From a bacterium (GTDB lineage Bacteria; Electryoneota; Electryoneia; Electryoneales; Electryoneaceae), in the NCBI GenBank assembly GCA_963675295.2, contig CAXXKJ010000002.1, positions 960,001 through 1,024,000 on the forward strand: a stretch of 64,000 nt of DNA, read 5' to 3'. Under the pieces are notes generated by a model, which saw only the letters and a list, made by a program, of their open reading frames with translations, searched no databases and was not told the origin of the DNA. Both the position numbers and the translations under genes were made by a program. This document shows positions 1-64,000 of this stretch, piece by piece; positions within the stretch are counted from its first letter, which is position 1, and the number at the start of each line of letters is the position of its first letter.

Positions 1-2136
1 GGTGTACGCCGCCAGCCCGAGCAGTCCGAGACACGCGATGAACACGGCCAAGCCGGCGAACCATGTAAACAGCGTCATCACCTGCTGCTCGCCACGGTAC
101 AGGTTTTCGAGCCGCTGGTCGAGGAAGTCATACTGGAACGGCCAGTTGGGCCAGTATTCGTCCCAGATATCCTCGAGCAGATTCATCACCGCCATGGTCT
201 GGCCGGGCGCGGCACCCAACGAGATGTTGCCGCTCCACTGCGGCCGGATGTAGAAGAAGATCGGGGTGATCTCCTGGTGCAACGACTCGAAGTGGAAGTC
301 CTTGACGATCCCGACGATGGTCATGTCCTGATCGTTGTAGACGATCCGTTTGCCGACGGCGTCGTCCACGTTGCTGTTGCCGGCGACTCGGGCGGCGGTT
401 TCGTTGATGATGCACGCGCTGGCGGAATCGGTTGCGAGCGCGGGATCGAAATCCCGTCCGGCGACCATCGGGATGTCGTAGACGCGGAAGAAGTCGGCGT
501 CCACCTTGACGTCCGGGAGACGGATCGGGTACTCGATGATTTCGTCCCCGGCCTCAATCTGTGCCCCGCCGGAATCGAGCAGGCGGCTGGAAGGGATGCG
601 GCTCGAGGTGGTCGCCGCGATCACGCCCGGATGCGACTGCAACCGTTGCTTGATCAACGGCCAGTCGTTGCGCATCTCGTCATCACCCACCGACATGCGG
701 ATGATGTTCTCCGTTTCGAAGCCCAGCGTTTTGTGCTGGATGTACTGCATCTGCTTGAGTACCACGCCGACCGCGACGATCAGCCCGACCGAGACGACAA
801 ATTGGCTGACGACCAGCGCCTTGCGAACAATCGCGCCGCGTTTGCCGTGGGTGAGTTCGCCGCGCAGGATGCGATTCGGCGTGAAGCCGCTGAGGTACAT
901 CGCCGGGTAGAATCCGGCGAGCAGGGAGACCAGCAGCCAGACACCGATCAGTGCCGGGATGGTCCACAGATTGGTAAACGGTGCGAAGTCGAGTGGGCGT
1001 CCGATCAGATTGTCGAAATAGGGCAGCGCCAGCTCAACGAGAATTACTGCCAGAACCAGCGCCATCGCGGTGATCAGCATCGATTCGCCGAGGAATTGCG
1101 CCAGCAGCATCTTGCGGTTTGCGCCGATGACCTTGCGGAGGCCGACCTCACGAGCGCGCCCCGCAGAACGTGCGGTCGCGAGGTTCATGAAGTTGACGCA
1201 GGCGAGAATCAGGATCGAGATCCCGATCGCAGAGAACAGCCATACGTGCCGGATGTCGCCACGTTGCGTGCGTTCGTCCGCCAGGTGCGAGCGCAGGTGG
1301 ATTGAACTAAGCGGTTGCAGCTTGAGCCGGGTCCAGGAGGAAGCGTAGCCGATGCCGCCGTCCTCGCGTTCGAAGGTGGGCATCCGCTTGTCAAGGAAGC
1401 CGGGCAGTTTCGCTTCGAAGGCGTCCGGGTCGAATCCCTCCGGCACGAGGATGTAGGTGCCGAAATTGTTGCTGCCCCAGTTGTCGCTCTCGAATATGTC
1501 CCATTCCCGTTCGATGGTCGCGAAGGACGCGATCGCGTGCGCGGGCAGGTGCGTGTTGTGCGACATCGTTTCGAAGACGCCGGTGATTTTGACGTCGTAG
1601 GTGTTGTCCAGCTTGACCGTTTCGCCGACAACGTCGGTTCGTCCGAAGATCCGATTCGCGAGATCCTCGGAGAGGAGAACGCAATTCGGGTCAGTCAACG
1701 CCGTCGCCGGATCACCGTGCACCAGCGGCAGGGTGAACACCTCGAAGAAGTCCTGCTCGGCGAACATGTACTGGTCTTCCTGCACGTGCCGGGCGTCCTC
1801 ACCATCACCGGTGCTGAACAGCCACATGCCGCCGTACCAGATCCGGGTTACTTCCTCCAGCTCCGGGAAATCTTCCTGCAGGTACGGGCCGAAGGGTGGC
1901 GCGATATGGCTCAACGCGAGGCTGACCTCACCATTCGGGTTGAGGAAGTCGCGCACGACGCGGTAGATCCGGTCCGCGTGTTCGTGTTGCTGGTCGTAGG
2001 AGAGTTCGTCCTGCACATACAGCCCGATCAGGAGGCAGACGGCAATGCCGACCGCAAGTCCGAGCACGTTGATCAGGGAATAGACTCGATGCTTGCGCAG
2101 GTTTCGCCAGGCGATCTTGAGGTAGCTGGTCAGCAT
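1..2136 (-). CDS. ABC transporter permease, MacB/FtsX family (3' end runs off window)
   Basis: Not in the ORF track because it has no stop in the window. Manual reverse translation from the ATG at 2136 gives MLTSYLKIAWRNLRKHRVYSLINVLGLAVGIAVCLLI...ACVNFMNLATARSAGRAREVGLRKVIGA...CLGLLGLAAYT, paralogous to the permeases at 5550, 8001 and 10650. Confidence 0.93.
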   Translation of the reverse strand, partial: MLTSYLKIAWRNLRKHRVYSLINVLGLAVGIAVCLLIGLYVQDELSYDQQHEHADRIYRVVRDFLNPNGEVSLALSHIAPPFGPYLQEDFPELEEVTRIWYGGMWLFSTGDGEDARHVQEDQYMFAEQDFFEVFTLPLVHGDPATALTDPNCVLLSEDLANRIFGRTDVVGETVKLDNTYDVKITGVFETMSHNTHLPAHAIASFATIEREWDIFESDNWGSNNFGTYILVPEGFDPDAFEAKLPGFLDKRMPTFEREDGGIGYASSWTRLKLQPLSSIHLRSHLADERTQRGDIRHVWLFSAIGISILILACVNFMNLATARSAGRAREVGLRKVIGANRKMLLAQFLGESMLITAMALVLAVILVELALPYFDNLIGRPLDFAPFTNLWTIPALIGVWLLVSLLAGFYPAMYLSGFTPNRILRGELTHGKRGAIVRKALVVSQFVVSVGLIVAVGVVLKQMQYIQHKTLGFETENIIRMSVGDDEMRNDWPLIKQRLQSHPGVIAATTSSRIPSSRLLDSGGAQIEAGDEIIEYPIRLPDVKVDADFFRVYDIPMVAGRDFDPALATDSASACIINETAARVAGNSNVDDAVGKRIVYNDQDMTIVGIVKDFHFESLHQEITPIFFYIRPQWSGNISLGAAPGQTMAVMNLLEDIWDEYWPNWPFQYDFLDQRLENLYRGEQQVMTLFTWFAGLAVFIACLGLLGLAAYT

Positions 2137-2185
2137 GGGAGGGGGCTCCCGTTAGAGAATTTGGCTGTCTTAACTCTCCCGGGGA

Positions 2186-2232
2186 AAAAGAAACTGCGGG
2201 GAGACGACGTGTCTGACTCGTCATCTCCCCGC
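2186..2232 (-). terminator. Intrinsic terminator in the leader of the divergent permease
   Basis: Minus strand GCGGGGAGATGACG-agtcagaca-CGTCGTCTCCCCGC (14-bp stem, one G-U) followed by AGTTTCTTTTT. Confidence 0.75.
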
Positions 2233-2350
2233 GCTGTATATGGGGAGAGCGGGAGGGGGCTGGCACCACAAACGGGGGTGTGGGGGTGCACTGCGCAACG
2301 GAACTGTCGGAACGCTTGCGGACCAACTCCCCTCCCGCAACAAACTCTCT

Positions 2351-2367
2351 AGCAAGCTGCGTTCCAA
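2351..2367 (-). promoter_or_regulatory. sigma54 (-24/-12) promoter, leftward
   Basis: Minus strand TTGGAACGCAGCTTGCT = GG-N10-GC, close to the TGGCAC-N5-TTGC consensus. Confidence 0.75.
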
Positions 2368-2441
2368 TTGTCAGACGACGCCGTATCCGTTGTGGTTACA
2401 GGGCTCGTCTCCGGAGGAGTCTGCCGAGAGGCGGGGGGATG

Positions 2442-2478
2442 TGTACGCTGGCGTACACTTGCGTACAGCAACCGGACA
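2442..2478. promoter_or_regulatory. Putative enhancer (UAS) for the NtrC-family regulator
   Basis: Palindrome TGTACG-CTGG-CGTACA (2442-2457) plus a second CGGACA half-site 21 bp on; the same motif recurs at 13348, 21533 and 21555. Confidence 0.7.
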
Positions 2479-2530
2479 CTTGCGCGCCGGACACGACGCA
2501 AAAACCCTTGCCAGGCGTAGAAAAACGATT

Positions 2531-2545
2531 CGGCACGGCGTTGGC
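2531..2545 (+). promoter_or_regulatory. sigma54 (-24/-12) promoter, rightward
   Basis: CGGCACGGCGTTGGC = GG-N10-GC, 45 bp upstream of the adaptor ATG. Confidence 0.65.
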
Positions 2546-2590
2546 GTACGCAACGATAACGAACGCCAATAGCCGGCAGACAGGAGAACG

Positions 2591-3844
2591 ATGGATCGCC
2601 CAATCAAAAAGAAGAAGTGGACCGTGAAGCGCATCATCACCTGGGGTGGTGGCGCGGTGCTCGTGGTTCTTGTGATCTACAACCTCTTCTTTGTCGAACA
2701 CCTGAGCACGCTCGCAGTCGCCCAGGAGCGTCTGACGCTATCCGAGGTCGAGGAGGGGCTGTACCTCGACTTCATCCTCGCGAACGGGACCGTGATGCCG
2801 TTGAACACGGTCTACCTCGACGCCGTCGAGGGCGGACAGGTGGAAGAGATCTTCGTGATGGAAGGCGAAGTGCTAGAGGAAGGCGAACCGATCCTGCGTC
2901 TCGACAACACCAGTCTGCGCATGGACATCATGTACCGCGAGGCGGAGCAGTTCCAGCAGATCAACAACTTGCAGAACACGCGTCTGACGATGGAGCAGCG
3001 CAGCCTCGATCTGCGCGGCCAGTTGCTGCAGCTCGACCTGCAGATCGGCGAAGCCCGGCGTCAATACCAGCGCGACAGCACCCTGTATACCAAGGGACTG
3101 GTCAGCGAATTCGATTACCAGGACACGCGCGATAACTACACGTACCTCAGCAAACGTCGCCAGCTGACCCTCGAGAATCACCGCACCGATTCGCTTTTCC
3201 GTGCGCAGCAGATTGAGCAGCTGGAAGCGGGTGTGGCGCGCATGCGTGCGAACCTTGAAGTGGTCAAGCAGCGGCTCGACCGTCTGACCCTGCGTGCGCC
3301 GATTGCTGGCCAGTTGACGCAGTTGAACGCCGAGCTCGGTCAGTCGATGGGCCAGGGCCAGCGTATCGGACAGATCGACCGGCTGGACGGATTCAAGATT
3401 CGCGGCTCCATCGATGAACACTACATCGCGCGCATCAATCGCGGCCTGCGTGGTGTGTTCGACTTCGCGGGGCGGACGCATGAGTTACGGATCACGCGCG
3501 TGTACCCGGAGGTATCCGGCGGACGGTTCGAGGTGGACATGGAGTTTGCCAACGGTGTCCCTGAGGGGTTGCGCCGTGGCCAGACCGTGCGTCTCAACAT
3601 CGAATTGGGCCAGCCGAGTGAGGCGTTGCTGATCTCACGTGGTGGATTCTACCAGAGCACCGGCGGCCAGTGGGTGTTTGTCGTCAATGCGGACACCAGC
3701 GAAGCGGTCCGGCGTCCGATCCAGATCGGGCGGCAGAACCGTGAACACTACGAGGTGCTGAGCGGGCTCGAACCGGGCGAGGTGGTGATTACGAGTAGCT
3801 ACGACACGTTCGGCGACGTCGAACGGTTGACCATACGGAACTAG
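2591..3844 (+). CDS. Efflux periplasmic adaptor subunit (HlyD/MacA family)
   Basis: N-terminal TM helix, lipoyl halves (GGQVEEIFVMEGE; LRAPIAG), long coiled coil, C-terminal EVLSGLEPGEVVITS; RBS AGGAG. Confidence 0.92.
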   Translation: MDRPIKKKKWTVKRIITWGGGAVLVVLVIYNLFFVEHLSTLAVAQERLTLSEVEEGLYLDFILANGTVMPLNTVYLDAVEGGQVEEIFVMEGEVLEEGEPILRLDNTSLRMDIMYREAEQFQQINNLQNTRLTMEQRSLDLRGQLLQLDLQIGEARRQYQRDSTLYTKGLVSEFDYQDTRDNYTYLSKRRQLTLENHRTDSLFRAQQIEQLEAGVARMRANLEVVKQRLDRLTLRAPIAGQLTQLNAELGQSMGQGQRIGQIDRLDGFKIRGSIDEHYIARINRGLRGVFDFAGRTHELRITRVYPEVSGGRFEVDMEFANGVPEGLRRGQTVRLNIELGQPSEALLISRGGFYQSTGGQWVFVVNADTSEAVRRPIQIGRQNREHYEVLSGLEPGEVVITSSYDTFGDVERLTIRN

Positions 3845-3909
3845 AACGGTAGCCGGTTGTCGGTAGTCGGTAACTGAAGCCGTGTCATTGTGGTCCTCTG
3901 AACAGGACC

Positions 3910-3938
3910 GAGAGACAAAAGACAAGAGACAAGAGACG
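3910..3938. repeat. Short heptamer tandem repeat (GAGACAA)n
   Basis: gagacaa aagacaa gagacaa gagac between adaptor and ATPase. Confidence 0.6.
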
Positions 3939-3957
3939 ACATAGAGAGGGACCAGCG

Positions 3958-4716
3958 ATGCCAGTCGATACCAACGTCGAGGTCAAGGAAACGGTGAAGC
4001 AGGTGGATCTGCCTGATACCCGCGCGCTGATGCGCACCAACGACCTGAAGAAAGTGTACACCACGGAAGAAGTTGAGACGACCGCGTTGAACGGCGTCAG
4101 CATCCAGATCAACCAGGGCGAGTTTGTCGCGATCATGGGCCCGTCCGGTTGCGGCAAGTCGACGCTGCTGAATGTGCTTGGTTTGCTCGACAACCCGTCA
4201 GGCGGGGAATATCACTTCCTCGATCAGGATGTCAGCCGTCACGGCGAACGTCAGCTCGCCAACCTGCGCAAACGCAACATCGGCTTCGTCTTCCAGAGCT
4301 TTAACCTGATCGATGAGCTGACTGTGTTCGAGAACGTCGAGCTGCCGTTGCTGTATCTCGGTGTCAGCGCGTCCGACCGCAAGGCGCGGGTAACGGAAGC
4401 GTTGGAGAAGATGCAGATCATGCACCGCCAGAAGCATTTCCCGCAGCAGTTGTCCGGTGGTCAGCAGCAGCGTGTTGCGGTGGCGCGTGCCGTGGTTGCA
4501 AGGCCGAAGATCATCCTCGCGGACGAGCCGACCGGTAACCTCGACTCCGCGCACGGTGACGAAGTCATGGGCCTGCTGCAGCAACTGCACAACGAAGGCA
4601 CGACGATCGTGATGGTCACCCACTCCCCGGCCTACGCCGAATACGCGCAGCGGGTGATTCACCTGTTCGACGGTCAGGTTGTGACGGAGAATATCGCCGA
4701 CCGGCCGTTGCTCTAA
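3958..4716 (+). CDS. ABC transporter ATP-binding protein (LolD/MacB-type)
   Basis: Walker A GPSGCGKST, signature LSGGQQQR, Walker [13 protein letters not shown]-loop VTH. Confidence 0.95.
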   Translation: MPVDTNVEVKETVKQVDLPDTRALMRTNDLKKVYTTEEVETTALNGVSIQINQGEFVAIMGPSGCGKSTLLNVLGLLDNPSGGEYHFLDQDVSRHGERQLANLRKRNIGFVFQSFNLIDELTVFENVELPLLYLGVSASDRKARVTEALEKMQIMHRQKHFPQQLSGGQQQRVAVARAVVARPKIILADEPTGNLDSAHGDEVMGLLQQLHNEGTTIVMVTHSPAYAEYAQRVIHLFDGQVVTENIADRPLL

Positions 4717-4794
4717 TCGACTCAGTACCGCGGGATTCCAAGCCCGGAGTCCCGCGGCCTGTTGTTTCACCCCCATCCCCGGAGACACTTCGCC

Positions 4795-5538
4795 ATGAGT
4801 GAAACGATGACCATGGACAGTAAAGCAGGCGCGGCGGGCCTGAAACACGACCAACCGCTCATCGAAGTGATTGATCTGTTCAAGTATTACGCCAACAACT
4901 TCGTCAAGACGTATGTGCTGCAGGACGTCACGCTGAGCATCGCGGACGGCGAATTCCTCTCGATCATGGGGCCGTCCGGTGCTGGCAAGTCGACGCTGCT
5001 GCACATCCTCGGCATGCTCGACGAAGCGAATCAGGGCCAGTACCTGTTCCTCAACGAACCGGTGCATCGTTTCAACGAGAAGCGCCGCACCGCGCTGCAC
5101 CGGGAACACGTCGGGTTCATCTTCCAGGCGTACCACCTGATCGACGACCTAACGGTGTACGAAAACCTCGAGACACCGTTGCTGTACAAAAAGGTGAAGG
5201 GCAGTGAACGCAAGGGTCTGGTCAACGACACCCTCGACCGGTTCAACATCGTGGCGAAGAAAGACCTGTTCCCACATCAGTTGTCCGGCGGCCAGCAGCA
5301 GCTGGTGGCGGTCGCGCGGGCGTTGATCACCCGTCCGAAGGTGATTTTCGCGGACGAACCGACCGGCAACTTGAACAGTAAGCAGGGCACGGAGATCATG
5401 GAGATGCTCGCGCAGCTGAACCGGGAGGAGGGTACGACGATCGTGCAGGTGACGCACGATGAAGTCAAGGCCCGCTACGGCCACCGCGTGATCCACCTGC
5501 TCGACGGGCGGATCGAACGGGAAGAGATCGTCAGTTAA
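4795..5538 (+). CDS. Second ABC transporter ATP-binding protein (LolD/MacB-type)
   Basis: [30 protein letters not shown]. The start was chosen at ATG 4795 after GGAG and may be slightly later. Confidence 0.93.
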
Positions 5539-5549
5539 CCGGAAATTCC

Positions 5550-7973
5550 ATGCTACGTAATTTCATCACCATCGCCTTGCGTGTCCTCTGGCGGCAGAAG
5601 CTGTACGCCGGGATCAACCTGCTCGGACTGTCCATCGCGATTGCGTTGTCGCTGCTGGTCGCGTTGTTCGTCGTGGAGGAATACAGCTACGACCGGTTCC
5701 ACGTGAATGCGGACCGTATTTACCTCATGAACCAGCATGAGAACCCGCCGGATCGTGACGAGTTCGGGTTCAATTCGACACCGTTCATCCTGGGGCCCTC
5801 ACTGCTGGAACAGAGTTCCGAGGTCGAACACGTCGTGCGAATGGCTGGCAGGCACTCTCGCGCGAAGGCAGGTGACCGGGCGTTTGAGCTTGAACTGTCA
5901 TTTGTCGATTCCTCGTTCTTCGACGTATTCAGTTTTGAGCTGCTGGAGTCGAATGCGGACAACCCGTTGCGGAATCTGAGTGGCGTGGTGTTGAAGGAAT
6001 CCATCGCCAGGCGGTTCTTCGGAAATGGGCCGTGGGTTGGCGAGTCGTTGCTGCTCGAACTGGAAGGTGAGGAACACGAATTCACCGTCTCCGGGGTAAC
6101 CGCTGATCCGCCGGCCACGTCAAGTATTGACTACCAGATTCTGGTTCCGATGGACGTGATCCGAAACGTTGTCAGCGACGATTTCCTGGCGGCGTGGATG
6201 ATCATCTGGCCGCAGACTTATGTCATGTTGCGCGAGGGTGCGAGCACCGCGCAATTCGATCAGGCGTTGCAGGCGATGTACGAAACGCACGATTTCGAAG
6301 GGCGTTTCGGCGATGCCGCTCCCTGGTACGAGTATGTCCCGCTGAAGGATTTTCACCTGCATGCTGAATTTGCCAGCCGCACGCTGAAGACCAGCAGCCC
6401 GGTCTACAGTCAGATCCTGCTCGGGATTGCGTTCCTGATTCTGGTGGTTGCGTCGGTCAATTACACCAGCCTCGCGCTTGGGCGTTCAGTGACCCGTTCG
6501 AAGGAAGTCGGGTTGCGCAAGGTGATGGGTGCCCAGGCGAGCCAGTTGCGGCGGCAGTTCCTCGGTGAGTCGCTCCTGCTGGCGTCGCTGGCGGTGCCGG
6601 TTGCGTGGGTGCTGGCCGAGCTGGCGTTGCCGTGGTTCAACAACGTGGCTGGGCGTGAGCTGAGTTTGACCATGAGCCCTTTGATCGGCGGGATTCTGCT
6701 TGGCCTGGTGCTGCTGATCGGTTTCAGTTCCGGTTTGTACCCGGCAGTGGTGCTCGCACGCTACAACCCGCAACGTGTGTTCAAGGGGGAATCGGCAATC
6801 GGTGGCGGCAGTCGTTTCATTCGCGGTCTTGTCGTGTTGCAGTACTGCCTCGCGGCGTTTCTTTTGATCGGCACCTTCCTGATGGGGCAGCAGCTCCAGT
6901 ACCTGCTCAACCGTGACCTCGGCTACGACGAATCACACGTTGTCAATCTCGCGACCAGTATTCGTTCGAGTGAGACGGCCAACGAACTGGTCGCCCGGTT
7001 CAAGGACAAGGCATTGCAGATTCCTGGTGTGCAGGAGGTTTCGGCGGTGTCGAACACCTTTGGCGGACCATGGGGGCAGGTCGGATTCAACACCGACGAT
7101 GGCCGTTTCATGCAGGTGTATGTCAACAGCATCGACCCGGATCTGTTCGAGACGATGGACTTTGAACTTGTTGCCGGCCGGGAGTATTCGCAGGATCGCC
7201 CCGCCGATTTCGTCAGCGGGATCATCGTCAACGAAGCGATGGTCAAGTTCATGGGTTGGTCCGAACCGCTCGGCCAACGCCTGCCGTGTTCCGAGATGGA
7301 AGCGCACGAAGTCATCGGTGTCGTCAAGGACTTCAATTTCGAAAGTCTGCACAGTACGGTTGAACCGTTAGTGCTGTTCGTCGAACACACCGCGCTCGCT
7401 CCCGGAATCAATGACATACTGAACTATCCGGGTGTGCGCAACCAACTGCTGGTGCGTCTTGACGGAGCCGACATTTCAGCCACGATGAAGCAGCTTGAGG
7501 CTGCGTGGTTTCAAGCCGCACCAGAGCAGCCGTTCGTGCCAGAATTCCTCGAGGACTATCTCAACGCGTACTACCAGAACGAACGTACGATGAGTGGCGT
7601 TGTCCGGGTGGCGTCGATGTTGACGGTACTGATTGCCGCGATGGGTCTGTTCGGACTGGTGTCGCTGGCGGTTGCACGACGGACGAAGGAGATCGGTGTG
7701 CGCAAGGTGCTGGGTGCGTCTGTGCCGCAGATCCTGACGTTGATGGCGCGTGAATTCTCGATCCTGATCCTTGTTGCGACGGTTTTGGCGTGGCCACTGA
7801 GCTGGTTCGCTGCTCAGCGATGGCTGGGTGGGTTCGCGTACCGGATTGAGCTGAATCCACTGGTATTTGCCGTGGTCACGTTGTCGCTGCTGGTCATGAG
7901 CTGGCTGACAATTGTGTTGTTGTCGCTACGCACCGCGATGCGCAATCCCGCACACGCGTTGCGTTACGAGTAA
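5550..7973 (+). CDS. ABC transporter permease, MacB/FtsX family (duplicated-domain type)
   Basis: 807 aa, two KE(V/I)G(L/V)RKV(M/L)GA motifs, ends ALRYE. Confidence 0.94.
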   Translation: MLRNFITIALRVLWRQKLYAGINLLGLSIAIALSLLVALFVVEEYSYDRFHVNADRIYLMNQHENPPDRDEFGFNSTPFILGPSLLEQSSEVEHVVRMAGRHSRAKAGDRAFELELSFVDSSFFDVFSFELLESNADNPLRNLSGVVLKESIARRFFGNGPWVGESLLLELEGEEHEFTVSGVTADPPATSSIDYQILVPMDVIRNVVSDDFLAAWMIIWPQTYVMLREGASTAQFDQALQAMYETHDFEGRFGDAAPWYEYVPLKDFHLHAEFASRTLKTSSPVYSQILLGIAFLILVVASVNYTSLALGRSVTRSKEVGLRKVMGAQASQLRRQFLGESLLLASLAVPVAWVLAELALPWFNNVAGRELSLTMSPLIGGILLGLVLLIGFSSGLYPAVVLARYNPQRVFKGESAIGGGSRFIRGLVVLQYCLAAFLLIGTFLMGQQLQYLLNRDLGYDESHVVNLATSIRSSETANELVARFKDKALQIPGVQEVSAVSNTFGGPWGQVGFNTDDGRFMQVYVNSIDPDLFETMDFELVAGREYSQDRPADFVSGIIVNEAMVKFMGWSEPLGQRLPCSEMEAHEVIGVVKDFNFESLHSTVEPLVLFVEHTALAPGINDILNYPGVRNQLLVRLDGADISATMKQLEAAWFQAAPEQPFVPEFLEDYLNAYYQNERTMSGVVRVASMLTVLIAAMGLFGLVSLAVARRTKEIGVRKVLGASVPQILTLMAREFSILILVATVLAWPLSWFAAQRWLGGFAYRIELNPLVFAVVTLSLLVMSWLTIVLLSLRTAMRNPAHALRYE

Positions 7974-8000
7974 AGTCGTTTCCCGGGGGAGGGACCGGAC

Positions 8001-10397
8001 ATGTTTCGCAACTACCTGACCATCGCGTGGCGCAATTTGATGCGTCAGAAGGGGTATTCGCTCCTCAACATTCTCGGGCTGGCGCTCGGGATGGCGGTGG
8101 CGTTGCTGATCTTCAGCTATGTCCGCGTCGATTTGCGCTGGGACCGCTGGCACGAGAACAGCGACCTGATCGTACGGCCGGTCGAACTGCAGGACTTCGG
8201 TGGGGATGAACGCACCGATGTCGCGGTGACCATGTCGCCGCTCGGGCCGATGCTGGTCGAGGAACTGCCGGAAGTCGAGACGATGACGCGTGTCATGCAC
8301 GGCTGGCGTCCGCCGGTGGTGATGCGTGGTGAGAAGCGGCTGTATGAAAGTTCGACGGCGTATGTCGACTCCACGTTTTTCCAGGTGTTCTCGTTCAAGC
8401 TGCTGCAAGGTGATCCGGAAACCGCTCTGACACGCCGGGACGCGGTGGTGCTGACCGAAACAGCACGTGACCGTTATTTCGAACCGGACGAGAATCCGAT
8501 CGGTCAGATTCTGCGGATCAACAGCCAGCGCGATGTGGTGGTCACCGCAATCTCAGAAGATCCACCCCCGGAAACACATTTACGCTACGCGATGCTGTTC
8601 CCGTTCGACGCTGGTCTCGATGACCAACGAGAGAATCTTGACGACTGGGGTTCGAACTTTCTCGCAACCTACCTGAAGCTTGTCGCTCCGGAGAATATGG
8701 ACACGTTGGCGTCCAAGGTGACGGAAGCATATCACCGCCATGGCGACTGGGCGGAGCTCGAATTCTGGGTGCAACCGTTAAATGACATGCACCTCAATTC
8801 GGAACACATCGAGATCGACATCAACCCGGGCAAAAGCAGCATGAACAACGTGTACGCCCTTGGCGCGGTTGGATTGTTCATCCTGCTGCTGGCGTGCATC
8901 AACTTCATGAACCTGTCCACTGCGCGGGCGATCACGCGTGCTCGCGAGGTCGGGTTGCGCAAGGTGTCCGGCGCACGAAAGCGTGAACTGATCTTCCAGT
9001 TCCTCGGTGAATCGCTGCTGGTGTCATTCTTCGCGATGCTGCTCGCGGCGCTGGTGGTCGAACTGGCAGGTCCGTGGTTCGCGGATGTGTCCGGCCGTGC
9101 GCTCGAGTTTGCCGTGTTCAGTGGCAGCTTCGCGACCTGGATGCTGCTCGGTCTTGGTGCGGCGGTGGGGATTCTGGCCGGTTTGTACCCGGCGTTCGTG
9201 CTGTCGTCTTTCCGCCCGGTGACGGTGTTGAAATCCGCGGACAGCCGTTCAACGATGGGCGGTGGACGACTGCGGCGGGTGCTGGTCGTGTTCCAGTTTG
9301 CCATTTCGATTGGGCTGATTATCGCGACCGGTGTGGTGTATGCCCAGTTGCAGTATGGTCTGACCAAACCGCTGGGCTTCGACAAGGAAAACGTGTTGGT
9401 GATCCCGATTCCTGACCAGGGATTCTGGGACAATTACGAGGATCACCTGAACTCGTTCAGCAAAGTGCCCGGAGTTGTCGATTACGCGTTGAGTTCACGT
9501 GTCCCCAGCCGTGGCGGATCTTCATCCGGCTTCATCCCGGAAGGTAGCGACCGTTCGCGGGTGATCAACTGGAACTCGGTCAGCGCGGGTGGTGACAAGG
9601 TGTTTGGATGGGACGTGCTGGATGGGCGTTTCTTTGATGAAGAGCTGACCACAGACCGTTGGCTGGACGGCGACACAACTGGCGTGATGCTGATGAATGA
9701 GGCCGCTGCCAAGCAGTTCGGTTGGGACGACCCGATCGGCAAGACGGTCAAGGGGTTTGGCAACGTCACGTTCAACGTGATCGGCTTGATCCGTGACTAT
9801 CACTTCTCTTCGTTGCACACACAGATCGAGCCGATGCTGCTGGTGAATCTCGGTCCCGCCTTCAGCCTTGTCAGCATTCGCTACAACCGGCCTGACGCGC
9901 ACGCCTTTGTACAGGACTTGGAAGCGGTCTGGGACGAACGATTCCCGGACCGTCCCTTCGACTACTTCTTTCTCGACGAGAATTTCGACAGCATGTTCCG
10001 CACCGAGGAGCGGCAGGCGCACCTGTTCCAGGCGTTCAGCATTGTTGCGGTGGTGATCGCGTGCCTCGGCATTCTGGGCTTGGCGGCGTTCTCGACCGGA
10101 CGGCGGACCCGTGAAATCGCGGTGCGCAAGGTGCTTGGTGCCAGCGAAGGCCGCATTTTCGGGTTGTTGACGCGTGAGTTTGCCATCCTGGTGCTGCTGG
10201 CGAACGTGATCGCCTGGCCGGTGACCTACTACCTGATGTCGAAGTGGTTTGAAACGTTTGCGTATCGAGCACCGTGGCCGTGGTGGGTGTTCCCGGCGGC
10301 TGCGGGGGGCACGTTGCTCCTGGCACTTTTGACCGTTGGCTTGCAGGCGATCAAGGCGGTGCGGTTGCGACCGGCGAGGGCGTTACGCTACGAATAA
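8001..10397 (+). CDS. ABC transporter permease, MacB/FtsX family
   Basis: MFRNYLTIAWRNL, ACINFMNLSTAR, REVGLRKVSGA, ends ALRYE. Confidence 0.94.
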   Translation: MFRNYLTIAWRNLMRQKGYSLLNILGLALGMAVALLIFSYVRVDLRWDRWHENSDLIVRPVELQDFGGDERTDVAVTMSPLGPMLVEELPEVETMTRVMHGWRPPVVMRGEKRLYESSTAYVDSTFFQVFSFKLLQGDPETALTRRDAVVLTETARDRYFEPDENPIGQILRINSQRDVVVTAISEDPPPETHLRYAMLFPFDAGLDDQRENLDDWGSNFLATYLKLVAPENMDTLASKVTEAYHRHGDWAELEFWVQPLNDMHLNSEHIEIDINPGKSSMNNVYALGAVGLFILLLACINFMNLSTARAITRAREVGLRKVSGARKRELIFQFLGESLLVSFFAMLLAALVVELAGPWFADVSGRALEFAVFSGSFATWMLLGLGAAVGILAGLYPAFVLSSFRPVTVLKSADSRSTMGGGRLRRVLVVFQFAISIGLIIATGVVYAQLQYGLTKPLGFDKENVLVIPIPDQGFWDNYEDHLNSFSKVPGVVDYALSSRVPSRGGSSSGFIPEGSDRSRVINWNSVSAGGDKVFGWDVLDGRFFDEELTTDRWLDGDTTGVMLMNEAAAKQFGWDDPIGKTVKGFGNVTFNVIGLIRDYHFSSLHTQIEPMLLVNLGPAFSLVSIRYNRPDAHAFVQDLEAVWDERFPDRPFDYFFLDENFDSMFRTEERQAHLFQAFSIVAVVIACLGILGLAAFSTGRRTREIAVRKVLGASEGRIFGLLTREFAILVLLANVIAWPVTYYLMSKWFETFAYRAPWPWWVFPAAAGGTLLLALLTVGLQAIKAVRLRPARALRYE

Positions 10398-10401
10398 AAA
10401 C

Positions 10402-10576
10402 AGTGATGAGTGATGAGTGGTGAGTGATGAGGTAAACCTGGGCTGCGGGCTGTTGGCGGACTGCGGTCTGCGGACTACGGTCAGCGGACTGTAGACGACA
10501 AGCACCAGACTGGGACCGGCAGGTTGAGGTCTGTGCGAGGTCAGTGCGCCTTACCACGGACTTAAGTCCGTGGTAA
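10402..10576. repeat. Composite intergenic repeat (TGAG heptads + GGACT(G/A)C heptads + 26-bp palindrome), copy 1
   Basis: Same module order as 13021-13338; palindrome TTACCACGGACTTAAGTCCGTGGTAA at 10551-10576. Confidence 0.8.
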
Positions 10577-10649
10577 TCAAAAAATGACCGTGCGATAAGG
10601 AAATCGGACGCGCATCCGCGTCAGACGATATCGATTGGGGGACGGATCA

Positions 10650-13016
10650 ATGTGGATCAACTATCTCAAGCTGGCCATCCGTAGTCTGTTGCGTGGACGG
10701 CTGTACAGTGTGATCAACGTGACCGGTTTCGCGGTCGGCATCGCGGCGGCGTTGGCGTTGTTCCTGTACGTGCGTTACGAACTGACATACGACCACATGC
10801 ACCCACAGCTTGACCGTCTCTACCAGGTGCAGGAGTACACGAACTGGTTGGGCGACGAGACGGACATGCAATGGACACCCGCCGCGATGGGTCCGGCGTT
10901 GGCGGAGGGTTTGCCCGACGTGGAAACTGTCGCGCGCTACCGCGGCTTCGGCACCGCACCCACCGAAGCGGGCGAGAAGAAGCTGCTGCAGACGTATTGT
11001 TTCGCCGATCCATCCTTTTTTGATCTGTTCGCGCTCCCGATACTGCACCGCAGCGGCCCTGAGATTCTGACCGAACCGAACACCGTCGCCATCACCGAAT
11101 CGGTCGCCGCACGCTTTTTCCCGGACACCAATCCCATCGGCCAGACGATGGTCTTCGAGGATCACATCCTGCTGACCGTCGAGGCCGTGATCGCCGATCC
11201 GCCGAAGAATACCCGGTTTAACAATCTCGAATGTGTGCTCAGCATGGAAACCTGTTTCACCGACGATTACGAAGGTGCAGATGAGCGCACAAACTGGTAT
11301 TCGCACAACTACTACACGTACGTACGGCTGCGGGATGGTGTCGATCAGGCGGTGTTCGAGAACCAACTCGAACCGTACCTGACGAAAACGGCTGGCGAAG
11401 ACCTCCGCGAATCATTCGACGCCCACCTTGTTCCCTTCACCCAGCTTCATCTCGGCGGCGACTACCGGAACGTGGCGATGATCGGCATGATCGGGGCGTT
11501 CATCCTGCTGATCGCGTGCATCAACTACATGAACCTGGCGACCGCTCGCAGCCTGAAACGAGCGCGAGAAATCGGGGTACGCAAGGTGCTGGGTGGGACA
11601 CGGTATGAGCTGATGCGGCAGTTCCTCTCGGAAGCGTTGCTGGTGACAGGGATATCGGTGTTGTTGGCGTTGTTGTTGCTCGAGTTGGCATTCCCGTGGT
11701 TTGAGGGCATGATTTCGATCCCACTCCGGGTTGCATTGAACCTCAACCTCAGCCAGGTGGTACTGGCGCTGGTGGGATTGGCGGCGATCTGCGGATTGCT
11801 GGCGGGATCGTACCCGGCGCTGGTGTTGAGCGGGTTCCGTCCGGTTAAGGTGTTGAAATCCGGCGCGGCGGTGCGCGGTAGCGGCGCACGGATGCGCAAA
11901 TTCCTTGTCGTCTTCCAGTTCGCAATTTCGCTGGCGTTGATTTTCGGCACCATCACCATCCTCTCGCAGCATCGCTACCTGCTGCAACGCGACCTCGGCT
12001 TCGACGAAGATGGGCTGATTTTCGTCACCCTGCGCGGTGAGCAAGCGCGGTTGTCGGCGTACGAGTTGAAGCAGGAATTGCTGAAATCATCGCGAATTGA
12101 GAACGTTTCCATTCAATCGCAGGTCATCGGCCGGACCCGGGGCGGGATGTGGACGATCAGCACGCCTGCGATGGCCGATGAAGAGGAGGCGGTGTTCGCC
12201 GTCTTCAGCGATCCGGATTATATCCGGACGTTAGGCCTGAACCTTGTCTGGGGACGGGATTTCGACCCAGATCGTCCCGGTGAGAAGGACGAAGCGTTCC
12301 TCGTCAACGAGGAATTTGTCCGTCACTTCGGCATCGATGCGAATGACGATCCCCGTGTCACGTTGAACGGGACTGGACGGCACGGGCAGATCATCGGTGT
12401 GCTCGAAGACTACAACTTCCAGCCGTTGCAGAATACCAACGCGCCAGCGATCATCGCCTATCCGCGTAACCTCTGGGATAACCGTGTCATCGCCGTCCGT
12501 GTCAACCCGGGATCCGTCGAAGAGGCCCTGGCGGCGATCGAGGCTGCCTGGGTCAAGTATGAACCCCAGTTGCCGCTGGTCTACCACTTCCTTGACGAAT
12601 GGCTGCAGGAAAATTACACCTCGGAACAGGAACTGGCGAACCTGCTCAGCCTGTTCGCGGGACTGGCGATTGTGGTCGCGTCACTTGGCTTGCTGGGGCT
12701 GGCGGCGTATGCGACGGAAACCCGCACCAAGGAAATCGGCATTCGCAAGGTGCTGGGTGCGGATTCGGGGCGGATCATCCTGTTGTTGACCGGCGATTTT
12801 CTCCGTCCGGTGTTGCTCGCAAACCTGATTGCGTGGCCGGCGGCGTGGCTGTTCATGCGCAACTGGCTGCAGGATTTCCCGTATCGGATTGAACAGCCAT
12901 GGCTGGCGTACCTGGCCGCGGCAGGGACGGTGCTGCTGGTCGCGTGGGCGGTGATGGCCTCGACGACGCTCCGTGCGGCGCTGAACAAACCGGCGAAGGC
13001 GTTGCGGTATGAGTGA
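10650..13016 (+). CDS. ABC transporter permease, MacB/FtsX family
   Basis: MWINYLKLAIRSL (ATG 10650), ACINYMNLATARS, REIGVRKVLGG, ends ALRYE. Confidence 0.94.
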   Translation: MWINYLKLAIRSLLRGRLYSVINVTGFAVGIAAALALFLYVRYELTYDHMHPQLDRLYQVQEYTNWLGDETDMQWTPAAMGPALAEGLPDVETVARYRGFGTAPTEAGEKKLLQTYCFADPSFFDLFALPILHRSGPEILTEPNTVAITESVAARFFPDTNPIGQTMVFEDHILLTVEAVIADPPKNTRFNNLECVLSMETCFTDDYEGADERTNWYSHNYYTYVRLRDGVDQAVFENQLEPYLTKTAGEDLRESFDAHLVPFTQLHLGGDYRNVAMIGMIGAFILLIACINYMNLATARSLKRAREIGVRKVLGGTRYELMRQFLSEALLVTGISVLLALLLLELAFPWFEGMISIPLRVALNLNLSQVVLALVGLAAICGLLAGSYPALVLSGFRPVKVLKSGAAVRGSGARMRKFLVVFQFAISLALIFGTITILSQHRYLLQRDLGFDEDGLIFVTLRGEQARLSAYELKQELLKSSRIENVSIQSQVIGRTRGGMWTISTPAMADEEEAVFAVFSDPDYIRTLGLNLVWGRDFDPDRPGEKDEAFLVNEEFVRHFGIDANDDPRVTLNGTGRHGQIIGVLEDYNFQPLQNTNAPAIIAYPRNLWDNRVIAVRVNPGSVEEALAAIEAAWVKYEPQLPLVYHFLDEWLQENYTSEQELANLLSLFAGLAIVVASLGLLGLAAYATETRTKEIGIRKVLGADSGRIILLLTGDFLRPVLLANLIAWPAAWLFMRNWLQDFPYRIEQPWLAYLAAAGTVLLVAWAVMASTTLRAALNKPAKALRYE

Positions 13017-13020
13017 GGAC

Positions 13021-13338
13021 AGTGGCGAGTTGTGAGTGATGAGTTGTGAGTGATGAGTAAATCATGGGTTACGGGCTACGGACTGCGGGCGGCGGACTGC
13101 GGACTCAGATTGGCAGGCTGCGGACTACGGACTGGGACCATCGGGTTGTGTGAGATATTGACCGGTGAGATGCTGAAGTGATGTGCCCCTGATGGCTTCG
13201 CCAGCAGGGATTATCGGGCGATACAGGCTCGTGATCATCGTTTGGTTCGTTTACCACGGACTTAAGTCCGTGGTAAAAAGGTGTTGCCGTCCACAGTTGT
13301 CAGTAGCTCACGACTCACAACTCATCACTCACAACTGG
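13021..13338. repeat. Composite intergenic repeat, copy 2, bounded by inverted heptad arrays
   Basis: gagttgtgagtgatgagttgtgag near 13027 and its inverse ctcacaactcatcactcacaact near 13314; palindrome at 13251-13276. Confidence 0.8.
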
Positions 13339-13347
13339 TTTTCCCGC

Positions 13348-13363
13348 TGTCCGATTCCGTACA
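13348..13363. promoter_or_regulatory. Putative operator of the NtrC-family regulator (autoregulatory position)
   Basis: TGTCCG-ATTC-CGTACA, 28 bp upstream of the regulator start. Confidence 0.65.
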
Positions 13364-13391
13364 CTTACAAATTGACTGATCTGACGGGAGT

Positions 13392-14777
13392 TTGACCGTG
13401 CTCCGTGAAAAGAACGGCCGTGTGCTGATCGTCGACGATGACGCCGACATCCTCACCGCCATGCGCCTGCTGCTGAAGCCGCATGTCGAATTGGTCCATA
13501 CCGAACCGAATCCCGAGAACCTGCCCGCTCGTCTCCGTGATCTCAGCTACGACGCGATCCTGCTCGACATGAATTTCAGCAAGGACGCCACCTCCGGTGA
13601 GGAAGGCTTCCATTGGCTGGAGCGGATTCTGGAACTTGATCCCGCCGCGGTGGTCATCATGATCACGGCGTACGGCGACGTCGAGACGGCTGTCCGTGCG
13701 GTGAAGCAGGGGGCGGTGGATTTTGTGCTCAAGCCATGGCAGAACGAGAAGATCCTCGCGACGATCAACGCGGCGATGAAGTTGAGCGCGACCCGTGGCC
13801 AGGTGCGCACGCTGCAGGACCGGCAACGCGCGTTATCGGCGGAACTGGAGCAGTCATTTCAGGATATCGTCGGCCGTTCGCCCGGGATGATGCGTGTCTT
13901 CGAGACGATTGAGAAGGTCGCCGGGACCGAGGCCAATGTGCTCATCCTCGGCGAAAACGGCACCGGCAAGGAGTTGATCGCCCGCGCGATTCATCGTCAG
14001 AGCAAACGGTCGGACGAGATTTTCGTCACTGTCGATATGGGTGCGATCAGCGAGAATCTGTTCGAGTCGGAGATGTTCGGCCATAAGCGGGGAGCGTTCA
14101 CCGACGCCAAGGCGGATCGTGCCGGACGGTTCGAAGTTGCGACCGGGGGTACGTTATTCCTCGACGAAATCGGCAACCTCTCGCCCGCGATGCAGGCGAA
14201 GCTGTTGCGCGCGTTGGAATCAAGAACCATCACCCGGGTTGGCGATCACAAGGTGCAGAAGGTGGACATCCGGTTGATTTGCGCGACGAACCACGATGTC
14301 AGCGAGATGGTTGCGTCGCGTCAGTTCCGGCAGGACCTGCTGTACCGGATCAACACCGTCGAGATTCATCTGCCGCCGTTACGGGATCGCCGTGAAGACA
14401 TACCGCCGTTGATCGACCACTACCTCGACCATTTTTCGCAGAAATACAACCGTGGCTCGCTGACCGTGAACCAGGCCGCGCAGCGCAAGCTGGAACGCTA
14501 CGATTGGCCGGGGAATGTGCGCGAACTGAAACATGCCATTGAGCGCGCGGTGATCATGGCCGAGGACAAGGTGCTGCAGCCGGCGGACTTCTTTATCTCG
14601 GGCGGAGATGATCGTGGCGGCGAGGTCGAGCTGGACTCATTCAACCTCGAGGATGTCGAACGGACGGTGGTGCTCAAGGCGATCCGCAAGCACGACGGGA
14701 ATATTTCACACGCCGCGAAAGAGCTGGGCCTGACACGGACGAGCCTCTACCGCCGGATCGAGAAATATGGGTTGTAG
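13392..14777 (+). CDS. sigma54-dependent response regulator (NtrC/AtoC family; REC-AAA+-Fis HTH)
   Basis: VLIVDDD, phosphoacceptor LLDMNF, GENGTGKE, GAFTDA, WPGNVREL, HTH GNISHAAKELGLTRTSLYRR; TTG start. Confidence 0.95.
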   Translation: MTVLREKNGRVLIVDDDADILTAMRLLLKPHVELVHTEPNPENLPARLRDLSYDAILLDMNFSKDATSGEEGFHWLERILELDPAAVVIMITAYGDVETAVRAVKQGAVDFVLKPWQNEKILATINAAMKLSATRGQVRTLQDRQRALSAELEQSFQDIVGRSPGMMRVFETIEKVAGTEANVLILGENGTGKELIARAIHRQSKRSDEIFVTVDMGAISENLFESEMFGHKRGAFTDAKADRAGRFEVATGGTLFLDEIGNLSPAMQAKLLRALESRTITRVGDHKVQKVDIRLICATNHDVSEMVASRQFRQDLLYRINTVEIHLPPLRDRREDIPPLIDHYLDHFSQKYNRGSLTVNQAAQRKLERYDWPGNVRELKHAIERAVIMAEDKVLQPADFFISGGDDRGGEVELDSFNLEDVERTVVLKAIRKHDGNISHAAKELGLTRTSLYRRIEKYGL

Positions 14778-14809
14778 TGGTGACGGATCTGGAATCGGAT
14801 CGGACGCTC

Positions 14810-15211
14810 TCAATACGGAGAAAATTCCTCTTCCTTTTTTTTATCAATCTTGGCAGTCGTTTTCTGCCCAATTGCGTTGAGTAACGGATCGTCAGAGCGA
14901 GCGAACTCATGTGGATAGCCCCAGTAGTCTAGTTTGTCGTTTATGAAATACAGATAATAATTGTTGATATTTGAAGATCCGGCACTAATTGCATAAACAT
15001 AAACGAGTTCATTAATACCTGGGGTATCTTTCCACAAAAAAGCGTATTTCGGCTTTTTGTCTAGAGCAGAAACGACATATTCTGGACTCACATCTTTCTC
15101 GAGGTACCCCATTTGTGTGATTGTTGGCGTACAGGAGGTTAAGCAGAGGATGATAGCCAGAATCACAAGGATAACCTGCGGTCGCATGAGTTGTCGTTTG
15201 CTAATCATCAT
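14810..15211 (-). CDS. Small lipoprotein, unknown function (AT-rich insert)
   Basis: Hydrophobic signal with lipobox LTSC; shares YYxxFxxDxLxYWGxxxEFxRxxDP with the neighbouring ORF. Confidence 0.8.
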   Translation of the reverse strand: MMISKRQLMRPQVILVILAIILCLTSCTPTITQMGYLEKDVSPEYVVSALDKKPKYAFLWKDTPGINELVYVYAISAGSSNINNYYLYFINDKLDYWGYPHEFARSDDPLLNAIGQKTTAKIDKKKEEEFSPY

Positions 15212-15635
15212 GATTCATCTTCTCCGGTTCGGTATAGGCAAAAATTTGGCGGCCCAGATTAGCAATAGCGGGATCAGATTCTCTTGAAAACTCTGGAATG
15301 AATCCCCAATAGCATAAACAGTCGTGGTAGAAAGCAAAGTAGTAGCATTCTTCATAAGGAGAGTCAATACCAACGATAATAAAACCAGTGCCAGCGGGTA
15401 CTGTGCTGTATTGCTTTTCCGTGCCAGTACGAAGCATGTATTGAAGAATCGAATACTCAAGTGTATCAACGGCTACAGTGAATTGTTGCTTGGGTTTACG
15501 TTGAACATCCGCAATCAGGTCTTCCTGGCTCATTCCCTTGCGCAGGTGGCTGATGTCATCCATCACAAGGGCGGGCGCACAGCCGGTCAAGACGAGGAGT
15601 AACAGCGATAGAGAAACGTGGTAAGCACGGTGCAT
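15201..15635 (-). CDS. Small lipoprotein, paralog of 14810-15211
   Basis: ATG 15635 after GGGAGG; lipobox LTGC; LRKGMSQEDL is reminiscent of SmpA/BamE-like folds. Confidence 0.8.
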   Translation of the reverse strand: MHRAYHVSLSLLLLVLTGCAPALVMDDISHLRKGMSQEDLIADVQRKPKQQFTVAVDTLEYSILQYMLRTGTEKQYSTVPAGTGFIIVGIDSPYEECYYFAFYHDCLCYWGFIPEFSRESDPAIANLGRQIFAYTEPEKMNHDD

Positions 15636-15877
15636 GACAGCCTCCCATGCGGCATTCGAATTTTTGCTAATCACTACAAGAATTAGTAATTCAGGCTATT
15701 AGACAAAGAAAGGTACACAACGCCTGGTTTGTTGTCAAATAGAAATTCGTGAAACTTGTGAAATAGTAACGGATTTGGTTTTCACAAGCAGATCGCTGTT
15801 TCTTTGAATGTTGTGCAGGGTAACCAACGAATCGACGGGTTCTCGGAGAGCAGACCTCCGAATTCAGGACGAAACAG

Positions 15878-17218
15878 ATGTCACTAAACCGCTTTCACGC
15901 CGGAGTGTTGATCCGGGTCGGCGCGCTGACGTTGACGCTGATTCTGATCGCGTGGCTGGTGGTTGTCACGGACTACGTGATGACCATCGCGCTGCTCGGT
16001 GTGTTTGCGATCATTCAGGTGATCACGCTGGTACGGTATGTCGAGAAAGTGCAGCGTGACCTGACCCGTTTCCTCATCGCGGTCAAGTATGAGGATTTTT
16101 TCGAGACCTTCCAGAGTCCGACCACCGACACCGCCAGCCGCCTCAACGACGAATTTACCCGCATCATGACCGAATTCCGGCGGGTGCGTGCGGAGCGTGA
16201 GGAACAGGTGCAGTACCTGCAGACGGTCTTGCAGCACATTGCATCCGCCGTGATCAGCTACGATTCATCCGGCGAGGTGGAGCTGGCGAACACGGCCGCG
16301 CGGAAGCTGTTCAAGTTGAATCGCTGCGAACACATCGACCGGATGAACAAGGTGAGCCCGGAGTTGGTCGAGATGTTGAAGACGATCCGTGCCGGCGAAC
16401 AGCGGGTGATTAAGGTGGTGGACGAGGGCGATGTGCTGCAGCTGCTTGTCCGGGCGACGGAATTTGTCCGTGGCGGACGGCGGCTGACGCTGGTCGCGAT
16501 CCAGAACATTCGCTCCGAGTTGGAAGAGCAGGAACTGGAAGCGTGGCAGAACCTGATCCGTGTGCTGACGCACGAGATCCGTAACTCAATCACGCCGATT
16601 GCGTCCCTGGCGACGACCACGAACTCCCTTCTCGCCGAGATCCCGGTGCCGGAGGGGGAGGAAGGCGAGACGGTTGAGGACGCGCAGCTCGCGGTGCGCA
16701 CGATTCAAAAACGCAGCGAGGGGCTGCTCAAGTTTGTTGAAGCGTTCCGCAGCCTGTACAAGGTGCCGGAACCAGACCTGGAGCGGGTGGAAGTACGCGG
16801 CCTGCTGGACCATCTCGCGAAGTTCTTCGAGCCGAAGTTTAGCGAGTCCGGTATCACGGCCAGCTTTGACTGTTCGCCCGGCAACCTGAGGGTGCTCGCC
16901 GACCGGGACCTGATCGAACAGGTGTTGATCAACCTGATCACGAACGCGTTGCAGGCGGTGCCGGGTGTCGCCGAGCCACGAATCGAGGTGACCGCTTCGA
17001 TCGACGCACAGGGCCGTGGACGGATCCGTGTGCTGGACAACGGCAGTGGCATTGAGCCGGACCTGCTTGAACGTGTGTTTATCCCCTTCTTTACGACCAA
17101 GCCGGACGGCACCGGCGTCGGTCTCTCCCTCTCCCGCCAGATCATGCGCATGCATCGCGGTACCATCACCGCCCAGTCGAAACCCGGTGAAGAAACGGTG
17201 TTTACACTCGTTTTCTGA
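15878..17218 (+). CDS. Sensor histidine kinase (NtrY-like, PAS + HisKA + HATPase)
   Basis: Two TM helices, H-box LTHEIRNSITPI, N-box QVLINLITNA, G-boxes DNGSGI, FFTTK, GTGVGL. Confidence 0.94.
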   Translation: MSLNRFHAGVLIRVGALTLTLILIAWLVVVTDYVMTIALLGVFAIIQVITLVRYVEKVQRDLTRFLIAVKYEDFFETFQSPTTDTASRLNDEFTRIMTEFRRVRAEREEQVQYLQTVLQHIASAVISYDSSGEVELANTAARKLFKLNRCEHIDRMNKVSPELVEMLKTIRAGEQRVIKVVDEGDVLQLLVRATEFVRGGRRLTLVAIQNIRSELEEQELEAWQNLIRVLTHEIRNSITPIASLATTTNSLLAEIPVPEGEEGETVEDAQLAVRTIQKRSEGLLKFVEAFRSLYKVPEPDLERVEVRGLLDHLAKFFEPKFSESGITASFDCSPGNLRVLADRDLIEQVLINLITNALQAVPGVAEPRIEVTASIDAQGRGRIRVLDNGSGIEPDLLERVFIPFFTTKPDGTGVGLSLSRQIMRMHRGTITAQSKPGEETVFTLVF

Positions 17219-17389
17219 TCGAGCTGGAAGCGTTGATTGCATGATTTAGCAAACCTCGCATTCATTACTGAAATAAAGCTGCTCTTCGTCAATTCATTAT
17301 TGTGGAGCCCGTATGAATACTGTAAGTTCCTAGCTTCACATGCCGTGCAGGCTGCAAGGTTGAAATCTCAATCCAACAGGGGGGGGGAG

Positions 17390-19375
17390 ATGATTCGAAC
17401 CAGGCTGATGTTTGCACTTGCCTTATTGCTACTACCGCTCTCCATTTCGCTTGCCTGGGAAAAGTTCACCGATGAAGAGCTCTCAATGAAACCCCCGGAC
17501 TGGTGTCCGGACGCAACAGCGATGGTCTTGGACCGTCAGGTCAGGGGGGACGTCAGCTTGACGGCTGCCGGTTTTGAGCTTGAAGTCAAGTATGTAACTC
17601 GTATCAAGTTGTTTGACGAAGCTGCATTTGATCTGGCCAACATTCAATTGCTGGCTCCCGCAGGTTCCAAAATCAATCGCATCAAAGCAAGGACGATTAC
17701 CCCTGAGGGAAAAAAGGTTAAGCTGAAAAAGCGTGATATCTACGATGAAATCACCTATGCCGGGCCGAAAAATGACCGCAAGTACCGCGTGGTCAATTTT
17801 GCTTTTCCTGCTGTGACTGCCGGGGCGATCCTGGAGTTTGAATACCGGTGGGTGAGCGATAATTTCGTGTTGATGCCTCCTTTCTATTTTGATCTGGATG
17901 GATTGCCCACCCGGGAATCGTCCGTGGCGTTTCAGATCCCCTACGGTTTGAACTACCGCACTGGTCTTATTAACACCGCGCAGCTGGATTACAAGGAGGA
18001 GGTGACCGAAATCCAGACGGTGAACGGTCCTCGCCTGCAGTATCTGGCAACTGTACGCCAGTTCGCCGGCGTACCGGAAGAACCGTTGATGCCCTCCACA
18101 GAGTATCTTCGACCGCATGTGTATTTCGTACTGGCGGGGTACGAGACTGCTGACGTTCGAGTTGACTTGGTCAAGGACTGGAACCGGGTCGCTGAGATCT
18201 TCGAGGGTTGGTGTGAGGAGTACACAACCTGGACACCGGCGACCGCACTTTTCGTGCGTGATCTGGTGGATGGTCCGTTTGATCGAACGGCATTGGAAAA
18301 GTTGCACCGGTTCATTGCCGACTCCATTGAGACGGTTGGTTCGCGCCATCCATTTGAATTTGACAGGACAATTGAGGATGTCCTTGAGAATCGGCGTGGT
18401 ACAGGGATGGAAAAGACCCTGTTGATGCGGGAATGCTGCCGTCAAAACGGTCTCGATTGTGATCTGTTGTTGGGTGTTCCGTGGGATGAGGGCGGGATGA
18501 TCGCCGATCCACCCATTTTCAATCGCTTGTCAGCATCTTTGCTACGTATTGACCTGGACACTCAGTCCATCTATCTCGATCCCGGTGATGAGGACGCTCC
18601 GTTTGACTATATCCCGTGGACACTTGCCGGAAATCGGGCGCTGCTGGTTGAGTATGACAATGCCGAAATCATCCGTTTACCTGACCGTCAGCAGATGGAG
18701 GAAGTTGCCATCAGCTTTACCGGGATTCTTGATGACTCAGGTGCGCTGGACGCTGACTGCTCAATCCTGCTCGTCGGCGGTAGGATCCGTTTTCTCGGGG
18801 ATGATCTTCAACTGCTGGATTCAGAAGAGCTGAGGGATCTCGTGGCGGCAGCATGGTTGCATGATCTGGACGCGGAACAGATCGATAACATTGAGTTGAT
18901 TCTCGAGGACGGGACAGAACCGCGAATCAATGTGCACGTGCATGTTGAAGGTGTTGGACAATTGGTTGGTGATCGGTGGGTTGTGCGTCCGAACCAATTC
19001 CGCAGTGTTGAACCTGACTACCTTCCGGAAGTGGCCGACCGTCAGACGAATCTGAATTTCAGTTCCCCAGTCTCTGTCAGGATCGATGGGACGATTGAAC
19101 TTCCAGATGGAGTCAATTACACCGAACTGCCGGAAACCCGTATTAAAAACCTGGAAGCGTTCGGTTTCATGGTGCGTGCCGGTTGCGGCAGTTCGCCTGG
19201 CTTGTTGCAATTCAGTCGTCACACTCGGCGCAAACACTGGTCGTTCAGCAAAACGCACTACGAATCGATTCGGGATTTTTACTCTGAACTGGCGGAAGCC
19301 GACCGGCTGGAACTGGTTTGCGAAACGATTCCCGCGGACGGGATGACAGAAACGGACGCAAACGCAGAGCAATGA
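17390..19375 (+). CDS. DUF3857 / transglutaminase-like secreted protein (catalytic Cys absent)
   Basis: Signal peptide, KARTITPEG...FAFPAVTAGAILEFEY pattern of DUF3857; RGTGMEK at the position of the catalytic motif; YLDP. Confidence 0.8.
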   Translation: MIRTRLMFALALLLLPLSISLAWEKFTDEELSMKPPDWCPDATAMVLDRQVRGDVSLTAAGFELEVKYVTRIKLFDEAAFDLANIQLLAPAGSKINRIKARTITPEGKKVKLKKRDIYDEITYAGPKNDRKYRVVNFAFPAVTAGAILEFEYRWVSDNFVLMPPFYFDLDGLPTRESSVAFQIPYGLNYRTGLINTAQLDYKEEVTEIQTVNGPRLQYLATVRQFAGVPEEPLMPSTEYLRPHVYFVLAGYETADVRVDLVKDWNRVAEIFEGWCEEYTTWTPATALFVRDLVDGPFDRTALEKLHRFIADSIETVGSRHPFEFDRTIEDVLENRRGTGMEKTLLMRECCRQNGLDCDLLLGVPWDEGGMIADPPIFNRLSASLLRIDLDTQSIYLDPGDEDAPFDYIPWTLAGNRALLVEYDNAEIIRLPDRQQMEEVAISFTGILDDSGALDADCSILLVGGRIRFLGDDLQLLDSEELRDLVAAAWLHDLDAEQIDNIELILEDGTEPRINVHVHVEGVGQLVGDRWVVRPNQFRSVEPDYLPEVADRQTNLNFSSPVSVRIDGTIELPDGVNYTELPETRIKNLEAFGFMVRAGCGSSPGLLQFSRHTRRKHWSFSKTHYESIRDFYSELAEADRLELVCETIPADGMTETDANAEQ

Positions 19376-21192
19376 GAATGCGGAAAATTGTCCTTGTCTG
19401 GATTCCAACTCTTGTGTTGCTGGTGACCGAGACTCTGGCCGGGGTTAAGCTTCCCGACTGGGCAGCGGAATTACCAGAACAGGTACCGGAGCCGTTGCGT
19501 ACGCGTGATCGGATCGTGCTTCGGTGTGTAACAGCAGATTTTGATCCGGAACGGGATCGGTTGCTACTGCGGGAGCGGCAAGCCTGGCAAGTGGGCGGCG
19601 CTGAAAGGTATTCCTCCTTCTCGGCAGTGGATTATTTCGCTGGTGAGGGCAATTTCAAGGCCGAGCGTGCACTTTTGCTGACGCCAGATGGCGAACTCGA
19701 GCGGCTGCCGAAAAACACCCTACGCAACAAACCCGTATATGGCAGCTACACCCTCTATTCCGATTCTCGTGCGGCTGAGTGGACGTTACCTCATGTGGAA
19801 ACCGGCTCGTTGGTTTTGCTGGACTACGAGATAACCCTTGAAAACTGCCCACGGATGATACGCCTACCGCTGCAGTCCGCTTTCGAACCCGTGCAGGAAA
19901 TCAGGTTGGATCTGGTCGCACCGGAGTCGTGGACCGTCACGGCGGCAACGTCGGTCGGCACCTCTTTCGCCGTTAATGATGGTATGCTGGTGTTGCAGGA
20001 TTTGCCTGTGTGGAGCAGCGAACCGTATGACGGCGGTTTTTCCAACTCTGCAGTTTTCGTTGAGATTGAAATCCGTCAAGCCGGTCAGCGATACCGGTGG
20101 AACGACGTGGCAAAAGAAATGCTGACCAGGTGGAAGGATGTTTACAGCGTTCATCCTGCAGAGACGTCTGCCGGACGCGAGGTGATTGATCAGATCCTGA
20201 GGGATTTCGAGGCACAGTATCGCTATGTATCTGTTCAGATTGGCGAGGGCCGTTTTGTTCCCCATCGGCTGAAGGATATTGAAAGGGTGCAGTATGGCGA
20301 TTGCAAGGATTTGACGCTGGTTCTGCTTAGCGAACTTCAACGCAGGGGTGTGGATGCGCATCCGGTGTTGACGAATCTGCCGTGGAATCGTCCGTTCCGT
20401 GATGATGTACCCAGTTCAAACCAGTTCAATCACGTGATTGTCGGCTGGATTGAGAATGGCGACACACTTTACCATGATGCCACCAGCCGCAAACGGACTC
20501 CTGGCCGAACACCGATGCCCCTCGCCGGCGCCCCGGCACTCTGGTTAACGCCGGACGGCGACTTGACCAGAATCCCAAACGTTGAGGAACCCTATACGAT
20601 TCAACTTTCGCTCGCTGGGGGATTTCGTCCAACTGGTCAATTTGAAGGGACGATCAGTATCACGCCCGACCCTCGTCTGGACGAAGTTGACTATGCGGAT
20701 TGGCTGGAGCTCGAGCCTGAAACGATAAGTGGCTTGCTGCACGAAGACTTGAACGTTCTGTCCGTATCGCAGTCCGAACCAACCGATTCGGGGAAGATCG
20801 CAGCGGAGATTGTCCTTGCAAACTGGGTCCAGCCAATCCAGTCGAGTTGGCTACTGCACGTTTGCCCGTTCGAGTCTGGTGAACACGCATTGCCCGTGGA
20901 GCGTACCGCCGGGTACTACTTCCTGGATCATCCGCTCGTATGGGACTATCACGTGAATGCCATACTTCCGGCAGAAGTGTCAAGGCGGGTTGAAACTGGT
21001 GACACACTGAACCTTGACGTGGGTTTAAGTCGCAGCAGTGTGAACATACGTGGCGATTCGCTAGTGGGTTCCTGGCGATTTGGGAATCGCTTACGGAAGG
21101 TGTCGGCTGGGCAGAGGGCACAACTTGATTCACTACTCACAACATGGAACCAGATTCGAGACGCCCGCCAACTGATCGAGTTCAAGCAGTAA
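19372..21192 (+). CDS. DUF3857 / transglutaminase domain protein
   Basis: ATGA overlap with the previous gene; YRYVSVQIG, YGDCKD, FNHVI, YHDAT give the Cys-His-Asp triad. Confidence 0.85.
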   Translation: MRMRKIVLVWIPTLVLLVTETLAGVKLPDWAAELPEQVPEPLRTRDRIVLRCVTADFDPERDRLLLRERQAWQVGGAERYSSFSAVDYFAGEGNFKAERALLLTPDGELERLPKNTLRNKPVYGSYTLYSDSRAAEWTLPHVETGSLVLLDYEITLENCPRMIRLPLQSAFEPVQEIRLDLVAPESWTVTAATSVGTSFAVNDGMLVLQDLPVWSSEPYDGGFSNSAVFVEIEIRQAGQRYRWNDVAKEMLTRWKDVYSVHPAETSAGREVIDQILRDFEAQYRYVSVQIGEGRFVPHRLKDIERVQYGDCKDLTLVLLSELQRRGVDAHPVLTNLPWNRPFRDDVPSSNQFNHVIVGWIENGDTLYHDATSRKRTPGRTPMPLAGAPALWLTPDGDLTRIPNVEEPYTIQLSLAGGFRPTGQFEGTISITPDPRLDEVDYADWLELEPETISGLLHEDLNVLSVSQSEPTDSGKIAAEIVLANWVQPIQSSWLLHVCPFESGEHALPVERTAGYYFLDHPLVWDYHVNAILPAEVSRRVETGDTLNLDVGLSRSSVNIRGDSLVGSWRFGNRLRKVSAGQRAQLDSLLTTWNQIRDARQLIEFKQ

Positions 21193-21532
21193 CTCACTCC
21201 AAGGTAGTAAACCATAAGCATTGTCATACCCTGCCGTTCATGAGATGGCTTAGTGATTCAGGTTTTTGTCGCTCTCCCCACCTCCAAGTCCCGTTAAACC
21301 CTCGCTCCGTTTGCGCGTCCATGAAGTGAACGCCGATGAATTCGTTTCGGTGGGACAGGCACGGTTCACGTGCATAGCTGAAAACAAATTCGGAGGATGA
21401 TGACCGGTCTCCTTCAGGACCTCATGAAAACGGGCGGTTCGCTGTCCCCTCCAAGTCCACACGTCCCCGTAATGGCGGACCGCCCGTCCCCATTTTGACA
21501 GTCGAAACAGTTCCCCTGACTCATCGTGCAAC

Positions 21533-21570
21533 CGTCCGCAGACGGACACAATACTATCCGTCGCCGGACA
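21533..21570. promoter_or_regulatory. Tandem putative enhancer sites
   Basis: CGTCCG-CAGA-CGGACA (21533-21548) and TATCCG-TCGC-CGGACA (21555-21570), 22 bp apart. Confidence 0.7.
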
Positions 21571-21631
21571 ATCTGTCTCCTGCTGCAATGCGGGAATTGT
21601 TGTTTACACGTAAGTTACGAATCGCAAGAGT

Positions 21632-21648
21632 TTGGCATGCATCTGGCA
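21632..21648 (+). promoter_or_regulatory. sigma54 (-24/-12) promoter
   Basis: TTGGCATGCATCTGGCA = GG-N10-GC. Confidence 0.7.
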
Positions 21649-21704
21649 ATTGCACGAAGTAGTTGGGAGAGATATGCTGGTTTTCGTCACAGGAGATGTG
21701 AACG

Positions 21705-21989
21705 ATGAGTGGGTTCACCATTCAGTTGCCGATTCATGATGCCAACGATTCGGTCGAAATCGAGGTGCGGGTCAACGGGAAACGTCGCAGCTACCAGTAC
21801 CGTGTCGAGGTGATCAACCTCGAACAGTGCGACATGATGCACGAAATCCGTATCCAATGCATCCGTGAGAAGATCGAGGAGGTCGGTGAGGACTGGCAGT
21901 TGGTCAACATCGGCGCGGCGAGCAAGGAATCGATCCCGGTGATGTTCCGCCGCAAACAAATCCTCGACGCGGCGGAAGGCAAAAACTGA
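21705..21989 (+). CDS. Small hypothetical protein (94 aa)
   Basis: RBS AGGAG, host-like codon usage, no signal peptide. Confidence 0.85.
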   Translation: MSGFTIQLPIHDANDSVEIEVRVNGKRRSYQYRVEVINLEQCDMMHEIRIQCIREKIEEVGEDWQLVNIGAASKESIPVMFRRKQILDAAEGKN

Positions 21990-22051
21990 GCGACGCTGAG
22001 CGGACGCCAATGGCGGATTTGCACCGCTGGTGGCTGCTTTCAACATAGACA

Positions 22052-22124
22052 AGGGGACACTTACTCCCGTATGTGTCCCCTTGATGGAACAGTTTCAGGG
22101 GACACGTTACGGACAACGTGTCCC
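22052..22124. repeat. Two REP-like GGGGACAC...GTGTCCC hairpins
   Basis: aggggacacttactcccgtatgtgtcccct and aggggacacgttacggacaacgtgtccc; a third copy lies at 41416-41442. Confidence 0.65.
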
Positions 22125-22368
22125 ATATGTTTTAACTCGGAAGGAGCCCGGGCTGAAGCCCGAGGGCGAGATTGGTTTCGGACACGTTGGGTGAGGGTGG
22201 TGATATGGATGTGCCCGTGTTCGCTTGCGAACGCGGACGATCCGATAATGGAAATCACCTGAGTCCGTTGTTGTTCAAGCTCGGATCAGCCCAGACATGA
22301 ATGTCCGGGGCATGCTAACTTCCGCATATCGCAGCCTATTGCCCGCAGTCCGTACCCCACATCCCGCC

Positions 22369-22812
22369 TTACTGCTCCAGCGCACCCTGTTCGATCCATG
22401 TGCGGATGGCTTCGATTTCACTGCTGGCGAGTTGTCCACCCTGCGGCATGCGCTGGAGGCCATTGGTTCCTTCGACACGCCACACCAATTCGCTGGCGTC
22501 CGGATCGCCGGGTACGACATACGGATTGCCGGACAGGCTGTTGGCATCGATCCAACCGGCGAAATCGGTCAGGTCGAGGTTGCCCAGCTGGATTGACGAA
22601 CTGTGACACGAGATGCAGTAGGTGCTGATGATGTCCGGGTAAATGTCCCCGGTCCAGCTCAGCGTGTCTGCAGGAGTCGGGTCGCCGTTGCCATTGTTGT
22701 TGTCGTTCGGGCTGACCGGGTCGCCCATGTCGGAGCAGCCTGCGGCCAGCAGCAGGGTCAACAAAAGTATCGGAAGCAGCCGTGCGAACACGGCGTTGGT
22801 CTGCAAAATCAT
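22369..22812 (-). CDS. Monoheme cytochrome c lipoprotein (planctomycete cytochrome c-like)
   Basis: ATG 22812 after GAGGAG; lipobox AAGC; CISCH; VVPGDPDASEL...RMPQGG with distal Met; IRTWIEQGA. Confidence 0.88.
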   Translation of the reverse strand: MILQTNAVFARLLPILLLTLLLAAGCSDMGDPVSPNDNNNGNGDPTPADTLSWTGDIYPDIISTYCISCHSSSIQLGNLDLTDFAGWIDANSLSGNPYVVPGDPDASELVWRVEGTNGLQRMPQGGQLASSEIEAIRTWIEQGALEQ

Positions 22813-22826
22813 CGTGCTGGGTCTCC

Positions 22827-23420
22827 TCACTGCGGCATCGCGGTGAATGTGGCGGACACTTCCTGGTCCTCCGCCAGTTTGACGATCAGGAACTGTGGAC
22901 GTTCGATGTCGTAATCGTTGAGGTTGACGATCCACTCTGCGGTAACTGTCAGGCTGCCGTCGGCATTGCGGGTGACCTCGAGCATCGGTTCGATGTCGTT
23001 GGTCTCGCCGTGGCAGGTGAACTGCCCGTTCGCCTTCATCGTCGCCGTTTCGCCGGTCTTCAGCATGGCCGGATTGCCGGACAGGCCGGTCAGCTCGAAC
23101 GTCATCTGCGGGAACTTGTCCGGGTGCAGATGGTTGTCGAGCATGTGATTGTTACGCAGCTTGATGCCGGTGTCAAGCGTCTTGACATCAATCGAAACCG
23201 TGCCGGATACCGGCTTGCTGAGATCGTCCGGATCGCAGCTGAACGTTCCTTCGAGGTGGTTCGTGCGTCCATCGAAGGTTTCACCGACCGCACGGGAAAC
23301 AAACACGACTTCATTGGGTTCGCCGGGGGATACGATGTACGTCATTACCTCGGCAATGGAGGGCTGAGCCGCCAGCAGGCCGATCATCATCACAAGCGTC
23401 AACGTCTGAAGCGTCTTCAT
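22827..23420 (-). CDS. YceI family protein (lipid/polyisoprenoid-binding beta-barrel)
   Basis: Signal peptide; SIDVKTLDTGIKLRNNHM...LHPDKFPQMTF; GQFTCHGET. Confidence 0.9.
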   Translation of the reverse strand: MKTLQTLTLVMMIGLLAAQPSIAEVMTYIVSPGEPNEVVFVSRAVGETFDGRTNHLEGTFSCDPDDLSKPVSGTVSIDVKTLDTGIKLRNNHMLDNHLHPDKFPQMTFELTGLSGNPAMLKTGETATMKANGQFTCHGETNDIEPMLEVTRNADGSLTVTAEWIVNLNDYDIERPQFLIVKLAEDQEVSATFTAMPQ

Positions 23421-23435
23421 GGGGGGCTCCTCGGT

Positions 23436-24536
23436 TTATAGCCACAAGTGCAGTTGCAGCAGGAATTGTCCGGACTCGTCCGAGCCGGGATAGTTCAGTT
23501 CGGAATGCGCCCACTGGTACATCGGGGAAATGCTGATGTAACCGCGCGGGATAATGTCCATCCCAAGCCGTGTGCGCCAGATGTAGCCGGACTCCGTGTC
23601 CATGTCCGGGTCGTAGTATTCGTACCAGCCGTGCGCATAAATGCCACGTTTGATCATGTAGCGCAGTTGATGCGTCGCGACCATGCCCTGAATGTCCTCG
23701 ACTTCCTCACGCAGATTCGTTTCGCCGAGGAAGGTCAGCGGGCCGACATTGAAGCCGTAGAATGCGCCGTAATGGCGGGCGCTGTAGCCACCACCGCCGA
23801 GGTCATCGGAACGGCCGGAGAGGCCGAGTGTGGCGGTCAGGGCGTTGTGTCCGAACCGTCGGGCAATTCGGGCCGAGACGGCGTTGCCATTGCTGCCGGG
23901 GACGCCGTTTGTCAGGCCGGCGGTGACATCCCAACGATCAGTGTAGAGGCCGGCTTCGACGCCGGTGTCGTAGGCTCGCCAGCCCGCGCCACGGTCACTG
24001 CCGTAGTCGAGGTACTTACGGGCGAAGACGGTATGATCGACCCAGCCCCAGCCGTAGGTGGTGCGGAACTTACCGGCCCGGACACGGATCTTCCCGTTCT
24101 TCATCGAGAAATTGGCGAACGCTTCCTCGATGCCGTTGTTGGATACGTCGACAACCGCCGAGGTGGCGTCGGTCAACGTGTACGCGAAATAGATGTCACT
24201 CTGCATCATGACGAATTCGTTACCACGGGTCTGCATGTTCTCGTCGTCATCATAGCCGTGCCCGAGAGCGTACAGGCCGCGCAGGTCGAAGCCGTACTGC
24301 AGGGCGTCGTCTGCTTGCGGCAGGATTTCCTGGATCTCGGCGAAATCTTTCGCTTCCATCGCGAGATCGCTGTACGAGAAGAACTGGGCGCCGTACAGGG
24401 TCCGCATTCCGCCACCGGTGGGGTTGTGGTGGCACAGGGCGCAAGTCTGATTGTATTTCACCTGGTACTCGGGCAACGCATGTGCAAATGACGCAAACAG
24501 CAGGATGGCCAGCAGTGCCGGCACAACGCGTTTCAT
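23436..24536 (-). CDS. Putative outer-membrane beta-barrel with N-terminal CxxCH (cytochrome-porin fusion)
   Basis: Signal AHA|LPEY, CALCH about 12 residues into the mature chain, then amphipathic strands (RVRAGKF..YG) and a C-terminal FLLQLHLWL beta-signal-like end. Confidence 0.78.
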   Translation of the reverse strand: MKRVVPALLAILLFASFAHALPEYQVKYNQTCALCHHNPTGGGMRTLYGAQFFSYSDLAMEAKDFAEIQEILPQADDALQYGFDLRGLYALGHGYDDDENMQTRGNEFVMMQSDIYFAYTLTDATSAVVDVSNNGIEEAFANFSMKNGKIRVRAGKFRTTYGWGWVDHTVFARKYLDYGSDRGAGWRAYDTGVEAGLYTDRWDVTAGLTNGVPGSNGNAVSARIARRFGHNALTATLGLSGRSDDLGGGGYSARHYGAFYGFNVGPLTFLGETNLREEVEDIQGMVATHQLRYMIKRGIYAHGWYEYYDPDMDTESGYIWRTRLGMDIIPRGYISISPMYQWAHSELNYPGSDESGQFLLQLHLWL

Positions 24537-24952
24537 GACTCCCTCCCTCATCATGACGAGTGTGTCTGTTTGTGAGCAGGCTGAGTGGTCTGTCCTGATC
24601 TTGTTGAATAGGTCAAGAAACCTGCGATTCCAAGAACAATTCCCAGCCGTCCAGCAGTTAAGGAGTTAGGTGACGGCTAAGTCCGATCAGAATCAGGTGT
24701 ATCAGAGTTAGGCATTCTGAACTTTCTGATGAGAGATGAGCAGAAACTGTGCCGGAGTGAAGGAATACTCAGGTTGCGCGGGCTGATTGCGGGGCATGAG
24801 CGGGCTTCGCACGGGAGCCGGGGAGACGGTTGCGACCGGAATGATACAACGAGCGTCTTATAGCTATACTTATCTATCCACAACGATTTTGGAGTCGCCC
24901 TCGCAGCTTGCTCATGGTCAGCCAAGACGGTTTAACAACACTGGGGGTACCC

Positions 24953-25645
24953 ATGAGTCCACTTAGAGTTTCACTCCTCGTTCTGCTGTTTCTTCTGTTG
25001 TCAGGCTTTGTTCTCACTGGTTGCGACGAAGACAGCTCACCGACCAAAATGCCTCCTCACGAACGACCGATGGCGAATGATTTATTCCCACTCAAGGTTG
25101 GCGACATCTATCAGTTCGAAAACCACGTCGATGGTGAGATGACGACGACGGAGACGTGGTCTGTGCTTTCGGTCGAGAGCCTTCAAGGTCGGGCTGCGTA
25201 CGAGGTTGAGTTCACACTCTTCGATCTGGATGATGGTGAAATCGGCAGCGACACGACGTGGTACGCGTACGGTATCGATTCGCTCCTGGTGTTTAACGAG
25301 GCATCGGACGAGTGGGAGTTGGATCCGTTTCTTAGCGGCTGGGCTGAGGCTGACCCGCCGGCAACGCATGAGTTTACGCGCGTTCGTGAGGATCTGGGTG
25401 GATTGACCGTTGAGTACGTCGCCGGATTCCACGGGTACAACTTCCAGATCCAGGTCGGTTCGACAACCTACGACGGTTGCGCCAGGATCACGGAAGACGC
25501 GACGGTGGTCGGGCAGGATCACACCGTGTCCGGTGTGCGCTACTACGGAGACGGATTCGGCCTGGTGTATTCAGACCTGACGGACACGTATCGGGTGGGT
25601 AACACGGAAATCACGATCCACCGGGAGAAGTTCCGGGTGGAATGA
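24953..25645 (+). CDS. Lipoprotein, unknown function
   Basis: Lipobox LTGC; LFPLKVGDIYQF...VGSTTYDGC...YYGDGFGLVY. Confidence 0.85.
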   Translation: MSPLRVSLLVLLFLLLSGFVLTGCDEDSSPTKMPPHERPMANDLFPLKVGDIYQFENHVDGEMTTTETWSVLSVESLQGRAAYEVEFTLFDLDDGEIGSDTTWYAYGIDSLLVFNEASDEWELDPFLSGWAEADPPATHEFTRVREDLGGLTVEYVAGFHGYNFQIQVGSTTYDGCARITEDATVVGQDHTVSGVRYYGDGFGLVYSDLTDTYRVGNTEITIHREKFRVE

Positions 25646-25758
25646 GGGATCTGGTGTGACCAGTTCTGAACGCGGGGTGCTTTCGTCCCGCGTTTTGCGT
25701 TTGTGCGATGGTGGATCTGCGGTCCTGCTAATTGAAACCAGAACGTCAGTTGGCTCGC

Positions 25759-25877
25759 ACGTCATTCTGGGAGCCGCGTCAGTTTGCGGCTGAAGAAGGT
25801 CCAGCTGACCAACGGGTTCATCTACACACTCAAATCTGGATCTTCCTCACTTCTCTTCGTTCCGTTCGGAATGACGT
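25759..25877. repeat. Degenerate palindromic element with GTCATTC...GAATGAC termini
   Basis: acgtcattctg (25759) / cggaatgacgt (25867) terminal inverted repeat with inner gaaggtcca / tggatcttc arms. Confidence 0.6.
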
Positions 25878-25905
25878 ACTTTCGACGCTGAATCGAATCT
25901 ATCGG

Positions 25906-25934
25906 GCGCAGGGTGGTTTCACCCCGCGTTTTTT
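25906..25934 (+). terminator. Intrinsic terminator
   Basis: gcgcagggtg-gttt-caccccgcgt followed by a T-run. Confidence 0.6.
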
Positions 25935-26067
25935 CTCGGGCGGGAGCGGATTGATCGAGCGTTGCGGGCTGTGGGTATCCTCGTTACTTTCATCATTCAC
26001 CTTGGACGACGGGCTTGCATCGTGGCAAGCCTTCTTTGCCTTTAACCTGAAGAAAGCGTTTTCAGCA

Positions 26068-27312
26068 ATGAGTGGTGACAAGCACATAGCCTACCTTGAC
26101 AACGGCGACAGCACGCAGGTGTTGCCGGAGGTTGTCGATGCGATGCTGCCGTACCTGACTGAATCGTACGGCAACCCCGCCAGTCTGCACATGCTCGGCC
26201 TGGCGGCGGAGGAAGCGCTGGACGAGTCCCGCGCGACCATTGCGGAGTTGATCAACGCACGGCCGGCGGAGATCGTGTTCACCGCCAGCGCGACCGAAGC
26301 AAACAACATCGCGCTGGAGGGGTTGCGGCGGCAGCACCCGGACAGGAAGCACGTGTTGATCAGCCCGATCGAGCATGCCAGCGTGCGCAATGTCGTCAAG
26401 CGGATGGAGAAGCAGGGTCTCGTCGAACTGGACGAGCTCGAGGTGGACGACAACGGCATCGTCAGCGCGGACAGCCTGCGGGAGAAGTTGCGTGACGATA
26501 CGTTGTTCGTCTCGATCATCCACGGCAACAACGAGATCGGCACGGTTCAGGATCTGTCCGCGTTGGCGGAGTTGATTCATGAAAAGGGCGCGTTCCTGCA
26601 CGCCGACTGCGCGCAGACGCTCGGCAAGATGCCTGTCGATGTGCGCGCGCTCGGGGTCGACCTCGCCAGCTTCAACGCTCACAAGCTGCACGGTCCGAAG
26701 GGTGTCGGCGCGTTGTTTGTGCGCAAACGGCTGAAGCTGCGGCGGTTGCTCGAGGGTGGACCGCAGGAACAGAACCTGCGTCCCGGGACGGAGAATGTTC
26801 CCGCGATTGTCGGCTTCGCGAAGGCGGTGGAAATTGCGGTGCGTGACATGGACAACGTCATTCCGCAAATCCATGAGCTGACGAAACAGTTGGCGGAGCG
26901 ATTGCTGGAGATACCGCACGTACGGCTTAATGGCCCCGAGGTTGGATCGGACCAGCGTCTACCGGGTAACTTGAACGTCACCTTCAAGTACATTGAGGGC
27001 GAGGCGATTCTGATGAGCCTGAATTATGGCGGCGTGTATGTCAGCAGCGGCAGCGCGTGCTCGTCCCGCAGCCTGGTGCCGTCGCATGTGCTCACCGCCA
27101 TCGGGCTGTTGCACGAGGAAGCGCATGGCTCGATTCGCTACACGTTGTCGCGTCTCAACACGCAGGTGGATGTCGATCTCGCGGTGGAGCAAACGAAGAT
27201 CGCGGTGGAGCGCTTACGTGCGATGACGGCGTTCATTCCGGAAGAGCACAGCGAACGCGAATCGGATCACGCGAAGACGTTCTACAAGCAGAAAAAAGAG
27301 AAGCTGGATTAA
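26068..27312 (+). CDS. iscS: Cysteine desulfurase (IscS/NifS group I)
   Basis: AYLDN, YGNPAS, FTASATEANN, PLP lysine in AHKLHGPKG, catalytic SSGSACS. Confidence 0.93.
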   Translation: MSGDKHIAYLDNGDSTQVLPEVVDAMLPYLTESYGNPASLHMLGLAAEEALDESRATIAELINARPAEIVFTASATEANNIALEGLRRQHPDRKHVLISPIEHASVRNVVKRMEKQGLVELDELEVDDNGIVSADSLREKLRDDTLFVSIIHGNNEIGTVQDLSALAELIHEKGAFLHADCAQTLGKMPVDVRALGVDLASFNAHKLHGPKGVGALFVRKRLKLRRLLEGGPQEQNLRPGTENVPAIVGFAKAVEIAVRDMDNVIPQIHELTKQLAERLLEIPHVRLNGPEVGSDQRLPGNLNVTFKYIEGEAILMSLNYGGVYVSSGSACSSRSLVPSHVLTAIGLLHEEAHGSIRYTLSRLNTQVDVDLAVEQTKIAVERLRAMTAFIPEEHSERESDHAKTFYKQKKEKLD

Positions 27313-27314
27313 GG

Positions 27315-27378
27315 GCGGGCTACGGACTGCGGACTACGGTCAGTGATCAGTTACTCACGACTCATCACTCACAACTGG
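27315..27378. repeat. Short composite heptad repeat
   Basis: gggctacggactgcggactacgg then ctcacgactcatcactcacaactgg, the same modules as in 13021-13338. Confidence 0.75.
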
Positions 27379-27478
27379 AGAAGTGCCCGTGTTTGCTTGC
27401 AAACGCGGATCATCCGCGCCTGTCTGCACAGCCGTCACATGTGTCGGAACAGACGGATTTAACCCCACGGGGGGAGCT

Positions 27479-28690
27479 ATGAAGCGCCGTTGGATCAGTG
27501 TCAGTGCGATGGGACTCGTGCTGGTTGTTACCACGTTACTCACCGCCGGTTGCAACGGCGGATCGTCCTCGGATCAGGCCACAAACGGTGGAGAGGGTCT
27601 GCTCGGCGACGCGTCGATGACGTTTATCGGCGACACCACCTACAACGAGTTTCCGTCGCAATCCATCGCGCTGAATGGCAACGTCGCCGTTCTGCTCCGG
27701 GAACGTCCGGCGAACCGCAATTCGGCCAAGCCTTCGGTGCTGTATCTTCAGATGCGCGATCCGCAGAGCGAACTGCTGTGGTCCTTGCCGTTGCTGGATC
27801 CCCGTGAGAATGTGACGGACATGAAGGAAATTGACGGTCGCGGGTTGATGCTGGTCGCGAAGTTGGGTGAGAATGTGCTGGAGAGCGCGCTGATCCGTGA
27901 ATTCAGCGCCGAGGACGGATCAACGGTCAGCGAGATGGATACGCACTGGGATCCGCACTACAGCCCTTGGTCGCTGAATCCGCTGGCGAATGGCAACCTG
28001 CTGGTGCTTGGTGGCCGGATGGTTGAGGCCGGGCAGCCGTTCGAAGCATGGGGCGTGATTCTCGATGCAGACGGCAACAAGGTCGGCGAATGGGACAAGC
28101 CGGTGACCCATCTGTTCCCGACCGGCAACGGGTTCCTCGGTGTGCAACGTGTGCCGGGCGGCCGTTACCCGGACAACACCTTCTACGGCCTATCGGACAA
28201 CGGCGAGTTGATGTGGACGATCGAACGGGCGGACACGCTGATCGGTGGCGTGGTGATGGGCGCGATGACCACCACGGACGGCGACATCCTTGTTGTCGGC
28301 GACGATCGCAACACCCGTCAGCCGGTGTATGTGCGTCTCGGCACGGAAGACGGTGAGGTTCGCTGGATCAAGCGGAACCCGGAAACGCTTGGCTACACCT
28401 GCTACAACCCGATGCGGCTGGATGAGAACCGGATCTTCATTCCGTGCAGCAAGATGCAGATCGACGAAGCGAATCAGCAGCCGCCGTGGAGCTCGGTTGG
28501 TGGTCTGATTATCGACGAGAACGCCCAGATGCTGGACTCTGATCTGCTGATGGATTTCTGGATGATTCCGACCATGCCGGCGCTTGAACTCGGTCCGGGG
28601 CAGGCGTTAATGATCGGTATTGCCAATGTCGATCCGGTGACCTTCCCGCGGATCACGGACGCCGGTTGGCTGTTGGCGGAGGTGAAATAA
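27479..28690 (+). CDS. Lipoprotein, probable beta-propeller
   Basis: Lipobox TAGC; repeated GxxxW motifs (GELMW, GEVRW). Confidence 0.85.
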   Translation: MKRRWISVSAMGLVLVVTTLLTAGCNGGSSSDQATNGGEGLLGDASMTFIGDTTYNEFPSQSIALNGNVAVLLRERPANRNSAKPSVLYLQMRDPQSELLWSLPLLDPRENVTDMKEIDGRGLMLVAKLGENVLESALIREFSAEDGSTVSEMDTHWDPHYSPWSLNPLANGNLLVLGGRMVEAGQPFEAWGVILDADGNKVGEWDKPVTHLFPTGNGFLGVQRVPGGRYPDNTFYGLSDNGELMWTIERADTLIGGVVMGAMTTTDGDILVVGDDRNTRQPVYVRLGTEDGEVRWIKRNPETLGYTCYNPMRLDENRIFIPCSKMQIDEANQQPPWSSVGGLIIDENAQMLDSDLLMDFWMIPTMPALELGPGQALMIGIANVDPVTFPRITDAGWLLAEVK

Positions 28691-28716
28691 CACGACAACT
28701 TAAGGGGGATGGGGGG

Positions 28717-29925
28717 ATGAAACGCGTTCAATGGATGGTGCCAGTTGTGGCGGCGCTGTTCGTGATCATGGTGTCCTGTGCAAAGACACCGTGGCAGATG
28801 GTGCCGGAATACGATATCAACAAAAGTGATCTGCTGGATGGGGCGACGCCCCTGTTTATCGGGGAACCGTCCACGCGTGATCTGCCGGTGGCGGTGAAGC
28901 CGTCTGGTGACAATGTACTGATGGTCATGCGCAGCAGAAGTTACGAGAATGAAGATGTTTCAGCGGACTACGATCACCGTGTCCAACTGCGCGCCATGGA
29001 CGGCACATTGATGTGGTCGTACCCGGTTGAATCGGGCTGGTTGTGCCGGGACATCCTTGTTGCATCGGCTGAGCAAGTCTGGGTGCTGATCGGACGGTGG
29101 GAAGGTGAAGTCCTGCAGAACACGGCCGTTGTTCAACTCGATGCGTCAAACGGCAACCCTGTGAACCGGTTTGCCGTCCCCGGTTGGAACCTGCAGTACG
29201 ACTTGACGCAATTGTTCGCGCTGCCAGAAGATCACGTGCTGGTGTATGGCCGCCGGACGGTGGAGGCGGACAGTACATTCGAAGCCTTTGGTGTCGTTGT
29301 CGATTCCGCGGGTCAATACGTGGAAGAGTGGACGTGTGGAACATCCATGTTGCTGCCGTTGGAAGATGGATTTCTCGGCGCTACCGCCAGGATCGAGCGG
29401 TTCGATTATCCCGATCTGATGAAGGTCGATGCAAGCGGCAACACGATCTGGACCATCGAACGAGCGGATACGGTGTTCGGCGGGCAACTGAATGGTGTCA
29501 CTCCGGCGGGTGATGGCGACTTGATCGTCAGCTTCTGGGATTGGATGCAATACCGGGGAGTCGTCGCGCGGATTGGCGGTGCGGACGGCGCGGTCCGGTG
29601 GGTGAAGCCATTCGAGACTGGCTTTTTCACGCACATGTACAACCCGTTGCCGTGGAAAGACGGCCAGTTTCTTGTGCTGGGTCAGAAATCCTATTCCAGC
29701 GAGAGCGTGAGAGTGCCGTTCTGGGAATCGGTTTGTGTGGCAGTTTTCGATGGTGACGGCAACGACATCGAGGACGATGGCCGAATCGATTTCTGGGCGA
29801 TGCCGGTACGCGGAGGATTCGAGATCGGTGAGAATCAGTTGCTGTTCGCGGGGATCGGCGGTGCAGATGTCAACGAGATGGCCGAGCAGTGGGATGTTGC
29901 CTGGGTGGTTCTCGACAAGCCGTAG
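28717..29925 (+). CDS. Lipoprotein, paralog of 27479-28690
   Basis: Lipobox MVSC; shares FEAxGV, WTIERADT, GxVRWxK, YNP and DFW motifs with the upstream gene. Confidence 0.85.
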   Translation: MKRVQWMVPVVAALFVIMVSCAKTPWQMVPEYDINKSDLLDGATPLFIGEPSTRDLPVAVKPSGDNVLMVMRSRSYENEDVSADYDHRVQLRAMDGTLMWSYPVESGWLCRDILVASAEQVWVLIGRWEGEVLQNTAVVQLDASNGNPVNRFAVPGWNLQYDLTQLFALPEDHVLVYGRRTVEADSTFEAFGVVVDSAGQYVEEWTCGTSMLLPLEDGFLGATARIERFDYPDLMKVDASGNTIWTIERADTVFGGQLNGVTPAGDGDLIVSFWDWMQYRGVVARIGGADGAVRWVKPFETGFFTHMYNPLPWKDGQFLVLGQKSYSSESVRVPFWESVCVAVFDGDGNDIEDDGRIDFWAMPVRGGFEIGENQLLFAGIGGADVNEMAEQWDVAWVVLDKP

Positions 29926-30155
29926 TTGTATCGACGGTATCTTCTCAGCGTTGGCCGAGCCAACACGGGCAAAATGTTTTTGACGCTCATAGTTCATAGC
30001 CCAAAGCCCATAGCCTGTGGCCCGCTGGCCCCGGGGAGACGCCCCTCCCATCGGGGTACAGAATGCGTTACATTCTTCACAAGTGCACATTTTCCCATCT
30101 CCGTTCGGCGATGGGTTATTTTTGCCGAACGTTGCTTCCTGATTGAGGTTCACGC

Positions 30156-30812
30156 ATGGCGATCAAATACACGCAGAAGGTGATTGACGAGTTCACGAAC
30201 CCGGAAAACGTGGGTGAACTGGACGACGCGAACGCAGTCGCGACGGAAGGCTCTCCGGCGTGCGGCGATATGATCACGTACAACATGATCATTGACCCGG
30301 AAACGAAGATCATCCAAGACATCAAGTTCCGTTCCTACGGCTGCGCGTCGAATATCGCCACAGCATCGATGGCGTCCAAGATGGCCAAGGGCAAGACGGT
30401 TGACGAGATCAAGAAGCTGCGTGCAAAGTCGGTCACCGAGGAGCTGGAAGGTTTGCCTGCGGTGAAGATTCACTGCAGCGTGCTCGCGATTAACGGCCTC
30501 AAGTCCGCGATCCGCAAGTGGGAAGAGGACAACGGCTTCGTTGATCCGCAGGAACCGCTGGTCACCGAGGAGTTGGTGCATGAGTCTCTGCGGGATGTGA
30601 TCAACCCGGAAACCGGCCTGTCGCTGGTGAAGATGAACATGGTCCGTCACATCGAGGTCGATGAGAACAAGGTGTTCGTCGAGATTCTCGTCGGAGAAAC
30701 GGACGAAATGTTCTACGAAAACATCGCCGAGGAAACGCGTGAACACCTGGAAGCGTTGCCGGGCGTGGTCGATGCGACGGTGAAGCTGACCGAAGTCCCG
30801 GTTGGGAAGTAG
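30156..30812 (+). CDS. iscU: Fe-S scaffold IscU/NifU-N fused to a DUF59 (FeS_assembly_P/MIP18)-like domain
   Basis: FTNPENVG, GSPACGD, YGCASNIA, KIHCSVLA; C-terminal VTEELVHESLRDVINPETGLSLVKMNMV. Confidence 0.88.
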   Translation: MAIKYTQKVIDEFTNPENVGELDDANAVATEGSPACGDMITYNMIIDPETKIIQDIKFRSYGCASNIATASMASKMAKGKTVDEIKKLRAKSVTEELEGLPAVKIHCSVLAINGLKSAIRKWEEDNGFVDPQEPLVTEELVHESLRDVINPETGLSLVKMNMVRHIEVDENKVFVEILVGETDEMFYENIAEETREHLEALPGVVDATVKLTEVPVGK

Positions 30813-30817
30813 GTTCG

Positions 30818-30842
30818 CTCACAACTCATCACTCACAACTCA
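30818..30842. repeat. Heptad repeat (CTCACAA/CTCATCA)
   Basis: ctcacaactcatcactcacaactca between the two iscU-like genes. Confidence 0.7.
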
Positions 30843-30857
30843 GACCTGGTTTTTGTC

Positions 30858-31217
30858 ATGAGCCTTTCCCCCACCTACCTCGAGCATTTTCAGGCGCCGA
30901 AGAACATCGGCGACCTCGAAGAACCGCGTAAGCTGGCGGAAGTCGCGCATCAGGGTGGCGGCTGCCATGACCGTCTGCGGGTGACGCTGCGCATCGTGGA
31001 CGGCGTGGTCGAGGACGCGATGTGGCGTGCGCGGGCGTGCTCGGGCACGGTCGCCGCGGCGTCCGCCGCGACGGAATGGGCGAAGGGGAAGACGGTTGCC
31101 GAAGTGCAGGCTGTCACCCCGGAAACGCTGATCGAAGCCCTCGATGGCATCCCCGAAAAGAAACGTCACTCGGTCGAACTCGCGGCCAAGGCTCTGCGTG
31201 AGGCTGTCGCCGGGTAG
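30858..31217 (+). CDS. Second IscU/NifU-N-like protein
   Basis: EHFQAPKNIG, GGGCHD, RACSGTVAAAS, KKRHSVELA. Confidence 0.85.
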   Translation: MSLSPTYLEHFQAPKNIGDLEEPRKLAEVAHQGGGCHDRLRVTLRIVDGVVEDAMWRARACSGTVAAASAATEWAKGKTVAEVQAVTPETLIEALDGIPEKKRHSVELAAKALREAVAG

Positions 31218-31431
31218 CTCTCCTGAGTGCCTCCACTCAACGCGAAATTCCCCGAATCTGTCCTCATGGACTACTGTTATTTCAAGAACTAGCAACCCCG
31301 CCAGCCGGGCTCCGATTTCATAATTCTTCTACTCCTGATCGCCAAATCCTGCCACTTTCATCATTTCCACTGCTTATTTTTTCGTATCTTGTTCGCACGT
31401 GGAGAGGTAAAACAGAGGTAGTGGAGGATAT

Positions 31432-32946
31432 ATGCGCAGGCAGTTGAGTTCGATTTTCGTGTTGTTTGGTGTTTTACTGTTGCTGGGTTCGGCGCAGGCA
31501 CAGAATCCGCAGATGCTTTGGACCATGTCCCTGCCGCAGACGTTTAACAGCTATCCGGCCGATGTGGCTCCGACGCTGAATGGCGAGATGATCGTCGGCT
31601 TGAACTTCAAGAGCGGTCCACAGAATGGGTACCTCGAGGCTCAGGCGGTGGCGCGGCTGAACGGTGCCGGGGCGCTTGAGTGGGTCCGATACCCGGTGTT
31701 CGGTGAGAATCAGAAGAATTTCATTCATGATATCGCCGTTGACGATCTCGGCGGTGTCTGGGTTGTCGGTCGTGAAGACAATCCGAACGGTTGGGATTCT
31801 CCGTACATCCTGAAGCTGAATGGGAATGGCCTGGAAACCTGGCGCCGTCAGTTCCCGCCATACACGAACCCGTCCATCAACCGCGTGTTGCCGCTCAATG
31901 ACGGCACTGCGATCATCATAGGCAATTCGTTGACGGAAAATGAGGATCAGGACGGCATCGCCGTGCGAGTTGGCAACAACGGGGCGCTGATCTGGATGCA
32001 CCAGTTCGGTGGCTTGACGGACGATGTTCTGATGGACGGGATTCCATACGAAGACGGTTTCCTGTTTGCCGGTGGCCGCAACCGTGTGGGGCAGTATTAC
32101 GATTTGTATTTCGTACACACGACACAGACTGGCGGCGTGATTTGGGAACAGCAGCTCAGCGACGCCGACCTGTTTTCGCTGAAAGGCATTGTGCCGCTTC
32201 CGAATGGCGGATTTGCCACGCTGGTGTCGGTGCTGGACGTGCTGTGGTTGCAGTGGTTCTACTCGGATGGCAGTCCACAGGGCGATTTGCAGCTGAATCT
32301 CTACTTTGCGGATTCCAAGTTCACGTCGAGTCCGTTCCAGGTGATGCCGGACGGCGGCTTCCTGGTTGGCGGCAAGAACGACCAGGGCGACGCGGTTCTG
32401 CTGCGCACGGATGCTTCCGGCGCTACGGTGTGGGAAGAGGTCTACTCGCACGACGATCCGGAAGGAACCCAGGCGATCAGTGCTGTTGAACTCCTTGCGG
32501 ATGGTCAGATCCAGTTCGCCGGCGTCAAGAACCTGGAAACGGAATCCGCGTGGTTCACCCAGCTCGCGCCGGAAGGAACACAGGTCGCGTCCATGCCGCG
32601 TGTGCTGGACCCGTTCATGGCAGACAACAACATGCTGGCCAGCGATGGCGGATCGTTCACGTCGGTGAACGCGCAGCCGTCCGGGTTCGCGCTTGAGCCG
32701 GTGTATCCAAACCCGTTCAACGCGGCGACGACCGTAAGCGTCAACCTGCCGGAAGCGGCGGAGCTGAACGTCGCGGTATTCAACGTTGCCGGGCAGCGGG
32801 TCGCGGAGCTGGCGAACGGGACCTACAGCGCCGGGACTCAGCGGCTGGTGTTTGATGCGACGGGGCTGTCTTCTGGTGTGTACTTCGTGCATGCGAAGGT
32901 GCCGGGTGAATTTGACCAGGTGCAAAAAGTGATGCTGGTGCGTTAA
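31432..32946 (+). CDS. Secreted beta-propeller-like protein with T9SS/FlgD-like C-terminal sorting domain
   Basis: Signal peptide AQA|Q; GxxxW repeats; YPNPFNA...SSGVYFV...KVMLVR. Confidence 0.88.
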   Translation: MRRQLSSIFVLFGVLLLLGSAQAQNPQMLWTMSLPQTFNSYPADVAPTLNGEMIVGLNFKSGPQNGYLEAQAVARLNGAGALEWVRYPVFGENQKNFIHDIAVDDLGGVWVVGREDNPNGWDSPYILKLNGNGLETWRRQFPPYTNPSINRVLPLNDGTAIIIGNSLTENEDQDGIAVRVGNNGALIWMHQFGGLTDDVLMDGIPYEDGFLFAGGRNRVGQYYDLYFVHTTQTGGVIWEQQLSDADLFSLKGIVPLPNGGFATLVSVLDVLWLQWFYSDGSPQGDLQLNLYFADSKFTSSPFQVMPDGGFLVGGKNDQGDAVLLRTDASGATVWEEVYSHDDPEGTQAISAVELLADGQIQFAGVKNLETESAWFTQLAPEGTQVASMPRVLDPFMADNNMLASDGGSFTSVNAQPSGFALEPVYPNPFNAATTVSVNLPEAAELNVAVFNVAGQRVAELANGTYSAGTQRLVFDATGLSSGVYFVHAKVPGEFDQVQKVMLVR

Positions 32947-32973
32947 TCTGGATGAATGCGGAGAAACAAATTC

Positions 32974-33002
32974 AAGCCGGTCTGCATGGACCGGCTTTTT
33001 TG
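32974..33002 (+). terminator. Intrinsic terminator
   Basis: aagccggtc-tgcatg-gaccggctt followed by a T-run. Confidence 0.85.
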
Positions 33003-33115
33003 CTCTCGAGCTGAATGATTAAAAAACATGGATTAGTATAGCCTTTCAGATGCACTTGTCGACCAGACTGGGTATATTACCTTGATTGAACTTGGATGGT
33101 ATCACATCTGGGGGA

Positions 33116-34339
33116 ATGATGAATACGTTCCTACGATTTTCCTTTGCGATTGTCCTCATTTTGATGGTCGCAGCTTCAGTGCCCGCACAACCTCCGCAGA
33201 TTATCTGGCAGATGGCGACCAACCTTGGCACGGACAACGATCCTGCAGGGTTGAAAGAAACACCCGATGGCGGATTCGTTTTCGGGCTGACGTGGCAACC
33301 ACAAGATACTTACTGGCGAGCAGCTTCGGTTATAAAGCTCACAGGGGATGGCGACACCGTCTGGCAGGAACGGATTGAACCGAATTTACACGGCGGCAAC
33401 TACATCTATGACATTGACCTAGATAGCCACGGTCGGATCTGGGTTTGTTCACTGGTTTCGCGTGGGTATTACGGCAAACATCCGGTGATTACCAGCCTGG
33501 AATCCGATGGGACACTTCATGGCCAGCGTATTTTCACGAACCACAGTCGTCCACGTTTAATGAGTATCCGCGCAGGTGCAGCATCCACAGTGGCTTTACC
33601 GGGTAACTATTCGTACGGACGGGGAATCACAGGAATTGTAAACGATCAGATCGAAACCGTTTGGCTTCAGATTTGGGACGAAGCGCATGATATAAGCTTT
33701 TTCGCTGTTATACCGTATCAGAACGGGTATTTATACGGTGGATGGTACGATATTAACTATATTTACACGCCCGATTCCACTGTGTTCGTGCAAACTGACG
33801 TGTCAGGCAATGTATTGATGTCAGATTTTTCCCAGCAGCCGTATAACACGAAGCTTCAAAGCATGACCGATCTTGGACCAGATGGATTCGCTGCTGTGTC
33901 TGTAAAAGAGGATTCTGATCAGTTGGTATTATCCTGGTATTCACAGGACGCACAATACCAATCACATGTGGACTTGGATCTTTACCGGCACCCTCAAGCA
34001 CTGTTTGAACCCGGGGATTATGTACTTGGGGCATTCTGTAACATGTCGGATGGTGGGTACCTGATAGGTGGGAGGTCCGATGATAATCGTGCTCAGCTTT
34101 TGCGTCTTGATGGATCAGGCGATGAGCTATGGCGTTACACGATGCCACAACATAGCGATTTCTTTGGGAGCACGGTGGAAGAAGTACTGCTATTGAGTAA
34201 TGGCCGTATTCAGATAATCGGCAGCCTGTACAACTGGAGCAATGCCACTTTCCTGATCCAGCTTGCCGCGGAGGGAGAGACAATCCCGGAGACAGACGTG
34301 AAGCATAAGGTCTTGGTCATTCATGAACGTTTGGATTGA
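33116..34339 (+). CDS. Secreted paralog of 31432-32946 lacking the sorting domain
   Basis: Signal peptide; shared PQxxW, IxDIxxD, IPYxxGxLxxG, MxDGGxLxGG and QLAxEG motifs; visibly AT-richer DNA. Confidence 0.82.
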   Translation: MMNTFLRFSFAIVLILMVAASVPAQPPQIIWQMATNLGTDNDPAGLKETPDGGFVFGLTWQPQDTYWRAASVIKLTGDGDTVWQERIEPNLHGGNYIYDIDLDSHGRIWVCSLVSRGYYGKHPVITSLESDGTLHGQRIFTNHSRPRLMSIRAGAASTVALPGNYSYGRGITGIVNDQIETVWLQIWDEAHDISFFAVIPYQNGYLYGGWYDINYIYTPDSTVFVQTDVSGNVLMSDFSQQPYNTKLQSMTDLGPDGFAAVSVKEDSDQLVLSWYSQDAQYQSHVDLDLYRHPQALFEPGDYVLGAFCNMSDGGYLIGGRSDDNRAQLLRLDGSGDELWRYTMPQHSDFFGSTVEEVLLLSNGRIQIIGSLYNWSNATFLIQLAAEGETIPETDVKHKVLVIHERLD

Positions 34340-34464
34340 GCGAATGATTGCCAGATTCTGTATCTATGGGGCGTATCCGGGAGGATACGTCCCATTCTCA
34401 TGGAACTAAAATCTTCGTTGTACGCGTTGTATCTTCCGGCGGTTTTGGATGAGCGACAGGCAGG

Positions 34465-35142
34465 GTGAACGTGCAGCAGATCATTACGATAGACGGCCCG
34501 GCGGGATCGGGCAAATCGACAACCGCGCGTCTGGTTGCGAACGCGCTCGGGTGGCAGTATCTCGACACCGGCGCGATGTACCGTGCGATCGGGCTGGCGA
34601 TGGTGCGTGCGGGGATCGATCCGACGGACGAGGCAGCGGTGTGCGCAAATCTGGACCGGCACACAGTCGATCTCGGCCCCGGTGATCCGCCGGTGACGCT
34701 GCTGAATGGCGAGGACGTGTCCAGCTTCATCCGCACGCCGGAAGCGGCGCAGGCGTCGAGCCAGGTCGCGGCGATCGGATGTGTGCGGGAGAAACTGGTC
34801 GCGGCGCAACAGCGGATCGGTGCGGAGCGGCCGTGTGTGCTGGAGGGACGCGATACCGGCACAGTTGTCTTTCCGGATGCCGGCCTGAAGATATACCTTG
34901 ATGCACCGGTGCGGATGCGTGCGGAACGGCGGTTGAAGGATCTCGGCGACAACCCAGGGATGTCGCTGGACGAGATGATCCGTGAAGTGGAAGTTCGTGA
35001 CGAACGCGACCGCAACCGGTCGGTCAGCCCGTTGGGCATGGCGTCGGATGCGATCGTTGTCGATACCGGCGGCTTGATGGTCGAGCAGCAGGTGGATCGG
35101 GTACTCGAGTTGGCGCGGTCACGGTTTGGACTGAACTCATGA
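34465..35142 (+). CDS. cmk: Cytidylate kinase
   Basis: ITIDGPAGSGKST, YLDTGAMYRA, EGRDTGTVVFPDA. Confidence 0.96.
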   Translation: MNVQQIITIDGPAGSGKSTTARLVANALGWQYLDTGAMYRAIGLAMVRAGIDPTDEAAVCANLDRHTVDLGPGDPPVTLLNGEDVSSFIRTPEAAQASSQVAAIGCVREKLVAAQQRIGAERPCVLEGRDTGTVVFPDAGLKIYLDAPVRMRAERRLKDLGDNPGMSLDEMIREVEVRDERDRNRSVSPLGMASDAIVVDTGGLMVEQQVDRVLELARSRFGLNS

Positions 35143-35843
35143 GCGAAGACGGATTCAAGACGAAGCTGGTACGTGCGATCAGCCGTGCCGATCACTGGAT
35201 TGGCCCGCGCGTATCTCGCAGGCCGATGCGGTTCGGTTTTTGGTTCGTTGGCTCGTTTGTACGTATGCTCTTTCGCATCGTTTTTGGCATGCGGATTCTG
35301 GAGATCGGTAACGTGCCACGTACAGGCCGGTTGCTGATTGTCGCGAATCACACCTCGAATCTAGATCCGCCGTTGATTGGTTGCACCGTTCCCCGGGAGA
35401 TTCATTTTGCGGCGAAGATTCAGCTATTCAAAGGTGTGCTCGGGAAGCTGATTTCGTACCTGAATGCGATGCCGATCCGTCGCACCGGCTCCGACAAGGA
35501 CGCGATCAAGCGGCTGGTCGGTGTGCTTCGGAACGAGGGCGCATTGCTGATGTTCCCGGAGGGTACGCGTCAGAAGGAAGGCAGCAGCGGCGAGGCGAAG
35601 GCCGGGCCGGGAATGGTTGCGACGTTGGGCAAGGCAGACGTGCTCCCGATCAAACTCAGCGGCACCAACAAGCCGAAGCACGCGTTTTTCCATCGTGGCA
35701 CGATGACAATCCGGTATGGTGAGGTGATTCCGTTCGACGAGATCACCGCCGCCGCAAAGGAGTTGGCCGGTCCGGACGCCGGTAAGAAGGAGATTTACCA
35801 GGCGATTTCGGACGTCGCAATGGAGCGTGTCCGGGCGATGTGA
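35139..35843 (+). CDS. plsC: 1-acyl-sn-glycerol-3-phosphate acyltransferase
   Basis: NHTSNLD (HX4D) and FPEGTR motifs; cmk-plsC-rpsA synteny. Confidence 0.92.
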   Translation: MSEDGFKTKLVRAISRADHWIGPRVSRRPMRFGFWFVGSFVRMLFRIVFGMRILEIGNVPRTGRLLIVANHTSNLDPPLIGCTVPREIHFAAKIQLFKGVLGKLISYLNAMPIRRTGSDKDAIKRLVGVLRNEGALLMFPEGTRQKEGSSGEAKAGPGMVATLGKADVLPIKLSGTNKPKHAFFHRGTMTIRYGEVIPFDEITAAAKELAGPDAGKKEIYQAISDVAMERVRAM

Positions 35844-36023
35844 TGTCCCGGAAATTGTCCGGGTTTCCCCGAGCCAGCAGTCCTCTCCGGAGTTGCATTC
35901 TGACCCCCATTCGAGGCTATTTTTCGGCTCTTGAAATCCGCCGGAAGTCGCGGCGGTTTTTCATGCGGTCCCTGCGTCGGGATCGTGCGGAAATACCAAT
36001 CGATGAGAATGATCTGGATCGTA

Positions 36024-36049
36024 TTACCACGGACTTAAGTCCGTGGTAA
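36024..36049. repeat. 26-bp perfect palindrome, copy 3
   Basis: TTACCACGGACTTAAGTCCGTGGTAA, identical to 10551 and 13251. Confidence 0.9.
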
Positions 36050-36392
36050 TCGTGAGACTGATCTGAGTTGAACCAGTCGGTTTGGTTTCCCGCGAACGAG
36101 CGCGTGCCGTGAGACGATGATGCTCCGGGTTTACAGCGGTGCGAGGGTTTGCCGAGAAGGCGATGGCAAGTGGGCTGGAAAGACTGTCCCCGTGGATCCC
36201 GGTTCTGCGGTGGGCGTGTTTCGGCCGCGGGTGGTTAAACCAGAATTGTTGTGCGAGCGTTGGCACACTCGTCACGACCCCGCCTGTTGGAAGGTAATTC
36301 CCCCTGAACAGTGGTGATTGCTTCCCCTCCATTGCCCCCATTAACCATGTCCGAAGGATCGGACTCCGGTGCCAGGAAGGAAAGTCGTTGGG

Positions 36393-38819
36393 ATGAGCGA
36401 AGAAACCAAAAAAGACGTCAAGGCCGAGGCCACGGAAGAAACCAAGGCTGAAGAGACCAGGGCTGAGACCAAGCCCGCCGCCGAAGAGAAGCCTGCCAAG
36501 GAAGAGAAGAAGGCTGAGCCGAAGGCGGAGAAGAAGGCCGAGCCGAAGGCGGAGAAGCCGGCTGAGAAGCCAGCTGAGAAGCCTGCGGACACCGTGACCG
36601 ATCCGGAACTCGCGGAAAAGGAACTGGACAGCCAGATTGCCTCGCGTACCCCGGATGACAACACGATCGAAACCCTGATGCCCGCGTTCAAGAAGATGAA
36701 GGCGGAGGATCGTGGCGGCGAAACGTTCGTCAAGCTCGAGGATTTGAAGCAGGCGGAACAGGAAGCCCGTGGCGACCTCGCCGACCTCGAAGCGTTGTAC
36801 GAAGAGTCGCTGGTTGACATCAAGGAACAGCAGATCGTGTCCGGCAAGATCATCGCCATCAGTGAAAAGGAAGTGGCGGTGGATATCGGCTTCAAGTCGG
36901 AAGGCGTTGTTTCGATTGATGAGTTTGACGACCCGTCATCGCTGACCGTTGGCGATCAGATCGAGGTCTATCTGGATAGCGTGGAAGACAGCGACGGTCA
37001 GTTGTCGCTTTCGAAGCGCAAAGCGGACTTCATGCGTGTCTGGGACCGTGTCAAGGGTGTGTACGCGGCCGACGGCATCATCCGCGGACGTTGCACCCGC
37101 CGGATCAAGGGCGGCATGGTGGTCGATCTGGGCGGTGTGGACGCGTTCCTGCCGGGTTCGCAGATTGACGTGCGTCCGGTGCGCGACTTTGACGCGATCA
37201 TCGGCACCGAGATGGAATTCAAGATTCTCAAGATCAACGATCTGCGCAAAAACATCGTGGTCTCGCACAAGGTGCTGAAGGAAGAGAGCCTGCGCGAAGT
37301 CCGCGAGAAGTTGCTGGAGAATCTGGAAGTCGGGCAGATGCTCGAGGGTACGGTCAAGAACATCACCGACTTCGGCGTGTTCGTCGACCTCGGCGGTGTG
37401 GACGGCCTGTTGCACATCACCGACCTCAGCTGGGGCCGTGTTGGCCACCCGAGCGAAGTGGTGCAGCTCGATCAGAAGATCAAGGTAATGGTGCTGAACT
37501 ATGATCCGGATCGCCGTCGCATCAGCCTCGGCCTGAAGCAGCTGTACGCTCACCTCTGGGACGAAATCGACCTCAAGTACCGTGTCGGCCAGAAGGTTCA
37601 GGGCCGTGTGGTCAGCCTCGCCAAGTACGGCGCCTTCGTCGAAGTCGAGCCGGGCATCGAGGGTCTGGTCCACATCAGCGAAATGAGCTGGACGCAGCAC
37701 ATCAAGCACCCGAACCAGGTTGTTCGTGAGGGTGAGTATGTCCAGGTCGTGATCCTGAACATCGACAAGGAAAACAAGAAGATCAGCCTTGGCCTGAAGC
37801 AGGTTGAGGAAGATCCGTGGGAAGCGTTCGAAGCCAAGTACCGTGAAGGCACGAAGCACAAGGGCGTGGTTCGTGACCTGGTTCCGTTCGGCGCGTTCGT
37901 CGAGCTGGAAGACGGCATCGACGGTCTCGTGCACATCTCCGATCTCAGCTGGACCCGCAAGGTCCGTCACCCGGGCGAAATCCTCAAGAAGGGCGAGGAG
38001 ATCGAGGTGGTGGTATTGAGCTTCGACCGTGACGAACGCCGCATCGCGTTGGGTCACAAGCAGGTCGAGGAGAATCCGTGGGATACCTTCGCACGTGACT
38101 TCCCGGTCAACACGAAGTCGACGGGTACGGTTGTCCGTCTCATCGACAAGGGCCTGATCGTCGAGCTGCCGCACAAGATCGAAGGCTTCATGCCGAACAG
38201 CCAGATTTCGCGGAAGTACTTCGACGGCAAGAAGCGGAACGTACAGGTTGGCGACGTGCTGAATCTCGTCATCACCGAGTTTGACAAGGAAGAGCGCAAG
38301 GTCATCCTGTCGAACGCGGCGGCGGAGAAGGATCAGCCGAAGGTTTCGTCGTCCACTCGTGAAGACAGCGAGAAGTCCGGTGGCGCCCGCTACTCGGGTG
38401 GTGTCGGTACCACGATCGGCGATACGCTCGGTGCGGACCTGAAGGCTGCGCTGGAACGTGCCAAGGCGGCGGAAGGTGACGCTGACGAAGACGCTGCGAA
38501 GGAGAAGCCGAAGAAGTCGGCAGCCTCCGCGCGTGCCGAAGGCACCAAGGCGGACGACGCCAAGCCGGAAGCTGAAGAAGCTGAACCGGAAGCTGAGGAA
38601 GCCAAACCGGAAGCCGAGGAAGCCGAACCAGAAGCGGAAGAAAAGCCTGCGGACGATGAGGCGAAGGCGGACGACGCGAAGGCCGACGAAGCCGACGCAC
38701 CGGCAGAAGAAGAGGCGAACGAAGAAGCCCCGGCGGAAGAAGAAGCCAAGGCTGATGACGACTCCGATGCCGCGGACGACGCGGACGATTCCGAAGACGA
38801 GAAGAAGTCGAAGGAATAA
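36393..38819 (+). CDS. rpsA: 30S ribosomal protein S1 with long low-complexity termini
   Basis: VDIGFKSEG, AFLPGSQID, DGLLHITDLSW, EGLVHISEMSW: six S1 repeats. Confidence 0.96.
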   Translation: MSEETKKDVKAEATEETKAEETRAETKPAAEEKPAKEEKKAEPKAEKKAEPKAEKPAEKPAEKPADTVTDPELAEKELDSQIASRTPDDNTIETLMPAFKKMKAEDRGGETFVKLEDLKQAEQEARGDLADLEALYEESLVDIKEQQIVSGKIIAISEKEVAVDIGFKSEGVVSIDEFDDPSSLTVGDQIEVYLDSVEDSDGQLSLSKRKADFMRVWDRVKGVYAADGIIRGRCTRRIKGGMVVDLGGVDAFLPGSQIDVRPVRDFDAIIGTEMEFKILKINDLRKNIVVSHKVLKEESLREVREKLLENLEVGQMLEGTVKNITDFGVFVDLGGVDGLLHITDLSWGRVGHPSEVVQLDQKIKVMVLNYDPDRRRISLGLKQLYAHLWDEIDLKYRVGQKVQGRVVSLAKYGAFVEVEPGIEGLVHISEMSWTQHIKHPNQVVREGEYVQVVILNIDKENKKISLGLKQVEEDPWEAFEAKYREGTKHKGVVRDLVPFGAFVELEDGIDGLVHISDLSWTRKVRHPGEILKKGEEIEVVVLSFDRDERRIALGHKQVEENPWDTFARDFPVNTKSTGTVVRLIDKGLIVELPHKIEGFMPNSQISRKYFDGKKRNVQVGDVLNLVITEFDKEERKVILSNAAAEKDQPKVSSSTREDSEKSGGARYSGGVGTTIGDTLGADLKAALERAKAAEGDADEDAAKEKPKKSAASARAEGTKADDAKPEAEEAEPEAEEAKPEAEEAEPEAEEKPADDEAKADDAKADEADAPAEEEANEEAPAEEEAKADDDSDAADDADDSEDEKKSKE

Positions 38820-40153
38820 TGACCCGTCGCAACAGTACAGCTACTCAACAGCCCACGGTTGCGTTGACAACCGTGGGCTGTCGTCTTAATCAAGCCGAGA
38901 CCGACGCGGTGCAGGACTCGTTCGCAGCGGCCGGATACCGGATTGTCGCGTTTGACGAGAATCCGGACGTGCATTACCTCAACACGTGCACGGTAACCGG
39001 ACGGGCGGATCGGTCGTCTAGACAGTACATCCATCGTGCCCGGCGGGAGCATCCGGACTCGGTGGTAATCGTGGCGGGGTGTTTCGCCAACCGCGCCGCT
39101 CAGGAGCTGGTTGAGGGCGGTGAGGTCGACCTGGTGTTGGGGCAGCGTGAGAAGATGCATCCGCTGCATCACCTGGTTAATCCGTTCGCACGTCCGGAGC
39201 GGCCGTTGGTCGTGCTGGACGAGGCGGGCGATTCGATCCCGGCGTCGGTGGGTGTGCGTGTGACCGGCCGGTCGCGCGCGTTCCTGAAAGTGCAGGACGG
39301 TTGCGATCACAGCTGCACGTATTGTGCGGTCGCGCCAGCCCGGGGGCCATCGGTCAGTGCCTCCCGGATTGAAGTGCTGGAAGCGTTGCGCCGAATCAAA
39401 GATGCTGGTTACGAAGAGGTTGTCTTCACCGGCGTGGACATCTCCGACTGGCGCGAAGGCGATAAACTTGTAGGTAAGAACGGTTCCGATTTTATTAATT
39501 TGGTAGAACTTGCGTCTGATATTGGACTTCCGCGAGTTCGAATTTCCAGCCTGGAACCCTGGTCGATGACACCGGAACGGATTCAACGGCTTGCGGCGGT
39601 AGACGCCTGGTGCGAGCACATCCATCTGGCATTGCAGAGTGGCGATGATGCTGTGCTGCGCCGGATGAACCGGAAGCTGGATCTCGGGCAGGTGCGCGAA
39701 ACGATGCAGGAGTTAATCGGGCTGCGACCGCAGGCGACCCTCGGCGCGGACATGATCGCTGGTTTTCCCGGCGAAACGGAAGCTGCGTTTGAGAATACGG
39801 TTGAATTGTTGCACGAAGGCTGGATACACTACTTGCACGTGTTCCCGTATTCGCCGCGTCCCGGCACCCCGGCGGCGAAAATGCGAAATCAAGTCCCGAT
39901 GGAGACTCTGCTGAAACGGGCTGCTCGTCTGCGGAAATTGTCTGATAAACTCAAGAAAGACAAAATGCTTACGATGATTGGTCACAAGAGCGAGCTGTTG
40001 GTGGAGCAAGACAAGCGAACCGGGTACTCAAAGAACTATCTTCGAGCCGGACTGTTGGCCGATTCTTCGCGTGGGGCGGGAAAAAGGGTACCGGTCAAGG
40101 TTACCGGGTTTGACGAACGTAAAAAGTTACTTGAAGTAGAGGAATTGCGATGA
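38819..40153 (+). CDS. mtaB: tRNA methylthiotransferase (MtaB-like radical SAM)
   Basis: TVGCRLNQAET, NTCTVT, VAGC, KVQDGCDHSCTYC, GFPGET, LHVFPYSPRPGT. Confidence 0.9.
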   Translation: MTRRNSTATQQPTVALTTVGCRLNQAETDAVQDSFAAAGYRIVAFDENPDVHYLNTCTVTGRADRSSRQYIHRARREHPDSVVIVAGCFANRAAQELVEGGEVDLVLGQREKMHPLHHLVNPFARPERPLVVLDEAGDSIPASVGVRVTGRSRAFLKVQDGCDHSCTYCAVAPARGPSVSASRIEVLEALRRIKDAGYEEVVFTGVDISDWREGDKLVGKNGSDFINLVELASDIGLPRVRISSLEPWSMTPERIQRLAAVDAWCEHIHLALQSGDDAVLRRMNRKLDLGQVRETMQELIGLRPQATLGADMIAGFPGETEAAFENTVELLHEGWIHYLHVFPYSPRPGTPAAKMRNQVPMETLLKRAARLRKLSDKLKKDKMLTMIGHKSELLVEQDKRTGYSKNYLRAGLLADSSRGAGKRVPVKVTGFDERKKLLEVEELR

Positions 40154-41337
40154 GTGACGGGTACAAGGTCCTCGAAAAGGATCTGCTCGACGATTTTCTG
40201 GCGATGGTTCAAATCGACAGCCCCTCCCGTGATGAACGGGGCATGGCGGATTGGTTGACGGAAAAACTCCGCTCGCTGGGTTGCGAGGTTGAGGAGGACA
40301 AGGCAGGCGAAACGGTCGGCGGTAATGCCGGCAACCTGCGTGTGTTCCTCAAGGGCAACACGGACGTGGATCCGCTGCTGTTCAGCGCCCACATGGACAC
40401 CGTTGAACCCGCGCGTGGCGTCGATCCGATTGTCGAGGATGGCATTGTCCGCTCCAAGGGCGAGACGATTCTCGCGGCGGATGACAAGGCCGGCCTCGCC
40501 TGTATTGTTCAGCTTGCCCGTCTCGCTCAGGCGCAGCCGGATGTACCGCGTCCTGACCTCGAGTTCTCGATCCACATCTGCGAGGAAGTCGGTCTGCTCG
40601 GCGCGAAGACCGTCGATACCAGCAAGTTCCGGTCGAAGGTCGGATTTGTGCTGGACGACGAAGACGTGAAGAAGGTGAATGTCGGCAGTCCGGGTGCGGT
40701 GCGATTGAACTACACTGTGTTCGGTAAGGCCTCGCACGCCGGTGTTGCCCCGGAAAAGGGCATCAGCGCGTTGAAGGTTGCGGCTGAGGTGCTGGCGAAG
40801 ATGAACTTCGGCCGGATCGACGAAGAGACGACGGCGAATGTCGGGCGGATCGAAGGCGGCACGGCATCCAACGTTGTCACCGAAAAGGTGACGATGAAGG
40901 CCGAGGCCCGCAGCCACAACCCCGAGAAGCTGAAGGCGCAGGTGGATCATATGAACGCCTGCTTCGAGGAAGTCTGCTCGGCGTGGCAGGAGAAGACGAA
41001 GCACCTGTGGGAAGGCACGGACGAAGGCCCGTTGCCGAACTGGAAGCTGGACCAGGCGGATGATTACGCGCCGGTTCAGTTCAGCGAAGACGACTATGCG
41101 GTGAAGTTGCCGATGGCGGCCGGGAAGACGCTGGGTTGGGACATGGCGACCAAGATCAGCGGCGGCGGTACGGACGGCAGCATTCTGACCCACGAGGGCA
41201 TCCCGTGTGTCGTGCTCGGCGTCGGCATGCGTGACATCCACTCGACGAAGGAAAACATCGCGGTCAGCGATCTGAACGATGCGGCGAAGCTGATGGCTGC
41301 CATCGTGACGATGCACGCGAACGGTGGGGTTGCGTAA
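40150..41337 (+). CDS. M20 family peptidase (peptidase T-like)
   Basis: SAHMDTV, ADDKAG, CEEVGLLGA, GGGTDG, IHSTKE. Confidence 0.92.
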   Translation: MSDGYKVLEKDLLDDFLAMVQIDSPSRDERGMADWLTEKLRSLGCEVEEDKAGETVGGNAGNLRVFLKGNTDVDPLLFSAHMDTVEPARGVDPIVEDGIVRSKGETILAADDKAGLACIVQLARLAQAQPDVPRPDLEFSIHICEEVGLLGAKTVDTSKFRSKVGFVLDDEDVKKVNVGSPGAVRLNYTVFGKASHAGVAPEKGISALKVAAEVLAKMNFGRIDEETTANVGRIEGGTASNVVTEKVTMKAEARSHNPEKLKAQVDHMNACFEEVCSAWQEKTKHLWEGTDEGPLPNWKLDQADDYAPVQFSEDDYAVKLPMAAGKTLGWDMATKISGGGTDGSILTHEGIPCVVLGVGMRDIHSTKENIAVSDLNDAAKLMAAIVTMHANGGVA

Positions 41338-41379
41338 AACCGGTCCCGCTGGATGGACAACATCCCGTTTAAGACACTC

Positions 41380-41406
41380 AAGCCCGGATCATTGATCCGG
41401 GCTTTT
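41380..41406 (+). terminator. Intrinsic terminator (possibly bidirectional)
   Basis: aagcccggatca-t-tgatccgggctttt between convergent genes. Confidence 0.8.
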
Positions 41407-41490
41407 CCCGTCTGCGGGGACACTTACATGAGTAACTGTCCCTAGTCTTTTTCACTGAACACTGACACCTGAGCACTGAATACTGTCTTC

Positions 41491-43671
41491 CTACTTCATC
41501 AGCACCAGCTTGCGCATCTCGGTTTCGGTTCCAGCGGTCGCACGCAGGAAGTACACTCCCGACGCCAGATTTGATCCGTCGACGGTAAATTGATGCTGAC
41601 CTGATCCGTACGGACCGTGCGCCAGTTCACGCACCTGCCGGCCGAGCAGGTCGTAGACACGTACCGTCAGCTCGCTGGCGGACTGCAGCTGCACCGTGAT
41701 CGTGGTCGCGGCGTTGAACGGATTCGGATACGCGGAAACCAGCAGTGGCGATTCCGGCTGGGATGCGTCCGCGATGAACGTGTCGATCAGGCGCACGTCC
41801 CAGTCAGTCACGGCCGGGCCATTTGCCAGCGTGGCGATCTTGGTGAACATGAACTCGTCTCGAGCGACGGCACCGTTCGGGAAGCTGCCGAAACTGACCG
41901 TGTAGCTGTACGATCCCGCCGGTGCGCCGGCCGGAACGAACTGCTGCATTGTCATCTGTACGCTGCCGCTGGCGGGCAGGGTGATGTCTTCGTCGAGAAA
42001 CGCCGGGCCGTAAGTTGATCCGTTCGGCAGCGTGGCCATCGCCCACAGGTCGCCGGTAATCTCGCTGCCGGTCAACGATCCCGCGTTGATGTCGAAGCTG
42101 AACGAGCCACCGTTCGCCGGGATCTCAACAGGCGCGTTCTGCGGCGTCGCGGTCAACAGCACCGGGTGCGTATCGATGGCGAAGAAGTACGTGTTCCCTT
42201 TAGCCCGGATCGCTTCCGCGCTGATCGTGACCCGGTAGTCCTCGCCAGCGACCAGCGGCAGGGTGACGTCGTCCTGGCCTGGATTGTTCTGCGCGGTGAT
42301 GGCCGGGATAATCGGCTGGCCGGTGCCGATGTTGATCACATCAATCGCCCAGGTGTCGCTCCACTCCCAGCCGCTGAGACGCAGGGTCGCGTCAGTGGTA
42401 CGATCCGCGCGGAACCAGTACTGGTCGACATCCGGCGCCACCGGAAGGTTCGGGTCGTAGTTCGGCGCCCAGGTGATGCGTCCCGACAGCCAGCGATCAA
42501 TGCCCATGTCGAGCTGGATTTCGTACGCGAATTCTTCTTCGTCCGGTTCGTCCATGCCACGGTAGACCGCGCGCAGGTCGTCATGCACCGGCATGTGAGG
42601 TACGTCCGCCCGAACCGTGTCAGCGGTCGCCGGGACCGCAACGCCGTTCTGGTGCAGCCACTGGCTCCACAATTCGACGACGCCGTCTCCCGGCGGGTTC
42701 GTTTCAGAAACGGAGGTCAGCCAACGGTACGGAATGTCGGTCGGCAAAGGCATCGCCGGGTTGTCGGTATAGGCATCCGCGCCGGAATTCGCGTACGAGA
42801 CGCCGACGGCGGTGCCAGACTCATTGCCGTCGCAGTTGACGTCCTTGTTCCAGTAACTGAGGAAGCCCCAGCCACTGGCGACATCCTCAGAACCGCCGTA
42901 CAGGTAGACGCCATCATGTTCGGTGTTGAACAGGCCGGTATAGTGCCAGGTTCGCAGGTCACGTGTGGCTTCGCTGGCGCGCACGTCGAACCAGCTTTCG
43001 TCGATGTCGTTCGGTTCGAAACCAACGTAGGCCAGCAGCATCGACCCGTGATGCGGCGTGACCAATGTCGCGACACTGGCGACACGGTGGCCGACATTGT
43101 CATCCCACCAGCGGTGGTTGCCGTTGCCGTCGGTGCGTTGCAGGTACTCGCGGATAGTCAGGCCACCCATCGAATGGCCGACGAGGATTACCTTGTCCGG
43201 CATGCCCGGGATGGCGAGGATGCGGTCGATAATCGAGCCCAGCGCCGCGCCGGTTTTCATGATCGAGGCGGTGTTGGAATACTCGTCGTTGGCATGTCCG
43301 GCGAATGAGGGGAACCCGCGGCGGTCGAAATTGACCGTAAACAGACGGTCGTCACCGTTTGGAGTGATCGGTTCCAGTGCACGAGTTGACCAGGCAACGA
43401 ATGCGGTGTCGGTGGCAACGTTTGAACTGCCGATGTTCTGGTCGGCATTGGCGGAAAAGTGAACAATCACCTCCCGCGAAACCACGCCTTCGTCAATCAT
43501 ATCCAAACGCGGAACAGTCCACGATGCCTGATTTCCAAACAGGCCATGGACAAAGACCACCGGGTAGGGCGGTTCGGCCTTGGCGGGCAACGCCGGGATC
43601 AGCACCATCGCGATCATGAACACGACGGCGACCATCATCCAGCCATTGCCGCAACAATCATTCTTCTTCAT
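41491..43671 (-). CDS. Secreted alpha/beta hydrolase (lipase-like) with Ig-like and T9SS-type C-terminal domains
   Basis: Signal peptide; PVVFVHGL, GHSMGG, TPHHGS, GDGVV; YPNPFNA...SGVYFLR...RKLVLMK. Confidence 0.9.
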   Translation of the reverse strand: MKKNDCCGNGWMMVAVVFMIAMVLIPALPAKAEPPYPVVFVHGLFGNQASWTVPRLDMIDEGVVSREVIVHFSANADQNIGSSNVATDTAFVAWSTRALEPITPNGDDRLFTVNFDRRGFPSFAGHANDEYSNTASIMKTGAALGSIIDRILAIPGMPDKVILVGHSMGGLTIREYLQRTDGNGNHRWWDDNVGHRVASVATLVTPHHGSMLLAYVGFEPNDIDESWFDVRASEATRDLRTWHYTGLFNTEHDGVYLYGGSEDVASGWGFLSYWNKDVNCDGNESGTAVGVSYANSGADAYTDNPAMPLPTDIPYRWLTSVSETNPPGDGVVELWSQWLHQNGVAVPATADTVRADVPHMPVHDDLRAVYRGMDEPDEEEFAYEIQLDMGIDRWLSGRITWAPNYDPNLPVAPDVDQYWFRADRTTDATLRLSGWEWSDTWAIDVINIGTGQPIIPAITAQNNPGQDDVTLPLVAGEDYRVTISAEAIRAKGNTYFFAIDTHPVLLTATPQNAPVEIPANGGSFSFDINAGSLTGSEITGDLWAMATLPNGSTYGPAFLDEDITLPASGSVQMTMQQFVPAGAPAGSYSYTVSFGSFPNGAVARDEFMFTKIATLANGPAVTDWDVRLIDTFIADASQPESPLLVSAYPNPFNAATTITVQLQSASELTVRVYDLLGRQVRELAHGPYGSGQHQFTVDGSNLASGVYFLRATAGTETEMRKLVLMK

Positions 43672-43794
43672 CTGGATCACCCCTTGGGAGTTCGTGATTT
43701 TCACATTCCGCAAGGTAGGGGATTGAGGCGGCGGGATGTTAGACAGACCTACATCCCGTGTCACGCCCTCTGGAGCCGGGGAGGGTAATACGAT

Positions 43795-43925
43795 GTGCCC
43801 GTGTCTGTTTACAGACGCGGACCTGGAAATGTCGCGTCATCACAGACATGAATGTCTGGGGCACAACTGGATCTTGCCCGTGTTGGCTCAGACAACGCGG
43901 GTTGACCGACGTCGGATGATCCCGG
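43795..43925 (-). repeat. Structured ~70-nt motif, copies A (43795-43864) and B (43874-~43922, partial)
   Basis: + strand (G/T)TGCCCGTGT-hairpin-ACGCGG...ATC-hairpin-GGGCAC. The strand is assigned only by the orientation of the flanking genes. Confidence 0.8.
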
Positions 43926-43964
43926 ACAATACGTGGATGCGAATCACCAGCAAGCAGGAATCTG

Positions 43965-46490
43965 CTACCGGAACGAAATGAGCTTGGTGAAGGTGAACGT
44001 GTCCTGATCATCGATCAGGTCCGGGTAGTGCCCGACGCGCGCATACACCGTATGGGTTCCGGGAGCGGCGGTACCCGGCACCTGGAAACTCAGCCATTCA
44101 CGTGTGAACACCTCCCCGGCGGCGAGTGAAATTGTGTACAGCGGCAATTGGATTTCGTTCCCGCCAGCCGTTTCAATCCAACCCCAGACATCCAGTTCCT
44201 GCGGTTCGTTGAGGGCTTCACGGATCGTGACGTCGAAATAGACCAGCCCGCCTGGCGGCGGGATGACCGTGTACGGATCAAACGGGTCCAACTCGATGGA
44301 ACTGGCGGCTTCATTGCTCACCACCACCGGTCCGGCAGGATCGGATTCGCCGGAATTGAACAATGCAGTGACGGTGTATTCACAGGTGATGTTCGCCGTC
44401 ATGATGTGGGTGAAGGTGGTTTCGGTGGTTTCGCCGAGCAGGGTGTAGGTATCCTTATAGACCCGGTAGTTCAGCAGTTGCATCGGCTCGGTGTATTCGG
44501 GTGGTTGCCAGGACAGGGTGACCGCCGCACGAACCTGCTCGTAGCTGAGGTTTTGTGGTGCTGGTGGCAAGCCGGTCTGAAACCGCCACAGGTTTGACCC
44601 GGCGAGCAGGTACACCTCGCCATCGTGTGCCAGTGCCCGCCGTGGATCGGACAATCCATAGACCGCAGCACGTTCCGTCGGATTGTTCATATTGTGAATG
44701 CCGTACACGATCGCACCGGCGGGACTGGACGTCGTGAACAGGAAATCCGAGCTGATGTGGGCGCCGTAAAAATACTCGACGTCCGGGTTGTCAGCGGAAG
44801 CTGTCAGTATCATGGTCGTTGGATCGGTGGCGTCGACCAGGTTGACGTTTCCGCGTCCGCCGATGGCGACGCGTCCGTTGTCGACATCGAATTCATTTTC
44901 CGTGGTGGATCCATTTTGCAGGTTGAGATTGACCTGGTCAAGCATGACCGGGTCGCCGGGGTTAGCGATCGCGTAACTGTACAGGGATACCGAACCGTTC
45001 ATGCGATACAGGATGTCGGCTTCGGTAACAACACGGTCGGCGTATCCCCACGACTGGGTCTGCGTCAAGTTTGTGAGCAGGTACGGATTGGCCGGATCCT
45101 CGACGTTGTAGACCAGTTTTCCGCTGTTGGCTGAGACAAACAGTCCGCCGTTCCCGTAGCTGAGGCCGCTGTAAATGATCTCTTCGGTATGCGAAAGAAA
45201 TTGCGGGTTCATCGGATCGCTGAGGTCGTAGATGTAGATCCCACGATACTCTGGGCCATCCGGATGTTCGAACACGGACACATACAGCAGCCCATTGGCG
45301 AGTTCAACGTCATACACCTCGCAGCCATCCAGCAGGTGGGTGGATGCGGCTTGTGCCGGGTCGGACCAGTCCACAATCCAGACGCCGCCCCGGTTCGCGT
45401 TCAGCACGAAGACGTCACCCTCTTGTTTCATGTCCGAGAAGCGAACACTCCAGCCCAGTTCGTCGGCGATCAGCGGCAGCGAAGGCGTGGACACGTCGAT
45501 CATCGTCAGCAGCCGTCCCTGCCAGTACGATCCGTACAGGATTGTCGGATCATTCCGGCTCAGGAACAGCCGGCTGAATGATCCGTTCAGGGTTCCAGTC
45601 AGCACGGGGTTGGTTGGATTATTAACGTCGTAGACCACAATCCGGTCCGGGCTGTATTGAGCGATGAAGAGGAAGTTGCCGGAGATGTCGCAGTCGTAGT
45701 TTTCGGCTGTGAAGTCGAACTGATGCACGATCTGAGGAATCGACGGGACAGACGTATCCACAATGAAGCATCTGTTCTGGGCCCAGATGTACGCGCGGTT
45801 GTCCGGCCATTTGACTTTCACATTGCTACCCGTGATCCCCGTAAGGTGGATGAGACCGAGCAGGGACGGGTTCGCGGGATCGCTGATGTCGAGGATTTTC
45901 AGGTAGCCCTGGTGTGTGACCATGACGAGATCACCTTGTCCAGCGATGTCACTGAATGCGAAGTCCGGACTGGTGTAGATAAGGGTGGGTTCGGCCGGGA
46001 TGCTGAGGTCGTAGATAAACATGTCGTTGAACCAGACGGAGGTGAAGAGATAGCCCTCGATCACCTTCATGCATTGCGTCTGGTTGATGTACGTCAACTG
46101 CCGCAGAACCCGCGGATGCTGCGGATCAACGATATTGACCACAACCACGATACGATCCACGTTGGGATCGCCCACCGCGACATACAGGAACTGCTGATAA
46201 ATCGCAAGCTCGAACGCCGCTCCGTAATCCAGTACCCGGTTGACCTCGACCGGTTGCCCGGGCACGGACACATCGAAAATCACCACGCCGCTGTTCGAGG
46301 TCGCGAGGAACAGGTAGTCACCGACCTGTTCGCTGTCGTTGATTGAGCCGTAGGTGTCGTTGAGTGCGACACCGTTGAGGATCAGCCCCTCCTGCTGCAG
46401 GCCAAGTGCGAGAACGGGGCTGGAACAGGCGGTGATCAGTGCCAGCACACCGGCCAGGAATCGGACCATCGTATGATCGCGCGTTTTCAT
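43965..46490 (-). CDS. Secreted LVIVD-like repeat protein + Fn3 + Ig-like domain, no sorting domain
   Basis: Many (I/V)(Y/F)D(V/I/L)SxPxxP repeats; PAPQNL...YRVY...YTVTA...GESDP; ends FTFTKLISFR. Confidence 0.88.
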   Translation of the reverse strand: MKTRDHTMVRFLAGVLALITACSSPVLALGLQQEGLILNGVALNDTYGSINDSEQVGDYLFLATSNSGVVIFDVSVPGQPVEVNRVLDYGAAFELAIYQQFLYVAVGDPNVDRIVVVVNIVDPQHPRVLRQLTYINQTQCMKVIEGYLFTSVWFNDMFIYDLSIPAEPTLIYTSPDFAFSDIAGQGDLVMVTHQGYLKILDISDPANPSLLGLIHLTGITGSNVKVKWPDNRAYIWAQNRCFIVDTSVPSIPQIVHQFDFTAENYDCDISGNFLFIAQYSPDRIVVYDVNNPTNPVLTGTLNGSFSRLFLSRNDPTILYGSYWQGRLLTMIDVSTPSLPLIADELGWSVRFSDMKQEGDVFVLNANRGGVWIVDWSDPAQAASTHLLDGCEVYDVELANGLLYVSVFEHPDGPEYRGIYIYDLSDPMNPQFLSHTEEIIYSGLSYGNGGLFVSANSGKLVYNVEDPANPYLLTNLTQTQSWGYADRVVTEADILYRMNGSVSLYSYAIANPGDPVMLDQVNLNLQNGSTTENEFDVDNGRVAIGGRGNVNLVDATDPTTMILTASADNPDVEYFYGAHISSDFLFTTSSPAGAIVYGIHNMNNPTERAAVYGLSDPRRALAHDGEVYLLAGSNLWRFQTGLPPAPQNLSYEQVRAAVTLSWQPPEYTEPMQLLNYRVYKDTYTLLGETTETTFTHIMTANITCEYTVTALFNSGESDPAGPVVVSNEAASSIELDPFDPYTVIPPPGGLVYFDVTIREALNEPQELDVWGWIETAGGNEIQLPLYTISLAAGEVFTREWLSFQVPGTAAPGTHTVYARVGHYPDLIDDQDTFTFTKLISFR

Positions 46491-46530
46491 TGTTTTATCT
46501 CGTGTCAACACTGGTAAAGATCAAGTCAGT

Positions 46531-46796
46531 GTGCTCGTGCCAAATAGTTTATGGACGCGGACCCGGAATCGTCGGATGATCCCTGCTGGCGGAGCCATCA
46601 GGGGCACATGGAAAGTGCCCGTGTCCGCTTGCGGACGCGGACCCGGAAGCGTTGACACCCGGGTCACAGGATGACCCGGGCCACCCGGATTAAAACGGGC
46701 ACTCAACAGTTCATCGTAATTCTTGCCCGTGTTGGCTGTGACAACGCGGGTTGACGGATGTTGGACGATCCCTGCTGGCGCATCCATCTGGGGCAC
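46531..46796 (-). repeat. Structured ~70-nt motif, tandem copies C (46531-46607), D (46615-46684), E (46723-46796)
   Basis: Conserved flanks and junctions; internal hairpins differ in sequence but mostly keep pairing. Confidence 0.85.
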
Positions 46797-46819
46797 ATGT
46801 TACCACCTGATCGATTCGT

Positions 46820-49777
46820 TTACCTCACCAGCGCCAGTTTGCGGATGGCGGTTTCACGGTCACCACTCTGGACCCGGAGATAGTAGACGCCTGATGCCAA
46901 CCCATTTGCATCCCACTCGAGACGATGAACACCAGCGGCGGCAGAACCATTCATCAGTGTCGCGACGCGGCGGCCCGTGATGTCGTAGATCTGCGCCGTC
47001 ACCTCACCAGATTCGGGGAGGGACAGGGTGATTGTCGCGCGCTCGTTGAACGGGTTCGGGTAGGCGGCTACCGCGAACTCGGTGGGCAAGTTATCCGAAA
47101 CGGTTAGCCCATTTTCTGCTGTAGAAGCGTTATCGTTCGCACCATCCGGTGGTTGGTTGGTACTATCCCACCCGGTCAGTGTCCAGCCTTCTGGGCTAAT
47201 CAGGTCTTTAGCTGCGTCTGTTGGCCCGTATGGCGAGCTTATTCCGGGCAACTTTGTAAAATTAAACGAATCGCCTGCAAGGATCAGACTGGGGTGTTCG
47301 CCTGCCAAGGCCTGGTAGGTGTAGGTTCCGGCTGGTGCGGTACCGGGGACGTTAACCACCACCCATGCACGAGTGAGTGTCTGGAATGGATTCAGATGCA
47401 CGTTGAGGTGCTGCAATGGCACTCGATTACCCCCTGATGTTACTGCAGCTGCCCAGACATCGGTGTCAACCGGTGAAGAGGTGATGTTGTGAAGCGACAC
47501 GTGGAAATACACCGGTCCACCGATAGGTGGCACCTGCAGGTAGGGGTCGTAAGGATTCAGCGTGAGTTGCAGAGTCACTGAGAACCAGATTTCGACAGGC
47601 CCAGCGGGTCCGGATTCACCGCTGACATAATCCGCGGTAACAGTGTAATTGTAGGTACCCGTGCTGGTAAGCAAGTCCAGGTAGGAAGTCTCTTCCGTTG
47701 TTGCGATCAAGTTGCCGCTGCGATATACGTTGTAGCCCTGCAACACCAGCGGTGGCTCATACTGCGGTTCCTCCCAGTTCAGATCGACCAGGGCGCCGCT
47801 TTGCTCGGCGGTCAGGGATTGGGGAACAGGCAGTTCGCCGACGATCATTGATGAGTCGAGTCGGTAAGTGCGGGCAACCGCTGCAGCGTAGATGTCGTTG
47901 CCATCCACGAGCACACGATGGAACCACATCGCATTGTGCAGACCGCCAGTGTAAACAGGATCATATGGATACGTGAAATCGTAGATCGAGAATCCGTCGT
48001 AGCGATCGGAAACATAGAGATAGCCGTCCGCGACCAGACCGCCGTAACTGTAGATGTCGTTAAAACCCGTCCTGTGTTGGATGTTTGTAGGATTGGATAC
48101 ATCAAACACTTCAAAGTACTGGTCGTCCCCAGTGACAACCAAGTAGCCATCGTTGTATGACACCTCGTAGTAGATCGAGGCTTGTGAGTTATAGGGATAA
48201 GATGTGTTGTAAGTATCAAGCAGAACGGGTGCAGCCGGATCGGACACGTCGTAGCTGTGAAGATCATCGTTGTCGCCCTGACCGACGACAAAGAGAATAT
48301 CGTCAGCCAATGTGAGCCGGTCTTCTTCACTCCATTGGGTTACTGATCCAATGATGGCTGGGTTCGCGGGATCGCTGATATCGTAAACACCGACGATACC
48401 GTTGGCAGCGATGTAAGCAAAGTCGTCCCCGATCTCGATTTCGTAGATGCTGGATTTAGGTTGATACGTAACAGGCTGGGGGTTGTGCGGATCGCTGACA
48501 TCAAAGATGTGTAAGCCGGTTCTGTCATGATCGCCGCCCAGTTCCCGGCACCCAGCGTATAGATAATCGCCAACCAGTTCCATGTCGGTAATGCGGAATC
48601 CATTCCAGACATAGACGCTAACTGGGTTGTCCGGATCGGTCCAGTCAACCAGCCAGATGCCTTGAGCTCCGGCCGAGTAGACAATCGACCCCAATTTACG
48701 CATGTGAAAGGGCACGAACGTATGGCCGAAGGCATTAACCTGATCTGGATTGAGGTGGTCGGTCAGATCGTAGACCAGGAACAGGTCGTCGTAAACTCTT
48801 GAAGTAGTCTCTACTGCGCCAATAATCAAGTCTTGCGAGGGTGATGCGAAAACAAAATCTTCGATGAAATCAACAGGCGCTTGCCCGGCTTCGATCAAGT
48901 TCAATGGGTCGTTGATGTCATAATAGATCAGGTACGCGCTGGTATAATCATCTGTTATTTGGGATAGTACCAGCCAGTTGTCATTGAACTCGAGGTCATA
49001 GTCTTCTGAATCATCAAGGAAGTACTCATCAGCCAGTGTTGGATTTGAAGGATCGATAATGTCATAGGCACATATGTGGTCGTCACCTGTTTCAGCGATA
49101 TAGAGTGCATTTCCGTTGATGCAAAATTCTGTATAGTTATGGTTGAATCCATAGAGGTTGGACAATTCTAACGGATAACCCGGGTCGCTGACGTCGCAGA
49201 TTTCGATACCATCGGACGTCAACATAACCAGTAGATCCCCTTGCACCTCGATATCGTAGAAGCAATTTCCATCTTCCTGGTACACTATAAATGGATTGGC
49301 TGGATTTGTGACGTTGTAGACACGAACAAATCGATTGTCGAAACTTGTGTCCGTGGTGTACAAATGTCCATTGATGTATTTGATCCTACCCATTTGATCG
49401 CTGACCTCTACTTCAGAAACAATGACGGGATTCATCATGTCTGTGAGGTCATAGATGACAAACGGGTCTATCTGGGGCCAGACAGAATACGACACGAAGA
49501 GATAAGGTTCGGTATAATCGAATGAACGCACCCATCGCATCGGTCCAATTGTAGTGATACGCTGCGGATCAGAGGGATCGCTGATGTCATAGATCGTGAT
49601 CCCCTCATCGCCAACGAACCAGTAGTTACCGACGACCGTCATCTGCTCGATATCGTCGTGCGCCTCCGGCATTGCGGTTTGTTCGAGTGTCAGGCCATCC
49701 AGCACGAGCTGCGCGGATATGGGGTTGGCCAAAAGAATCAAGAGCAAAACGGTGATGAACAACGAGACGCGTTTCAT
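46820..49777 (-). CDS. Secreted LVIVD-like repeat protein + Fn3 + Ig-like + T9SS-type sorting domain
   Basis: IYDISDPSDP-type repeats; YPNPFNE...SGVYYLR...RKLALVR; RBS GGAGGG. Confidence 0.9.
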   Translation of the reverse strand: MKRVSLFITVLLLILLANPISAQLVLDGLTLEQTAMPEAHDDIEQMTVVGNYWFVGDEGITIYDISDPSDPQRITTIGPMRWVRSFDYTEPYLFVSYSVWPQIDPFVIYDLTDMMNPVIVSEVEVSDQMGRIKYINGHLYTTDTSFDNRFVRVYNVTNPANPFIVYQEDGNCFYDIEVQGDLLVMLTSDGIEICDVSDPGYPLELSNLYGFNHNYTEFCINGNALYIAETGDDHICAYDIIDPSNPTLADEYFLDDSEDYDLEFNDNWLVLSQITDDYTSAYLIYYDINDPLNLIEAGQAPVDFIEDFVFASPSQDLIIGAVETTSRVYDDLFLVYDLTDHLNPDQVNAFGHTFVPFHMRKLGSIVYSAGAQGIWLVDWTDPDNPVSVYVWNGFRITDMELVGDYLYAGCRELGGDHDRTGLHIFDVSDPHNPQPVTYQPKSSIYEIEIGDDFAYIAANGIVGVYDISDPANPAIIGSVTQWSEEDRLTLADDILFVVGQGDNDDLHSYDVSDPAAPVLLDTYNTSYPYNSQASIYYEVSYNDGYLVVTGDDQYFEVFDVSNPTNIQHRTGFNDIYSYGGLVADGYLYVSDRYDGFSIYDFTYPYDPVYTGGLHNAMWFHRVLVDGNDIYAAAVARTYRLDSSMIVGELPVPQSLTAEQSGALVDLNWEEPQYEPPLVLQGYNVYRSGNLIATTEETSYLDLLTSTGTYNYTVTADYVSGESGPAGPVEIWFSVTLQLTLNPYDPYLQVPPIGGPVYFHVSLHNITSSPVDTDVWAAAVTSGGNRVPLQHLNVHLNPFQTLTRAWVVVNVPGTAPAGTYTYQALAGEHPSLILAGDSFNFTKLPGISSPYGPTDAAKDLISPEGWTLTGWDSTNQPPDGANDNASTAENGLTVSDNLPTEFAVAAYPNPFNERATITLSLPESGEVTAQIYDITGRRVATLMNGSAAAGVHRLEWDANGLASGVYYLRVQSGDRETAIRKLALVR

Positions 49778-49821
49778 ACTCCCCTCCAGTCGTGATGCGG
49801 ATGATACAGTCTAGCTGACTC

Positions 49822-49892
49822 TTGCCCGTTGCAGAAGACGACAACGCCGATTGACGGTTGTCTGGATATCCTCGAGCCCTCAGAGGCGCGAC
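49822..49892 (-). repeat. Structured motif, degenerate copy F
   Basis: ttgcccgt...gacaacgccgattgacggttgtctggatatcc aligns with copy E (gacaacgcgggttgacggatgttggacgatcc). Confidence 0.6.
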
Positions 49893-49893
49893 C

Positions 49894-52842
49894 TCACCGC
49901 ACCAGCGCGAGTTTGCGGATAGCGGTTTCATGATCAGCCGTCTGGACCCGGAGGAAGTAGACGCCCGACGCCAGCCCGTCCGCGTCCCACGCCAGTTCGT
50001 GGGTTCCGGCGGCTACCGATCCGTTCAGCAGCACCGCGACACGCCGGCCGGTGATGTCATAGATCTGCGCCTTAACCTCACCAGATTCGGGCAGGGATAA
50101 AGTGATCGTCGCACGCTCGTTGAACGGGTTCGGGTAGGCGGCCACCGCGAACTCCGTGGGAAGCGAGGGGACATCGACGATCTCAGAACCTGCGAGAGGT
50201 CCATCGTGCGGTGCCGGATTGGGGGTTGCCCAACCGGACAGCATCCATCCCTCCGACGATGAGGCGTCAGGCAGGGTGGAAGCAGCCTGTGCGACTCTCT
50301 GTCCTACAGCAGCAGCTTTCGTGAACTGGAATTGATCCGTGGCGAGGATCAGATCGGGGTGATTTCCGGCGAACGCCTTGAACGTATACGTTCCCGCCGG
50401 AGCCTGCGGGGGCACATCCAGCAGCAACCAGTTGCGGGTAAAGGTCTCGTACGGACCGAGCTGCAATGTGTACTGCCTCAGCGGGATGTTGTTGCCAGCC
50501 GGAGTGGTTGCCAGCGTCCACGCGTCGAGGGTCTGTGCCGATCCGGTCAGGTTCTCGAGCGTTGCGTGGAAATACACCGGCCCGCCGACCGGTGGAACCT
50601 GCAGGTATGGTTCGTACGGGTCGAGCGTCAGCCGCAGGGTCTGGGTGAACGACACAATTACCGGGCCGGCGGGGTCGGATTCTCCGTTGCTGTAGACGGC
50701 GGTGACGGTGTACTCATAGGAACCCGACGCGTTCAGCAGGTCGATCTGCGTTGTTTGGTCCGTTGTTGCGATCAGCTCGCCATCACGATACACGTTGTAG
50801 CCTTCGAGGATCAGCGGCGGATCATAGACCGGCTCCTCCCAGGTCAAGGTGACCAACGCGCCGGTGAGGTCAAAGGTTAGGGTACTGGGTGCTGGAGAAT
50901 AACTGAAAATATCCGACGAATCAAAGAGATATTGCCGAGAATAGACAGCGGCAACTATTGAATTCCCATCTACGAGTACGCGATTGAAGTAGTATGCATC
51001 CCTGACACTGCCCAGATATTGAGGATCGGTCGGAGAGCTAAAATCCAGTACCGTTAATCCCTCTGTTTGGGAGATGTACAGGATCCCATTCTCTATGATG
51101 CCGCCAGTAGCATAGATGTCATTGGTTCCTGCGACGTAGGATAGATCTGTCGGATCCGATACATCGAACACTTTCAAGTATTCATCATCACCTGTGACAA
51201 CGAGATAGCCGTCTGAGAGTGAAACCTCGAATTCAACGCAAGCATATTCGCGCTCAGGATAGTTCGTGCTGTAGGTGTCCAGTAGAACTGGATTTTGTGG
51301 ATTTTCCACGCTATAGCTTTTCAAGTTATCGTGATCACGTTGCCCAACGAGGTACATCACGTCACCATCCAATGTCAGACGATCCCACTCATCCCATTGC
51401 GGGATCGAACCCACTATCACCGGGTTGACTGGATCGCCAAGATCATACACGCCAACGATGCTATTAGCCGCTATGTAGGCAATCGTTCCATTCGTTTCAA
51501 TCTCTTTGATGCTGGTCTTTGGAAAAAAGTTCGCTTGGTAGGGGTTCTGAGGATCGCTCACATCGAAAATGTAAAGACCTGTACTATTTCCATCTCCGGA
51601 ATAGTCTTCGCAGCCTGCGTACAGATACGATCCTACGAGTTCAATATCGGTTATTATGCCACCGTTAAAAATGAAAACATCCTCTGGGTTGTCTGGATCA
51701 CTCCAATCTACCAGCCATACGCCCTGATAACCTGCTGAATAGACAATAGAACCTGATTTAAGCAGGTGATATTGCCTCATATAATGACCGAAGCCATCAA
51801 ATAGATTTACGTTATACGGATCATTTATGTCATATTGAAGGAACAGGTTCTCGTGTCTTCGGGATTGGATGTAAACTGAACTAATTATAGTGTCTTCTGA
51901 CAGCGAGGGAAACAGAAAATACTCAATAGCTTCAACCTGAGTCTGACTCAATTGAGTGGGATGAAATGGGTCGCTATTATCATAAATTGTCATTGTTGCA
52001 GATTGTAAAGAATTGTCTAACTGTGTCATTACCAACAAATTACTATTATATTGTAGGTCAATGTACCTAGAATCAGTAAGATTTATAGATTCGGTTAAAA
52101 CAGGAATTGATGGATCAGATATGTCATAGACATTAAAGAAAACATCTTCTTGTATAATATATAACGAAGATCCATTTATACGTATTGTCAGGGAGGGTTC
52201 AACTTCGATTGGAATGGTCGAAAGTAAAACTGGAAATTCTGGATTACTTACGTCGTATAATTTAACATGACCGCTATAACTCATGGCTCTGAACATTACA
52301 GCAATGTTTCCTTCTACATTCAGATGCAAAAATGTTGGTGAATCTTCGTATACCATAAAGGGATTCGAAGGATCCATAACATTATATATTCTATAGAAAT
52401 TATCCTGCCAATATGGGGAAGAAACGTAGAGATAGCCGTTGATATATTTTAAATGACCGGCAATCGAGCCAATATCCTCTTGACTCATTAAAACTGGGTT
52501 GTGTACATCGGTTATGTCAAAAATACAAAACCGATCGGCTTCCGGATAGTCTGAAATAACAATATACAGATACGGATCAGCGTAATCGACAGAGACAACC
52601 TGCTGCATTGGGACTACAGTGGCTACTTTCTGGGGTTGCGTTGGATTGCTGATGTCGTAAATGCTGACCCCATCTTCGGCGATGAACCAGTAGTTTCCGA
52701 CGACGATCATCTGCCTGACCAGTCCGTGCGCCTCTGGCATCGAGGTCTGCTCGAGCGTGAGATGATGATAGTGGACCTGCGCTGAGATTGAGGTAGCCAA
52801 GCTCAACATGATGGCTAGAACGTAAAACGAACCGCGTTTCAT
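49894..52842 (-). CDS. Secreted LVIVD-like repeat protein, close paralog of 46820-49777
   Basis: MKRGSF start at 52842 after GGAGGG; co-linear along its length with the neighbour; same sorting domain. Confidence 0.9.
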   Translation of the reverse strand: MKRGSFYVLAIMLSLATSISAQVHYHHLTLEQTSMPEAHGLVRQMIVVGNYWFIAEDGVSIYDISNPTQPQKVATVVPMQQVVSVDYADPYLYIVISDYPEADRFCIFDITDVHNPVLMSQEDIGSIAGHLKYINGYLYVSSPYWQDNFYRIYNVMDPSNPFMVYEDSPTFLHLNVEGNIAVMFRAMSYSGHVKLYDVSNPEFPVLLSTIPIEVEPSLTIRINGSSLYIIQEDVFFNVYDISDPSIPVLTESINLTDSRYIDLQYNSNLLVMTQLDNSLQSATMTIYDNSDPFHPTQLSQTQVEAIEYFLFPSLSEDTIISSVYIQSRRHENLFLQYDINDPYNVNLFDGFGHYMRQYHLLKSGSIVYSAGYQGVWLVDWSDPDNPEDVFIFNGGIITDIELVGSYLYAGCEDYSGDGNSTGLYIFDVSDPQNPYQANFFPKTSIKEIETNGTIAYIAANSIVGVYDLGDPVNPVIVGSIPQWDEWDRLTLDGDVMYLVGQRDHDNLKSYSVENPQNPVLLDTYSTNYPEREYACVEFEVSLSDGYLVVTGDDEYLKVFDVSDPTDLSYVAGTNDIYATGGIIENGILYISQTEGLTVLDFSSPTDPQYLGSVRDAYYFNRVLVDGNSIVAAVYSRQYLFDSSDIFSYSPAPSTLTFDLTGALVTLTWEEPVYDPPLILEGYNVYRDGELIATTDQTTQIDLLNASGSYEYTVTAVYSNGESDPAGPVIVSFTQTLRLTLDPYEPYLQVPPVGGPVYFHATLENLTGSAQTLDAWTLATTPAGNNIPLRQYTLQLGPYETFTRNWLLLDVPPQAPAGTYTFKAFAGNHPDLILATDQFQFTKAAAVGQRVAQAASTLPDASSSEGWMLSGWATPNPAPHDGPLAGSEIVDVPSLPTEFAVAAYPNPFNERATITLSLPESGEVKAQIYDITGRRVAVLLNGSVAAGTHELAWDADGLASGVYFLRVQTADHETAIRKLALVR

Positions 52843-53106
52843 AACCCCCTCCTGTAATGATGCTGGTGATACAGACTCCGTGGCATACGGCCCTATACGC
52901 CATGCCTGCTGCTGGATCATCGCAGGCGGCGGCGGGGGCTCACAGTGATGTAATCTAGGCATGCATCGCGCCGATGTCCATGCAAACCCTTATATTCCGC
53001 GAAATGGTTGACGTGAAACGCTCCACCCCTGACGCTGGAACACCTGTCGATGAAACGTGATCGCCGTCTGATTCCATCCATTCCGAACGTCCTGACCATC
53101 CGGTCA

Positions 53107-56100
53107 ATGCTATCCGGTCATGGCCGGAACGTGCTGGCTGTGTTTGTGCCGCTGCTGATCGTCGCCTGCGTGCTGTTGACCAACGCGACGCTGGCGGATG
53201 AACGATTCGATCCGACCGCGCTGAATGCCAGTGCGGATGATCCGTTGTTCACGACCTACGCCGCCGACATATCACGGGCGACCTATGTCCCGGACCAGGG
53301 GTATCATTTTCGCTATTACCGGGAGGAGTTGCCGGTCGCGTTCAGCACCGCGCAGGACGGCGAGTGGGGGGTGGTGTTCGACCGGAACGGCGACCGTGTA
53401 CTCAACCTCGCAGACTACGCCGAACCGCCGGGAGTGCAGGAATCGTGGCCGGACTATGTGCGGTACATCGCGAAGCCGTACGCCGACCTCGCGTTGGATG
53501 GCCGGTTCTTCGTGTACAAATCCTCGCTGGCGGTGTGGGAGCTGACGTTGACCAACGAGTCGGCGTCGGAACAGACGGTTACCGTGGCGCCGTACCTCGG
53601 CAACGAACTGATGCTGCTGGCGGAATCGGACGCGGAGGGCTGGAGTTTCCGTCACGAGCACCCGTCTGATGGCTGGACCGTGGCGAAGCAGATCCCGCAG
53701 GTTTTCCAACGACGCAACCGGTTTACGATGCTGCCCGCACCGGACACATCTGCTGTGTTTTCGTCGGTGGATGGAAGTTCGGCGGAGCTGCCGGAATGGG
53801 TGAAACCGGACGAGGCGCAGGTGCTGCCGGTGTATGGCCGGTTGCAACGCGCGGACGGGTCGCGGATCGAACCGTCCGCGACTGGTGTGCAGGCGTACGC
53901 GTTCCTGACGCATGATCCGCGCTTCCTGATTTCGCTGGCGTCTCCGATGCACGCGAGTTCGTGGGACTGGTGGAAATCGCGCGGCTACTTCGCACTCGAG
54001 GCGGGCGAGCTGGAGTGGTCGAGCCGTGTGTACAGCGCCGAGACCGGCTGGAAGGACTACGATTCGAACACGGTGCGGATTGTCGCTTCGGTGCCGTCCG
54101 AGAAGTTGAGCGCACGGTGGGAGATGACACGGGCGGTGCCGCTGAGCCCCGGCGCCGAACGTCACGACCTGACCCTGACCCGCAACAAGATTACCGCGCC
54201 TCGGAACCTGCGGGCGACGATTGACTCGTTCGGCGTGCATCTCGAATGGGACGGCGACCCGAAGCAGATCTACCGGATCTACATGAACCCGTTGAAGTGC
54301 CGCTTGAAGCCGCAGGAAAAGTCGATGCGGGAAAATTACCGGGACGAGTTCCTGCTCGCTGGCGCGCGTGACATTCCCTACTTCCGCTACCACAACCAGG
54401 TGCAGGGGACATCGTACAATTACGATCTCAGCCCGCGGGTTCCGGTTGAAGAACGCGAGGCTGGCAAGTCATATGGCTATAATCCCGACACGGATATATT
54501 CCTGCGCCGGTTCATGGTTGTCAGCACCAGCGAAGACAAGTATCCCGGTCCGGCGAGCGAAACTGTAAGCTGCTGGCCGATGCCGGCATTGACCGAGATG
54601 CTGGCGGACACTGCCGAGTTCCGTGAACCGGACGCGTTGATGTCGAACGGTGCAGCGATGTTCAAGAGCGTCGCGCTGGCACCCGGTGAGAGCAAGCGGA
54701 TCCGGGTGTTCCGTCAGACCGCGGCTGATCTGTTCGAGTTTGAACGCAACCAGTGGCTGATCGATGATCTGGCGAACCGTGAGCTGGACGAGTTCGCGAA
54801 CCCGCACCGCGAACGATTTGCGGGAGTGCCGGATGTGACGTTGCCTACCCGTCAGCAGCAGCTTTTGCAGCTGTCGTCATACAATGTGCTGCGCCAGAGC
54901 ATGCTGCCGCCGGAAGGCCGGTTGACGCACAACTACTACGTGTTCTCACGCGAACCGACGTGGGGTTGGGGGCACGGCGGCCAGGTGTTCCACGAGTCGC
55001 TGGCGATGCTGGCGTACGGCAATCTCGACCCGCAGTCGGCGCAGGCGTCAATGAAGGTGTTCGCCGAAGCGCAGTATGCACCGGAAACCGACTCGATGAC
55101 CGAATGGGCGTACATCCCGTATCGCGTCGGACCGTATCTCGAGGAAACCATCGAGACCGATGGCGAGCTGACCCAGTCCGGTCCGTTCTACAGCTGGATC
55201 ACGCTCGAGCTGTTCCGGATGACCGGCGATCGGGAGTTTCTTGCGGAGATGGCGCCGTCCTGCGAGCAATTTGTCCGTTACTGGGAACGGAACCGTGACA
55301 GCGACTCGGACGGGATGTACGAGTGGGGCGGGCAGGCGGTGCTGGAGTCGCTGCGGGATGCGTCCGTGGTGATCTGGGACGAAGTCGCGCCGCCGGATTC
55401 GCTGGAAGCGCTGGGGCTGAATTGCATGCTGGCCAACGAGTTCAACAGCCTCGCAGCGATGCAGGATTCGTTGGGGAACAGTGAGGCTGCGACGTGGCTC
55501 GGCAAGCGTGGCGCGGAGTTGGCGTACAGCGTCCAGCAGGCGATGTGGGATGATGCGACCGGCTTCTTCTACCACAACGTGAAGCGCGGCTGGGCCGGCG
55601 AAGACGGCAATTCGAACGGGTATAACGGTCCGTTCGATAACGCGGGCAACCTCAACCCGGACCGGTTCTCGTTCAATGAACCCGGCGACTTGAAGCGCAA
55701 GGAGATCATCGGTTTCCTGCCGTTGTGGGCGGGGATCGCGACGGACGAACAAGCCGAACGGCTGGTCCGCGAACACCTGACCAACCCGGACGAGTTCTGG
55801 CGTGAGTACGGCGTGCCGTCGCTTAGTGCGGACGACCCGTACTACAAGCCGCAGGGTTACTGGAACGGGCCGGTATGGGTGCAATGGAACTACCTGATTG
55901 TGCGCGGCCTACTGCGTTATGGGTACGTGGACGAAGCGCGTGAGCTGGCCGAACGTGTCAGCGCGGGCATGAGCGAGGTACTGGCAGACACGCACACGAT
56001 GTGGGAGTTCTACAGCCCGGACGCGGCGTGGGGCGGCTGGCATCAGACGTACATCTGGGCTGGGATTGTCGCACGGATGATGGAGGATGTGTACGCTGAA

Positions 56101-56109
56101 TCCGAGTGA
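53107..56109 (+). CDS. Secreted glycoside hydrolase, (alpha/alpha)6 barrel of GH63/MGH1-like type
   Basis: Signal peptide; C-terminal MWDDATGFFY, FWREYGVPSL, YWNGPVW, WEFYSP. Start uncertain (53050-53131). Confidence 0.82.
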   Translation: MLSGHGRNVLAVFVPLLIVACVLLTNATLADERFDPTALNASADDPLFTTYAADISRATYVPDQGYHFRYYREELPVAFSTAQDGEWGVVFDRNGDRVLNLADYAEPPGVQESWPDYVRYIAKPYADLALDGRFFVYKSSLAVWELTLTNESASEQTVTVAPYLGNELMLLAESDAEGWSFRHEHPSDGWTVAKQIPQVFQRRNRFTMLPAPDTSAVFSSVDGSSAELPEWVKPDEAQVLPVYGRLQRADGSRIEPSATGVQAYAFLTHDPRFLISLASPMHASSWDWWKSRGYFALEAGELEWSSRVYSAETGWKDYDSNTVRIVASVPSEKLSARWEMTRAVPLSPGAERHDLTLTRNKITAPRNLRATIDSFGVHLEWDGDPKQIYRIYMNPLKCRLKPQEKSMRENYRDEFLLAGARDIPYFRYHNQVQGTSYNYDLSPRVPVEEREAGKSYGYNPDTDIFLRRFMVVSTSEDKYPGPASETVSCWPMPALTEMLADTAEFREPDALMSNGAAMFKSVALAPGESKRIRVFRQTAADLFEFERNQWLIDDLANRELDEFANPHRERFAGVPDVTLPTRQQQLLQLSSYNVLRQSMLPPEGRLTHNYYVFSREPTWGWGHGGQVFHESLAMLAYGNLDPQSAQASMKVFAEAQYAPETDSMTEWAYIPYRVGPYLEETIETDGELTQSGPFYSWITLELFRMTGDREFLAEMAPSCEQFVRYWERNRDSDSDGMYEWGGQAVLESLRDASVVIWDEVAPPDSLEALGLNCMLANEFNSLAAMQDSLGNSEAATWLGKRGAELAYSVQQAMWDDATGFFYHNVKRGWAGEDGNSNGYNGPFDNAGNLNPDRFSFNEPGDLKRKEIIGFLPLWAGIATDEQAERLVREHLTNPDEFWREYGVPSLSADDPYYKPQGYWNGPVWVQWNYLIVRGLLRYGYVDEARELAERVSAGMSEVLADTHTMWEFYSPDAAWGGWHQTYIWAGIVARMMEDVYAESE

Positions 56110-56316
56110 TGTTTGCTGGCTACGGACAGCGTGCGAGCCAGGGTTTCGTGTTTTCCGCCAGTCCAAAAAACGGATTGCGGGCGGGTTGTCTAAATCGCTT
56201 TATTGTTAGCGTCGCATCATCAGTATTTACGATACTGCTCCCGCTCTCCTTGCGGGTTGACGCAATGATTCCACATTTTCAAGATCCAACGTTGTCAAAC
56301 CTGACACAGGACGTAC

Positions 56317-57501
56317 ATGCAGATCCAGGGCATTGACTCACTGCAACCCGGTGATATCCTCGGCAAGTCCCTGTTCAACTCCCGCGGCGACCTGTTGCTC
56401 GCGTCCGGCTATGAGCTTGATGACGACACCATCGCGTTGATGCGCAGTCGTGGCATCATGTATGTCCACGTCATGAACGAGCTTACGAAGGACATTCAAC
56501 CGCAGGAGCTGATCAGCGACACGGTTCGCCACATGGCGAGTAAGGAAGTCGGGGATGTGTTCAAGGCGGTTGCGGCGGTCGAGCCGGTCAAGGGTGATAG
56601 CGTTGGCGACATAAAGGAAGAGATCGAGAAGGGCAACAAATACAAGAACATGGTCAAGATGCCGTCGATGCGGCGTGTCGTCTCGACCATCCTGGAGGAA
56701 GTTCTCTCCAACGCGTCGGTGATGTTCAGCTCCATGCGCATGCGTGCGGAGGATGATGGCGCGGATTACGAGCATGCGGTCGACACGACGGTGCTGTGCA
56801 TCATGATGGGCCGCTCGTTTCACTACAGCCAGAGCGAACTGCGGCAGCTCGGTGTCGCCGCGATGCTACACGATATCGGCAAGGTGATTCTCGGCGATCT
56901 GCGGAACAAGAAACCGTACGAGCTGAACGCCGACGAACGCATGCTGCTGCGAGAGCACCCGATCTATTCCAGCGTGATTTTGCGCGAGAACGATGACGCT
57001 GCGTTTGTCGAGCAGACGGTGGTGATGCAGCATCACGAGCAGCTTGACGGGAACGGGTATCCCCGTGAGCTGAAAGCGAGTGGACTGCCTCCGACCAAGG
57101 CGAATCAGCGTGAAGGCGAAATCCACCGTTTCGCGCAGGTGCTTGCGGTCGCGAACATCTATGACAACCTGGTTACCGGTGTGATCGATGAGCGGGTTTA
57201 TACGCCGGAAGAAGCGGTGACGGCGATTCTGACCGGTCGCGTCGGATCGTGGAACTCGCATGTGGTCAAGGCGCTGGTTCGTTCGGTGCAATGTTATCCG
57301 GTCGGCATCCAGGTTCGGATCAAGAACAACCGCGCGAAGAAATTCATCGGCTTTCGCGGTGTCATTGCGAAAGAAAATCCGGATCAACAGACCAATCCCG
57401 CGATCATCCTCACCCACAATGGCAGCGACGGCGAGTTGAAACCGCCGAAGCTGATTGATTTCAAAGATGAGGAAGCGATGGAGCTCGAAATTGTGATGTA
57501 G
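56317..57501 (+). CDS. HD-GYP domain protein
   Basis: LQPGDILGKSL...LLASG N-terminus; MLHDIGK, HHEQLDGNGYP, YPVGIQV C-terminal extension. Confidence 0.9.
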   Translation: MQIQGIDSLQPGDILGKSLFNSRGDLLLASGYELDDDTIALMRSRGIMYVHVMNELTKDIQPQELISDTVRHMASKEVGDVFKAVAAVEPVKGDSVGDIKEEIEKGNKYKNMVKMPSMRRVVSTILEEVLSNASVMFSSMRMRAEDDGADYEHAVDTTVLCIMMGRSFHYSQSELRQLGVAAMLHDIGKVILGDLRNKKPYELNADERMLLREHPIYSSVILRENDDAAFVEQTVVMQHHEQLDGNGYPRELKASGLPPTKANQREGEIHRFAQVLAVANIYDNLVTGVIDERVYTPEEAVTAILTGRVGSWNSHVVKALVRSVQCYPVGIQVRIKNNRAKKFIGFRGVIAKENPDQQTNPAIILTHNGSDGELKPPKLIDFKDEEAMELEIVM

Positions 57502-57744
57502 CTGCATTCGCTTGCCGTTCCGCTCCTCGAGTCATTTCGCCACAGTTGTGCCAGCTTCCCAAGTTTATTGTTTACAAACCTTTCCGAAGCGTATTTCATG
57601 CGATCCCGCCCGGTCCAAAGTTTGTGTCTTTTTTCTCAGAACCGCTCCTTTTCGCGAACGCTGACAGGCCGATTCGCTATATTTCGGGACTATTGTCCCC
57701 GGCAAAGGCTGCGGGAGAACGGGTAAAACGTGAGGGGATCTGAG

Positions 57745-60700
57745 ATGAGGCGAACAGTTGTTACAGGTGTCGCCCTGTTGTTGGTCGTGTTGTGGCTGAC
57801 AAGTGGGCTGACAACGGTGCAGGCCGCTCCGAAGACATATCGGATCGACTTGCCGGTGCGCACGTTTACACCGGATGCCAATCAGCTCCAGTTTTTCCAG
57901 CAACGGGATGTCAGCCAGCCACAGGCCGTGCTGATTCAGTTCAATTCGCACCCGGATCAGGCTGCGAAGCGCTCGCTGAGCAGCAACGGCGTCCACCTGC
58001 AGCAGTACATCGGCGGCGGCGCGTGGGTTGCATGGCTGGAAGCGAATGTTGAATCGAACGCTCTGTCCAGTGCGGATGTCCGTTGGGCTGGCGAATACAT
58101 GCCGGAAGATCGTGTCGCGCCGCGTGTGACATCGCAGGAGATGCCGCAGTGGGCGGTTGCCGGTGATGAGATCCTGCTCGCCGTCCAGTTCGCGAAGCAG
58201 CTGGATGAAAGCTACGGCGAAGCGTTGCTGGCACAGCTTGGTGCGATTGCCGGTGACTATGTTTCGCCGCTGAACACATGGTACACACAGATTTCTCCGG
58301 ATCTGGTCGATGAATTGACGCAGGACCCGGGCGTGATGGCGGTTGACTACATCGCCCCGCCGATGGGTATGGTCAACGCCGGCGTTCGCGCCGCGATGCA
58401 TGTGGACGAAGTCAACAACCCGCCGTTTGACCTGCGCGGAAACGGGGTCACGGTGTGTGTTTATGATGGCGGCCTGGTCGACATCAGCCATCCGGACTTC
58501 GAGAATCGTGGTACGCAGGGTGAAACCGGTGGCATCTCGTCGCACCCGACACACGTCGCGGGTACTGTGCTCGGCAACGGCGCAGACCCGTACCGCGGCA
58601 TGGCGCCGGAAGCCACGCTGATCAGCTACGAATACGAATCCTGCAACCCGTACTGCCTGTACGACAGCCCACAGGACATCTTCGAAAACTACCAGGAAGC
58701 GCTGCAGGTTCATGGCGCGCACATCTTCACCAACTCGATCGGTTCGAACACGGCCTCGAACGGGTATGACTGCGACTGGGAAGGCGACTACGAGCTGACC
58801 AGCGCGCTGCTCGACAGCATCGTGCGCGGTGCGGTTGGTGAGCCGGTGATTGTCGGTTTCGCCGCGGGTAACGAGCGTGGCGCTGGGCGTTGCGGCACCA
58901 CCTACAGCACGCTCGGCGTGCCGGCTGGCGCGAAGAACGTGATCTCCGTGGGCGCGAGTGATGACAACGACAACATGTCGTCCTTCTCGTCCTGGGGTCC
59001 GTCAGATGACGGCCGCATCAAGCCGGATGTGTCGGCTCCTGGCGTGAGCGTTGTCTCGTGTAACTCGGGTGGTGGCTACACCACGATGAGCGGCACGAGC
59101 ATGGCAACGCCAGCTGTCGCGGGTGTCAATGCGCTGCTCGTCGAGCAGTGGGGCATTTCGGCGATGACGGAGTTCCCGAACCCACCGACGGTCAAGGCGA
59201 TTCTTTGCAACTCGGCCGAAGACCTGTTCAACCACGGTCCGGATTATCAGTTCGGCTATGGTCGTGTCGACGCGGTTCGCGCGGTTGAGACGATCCAGAA
59301 CTTCGGCTATCTCGAATCGTCCGTCGGTGACAACGGTCTGGTAACCCAGACGTTCACCGTTCCGGCGGGTCTTGATGTGTTGAAGGTGACGGCTGCGTGG
59401 GCAGATCCGCCGGCTTCGTACCTGGCAACGGTGACGTTGATCAACGACCTCGACCTGGTGTTGGTCGATCCGAGTGGTATTGAATACGATCCGTGGATTC
59501 TCGACTGGAACAACCCGTCGAGCCCGGCGACGACTGGCACCAACGTGCGCGACAACGTCGAGCAGGTTGAGGTGATGAATCCGGCGGCCGGACAGTGGAC
59601 GCTGCGGATTTCGGGTACGGACGTTCCGGTCGGCCCGCAGGACTTTTCCGTCGCCGCGAACGTGCCGCTGGCGGAAGGCGTGATGACGATTACGGGTACA
59701 GTGACGCGTCAGAACGGCGGCCAGGCGATTGCCGGCGCGACGGTGACGGTCATGGGTTCCGGTGCTGGCACGGTTACCGACGCGAACGGTGACTACTTCA
59801 TGTACCTGCCGGTTTCGGAGACGATCCAGCTGAAGGCCGAAGCCCCGGGCTTCTACTACCAGCATGCGTACATCATTCCCGAAGGTCAGGAATCCGAAGA
59901 CATCGACTTCCAGCTGATTACGCGTCCGCTTGGCCAGATCGCGGGTATCGTGCGTGACAGCAACGGCAGCCCGGTGGTTGGTGCGACGGTGACGGTGGAA
60001 GAGATTCCACTGCTGAACACGACAACGAACGCGCAGGGCCGGTTCCAGATGCTATTCCCGACCGGTGACGTGTTCACGGTGACCGCGACCGACGGTTCGG
60101 TGACCGGCCAGGTGGAAGCGTACACCAACCAGGGCCAGTCCGTGAATGTCTCGATCTTCCTGCTGGAAGACGGGGATAAAATCACCGGCCCGTCCGAGCA
60201 GGTGAATTACGTCGCGGTGCAGTCCACCGACAACCATGTCTTCTCGCCGACGTTCAACTGGCGTGCGATCGATCCGCTCGAAGGCGGCCAGGGTACGCGC
60301 GTGACGCTGACTGGTGAAGAAGATGCCGTCGTCATTGACCTGCCGTTCACCGTTGGCTACTACGGCAACGATTACACCCAGCTGACCGTCAACGAAAACG
60401 GGTTCTTCTGCTTCGGCGATGTGACCGGTGATGACGAACCGGCTGACTATTCGAACACGGAAATTCCGGGTTCGGACGGTCCGCCCGCAATGGTCGCCCC
60501 GTTCTGGGAAGACTTCCGCGCCGCGGAAACCAACCTGTCGTATTACCATGACGCGACGGCCGGTATTTTCATCGTGGAATGGTATGACAGCCGCCAGTGG
60601 CCGGATGACGGCACGCGGGAAACGTTCCAGGTCATCTTCAATGATCGCGACTTCCCGAACCCGCCGCCGTACCTGCCGCATGATGAAAATACCCGCATCC

Positions 60701-61659
60701 TGTTCCAGTATGCGGATGTGAACGACCTCGGCAACGCGACGGTCGGTATCGAGTCGCCGGACGAGGAAGCCGGCCTCGGCCTGCTGTATTTCGACGCGGA
60801 TGGCGATGGTTCGTACGCGGAGACGGTGTCGACGATTACCGATGGCACCGCGATCCTGTTCTACGTGCCGCGTGCGACGGTGCAGGGTGCGGTTGCGCTC
60901 GACGTGCCAAACCCGGACATTGACATCACGGTCAGCTCGCCGTACGGTGAGATCCCGGTCAACCAGGACGGAACGTACAGCATCACGGTGATGCCGGCGA
61001 CGTTTGAGCTGGTCTATTCCGCGCCGGGCTACGAAACGGTTGATCGCCGCTTCAAGCTGAACGAGTACCAGACGGTGACGCAGCCGCAGGTGATGCTGGC
61101 GAAGCTGTATCCGCCGCAGAACCTGGTCTATCAGGATAACGGTGGCTCGATTGCGCTCAGCTGGGATGCGCCGGTTGGTGGTGCGGTCGAAGACTTCATC
61201 GGCTACTACCGTGTCTATGAAGACGGTATCGAGCAGGCGCTGGTTCAGAACCAGACGGGCTGGACGGATGATTCCCCGGGTGCGGACCCGAACTACTGGG
61301 TGACCGCGATATACGCCGGTGGTGAATCCGACAGTTCCAACCACGCGATCCCAGGCATGCTCGCCGGAATAGACGAGATGAACCTGCTGCCGGAAGAATT
61401 CGCGATCAGCGAAGCCTATCCGAACCCGTTCAATCCGTCCACCAGTATCGAGATCGCGCTGCCTGAGGCGAGCCTGGTGCAGGTTGCGGTGTACGACATC
61501 CTCGGCCGTGAGGTTGTGCGCCTGGCGCAGGGTGAACGCTACAACGCCGGTTACCACCGTCTCACGTGGGATGCCGCCAAGCACGCATCCGGTGTCTACT
61601 TCCTGCAGGTGCAGGCTGGACCGGAGAAAGCCGTGCGCAAGCTTGTGCTGCTCAAGTAG
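57745..61659 (+). CDS. S8 (subtilisin-like) serine protease with carboxypeptidase-regulatory-like repeats, Fn3 and T9SS-type sorting domain
   Basis: Triad VYDGG / SHPTHVAGT / GTSMATP; FAAGNE; DGRIKPD; YPNPFNP...SGVYFL...RKLVLLK. Confidence 0.93.
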   Translation: MRRTVVTGVALLLVVLWLTSGLTTVQAAPKTYRIDLPVRTFTPDANQLQFFQQRDVSQPQAVLIQFNSHPDQAAKRSLSSNGVHLQQYIGGGAWVAWLEANVESNALSSADVRWAGEYMPEDRVAPRVTSQEMPQWAVAGDEILLAVQFAKQLDESYGEALLAQLGAIAGDYVSPLNTWYTQISPDLVDELTQDPGVMAVDYIAPPMGMVNAGVRAAMHVDEVNNPPFDLRGNGVTVCVYDGGLVDISHPDFENRGTQGETGGISSHPTHVAGTVLGNGADPYRGMAPEATLISYEYESCNPYCLYDSPQDIFENYQEALQVHGAHIFTNSIGSNTASNGYDCDWEGDYELTSALLDSIVRGAVGEPVIVGFAAGNERGAGRCGTTYSTLGVPAGAKNVISVGASDDNDNMSSFSSWGPSDDGRIKPDVSAPGVSVVSCNSGGGYTTMSGTSMATPAVAGVNALLVEQWGISAMTEFPNPPTVKAILCNSAEDLFNHGPDYQFGYGRVDAVRAVETIQNFGYLESSVGDNGLVTQTFTVPAGLDVLKVTAAWADPPASYLATVTLINDLDLVLVDPSGIEYDPWILDWNNPSSPATTGTNVRDNVEQVEVMNPAAGQWTLRISGTDVPVGPQDFSVAANVPLAEGVMTITGTVTRQNGGQAIAGATVTVMGSGAGTVTDANGDYFMYLPVSETIQLKAEAPGFYYQHAYIIPEGQESEDIDFQLITRPLGQIAGIVRDSNGSPVVGATVTVEEIPLLNTTTNAQGRFQMLFPTGDVFTVTATDGSVTGQVEAYTNQGQSVNVSIFLLEDGDKITGPSEQVNYVAVQSTDNHVFSPTFNWRAIDPLEGGQGTRVTLTGEEDAVVIDLPFTVGYYGNDYTQLTVNENGFFCFGDVTGDDEPADYSNTEIPGSDGPPAMVAPFWEDFRAAETNLSYYHDATAGIFIVEWYDSRQWPDDGTRETFQVIFNDRDFPNPPPYLPHDENTRILFQYADVNDLGNATVGIESPDEEAGLGLLYFDADGDGSYAETVSTITDGTAILFYVPRATVQGAVALDVPNPDIDITVSSPYGEIPVNQDGTYSITVMPATFELVYSAPGYETVDRRFKLNEYQTVTQPQVMLAKLYPPQNLVYQDNGGSIALSWDAPVGGAVEDFIGYYRVYEDGIEQALVQNQTGWTDDSPGADPNYWVTAIYAGGESDSSNHAIPGMLAGIDEMNLLPEEFAISEAYPNPFNPSTSIEIALPEASLVQVAVYDILGREVVRLAQGERYNAGYHRLTWDAAKHASGVYFLQVQAGPEKAVRKLVLLK

Positions 61660-61695
61660 TTACGCTGACGTTTGCGTCAGATTGTCACAAAACGG

Positions 61696-61733
61696 GACGC
61701 CACGGTTCAATGAATCGTGGCGTCTTTGCTTTT
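61696..61733 (+). terminator. Intrinsic terminator
   Basis: gacgccacggttca-a-tgaatcgtggcgtc followed by tttgctttt. Confidence 0.75.
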
Positions 61734-62024
61734 CACAGAGCCCCCTCGTTCTCCCCGTGAAATCGAGACTTTTGGGACTTTCCACATCTTTGGGGAGTCG
61801 AACAAATTGAAAAGTTGACCAACCCGGAAACGCTGGTAAGGATTGGTATTACCAATTCGTTCGCATCCAGTTCGGTTCCAATGCCATGCTTGATTCTGGC
61901 CTGCCTTTTGCCCCCACGGTATGCAGAAGAAATGTTGTTCTGCCCTGATACGGTTGCCTGCGATAGTGTTTGCACGGGTGTTTCGGATGGATTACTCACA
62001 ACCCACCACACAAACCATCGAGTC

Positions 62025-62223
62025 ACGGATGGATATCGCTCCGGAATCCGTACCACGTGAAGTCTTCCCGGCCTGGATTGCCGGGAAGATGCGGCTCGTT
62101 AGCTCGGCGGCGGCGAGCTTCACAACCGTTTGGTTGCACTTCATGTCCTGCGACTTCGGCAACAGCTCGGAAGCCGGGTTGGTCCGAATTCCGGTCACCT
62201 CCGAACAGGAGCGGTTCTACCGT
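62025..62223. ncRNA. Candidate structured RNA (nested helices ending in a four-way junction); family unknown
   Basis: Manual pairing only; see findings. Confidence 0.4.
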
Positions 62224-62268
62224 CACGGGTAAGCGTTACAACGACACGGAAAACATCCTAAGAAGGAA

Positions 62269-63300
62269 TTGAGTGAAGCTATGACTGGACCCGGTGGACG
62301 CAAACGTCGCGTGATTGTGGTCGGAGCCGGCATCTCGGGCTTAATGGCCGCGCGTCACCTTGCGGAAGGGGGGATTGATGTCATCGTGCTGGACAAAGCG
62401 TCCGGTGTCGGCGGCCGTATGGCCACTCGCCGTATCGGAGACCTGCGTTTTGATCACGGTGCGCAGTTTTTCTACACCACCCATCCCGTGTTCCACCGTT
62501 ATGTTCAGGAGTGGGCCGAACAAGGCGTGCTACAGCCGATCGCTGCTGACGCGTTGATGCCCAGCACCAACGGCCACATCAAGCTCGCTCCGGAAGCCTG
62601 GCACGGTGTCAACGGTATGACCGACGTGCCGAAACTGTTGGCGCAACATGTGGATGTCCGGCTCAAGGAACGCGTGATGCGTGTGGACGTACGCCCCGGG
62701 GGATGGCGTCTGTGGACCGAATCCGCCAACGTGTACGAAGCGGATGGTCTCATCCTCACCCTGCCCGCGCCGCAGAGTGTTCAGCTCTTGCAGTACGTCG
62801 CCAATGTGCCGAAGGACCTGATGGCACGCCTCAGCGAAATCCGCTACCAGCCGATTTACACCCTGCTGATGCAATTATCCGGTCCCAGCGGATTGAATGG
62901 CACAGGCATGCTGCGTCTCGACAACGAAAACGTCAGCTGGATCCTCGACAACACCCGGAAGCTGGGCCAGGAAGCCGAATCGGCGGTGACGGTTCAGGCG
63001 ACGCCGAAGTTCTCGCTGCAACAGGTTGAGAATGCGTCAGACGCTGTCCTGCAGCAGGTGATCAAGTCCATTCAGCCGCATTTGAAGTCGGAGCCGGTGT
63101 CGACCACGTTGCACCGATGGCGCTACGCGTGGCCATTGAATCCGCTCGACGAGCCGGTGACGGCAAACATGCCCGCGCCGCTAGCGTTGGCCGGGGACGC
63201 TTTCAGCGGTGAGAAAATGGCTGGTTTCATGGTCGAGGCTGCCGCGTTGTCAGGCCTGTCGGCGGCCGCCAACGTGTACGAGATGCTCGCCAGCTTGTAA
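62269..63300 (+). CDS. FAD-dependent oxidoreductase, renalase-like
   Basis: VVGAGISGL, DKASGVGGRMATRR, FDHGAQFF, HRWRYA, LAGD. Start could be ATG 62281. Confidence 0.92.
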   Translation: MSEAMTGPGGRKRRVIVVGAGISGLMAARHLAEGGIDVIVLDKASGVGGRMATRRIGDLRFDHGAQFFYTTHPVFHRYVQEWAEQGVLQPIAADALMPSTNGHIKLAPEAWHGVNGMTDVPKLLAQHVDVRLKERVMRVDVRPGGWRLWTESANVYEADGLILTLPAPQSVQLLQYVANVPKDLMARLSEIRYQPIYTLLMQLSGPSGLNGTGMLRLDNENVSWILDNTRKLGQEAESAVTVQATPKFSLQQVENASDAVLQQVIKSIQPHLKSEPVSTTLHRWRYAWPLNPLDEPVTANMPAPLALAGDAFSGEKMAGFMVEAAALSGLSAAANVYEMLASL

Positions 63301-63362
63301 CCGTCGGACCCTGTACTGTCATCTGGTGCAGATTCGTTCGTTCAATTCCCGTTGATTTTTCC

Positions 63363-63390
63363 AGCCCGCAGCCGCGGGCTTTTCTTTTTT
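63363..63390 (+). terminator. Intrinsic terminator
   Basis: agcccgc-agcc-gcgggct followed by a long T-run. Confidence 0.85.
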
Positions 63391-63904
63391 GCCTTCCTGG
63401 ATAGCTTGGACTGAATCCCCGATTTTCCGAAGTTGAGTCGCCTCTCCTTAATAGATAGAAAATCCCAAACCGTCCTCGCGTGAGCGAACCCCCTCAAACA
63501 CTCGTCGTACACCACTCAGAATTCGTCGTTTGGGATATTCGTTTTCTTCGACTCTTTTCGGACTCTTGGGAGAGAATGGATGAAAAAGAGGCGCTTGGCT
63601 CCGGGAGAACTCCGCTGTTTGGGATTATCGGTGTTAGGAAGATCTGAATAAACAAGTGCTTGCGATTAAAAACCCAAACATCCGCGATACACCGAAAACC
63701 CCAAAGAAAATTTGCTTTTGATAAAATTGAGCCGTATGTTTTATCAGAATCGCTGACGTACCAGCCCGGACGGTTGACCAAAATGCACCGGGTACTTTGA
63801 CAAGCACTTCGGATTTGTTGGAATCAAGTCGACCGAATCATCGACGGAAGTTAGAAACCAACCGTTCGAAGTCTTGGAGTTTTACGGAAAAGAGAGAGGG
63901 CACC

Positions 63905-64000
63905 ATGAAGACGAACCTGCGCACCTTTACCCTGATCATCACCCTGATCACCCTGTTTGTTTCGTCGGCGAGCGCTGACGATGCGATCCTGAACAATTTT
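63905..64000 (+). CDS. Secreted protein, 5' fragment (runs off window)
   Basis: GAGAGGG RBS; MKTNLRTFTLIITLITLFVSSASA|DD signal peptide; frame open to the window end. Confidence 0.7.
   Translation, partial: MKTNLRTFTLIITLITLFVSSASADDAILNNF

Follow-up and report, generated by a model that had tools for sequence, protein, structure and literature searches.

Cyc2 is the main marker gene for inferring iron oxidation from genomes and metagenomes, and it is recognized largely by a short N-terminal motif. As a reference, the definition of Keffer et al. 2021 (PMC8406198) was used, which comprises an N-terminal signal peptide, the motif AXPXFAR[Q/K][T/Y] upstream of a single CXXCH near the N-terminus, a PXL soon after it, a 16-strand porin fused to the cytochrome segment, and, in line with the FeGenie filter, no fewer than 365 aa. 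A score above the cut-off of a FeGenie Cyc2 cluster HMM and oxidation of Fe(II) by the heme also belong to this definition. According to this source, most Cyc2 proteins are 400 aa or longer. The Pseudomonas aeruginosa phosphate porins OprP and OprO are described as modelling templates for Cyc2 (PMC8406198; PMC13741234), and in the AlphaFold3 models of proven Cyc2 the histidine of CXXCH is given as the sole axial ligand (PMC13741234). Cyc2-like genes have already been reported for Calditrichota and related phyla in FeGenie surveys, and the MAGs carrying them are described as putative heterotrophs (PMC9769843). A further comparison is offered by MtrCAB and PioAB/MtoAB, which likewise combine an outer-membrane barrel with c-type heme and are encoded beside periplasmic carriers.

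The locus analyzed here is located in a stretch of 64,000 nucleotides (the window) and consists of three genes on the minus strand, termed G1, G2 and G3 (Table 1), which appear to be co-transcribed. A preliminary description had reported three tightly spaced genes for a heme-porin fusion, a YceI protein and a CISCH lipoprotein with a distal Met. Position and identities could be confirmed: G1 combines a signal peptide and CxxCH with a predicted barrel, G2 is recognized by the Pfam YceI model, and G3 is the lipoprotein with CISCH and distal Met. The distance from the G1 stop to the G2 start is 15 nt and that from the G2 stop to the G3 start 14 nt. The sequence GAGGGAGGGAG precedes the ATG of G1, and GAGGAG is located ahead of the G2 start. 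The G1 protein begins with MKRVVPALLAILLFASFAHA, followed after the putative cleavage site by LPEYQVKYNQTCALCHHNPTGGGMRTLYGAQF, and ends with QLHLWL; signal peptide and lipobox were called by eye from the sequence without a predictor. A scan for promoters and terminators revealed nothing above the level of shuffled sequence.

Table 1. Features of the G1-G2-G3 locus (positions within the window).
Feature	Position	Strand	Basis
G1, monoheme cytochrome-porin fusion (putative), 366 aa	23436..24536	-	ORF and start; AlphaFold2 model, Foldseek
G1 signal peptide, residues 1-20, putative cleavage after AHA	24477..24536	-	read from sequence
G1 family signature, residues 21-45, LPEYQVKYNQT-CALCH-HNPTGGGMR	24402..24476	-	motif table, conservation
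G1 heme-binding CALCH (putative)	24429-24443	-	only CxxCH of G1, residues 32-36
G1 16-strand beta-barrel (predicted), residues 79-365	23442..24302	-	DSSP elements
G2, periplasmic YceI-family protein (putative localization), 197 aa	22827..23420	-	Pfam PF04264, E 4.8e-20
G3, lipoprotein monoheme c-type cytochrome (putative), PSCyt1/FoxE type, 147 aa	22369..22812	-	Pfam PF07635, E 3e-11
G3 lipobox Cys26	22735-22737	-	LLAAG-C26, read from sequence
G3 heme motif CISCH, C66-I-S-C-H70	22603-22617	-	sequence
G3 Met122-Pro123	22444-22449	-	sequence, conservation

The window genome (4.8 Mb) contains one G1-type gene, two YceI genes and one PSCyt1 gene, and it is the sole PSCyt1 gene, together with one YceI gene of the two, that follows G1. 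The clustering of the three genes is not due to chance, and the same order was found again in other genomes.

With Cyc2 (Acidithiobacillus ferrooxidans Cyc2, Mariprofundus Cyc2PV-1, Leptospirillum Cyt572), G1 shares the signal peptide, MKRVVPALLAILLFASFAHA and then LP (by eye), and the single CXXCH near the N-terminus, CALCH at residues 32-36. This is the sole CxxCH of the protein and lies 11 residues from the putative mature N-terminus; in Cyc2, the CXXCH is similarly placed, at about residue 15 of the mature protein. The motif AXPXFAR[Q/K][T/Y] is absent from G1, where ALPEYQVKY retains A, P, K and Y, replaces F by Y and has lost the A-R, and the regular expression P.FAR[QK][TY] matched 0 of 155 G1-family members. 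A PxL soon after CXXCH is also missing from G1 and from all of these 155 members. In place of the FAR[QK] core and the PxL, the family has an invariant x-NP-x-GGG-x-R. The 16-strand porin fused to the cytochrome segment is present in the model (pLDDT 82), and with 366 aa G1 barely passes the FeGenie length filter and is shorter than Cyc2, mostly 400 aa or more. Both have a neighboring gene for a periplasmic cytochrome c or cupredoxin, whereby the partner of G1 is a PSCyt1/FoxE-type lipoprotein and that of Cyc2 a c4-type Cyc1. The YceI gene at the G1 locus is a further difference to Cyc2.

The G1 family comprises 583 related clusters at 50% identity and is characterized by the signature A-x-P-R-[FY]-A-x-R-[YT]-G-x-x-CxxCH-x-NP-x-GGG-x-R. 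The post-heme consensus is x-N-P-[TS]-G-G-G-x-R, which reads H-N-P-T-G-G-G-M-R in G1 itself. Conservation of the heme motif, on which the preliminary description depended, was verified, since CxxCH is kept in 155 of 167 relatives; the other 12 are short (143-339 aa) and are read as N-terminally cut from their match start positions. At -12 from the first heme Cys, 125 of the 155 members have an Ala. Among 140 full-length members, which were chosen for carrying CxxCH, G41 and R45 are found in all 140 and P22 in 139. Furthermore, 78 of 80 metagenome loci that were pulled out by a DNA pattern have a G1-family ORF. Soil, sediment and marine metagenomes are among the sources of the family.

For comparison with other cytochrome-porins, a family of the PxL type was reached by tblastn of one G1-family member against plasmids, where the one weak match (E 0.2) was used solely as the way to this family. 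The G1-family pattern A-x-P-x-[FY]-A-x-[RQ]-[YT]-G-x-x-C is in register with AVP[AS]FA.QTG..C of this PxL-type family, and an upstream A-x-P-x-aromatic-A...[TY]-G pattern is common to Cyc2 and the G1 family. By hhalign, the profiles of the G1 and PxL-type families matched with 96.7% probability (E 3.4e-10) over 108 N-terminal columns, which run from the signal peptide through the heme segment into the first strands and no further. The strict FAR motif was found in 0 of 120 members of the PxL-type family, and for this reason the family connects G1 only indirectly to Cyc2 proteins with experimental proof.

The preliminary assignment of G1 to a divergent Cyc2-like family holds for the architecture, the register of the motif and the profile link, but not for the strict motif (0/155) and the PxL. 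In the best reading, G1 belongs to a large family that has no model yet and is a sister to the fused cytochrome-porins of the Cyc2 type, and the structural identity as a Cyc2-like heme-porin with a FoxE-type partner is regarded as highly probable. The claim that the family is undescribed could be kept only in part, as the Cyc2-like genes reported for Calditrichota and their kin (PMC9769843) possibly belong to the same or to another family. The G1 family, with at least several hundred clusters, combines the Cyc2 build with another, very rigid motif on the heme side and its own FoxE-related partner, and it occurs in most genomes of a heterotrophic phylum. If it oxidizes Fe(II), surveys with the strict motif undercount iron oxidizers, and handling of iron at the cell surface is common to many organotrophs. 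If it has another function, surveys accepting any match to a Cyc2 HMM overcount them.

In the AlphaFold2 model of G1 (mean pLDDT 82.1, pTM 0.79), DSSP assigns 16 strands to the region of residues 79-365. The best PDB matches by Foldseek are OprP (2o4v) and OprO (4rjx/4rjw) with E 2.6e-12, a TM-score of 0.61 normalized by query and 13-14% identity. The beta-barrel of the preliminary description is supported by this prediction, and like that of Cyc2 it is best modelled on OprO/OprP. No family model of Pfam or NCBIfam matches G1, including the phosphate-selective porin O/P model Porin_O_P (PF07396). Among 60 G1-family members, weak matches were obtained for BBP2, OMP_b-brl and Porin_O_P in two members each (best PF07396 match: E 0.002), and the G1 profile yielded only marginal N-terminal matches to PDB sequences. 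The resemblance to the PF07396 porins is one of fold only. In contrast to G1, OprP/OprO have no heme segment, and OprP has an arginine ladder, by the title of PDB entry 2o4v, whereas the conserved charged residues of G1 are mostly acidic (D84, E138, D167, E194, E272, D309, D311). A conserved segment between strands 5 and 6, YGWxxxDHTxFxR (residues 161-173), is a candidate inward loop. MtrCAB and PioAB/MtoAB are described as having a 26-strand barrel that sheathes a separate decaheme protein (PMC8406198), unlike the one heme of G1, which would be fused to its 16-strand barrel.

As in Cyc2, no clear sixth heme ligand is apparent in G1, and none is conserved in the heme segment of the 155 family members. 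Met44 of NPTGGGMR was considered as the distal ligand and rejected, since only 84 of the 155 members have a Met at this position; both partner genes are kept where position 44 is Ala, Ser, Pro or Gln. Within the barrel, H363 (129/140 full-length members), M111 (121/140) and H168 (119/140) are conserved and could be sixth ligands. If the heme is five-coordinate, it would be equally compatible with catalysis or the binding of a ligand. With one heme and 346 mature residues, G1 is a compact, expressible test case for a single heme in a pore.

G3 was assigned to the PSCyt1 type by its match to the Pfam model (44.2 bits, cut-off 22), the CxxCH and the distal Met-Pro. C66, C69, H70, M122 and P123 are invariant in 17 G3-type sequences. 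The single G3 sequence found no match in the PDB at E 0.01, and the G3-family profile matched FoxE (5mab), the diheme Fe(II) oxidase of Rhodobacter ferrooxidans SW2, over both heme domains (E 8.4e-21). Both share the order CxxCH ... PGDP.xS ... MP ... WI.xGA, but G3 is a lipoprotein of one domain and FoxE has two heme domains. Neither foxY nor foxZ was found among the flanking genes scanned, and PSCyt1 domains also occur in proteins unrelated to iron, e.g., hydrazine synthase alpha. A complex prediction with G1, G3 and two hemes, run without controls, gave a score of 0.00 in two runs.

G2 matches the YceI model with 72.9 bits (cut-off 23.7). As a single sequence, it found no match in the PDB, and its profile matched 14 distinct solved PDB sequences, essentially all of the YceI type, with E. 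coli YceI (1y0g, E 8.1e-15) as the best match. Polyisoprenoid-binding proteins and the X158 entries 2x32/2x34 are also among the matches. The X158 domains of Cbp2D/E are described as YceI-like and as binding ubiquinone-8, and Cbp2D as an extracytoplasmic redox protein that combines a YceI domain with cytochrome c domains (PMC8981238). By analogy, Cbp2D/E is a precedent for a YceI domain beside cytochrome c domains. While G2 resembles the YceI/X158 proteins (1y0g, TT1927b 1wub, Cbp2E 2x32/2x34) in its Pfam and profile matches, it differs as a stand-alone protein encoded next to a heme-porin gene, and its subfamily is set apart by invariant H92, M93 and H97 and a nearly invariant H137.

A G1 homolog was found in 28 of the 41 genomes of the phylum of the window. 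In the 27 phylum loci outside the window genome, a G3-type gene comes directly downstream in 17, a YceI gene is present in 14, both occur in 12, and neither lies beside G1 in eight. A full G1 homolog is contained in 46 metagenome loci; in 28 of these, a G3-type cytochrome gene is adjacent and has the same orientation, in many cases overlapping by 4 bp, and in a 29th it is located 614 bp downstream. The locus counts overstate the independent support because related genomes are kin. A quick IQ-TREE tree was used to assign the branches, from which two loci (L029, L036) with ORF C-termini that look broken and the metagenome loci with partial G1 were left out. The YceI linkage is limited to the branch holding the window, and one whole other branch has it in 0 of 27 rows; G2 is therefore an accessory and not a core part. 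Thus, of the proposed three-gene neighborhood, the order recurs elsewhere and the cytochrome is a partner across the family, but the YceI gene belongs to the window's branch only. This linkage is a lead to the role of YceI proteins.

In two loci, a cupredoxin gene follows the G1 homolog in place of the G3-type gene, which recalls rusticyanin, reported to be encoded in the rus operon (PMC10654088). The cytochrome c maturation genes that the preliminary description called for are present in the window genome as two ResB/CcsA sets of System II. In addition, the genome contains two heme-copper oxidases of the COX1 family.

The order and spacing of the genes, the conservation of the motifs, the predicted fold, the size of the family, linkage and remote homology were derived with tools; beyond them, we infer heme attachment, localization, substrate, electron direction, the contact of G1 and G3 and the ligand of the YceI protein. 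In the proposed mechanism, G1 would be a 16-strand outer-membrane barrel with one c-type heme at the mature N-terminus. A single heme does not reach across the membrane, which calls for a small, soluble substrate that enters the pore, and Fe(II) is the most likely candidate. Fe(II) may be guided inward by acidic residues that are conserved in the barrel and in the loop joining strands 5 and 6. The heme would accept an electron and pass it to G3, a putative monoheme cytochrome of the FoxE type that is anchored as a lipoprotein at the periplasmic face. The electron could then enter the respiratory chain, for which the two heme-copper oxidases are available. G2 would be a lineage-specific accessory whose probable role is to keep a lipid, such as an isoprenoid quinone, close to G1 and G3. 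Taken as a whole, with a Cyc2-sister heme-porin, Fe(II) as substrate, transfer to G3 and YceI as an accessory, this proposal is tentative, its chance of being correct lying somewhat short of even.

Sequence does not fix the direction of the electrons, and an unlikely alternative is a reverse flow, in which electrons of the quinone pool, or of a YceI-bound quinol, would run via G3 to the G1 heme and reduce a soluble extracellular acceptor that enters the pore; chelated Fe(III), flavins and humic-type quinones are examples. To our knowledge, the known outer-membrane reductases use multiheme wires, and this as well as the absence of YceI from a large branch of the family speaks against such a flow. 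Further counter-evidence is that the characterized relatives Cyc2 and FoxE are reported as Fe(II) oxidases (PMC8406198; PMC13741234; PMC10654088), while the binding of isoprenoid quinones by YceI relatives (PMC8981238; PDB matches of the G2 profile) and the putative heterotrophy of the MAGs with Cyc2-like genes in these phyla (PMC9769843) are in its favor. The improbable possibility of a three-part envelope redox relay of an undescribed kind was also considered. Here, the heme-plugged pore would oxidize or reduce a small solute, the tethered FoxE-type cytochrome would carry the electron, and the soluble YceI protein, with H92, M93, H97 and H137 as a redox or docking site, would ferry an isoprenoid quinone or its quinol through the periplasm and couple the outer membrane to the quinone pool without a multiheme wire.

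It is rather unlikely that G1 serves detoxification or ligand handling, with a five-coordinate heme at the pore mouth that binds or converts NO, NH2OH, H2O2 or superoxide and with G3 supplying or removing electrons. Cytochrome P460 genes beside two G1 homologs (L039, L078) point to nitrogen-oxide chemistry, but these are the only two such cases among the loci scanned. The lack of a conserved sixth ligand beside the heme motif would fit; however, H363, M111 or H168 could provide one from the barrel, and the lack does not separate the readings because the AlphaFold3 models of proven Cyc2 likewise show the CXXCH histidine only (PMC13741234). A role of the G1 heme as an envelope redox or iron sensor that reports the outside milieu to regulators is very improbable. 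Response regulator (L017, L022, L024), ECF sigma and anti-sigma (L069, L080) and histidine kinase genes (L093) are located near some loci, but they are not conserved family-wide, all three loci with a response regulator belong to a single lineage (f2), no such regulator was found beside the operon of the window, and the conserved partner is an electron carrier. That G1 is an ordinary diffusion porin with an incidental CxxCH and no heme can hardly be assumed: the weak matches to the three porin models are outweighed by conservation far beyond CxxCH, as described for P22, G41 and R45, by the recovery of G1-family ORFs with the DNA pattern, and by the linkage to genes of c-type cytochromes across the family.

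The three genes lie on one strand with gaps of 15 and 14 nt, and each is preceded by a purine-rich ribosome-binding stretch. Gene calls and Pfam matches agree throughout with the preliminary description, which had read them as a cytochrome-porin fusion (G1), a YceI protein (G2) and a monoheme lipoprotein cytochrome (G3). For G1 itself, no family was matched in Pfam or NCBIfam. The genome contains only one G1, two YceI and one PSCyt1 (PF07635) genes, so that their adjacency is far from chance. The cytochrome c maturation genes that had been proposed as a check were found as two ResB/CcsA (System II) sets for heme attachment, and two COX1-family oxidases are encoded as well. The operon's neighbours are genes for two DUF3857 proteins, for lipoproteins without an assigned family and for a NifS/IscS-type class-V aminotransferase; the last also adjoins the operon in a relative of 67% identity. 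In the window, a 245-aa gene of unrecognised type is located between G1 and this aminotransferase. A gene resembling the tandem putative lipoproteins occurs near the operon in L002, and an Fe-S assembly gene (PF01521) near the G1 homolog in L024, both related loci.

Coordinates of the operon, its surroundings and genes next to related loci
Feature	Position	Strand or orientation	Remarks
G1	23436-24536	minus	366 aa; start MKRVVPALLAILLFASFAHA, next LPEYQVKYNQTCALCHHNPTGGGMRTLYGAQF; end QLHLWL
G2	22827-23420	minus	197 aa; Pfam YceI, E 4.8e-20
G3	22369-22812	minus	147 aa; lipobox LLAAG-C26, CISCH, Met-Pro; Pfam PSCyt1, 3e-11
Class-V aminotransferase, NifS/IscS type	window 26131-27312; L002:4421-5662	opposite to G1, divergent	
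Tandem paralogous putative lipoproteins	window 27476-28690, 28717-29925		no Pfam match
Cupredoxin (PF00127) in place of cytochrome	L027:4372-4989; L029:2079-2666		after G1 homolog of 438-453 aa
G3-type partners with CX3CH or CX4CH, without CxxCH (six)	L067:5128-5574; L072:3717-4175; L086:4498-4911; L104:1-468; L105:2452-2931; L113:1780-2289		
Cytochrome P460-domain genes	L039:1711-2742; L078:4176-5111		beside G1 homologs
Small diheme proteins	L053:1880-2221; L067:3620-3967; L086:6024-6383	directly downstream of G1 homolog	113-119 aa; part of reaction-centre cytochrome model PF02276

The structure of G1 was predicted with AlphaFold2 using an alignment of 18 relatives (mean pLDDT 82.1, pTM 0.79). 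The heme segment comprises 55 residues. The model places 16 strands in residues 79-365, the fifth and sixth being joined by a long loop that contains a helix. In a Foldseek search against the PDB, OprP (2o4v, E 2.6e-12) was the best match, followed by OprO (4rjx, 4rjw) and then by other 16-strand porins. OprO and OprP are the templates reported for Cyc2 too (Keffer et al., 2021, PMC8406198; 2026 review, PMC13741234). Because of the 16 modelled strands and the shared templates, the barrel, which had been called short, is better described as a predicted 16-strand porin with brief loops. The conserved charged barrel residues of the family are mostly acidic (D84, E138, D167, E194, E272, D309, D311), which would suit a cation.

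Cyc2, the iron-oxidising fused cytochrome-porin, is defined by a signal peptide, one CXXCH, AXPXFAR[Q/K][T/Y] before the heme site, PXL after it and a 16-strand porin, and the FeGenie filter demands 365 aa or more (Keffer et al., PMC8406198). G1 shares the architectural features, with its 16 strands in the predicted model, and its 366 aa pass the filter, but it deviates in both motifs, having ALPEYQVKY in place of the first and, as noted in the preliminary description, HNPTGGGMR at the PXL site. The pattern P.FAR[QK][TY] was found in none of the 155 relatives searched. A weak tblastn match on a Polymorphobacter plasmid, to a 'hypothetical protein' of 444 aa (AVPSFAAQTGQPCQSCHVGGFGPQLT) whose gene is followed by one for a c-type cytochrome, led to a second cytochrome-porin family with 1503 proteins among the candidates scored. 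Its consensus is AVP[AS]FA.QTG..C..CHVGGFGPQLT..GR.FK; although it carries PxL, the strict FAR was absent here as well (0/120). Counted from the first Cys, Ala, Pro, the aromatic residue, Ala, Thr/Tyr and Gly occupy identical positions in the two families, and hhalign matched their profiles with 96.7% probability (E 3.4e-10) over 108 columns spanning signal peptide, heme segment and first strands. Based on this spacing and profile match, a remote common ancestry of the N-termini is suggested. Judged by the published motifs and the PxL-type profile, the G1 family would stand beside Cyc2 as published, as its sister group, and not within it.

Cytochrome-porin fusions as such are known, and FeGenie 'Cyc2' homologs, mostly of cluster III, were reported from Calditrichota, KSB1, Bacteroidota and other phyla in a 2022 survey (PMC9769843); these may be the same proteins as the G1 family. 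The suggestion of a possibly undescribed module does not extend to the presence of Cyc2-like genes in these phyla. It would hold for the signature, the size and the constant pairing with a FoxE-type cytochrome, none of which was found in the literature searched, and for the link of YceI to Cyc2, which did not appear in the literature searched for both names. Search entries on YceI and extracellular electron transfer revealed no such operon.

When 1.84 billion representatives were scanned in full with HMMER, 583 clusters reached E 0.001 and 208 of these reached 1e-10; a profile search of a 90%-identity collection gave 350 G1-family proteins among 8000 candidates. Nearly all are annotated as 'hypothetical protein'. 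The few organism labels are Calditrichaeota, Pseudomonadota and Steroidobacteraceae, and the nearest ESM Atlas clusters belong to Ignavibacteriota, Bacteroidota and Pseudomonadota. Among 60 diverse members no family-level match to Pfam or NCBIfam was obtained, at most two or three weakly touching a porin model. Near the N-terminus, members follow a strict signature: A(-12) x P(-10) R [YF] A x [RQ] [YT] G x x C x x C H x N P [TS] G G G x R x x [YF] G. Of 167 proteins, 155 carry CxxCH; the other 12 are short (143-339 aa) with matches from or near the first residue, and are therefore read as N-terminally truncated. In 140 full-length members, a set chosen for having CxxCH, G41, R45, G82 and G155 are invariant and P22 is found in 139. 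C..CH.[ND]P.GGG.R, back-translated into a DNA pattern, matched at least 120 metagenome stretches, and 78 of the 80 with DNA contain an ORF matching the family HMM. CH.NP.GGG.R also occurs at the start of 425-835 aa proteins in five loci (L049, L056, L061, L065, L123), whose bodies score poorly with this HMM (32-52 bits); in these, the heme segment may be fused with a different kind of barrel.

The Met of GGGMR was discarded as a conserved ligand: the position is M in 84, L in 31, Q in 10, P in 7 and A in 6 of 155 sequences, and YceI and cytochrome are retained also where Ala, Ser, Pro or Gln stands there. Better-conserved candidates for the sixth ligand are the barrel residues H363, four residues from the C-terminus (129/140; R in five), M111 (121/140) and H168 in the strand 5-6 loop (119/140). 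In AlphaFold3 models of Cyc2, Cyt572 and Cyc2PV-1, the CXXCH histidine is the sole axial ligand (2026 review, PMC13741234), so an open or barrel-supplied sixth position would be common to Cyc2 and no difference from it.

In 17 sequences of the G3 family, C66, C69, H70, M122, P123, W139, I140, G143 and A144 are invariant, and most retain the lipobox. The best match of the family profile is FoxE (5mab, E 8.4e-21), an Fe(II) oxidase from Rhodobacter ferrooxidans, which aligns with its two heme domains; hydrazine synthase alpha comes second, with its C-terminal cytochrome domain. In two phylum loci the G3 homolog has two or three PSCyt1 domains. G1 and G3 are very probably a Cyc2-like heme-porin and its FoxE-type partner. 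In the YceI subfamily of G2, H92, M93 and H97 are invariant and H137 is nearly so; these residues could form a metal, heme or docking site, and H97 looks specific to the G1-linked subfamily when set against the YceI consensus. Structures matched by the G2 profile are E. coli YceI (1y0g, 8.1e-15), a number of polyisoprenoid-binding proteins and the YceI-like X158 domain (2x32, 2x34). X158 is reported to bind ubiquinone-8 and in Cbp2D shares one polypeptide with two c-type cytochrome domains (Branch et al., PMC8981238).

A G1 homolog was found in 28 of the 41 genomes searched of the window's phylum. Directly downstream on the same strand, the 27 loci outside the window's genome carry YceI followed by a G3-type cytochrome in 12 cases (two with two YceI genes), YceI alone in two, the cytochrome alone in five and neither in eight. 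Six of these eight belong to one family, f6, in which a cupredoxin gene follows the G1 homolog in two of the six. Among the metagenome matches listed, 46 loci have a full homolog (200 bits or more). A G3-type gene adjoins it on the same strand in 28, many of the remaining loci having almost no flanking DNA; YceI is present in five. Most of these cytochrome genes lie immediately upstream and overlap by 4 bp, and their products often have 270-330 aa and an Ig-like C-terminal domain. In L078 the gene is 614 bp downstream, one locus beyond the 28; a match in L076 overlaps the G1 frame and was discounted. A quick maximum-likelihood tree of 58 homologs has two branches (SH-aLRT 96). One consists of 27 metagenome rows in which the cytochrome lies upstream and YceI is missing (0/27), the other of 31 rows, namely the window, its phylum and five metagenome rows, and contains all YceI-linked loci (20/31). 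Within the phylum the tree tracks the taxonomic families, so these loci are related by descent and do not count as separate events. Since the cytochrome occurs in both branches and YceI in one, the conserved core is the heme-porin with the FoxE-type cytochrome, to which YceI was added in one branch. Of the supposed three-gene neighbourhood, the adjacent cytochrome is thus kept across the family (17/27 phylum and 28/46 metagenome loci), YceI being confined to one branch.

As one heme cannot bridge a membrane, G1 must act on a small substrate that enters its pore. Fe(II) is favoured by analogy: the protein families to which G1 and G3 are related both oxidise it in the members studied so far, and the alternative cupredoxin partner recalls rusticyanin in the rus operon (PMC10654088). 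Fe(II) would enter the pore and reduce the heme, the membrane-tethered G3 would take the electron onward to an oxidase, and YceI might hold a quinone or other lipid nearby. This whole reading, including the Fe(II) assignment, is put forward tentatively, at a little under even chances. A reverse flow, by which electrons would leave to soluble acceptors, appears unlikely, and detoxification of NO, NH2OH or peroxide, to which the cytochrome P460 genes beside two G1 homologs point, is placed after it. That the genes form a sensing module is very improbable, and a heme-free porin is hardly credible.

Further genes were observed next to G1 homologs. Of the P460-domain genes, one is divergent and the other directly upstream on the same strand, with two CxxCH motifs. 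The PF02276-matching diheme proteins belong to one sub-branch. CHRD-domain proteins, mostly with a Big_7 Ig domain, occur at most one to two genes from the cytochrome/heme-porin pair in L072, L074, L105 and L116, and a diaminopimelate epimerase gene adjoins the G1 homolog in all six f6 loci.

Follow-up and report, generated by a model that had tools for sequence, protein, structure and literature searches.

A BIME-like pairing of two REP classes, each very probably cognate to its own RAYT gene, in an uncultured bacterium

Repetitive extragenic palindromes (REPs) and BIME elements with dedicated genes for REP-associated tyrosine transposases (RAYTs) are a well-known kind of bacterial repeat; to our knowledge, REP-RAYT systems have not been described in the lineage studied here. 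In Escherichia coli, the repeats and the transposase TnpA(REP) make up the REPtron (Ton-Hoang et al. 2012, PMC3333891), and in the parts of that article on which we draw, a BIME joins two REPs of unlike type (y with z1 or z2), one of them inverted, through a linker. BIMEs are there described as forming tandem arrays whose copy number varies among strains, with stem bases that differ among REPs while complementarity is kept, and the hairpins are shown to be single-stranded DNA substrates of the HUH/Y1 transposase.

The stretch of DNA that was analysed, hereafter the window, comprises 64,000 nucleotides (positions 960,001 to 1,024,000 of contig CAXXKJ010000002.1 in assembly GCA_963675295.2), and contains a structured motif in the spacers of an array of genes for secreted proteins (Table 1). 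Very probably this motif combines two REP classes, here called the L and R modules, in a BIME-like pair, and each class is cognate to its own single-copy RAYT gene of the HUH/Y1 type. Shared with the E. coli system, as portrayed in the same parts of PMC3333891, are a conserved head on short, imperfect palindromes, two REP types that combine as a REP and an inverted REP with variable linkers, tandem arrays that vary in number among relatives, stems that vary yet pair, and a single-copy Y1/HUH transposase gene framed by repeats. The two differ in the head, which is GTGCCC here and GTAG in the E. coli REPs, and in the number of enzymes, since there are two paralogous RAYTs here (39% identical) with one REP class each, whereas E. 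coli has one TnpA(REP). Unlike that of the REPtron, the present host is an uncultured bacterium whose system is known from sequence alone.

The REPIN-RAYT systems of Pseudomonas (Bertels & Rainey 2011, PMC3116915; PMC3337134) likewise comprise several single-copy RAYTs, each with its own REP family, and hundreds of extragenic, lineage-restricted repeats with REP singlets beside doublets. In a REPIN, however, the two inverted copies are of one REP type and fold together as a single long hairpin, whereas the usual doublet here is heterotypic, consisting of L and an inverted R with ends that are complementary over 6-7 nt only, and it does not form the same-REP inverted pair in one long hairpin by which REPINs are strictly defined. 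The subterminal hairpins of IS200/IS605 elements and their miniature derivatives are also single-stranded DNA hairpins recognised by a Y1/HUH transposase, but the IS copies in this genome lack L and R, which are far commoner than the IS and are not bounded in the fashion of IS elements.

Modules and units of the secreted-protein array

The L module has the form GTGCCCC-hairpin-GGGAT with a stem of 9-10 bp. AGACAT is one variant of L. The R module has the form CCGCGT-hairpin-ACACGGGCAC, with CCGCGT-YNGCAAGCNR-ACACGGGCAC as its forward reading, and appears on the opposite strand as the head GTGCCCGTGT followed by the hairpin. Read from the sequence, the R palindrome CCGCGTCCGC-AA-GCGGACACGG has a stem of 10-11 bp with one C.A mismatch. 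Both modules are short imperfect palindromes of the type seen in REP and BIME elements (about 20-40 nt). A unit of about 70 nt is made up of L, a variable linker of 0 to about 50 nt and an inverted R, with both heads facing outward. The conserved head is GTGCCC(C/G) and the E. coli-type 5' GTAG tetranucleotide is absent; GTAG marks the E. coli class and not REPs generally.

Table 1. Features of the window, with positions counted from its first nucleotide
Feature	Position	Strand	Description
Secreted-protein array	41491..52962	-	four co-directional ORFs: 41491-43764, 43965-46511, 46820-49777, 49894-52962
Unit A1	43872..43945	-	'CAAG'-subtype R module (43872-43906), with linker GGGATCATCCGACG and a degenerate L part ahead of it
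Unit A2	43793..43866	-	L variant AGACATTCATGTCT (43825-43866) and R module GTCTGTAAACAGAC (43793-43824)
Unit B1	46721..46799	-	L module (46762-46799) and 'CAAG'-subtype R module (46721-46754)
Unit B2	46613..46702	-	GTGCCCG head, rare third hairpin type CCCGGGTCA...TGACCCGGG, R module GTCCGCAAGCGGAC (46613-46644)
Unit B3	46531..46610	-	L variant TGATGGCTCCGCCAGCA (46568-46610) and decayed R module
Unit C1	49822..49892	-	degenerate 'CAAG'-type unit directly past the stop of the 49894-52962 gene
Solitary L module	13180..13222	+	outside the array
L + R unit with long linker	22209..22315	-	outside the array
R module	27381..27415	-	outside the array
R module, 'CAA' subtype	29948..29974	+	outside the array, opposite strand

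The first-pass annotation of this DNA had listed six copies of the motif at one, three and two per spacer, and all six were found on the minus strand between 43793 and 49892, in these numbers when the spacers are taken in mRNA order. The minus strand is the mRNA sense of the array, and all six units are sense-oriented. Units A1 and B1 start about 20 nt past the stops of the 43965-46511 and 46820-49777 genes, respectively, and unit C1 was probably co-duplicated with the 3' end of its gene. The third hairpin type of unit B2 was found by a regular expression at 5 sites per strand, the pattern being self-complementary. Hidden Markov models of the modules, built from genome-wide copies, re-found four R and three L modules in the three array spacers, while unit C1 and two half-units, the L half of A1 and the R half of B3, were too degenerate and were missed; these were matched only by a model of the six copies, which includes them.

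The conservation of pairing in hairpins of changing sequence, which had been noticed in the array copies, was confirmed and is far stronger genome-wide. Of 106 R copies, 101 have both variable pairs of the stem intact, in five combinations with 36, 28, 20, 14 and 3 copies, whereas shuffles average 52 and reach 63 at most. Such covariation is what REP hairpins should show. Selection on structure had been rightly proposed, but the structure is a REP hairpin rather than a riboswitch fold, and the compensatory changes would have arisen because selection acts on the hairpin as a DNA structure recognised by a protein.

The ends of the motif had also been suggested to pair with each other. Such pairing, GTGCCC...GGGCAC, is present in units A2 (where these are the termini, GTGCCC/GGGCAC), B2 and B3 only, and the RNAalifold consensus of the six copies consists of two separate hairpins without a closing stem. 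Single-stranded DNA folds of the six whole units yielded z-scores of -0.71, -2.93, +0.10, -4.50, -1.36 and -0.79. A three-way junction with a closing stem was dropped, with two of the six units beating shuffles (z of -2.93 and -4.50) and RNAalifold in agreement. The earlier statement that the motif matches no known family holds for Rfam: a cmscan search of positions 43000-50500 gave no match in the array spacers at E <= 10, and the six weak matches that it did return (best E of 3.2) were all far under their gathering scores and outside the spacers. A scan of the array for promoters and terminators showed no excess over shuffles.

Census of modules across the genome and its relatives

The copies in the array spacers are real, but they are neither specific to the array nor a strand-specific RNA, and the genome contains about 290 modules; the array motif is one local cluster of a genome-wide REP/BIME family. 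The six-copy model matched 270 sites in the genome at E <= 10, of which 124 pass E <= 0.01 (plus strand 66, minus strand 58). Using nhmmer at E <= 1e-3, we located 157 R modules and 135 L modules, which lie on both strands of the 4.8-Mb genome and form 209 loci, with strand counts in the third nhmmer round of 78 plus and 61 minus for R and of 90 plus and 49 minus for L. The census has found hundreds of randomly oriented REP-like copies, the pattern that the first-pass annotation had itself set against its proposals. There are 42 complete L-linker-R units in the genome, 78 R-only and 72 L-only clusters, and module arrays that reach 5; homotypic inverted neighbours are rare, with 2 Ll and 2 rR among 83 adjacent pairs. 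The sequence TGCCCCTGATGGC occurs 57 times, as compared to about 0.13 occurrences expected per strand.

Positions relative to genes were assessed with a crude ORF model in which 85% of the genome is coding, and on which the spacer classes rest; by this model, called spacers hold 111 of the 157 R and 107 of the 135 L modules. The R modules are distributed as 67 in tandem, 36 in convergent and 8 in divergent spacers, where about 66, 21 and 24 are expected from spacer lengths, and the corresponding counts for L are 60, 35 and 12, so that modules are over-represented in convergent spacers and under-represented in divergent ones. Deep within ORFs of the crude gene call lie 25 of the 157 R matches; either these ORFs may be spurious calls across REP arrays or the matches may be false. 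Single modules in co-directional spacers are in sense orientation in 22 cases and antisense in 45 for R, and in 33 and 27 cases for L. For complete units in such spacers, the counts are 12 sense versus 13 antisense, and as half of the 12 represent the array itself, 6 sense versus 13 antisense units are left outside it. Convergent spacers contain 7 of the 42 complete units. The cumulative GC skew along contig C2 shows a near-steady rise followed by a plateau, with no clear origin or terminus.

The R pattern with at most one mismatch was counted in 41 genomes: the four of the genus contain 121 (69 forward and 52 reverse, own genome), 107, 17 and 57 copies, those from three further genera of the family contain 1, 3 and 1, and the other 34 contain none. 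The reversed-pattern control yielded 0 in every genome. The exact, stricter R pattern was found in one other record set only in a collection of 185,579 species, from which the own genome was possibly left out. In the orthologous array of the congener G001, the two spacers hold 2 and 1 units, versus 2, 3 and 1 here.

Two RAYT genes and the repeats that frame them

RAYT-L (G000:C1:220370-220903, 177 aa) scored 79.2 bits against NF047646, just below the cut-off of 80, and 26.1 bits against PF01797 (cut-off 23), and RAYT-R (G000:C2:1305246-1305800, 184 aa) scored 96.5 and 18.6 bits against the same two models, above the first cut-off and under the second. Both are single-copy genes, the next-best match of either in the own genome being a paralog with 39% identity. 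RAYT-L is framed by one forward L just upstream and two inverted L just downstream, and RAYT-R by two inverted R upstream and one forward R downstream; in both cases the heads face outward, as they do in the units. The H-x-H motif and the tyrosine of Y-x-x-x-N-P (H59, H61 and Y136) are invariant in all five aligned RAYT-like proteins. Among PDB sequences, no match was obtained for RAYT-L and a marginal one only for RAYT-R, to TnpA(REP) 4er8 (E = 0.0011), with no stretch passing alone.

Orthologs of RAYT-L in G001 (87% identity) and G003 (62% identity) are also framed by L modules, 3 upstream and 5 downstream in the former and 11 upstream and 6 downstream in the latter. A search with RAYT-R as query yielded no close ortholog in G001, G002 or G003, where the best matches have 43-44% identity and the assemblies are fragmented and 86-96% complete. 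G001 carries 107 R modules, and its nearest RAYT-R homolog (L083) has no flanking R modules. Three further genes were rejected as cognate RAYTs. The Y1 gene G000:C2:4008586-4009137 lies between two motif matches, but the palindrome that frames it is another one, GGGGACACTT...AAGTGTCCCC, and it is therefore not the cognate enzyme, while other repeats frame both the Y1 gene G000:C2:4539051-4539716 and the IS200-like gene C2:4386671-4387129.

Homology and the association of genes with repeats point to how such a system could work. By analogy with TnpA(REP) of E. coli, the RAYTs would recognise the hairpins as single-stranded DNA, cut and rejoin them, and this predicted activity, along with local tandem amplification, would allow units to spread and multiply in intergenic DNA. 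In the array, the 3' end of a gene and a downstream 'CAAG'-type unit may have been duplicated jointly, with more units added locally at a later step. It seems rather improbable that the L-linker-inverted-R unit is itself mobile. Its ends mimic one end of each RAYT locus, so that mobility would need both RAYTs or cross-recognition through the shared GTGCCC head. If the unit did move, it would extend the REPIN idea to two transposases, in a lineage that is uncultured.

The repeats are a clean case of a REP/BIME-RAYT system, of modest use, from an uncultured bacterium: each of the two RAYT paralogs has its own REP class around it, and the two classes combine as mixed doublets. The repeats can be masked in motif scans of the genus, can explain assembly breaks in related MAGs, and can serve as strain-typing markers.

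Other explanations of the repeats

Complementary to the REP reading, the hairpins could have been co-opted as putative mRNA 3'-end protectors or decay barriers that tune the relative expression of the four array genes, which we consider possible but unlikely. A part in mRNA turnover is ascribed to REPs in PMC3479197, and the six sense-oriented array units all start within about 25 nt of stops. Against this, the hairpins lack a T-run, the terminator scan identified 4 sites compared to 5.0 +/- 1.9 in shuffles, and there is no sense bias in the genome-wide orientation. With the motif taken as a REP/BIME-RAYT system, any influence of the hairpins on the stability of mRNA 3' ends would be incidental.

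We regard it as very improbable that the modules are miniature IS derivatives, such as end-hairpins of the IS200/IS605 element, instead of RAYT-linked REPs. The genome does contain 8 identical copies of this Y1-transposase IS, and IS200/IS605 ends bear subterminal hairpins too, as noted in the portions of PMC3333891 used here. However, 7 of the 8 copies have neither L nor R within 1.5 kb, the eighth has one L and one R, each more than 800 nt away, and only the two single-copy RAYT genes are abutted by L and R.

A cis-acting RNA (riboswitch, ribozyme or processing site) regulating the secreted-protein operon, as the first-pass annotation had favoured, is close to refuted. Such an element would agree with copies located 2-25 nt past the stops of co-directional genes and with the compensatory changes in the hairpins, and the lack of an Rfam match would make it new. 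Yet the modules number about 290 at 209 loci on both strands and are also found singly, complete units in co-directional spacers are divided almost evenly between sense and antisense (and lie mostly antisense outside the array), and convergent spacers hold units as well. Moreover, 4 of the 6 array units fold no better than shuffles (z of +0.10 to -1.36), the linkers vary from none to about 50 nt, and each module frames a transposase gene. The fixed sense orientation and conserved multi-helix fold of a riboswitch or cis-RNA are thus not observed. This removes a false lead, in that there is no new riboswitch or ribozyme class here and probing with c-di-GMP would be wasted effort.

Least credible of all are attC-like or other site-specific recombination sites bounding mobile gene cassettes: the repeats are indeed imperfect palindromes at gene 3' ends and the array has 4 genes here and 3 in G001, but the copies are dispersed over 209 loci in both orientations rather than gathered in a single co-oriented array of the kind that lies at cassette 3' ends beside intI, the enzymes adjoining them are HUH/Y1 transposases and not integrases, and nothing resembling an integron was seen in the analysis. 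Tandem duplication of a paralog accounts for the extra gene, as the 46820-49777 and 49894-52962 genes share 52% identity, whereas each is only 34-35% identical to the single gene of G001. The part of this suggestion that stands is the single-stranded DNA, in that REP hairpins are substrates of HUH/Y1 enzymes and the modules flank the RAYTs, while the bounding of cassettes does not. Among the four array proteins, a Por_Secre_tail domain (type IX secretion sorting domain) is found in all except the product of the 43965-46511 gene, and LVIVD repeats in all except that of the 41491-43764 gene.

Two hairpin modules in the array spacers and across the genome

The motif repeated in the spacers of the secreted-protein array is a REP/BIME-RAYT system, RAYT being the REP-associated tyrosine transposase. 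The six copies reported by the first-pass annotation were present in the three spacers as described, with 1, 3 and 2 copies per spacer in the mRNA sense; five were clear and the one at 49822-49892 was degenerate. Three of the four array proteins have the Por_Secre_tail sorting domain and three have LVIVD repeats. An Rfam search of the array spacers gave zero matches even at E <= 10, in agreement with the statement that the motif belongs to no known family. The proposed pairing of its ends held in three copies only, and the consensus fold of all six (RNAalifold) consisted of two separate hairpins with no closing helix; folded as whole units, four of the six were no better than shuffled sequence.

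A profile built from the six copies and searched over the window's genome (4.81 Mb in 2 contigs) yielded 270 matches at E <= 10, while 124 were retained at E <= 0.01, 66 on the plus and 58 on the minus strand. Since the 270 matches mostly covered one half of the model or the other (156 the 3' half only, 57 the 5' half only, 42 the whole unit and 15 other), the unit is made up of two independent modules, L and R. The L module is (A)TGCCCC followed by a hairpin and GGGAT(C/G)ATCC, with TGATGGCnnnGCCAGCA and AGACATTCATGTCT as the two main hairpin variants, and the R module is CCGCGT followed by a hairpin and ACACGGGCA(C/A). In the unit, L is joined to an inverted R by a linker of none to about 50 nt. 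Separate module profiles (E <= 1e-3) identified 157 R and 135 L modules in this genome, grouped into 209 dispersed clusters, 78 of which were R alone and 72 L alone. Four additional loci were located in the window beyond the array, with both strands represented.

The suggestion that selection acts on structure was borne out. Among 106 R copies matching GCGT-NN-GCAAGC-NN-ACNCGG, both variable stem pairs were formed in 101, in five paired combinations (TT/AA 36, CC/GG 28, CT/AG 20, CA/TG 14 and TC/GA 3), whereas with shuffled 3' halves 52 copies on average, and at most 63, had both pairs. The stem variants correspond to subfamilies of a DNA repeat, each in multiple copies.

Using a crude, ORF-based gene call (3243 genes, 85% coding), we placed 111 of the R and 107 of the L modules in spacers; another 19 R and 20 L were within the first 200 nt of ORFs with over-extended starts, and 25 R and 8 L were deeper within ORFs. 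The R modules in spacers comprised 67 between co-directional genes, 36 between convergent and 8 between divergent ones, as compared to about 66, 21 and 24 expected from spacer lengths, and the L modules 60, 35 and 12, respectively; such a distribution is the classical REP pattern. Transcriptional polarity was absent, with 22 sense versus 45 antisense R and 33 versus 27 L modules in co-directional spacers, and 12 versus 13 whole units, the array itself supplying 6 of the 12. These counts argue against a strand-specific RNA element, and the proposal of a new structured RNA is not supported by clusters dispersed on both strands. The first-pass annotation had itself set against that proposal the finding of hundreds of randomly oriented copies typical of an ordinary REP, which is what the genome contains. 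Its other suggestion, a recombination site delimiting gene cassettes, was right in spirit in that it invoked a single-stranded-DNA site.

RAYT genes framed by the modules

Pfam Y1_Tnp matches in the window's genome numbered 12, corresponding to eight identical insertion sequence copies and four divergent single genes, and one more single Y1-type gene, the fifth, came from a protein search. RAYT-L has one forward L module directly upstream and two inverted L modules directly downstream. The L frame is kept around its orthologs in the congeners G001 (87% identity; 3 modules upstream and 5 downstream) and G003 (62% identity; 11 and 6). Likewise, RAYT-R is preceded by two R modules in inverted orientation and followed by a forward one. 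Both frames have the heads outward, GTGCCC leading, which is the geometry of the L-linker-R unit. All five RAYT-like proteins that were aligned share the H-x-H motif and the tyrosine of Y-x-x-x-N-P without variation. The palindromes around the other three Y1 genes are unrelated to L and R, indicating that the genome contains several REP families.

Features of the array, the RAYT genes and other repeats (G000, the window's genome, with contigs C1 and C2; G003, a congener; L001-L012, extracted loci; array coordinates are window positions)
Feature	Location	Strand	Description
Array ORF 1	41491-43764	-	Secreted protein; Por_Secre_tail match; no LVIVD repeats
Array ORF 2	43965-46511	-	Secreted protein; LVIVD repeats; no Por_Secre_tail match
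Array ORF 3	46820-49777	-	Secreted protein; Por_Secre_tail match and LVIVD repeats
Array ORF 4	49894-52962	-	Secreted protein; Por_Secre_tail match and LVIVD repeats
RAYT-L	G000:C1:220370-220903		177 aa; NF047646 79.2 bits (cut-off 80); PF01797 26.1 bits (cut-off 23)
RAYT-R	G000:C2:1305246-1305800		184 aa; NF047646 96.5 bits, above cut-off
IS200/IS605-type copies (L001-L008)	G000:C1:26543-26908 and seven sites on G000:C2		PF01797
Second REP family	L009 2037-2065, 2689-2728, 4690-4890, within G000:C2:4006500-4012500
Composite repeat	L012 1190-1680, 2190-2340, within G000:C2:4385000-4389000
R-type tandem arrays in G003	C71:15756-16168; C91:6966-7288; C78:1407-1893

A third RAYT-like gene (183 aa; NF047646 70 bits) sits within a frame of the second REP family, GGGGACACTT...AAGTGTCCCC, which also builds a small array beside an L-R unit. 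On either side of an IS200-like gene (152 aa; NF033573 63.9 bits) is a longer composite repeat that recurs about every 190 nt and includes CCCCGAAGGGGTGGCATCTGAC and CCGGGTGCCAACCCGGGG hairpins. The IS200/IS605-type element, present as eight identical ORFs for a 163-aa Y1 transposase (PF01797 124.3 bits each), appears to be an insertion sequence that was active recently and is separate from the RAYTs; L and R modules were absent within 1.5 kb of 7 of the 8 copies. At the extreme contig end (G000:C2:4536500-4539756), two tandem copies of a transposase-like ORF of roughly 400 aa directly precede another RAYT-like gene, the fourth (221 aa; NF047646 74.2 bits), which is a likely reason for the assembly break. 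The cumulative GC skew of the same contig rises near-steadily to about 2.5 Mb and is then flat, with no clear V shape of origin and terminus, for which a misjoin, an incomplete replicon or weak skew are possible reasons.

Origin of the copies in every array spacer

The orthologous region in G001 contains three genes versus four in the window, and the two spacers there contain 2 and 1 units, compared with 2, 3 and 1 in the window. A 100-nt stretch across an R-L junction in the window spacer between array ORFs 2 and 3 was 94% identical to the other G001 spacer. Array ORFs 3 and 4 were 52% identical to each other and each 34-35% identical to the single gene in G001, indicating a lineage-specific tandem duplication. 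Their LVIVD/type IX-sorted family diverges fast except for a nearly identical C-terminal sorting domain. A unit with the 'CAAG' subtype of R was located within about 25 nt of the stop of every array gene that has a downstream spacer, and the alignment extends past the conserved C-terminal coding region into this unit. The 3' end of the gene and the adjoining REP may thus have been duplicated together, after which extra units would have been added locally.

Distribution among genomes and comparison with known systems

With up to one mismatch allowed, the four congeneric genomes had 121, 107, 17 and 57 occurrences of the R pattern, and three other genera in the family had 1, 3 and 1; the remaining 34 of the 41 genomes searched had none, and the reversed control pattern gave no occurrence in any of the 41. 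An exact, stricter pattern was found in one other MAG record set only (54 stretches) among 185,579 species, represented by one genome each and possibly not including the window's own. RAYT-like genes are common in the phylum, with matches in 34 of the 41 genomes at E <= 1e-5. With RAYT-R as query, no close ortholog was found in the three congeners (best 43-44% identical), the assemblies of which are fragmented and 86-96% complete, and the nearest homolog in G001 had no R modules nearby. In G003, R-type modules form extended, regularly spaced tandem arrays (periods 65, 100 and 91 nt), and the head there is changed to ACACGGGCC.

According to PMC3333891, a BIME in E. coli consists of a REP and, beyond a linker, an inverted REP belonging to another type (y paired with z1 or z2); the tandem copies of BIME-2 vary in number among strains; and TnpA(REP) acts on single-stranded REP DNA, which it binds and cuts, the head tetranucleotide and the stem mismatch being needed. 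Pseudomonas genomes, as described in PMC3337134, have several single-copy RAYTs, each with its own, typically flanking, REP family. Of the known systems, the E. coli REP/BIME/TnpA(REP) 'REPtron' comes nearest, although the head is GTGCCC here and GTAG in the E. coli REPs. The L/R system differs from known systems in that each of two RAYT paralogs is framed by only one class, yet the classes are combined in mixed doublets. Nor is the L-linker-R unit a REPIN in the strict sense of a homotypic doublet that folds into a single long hairpin.
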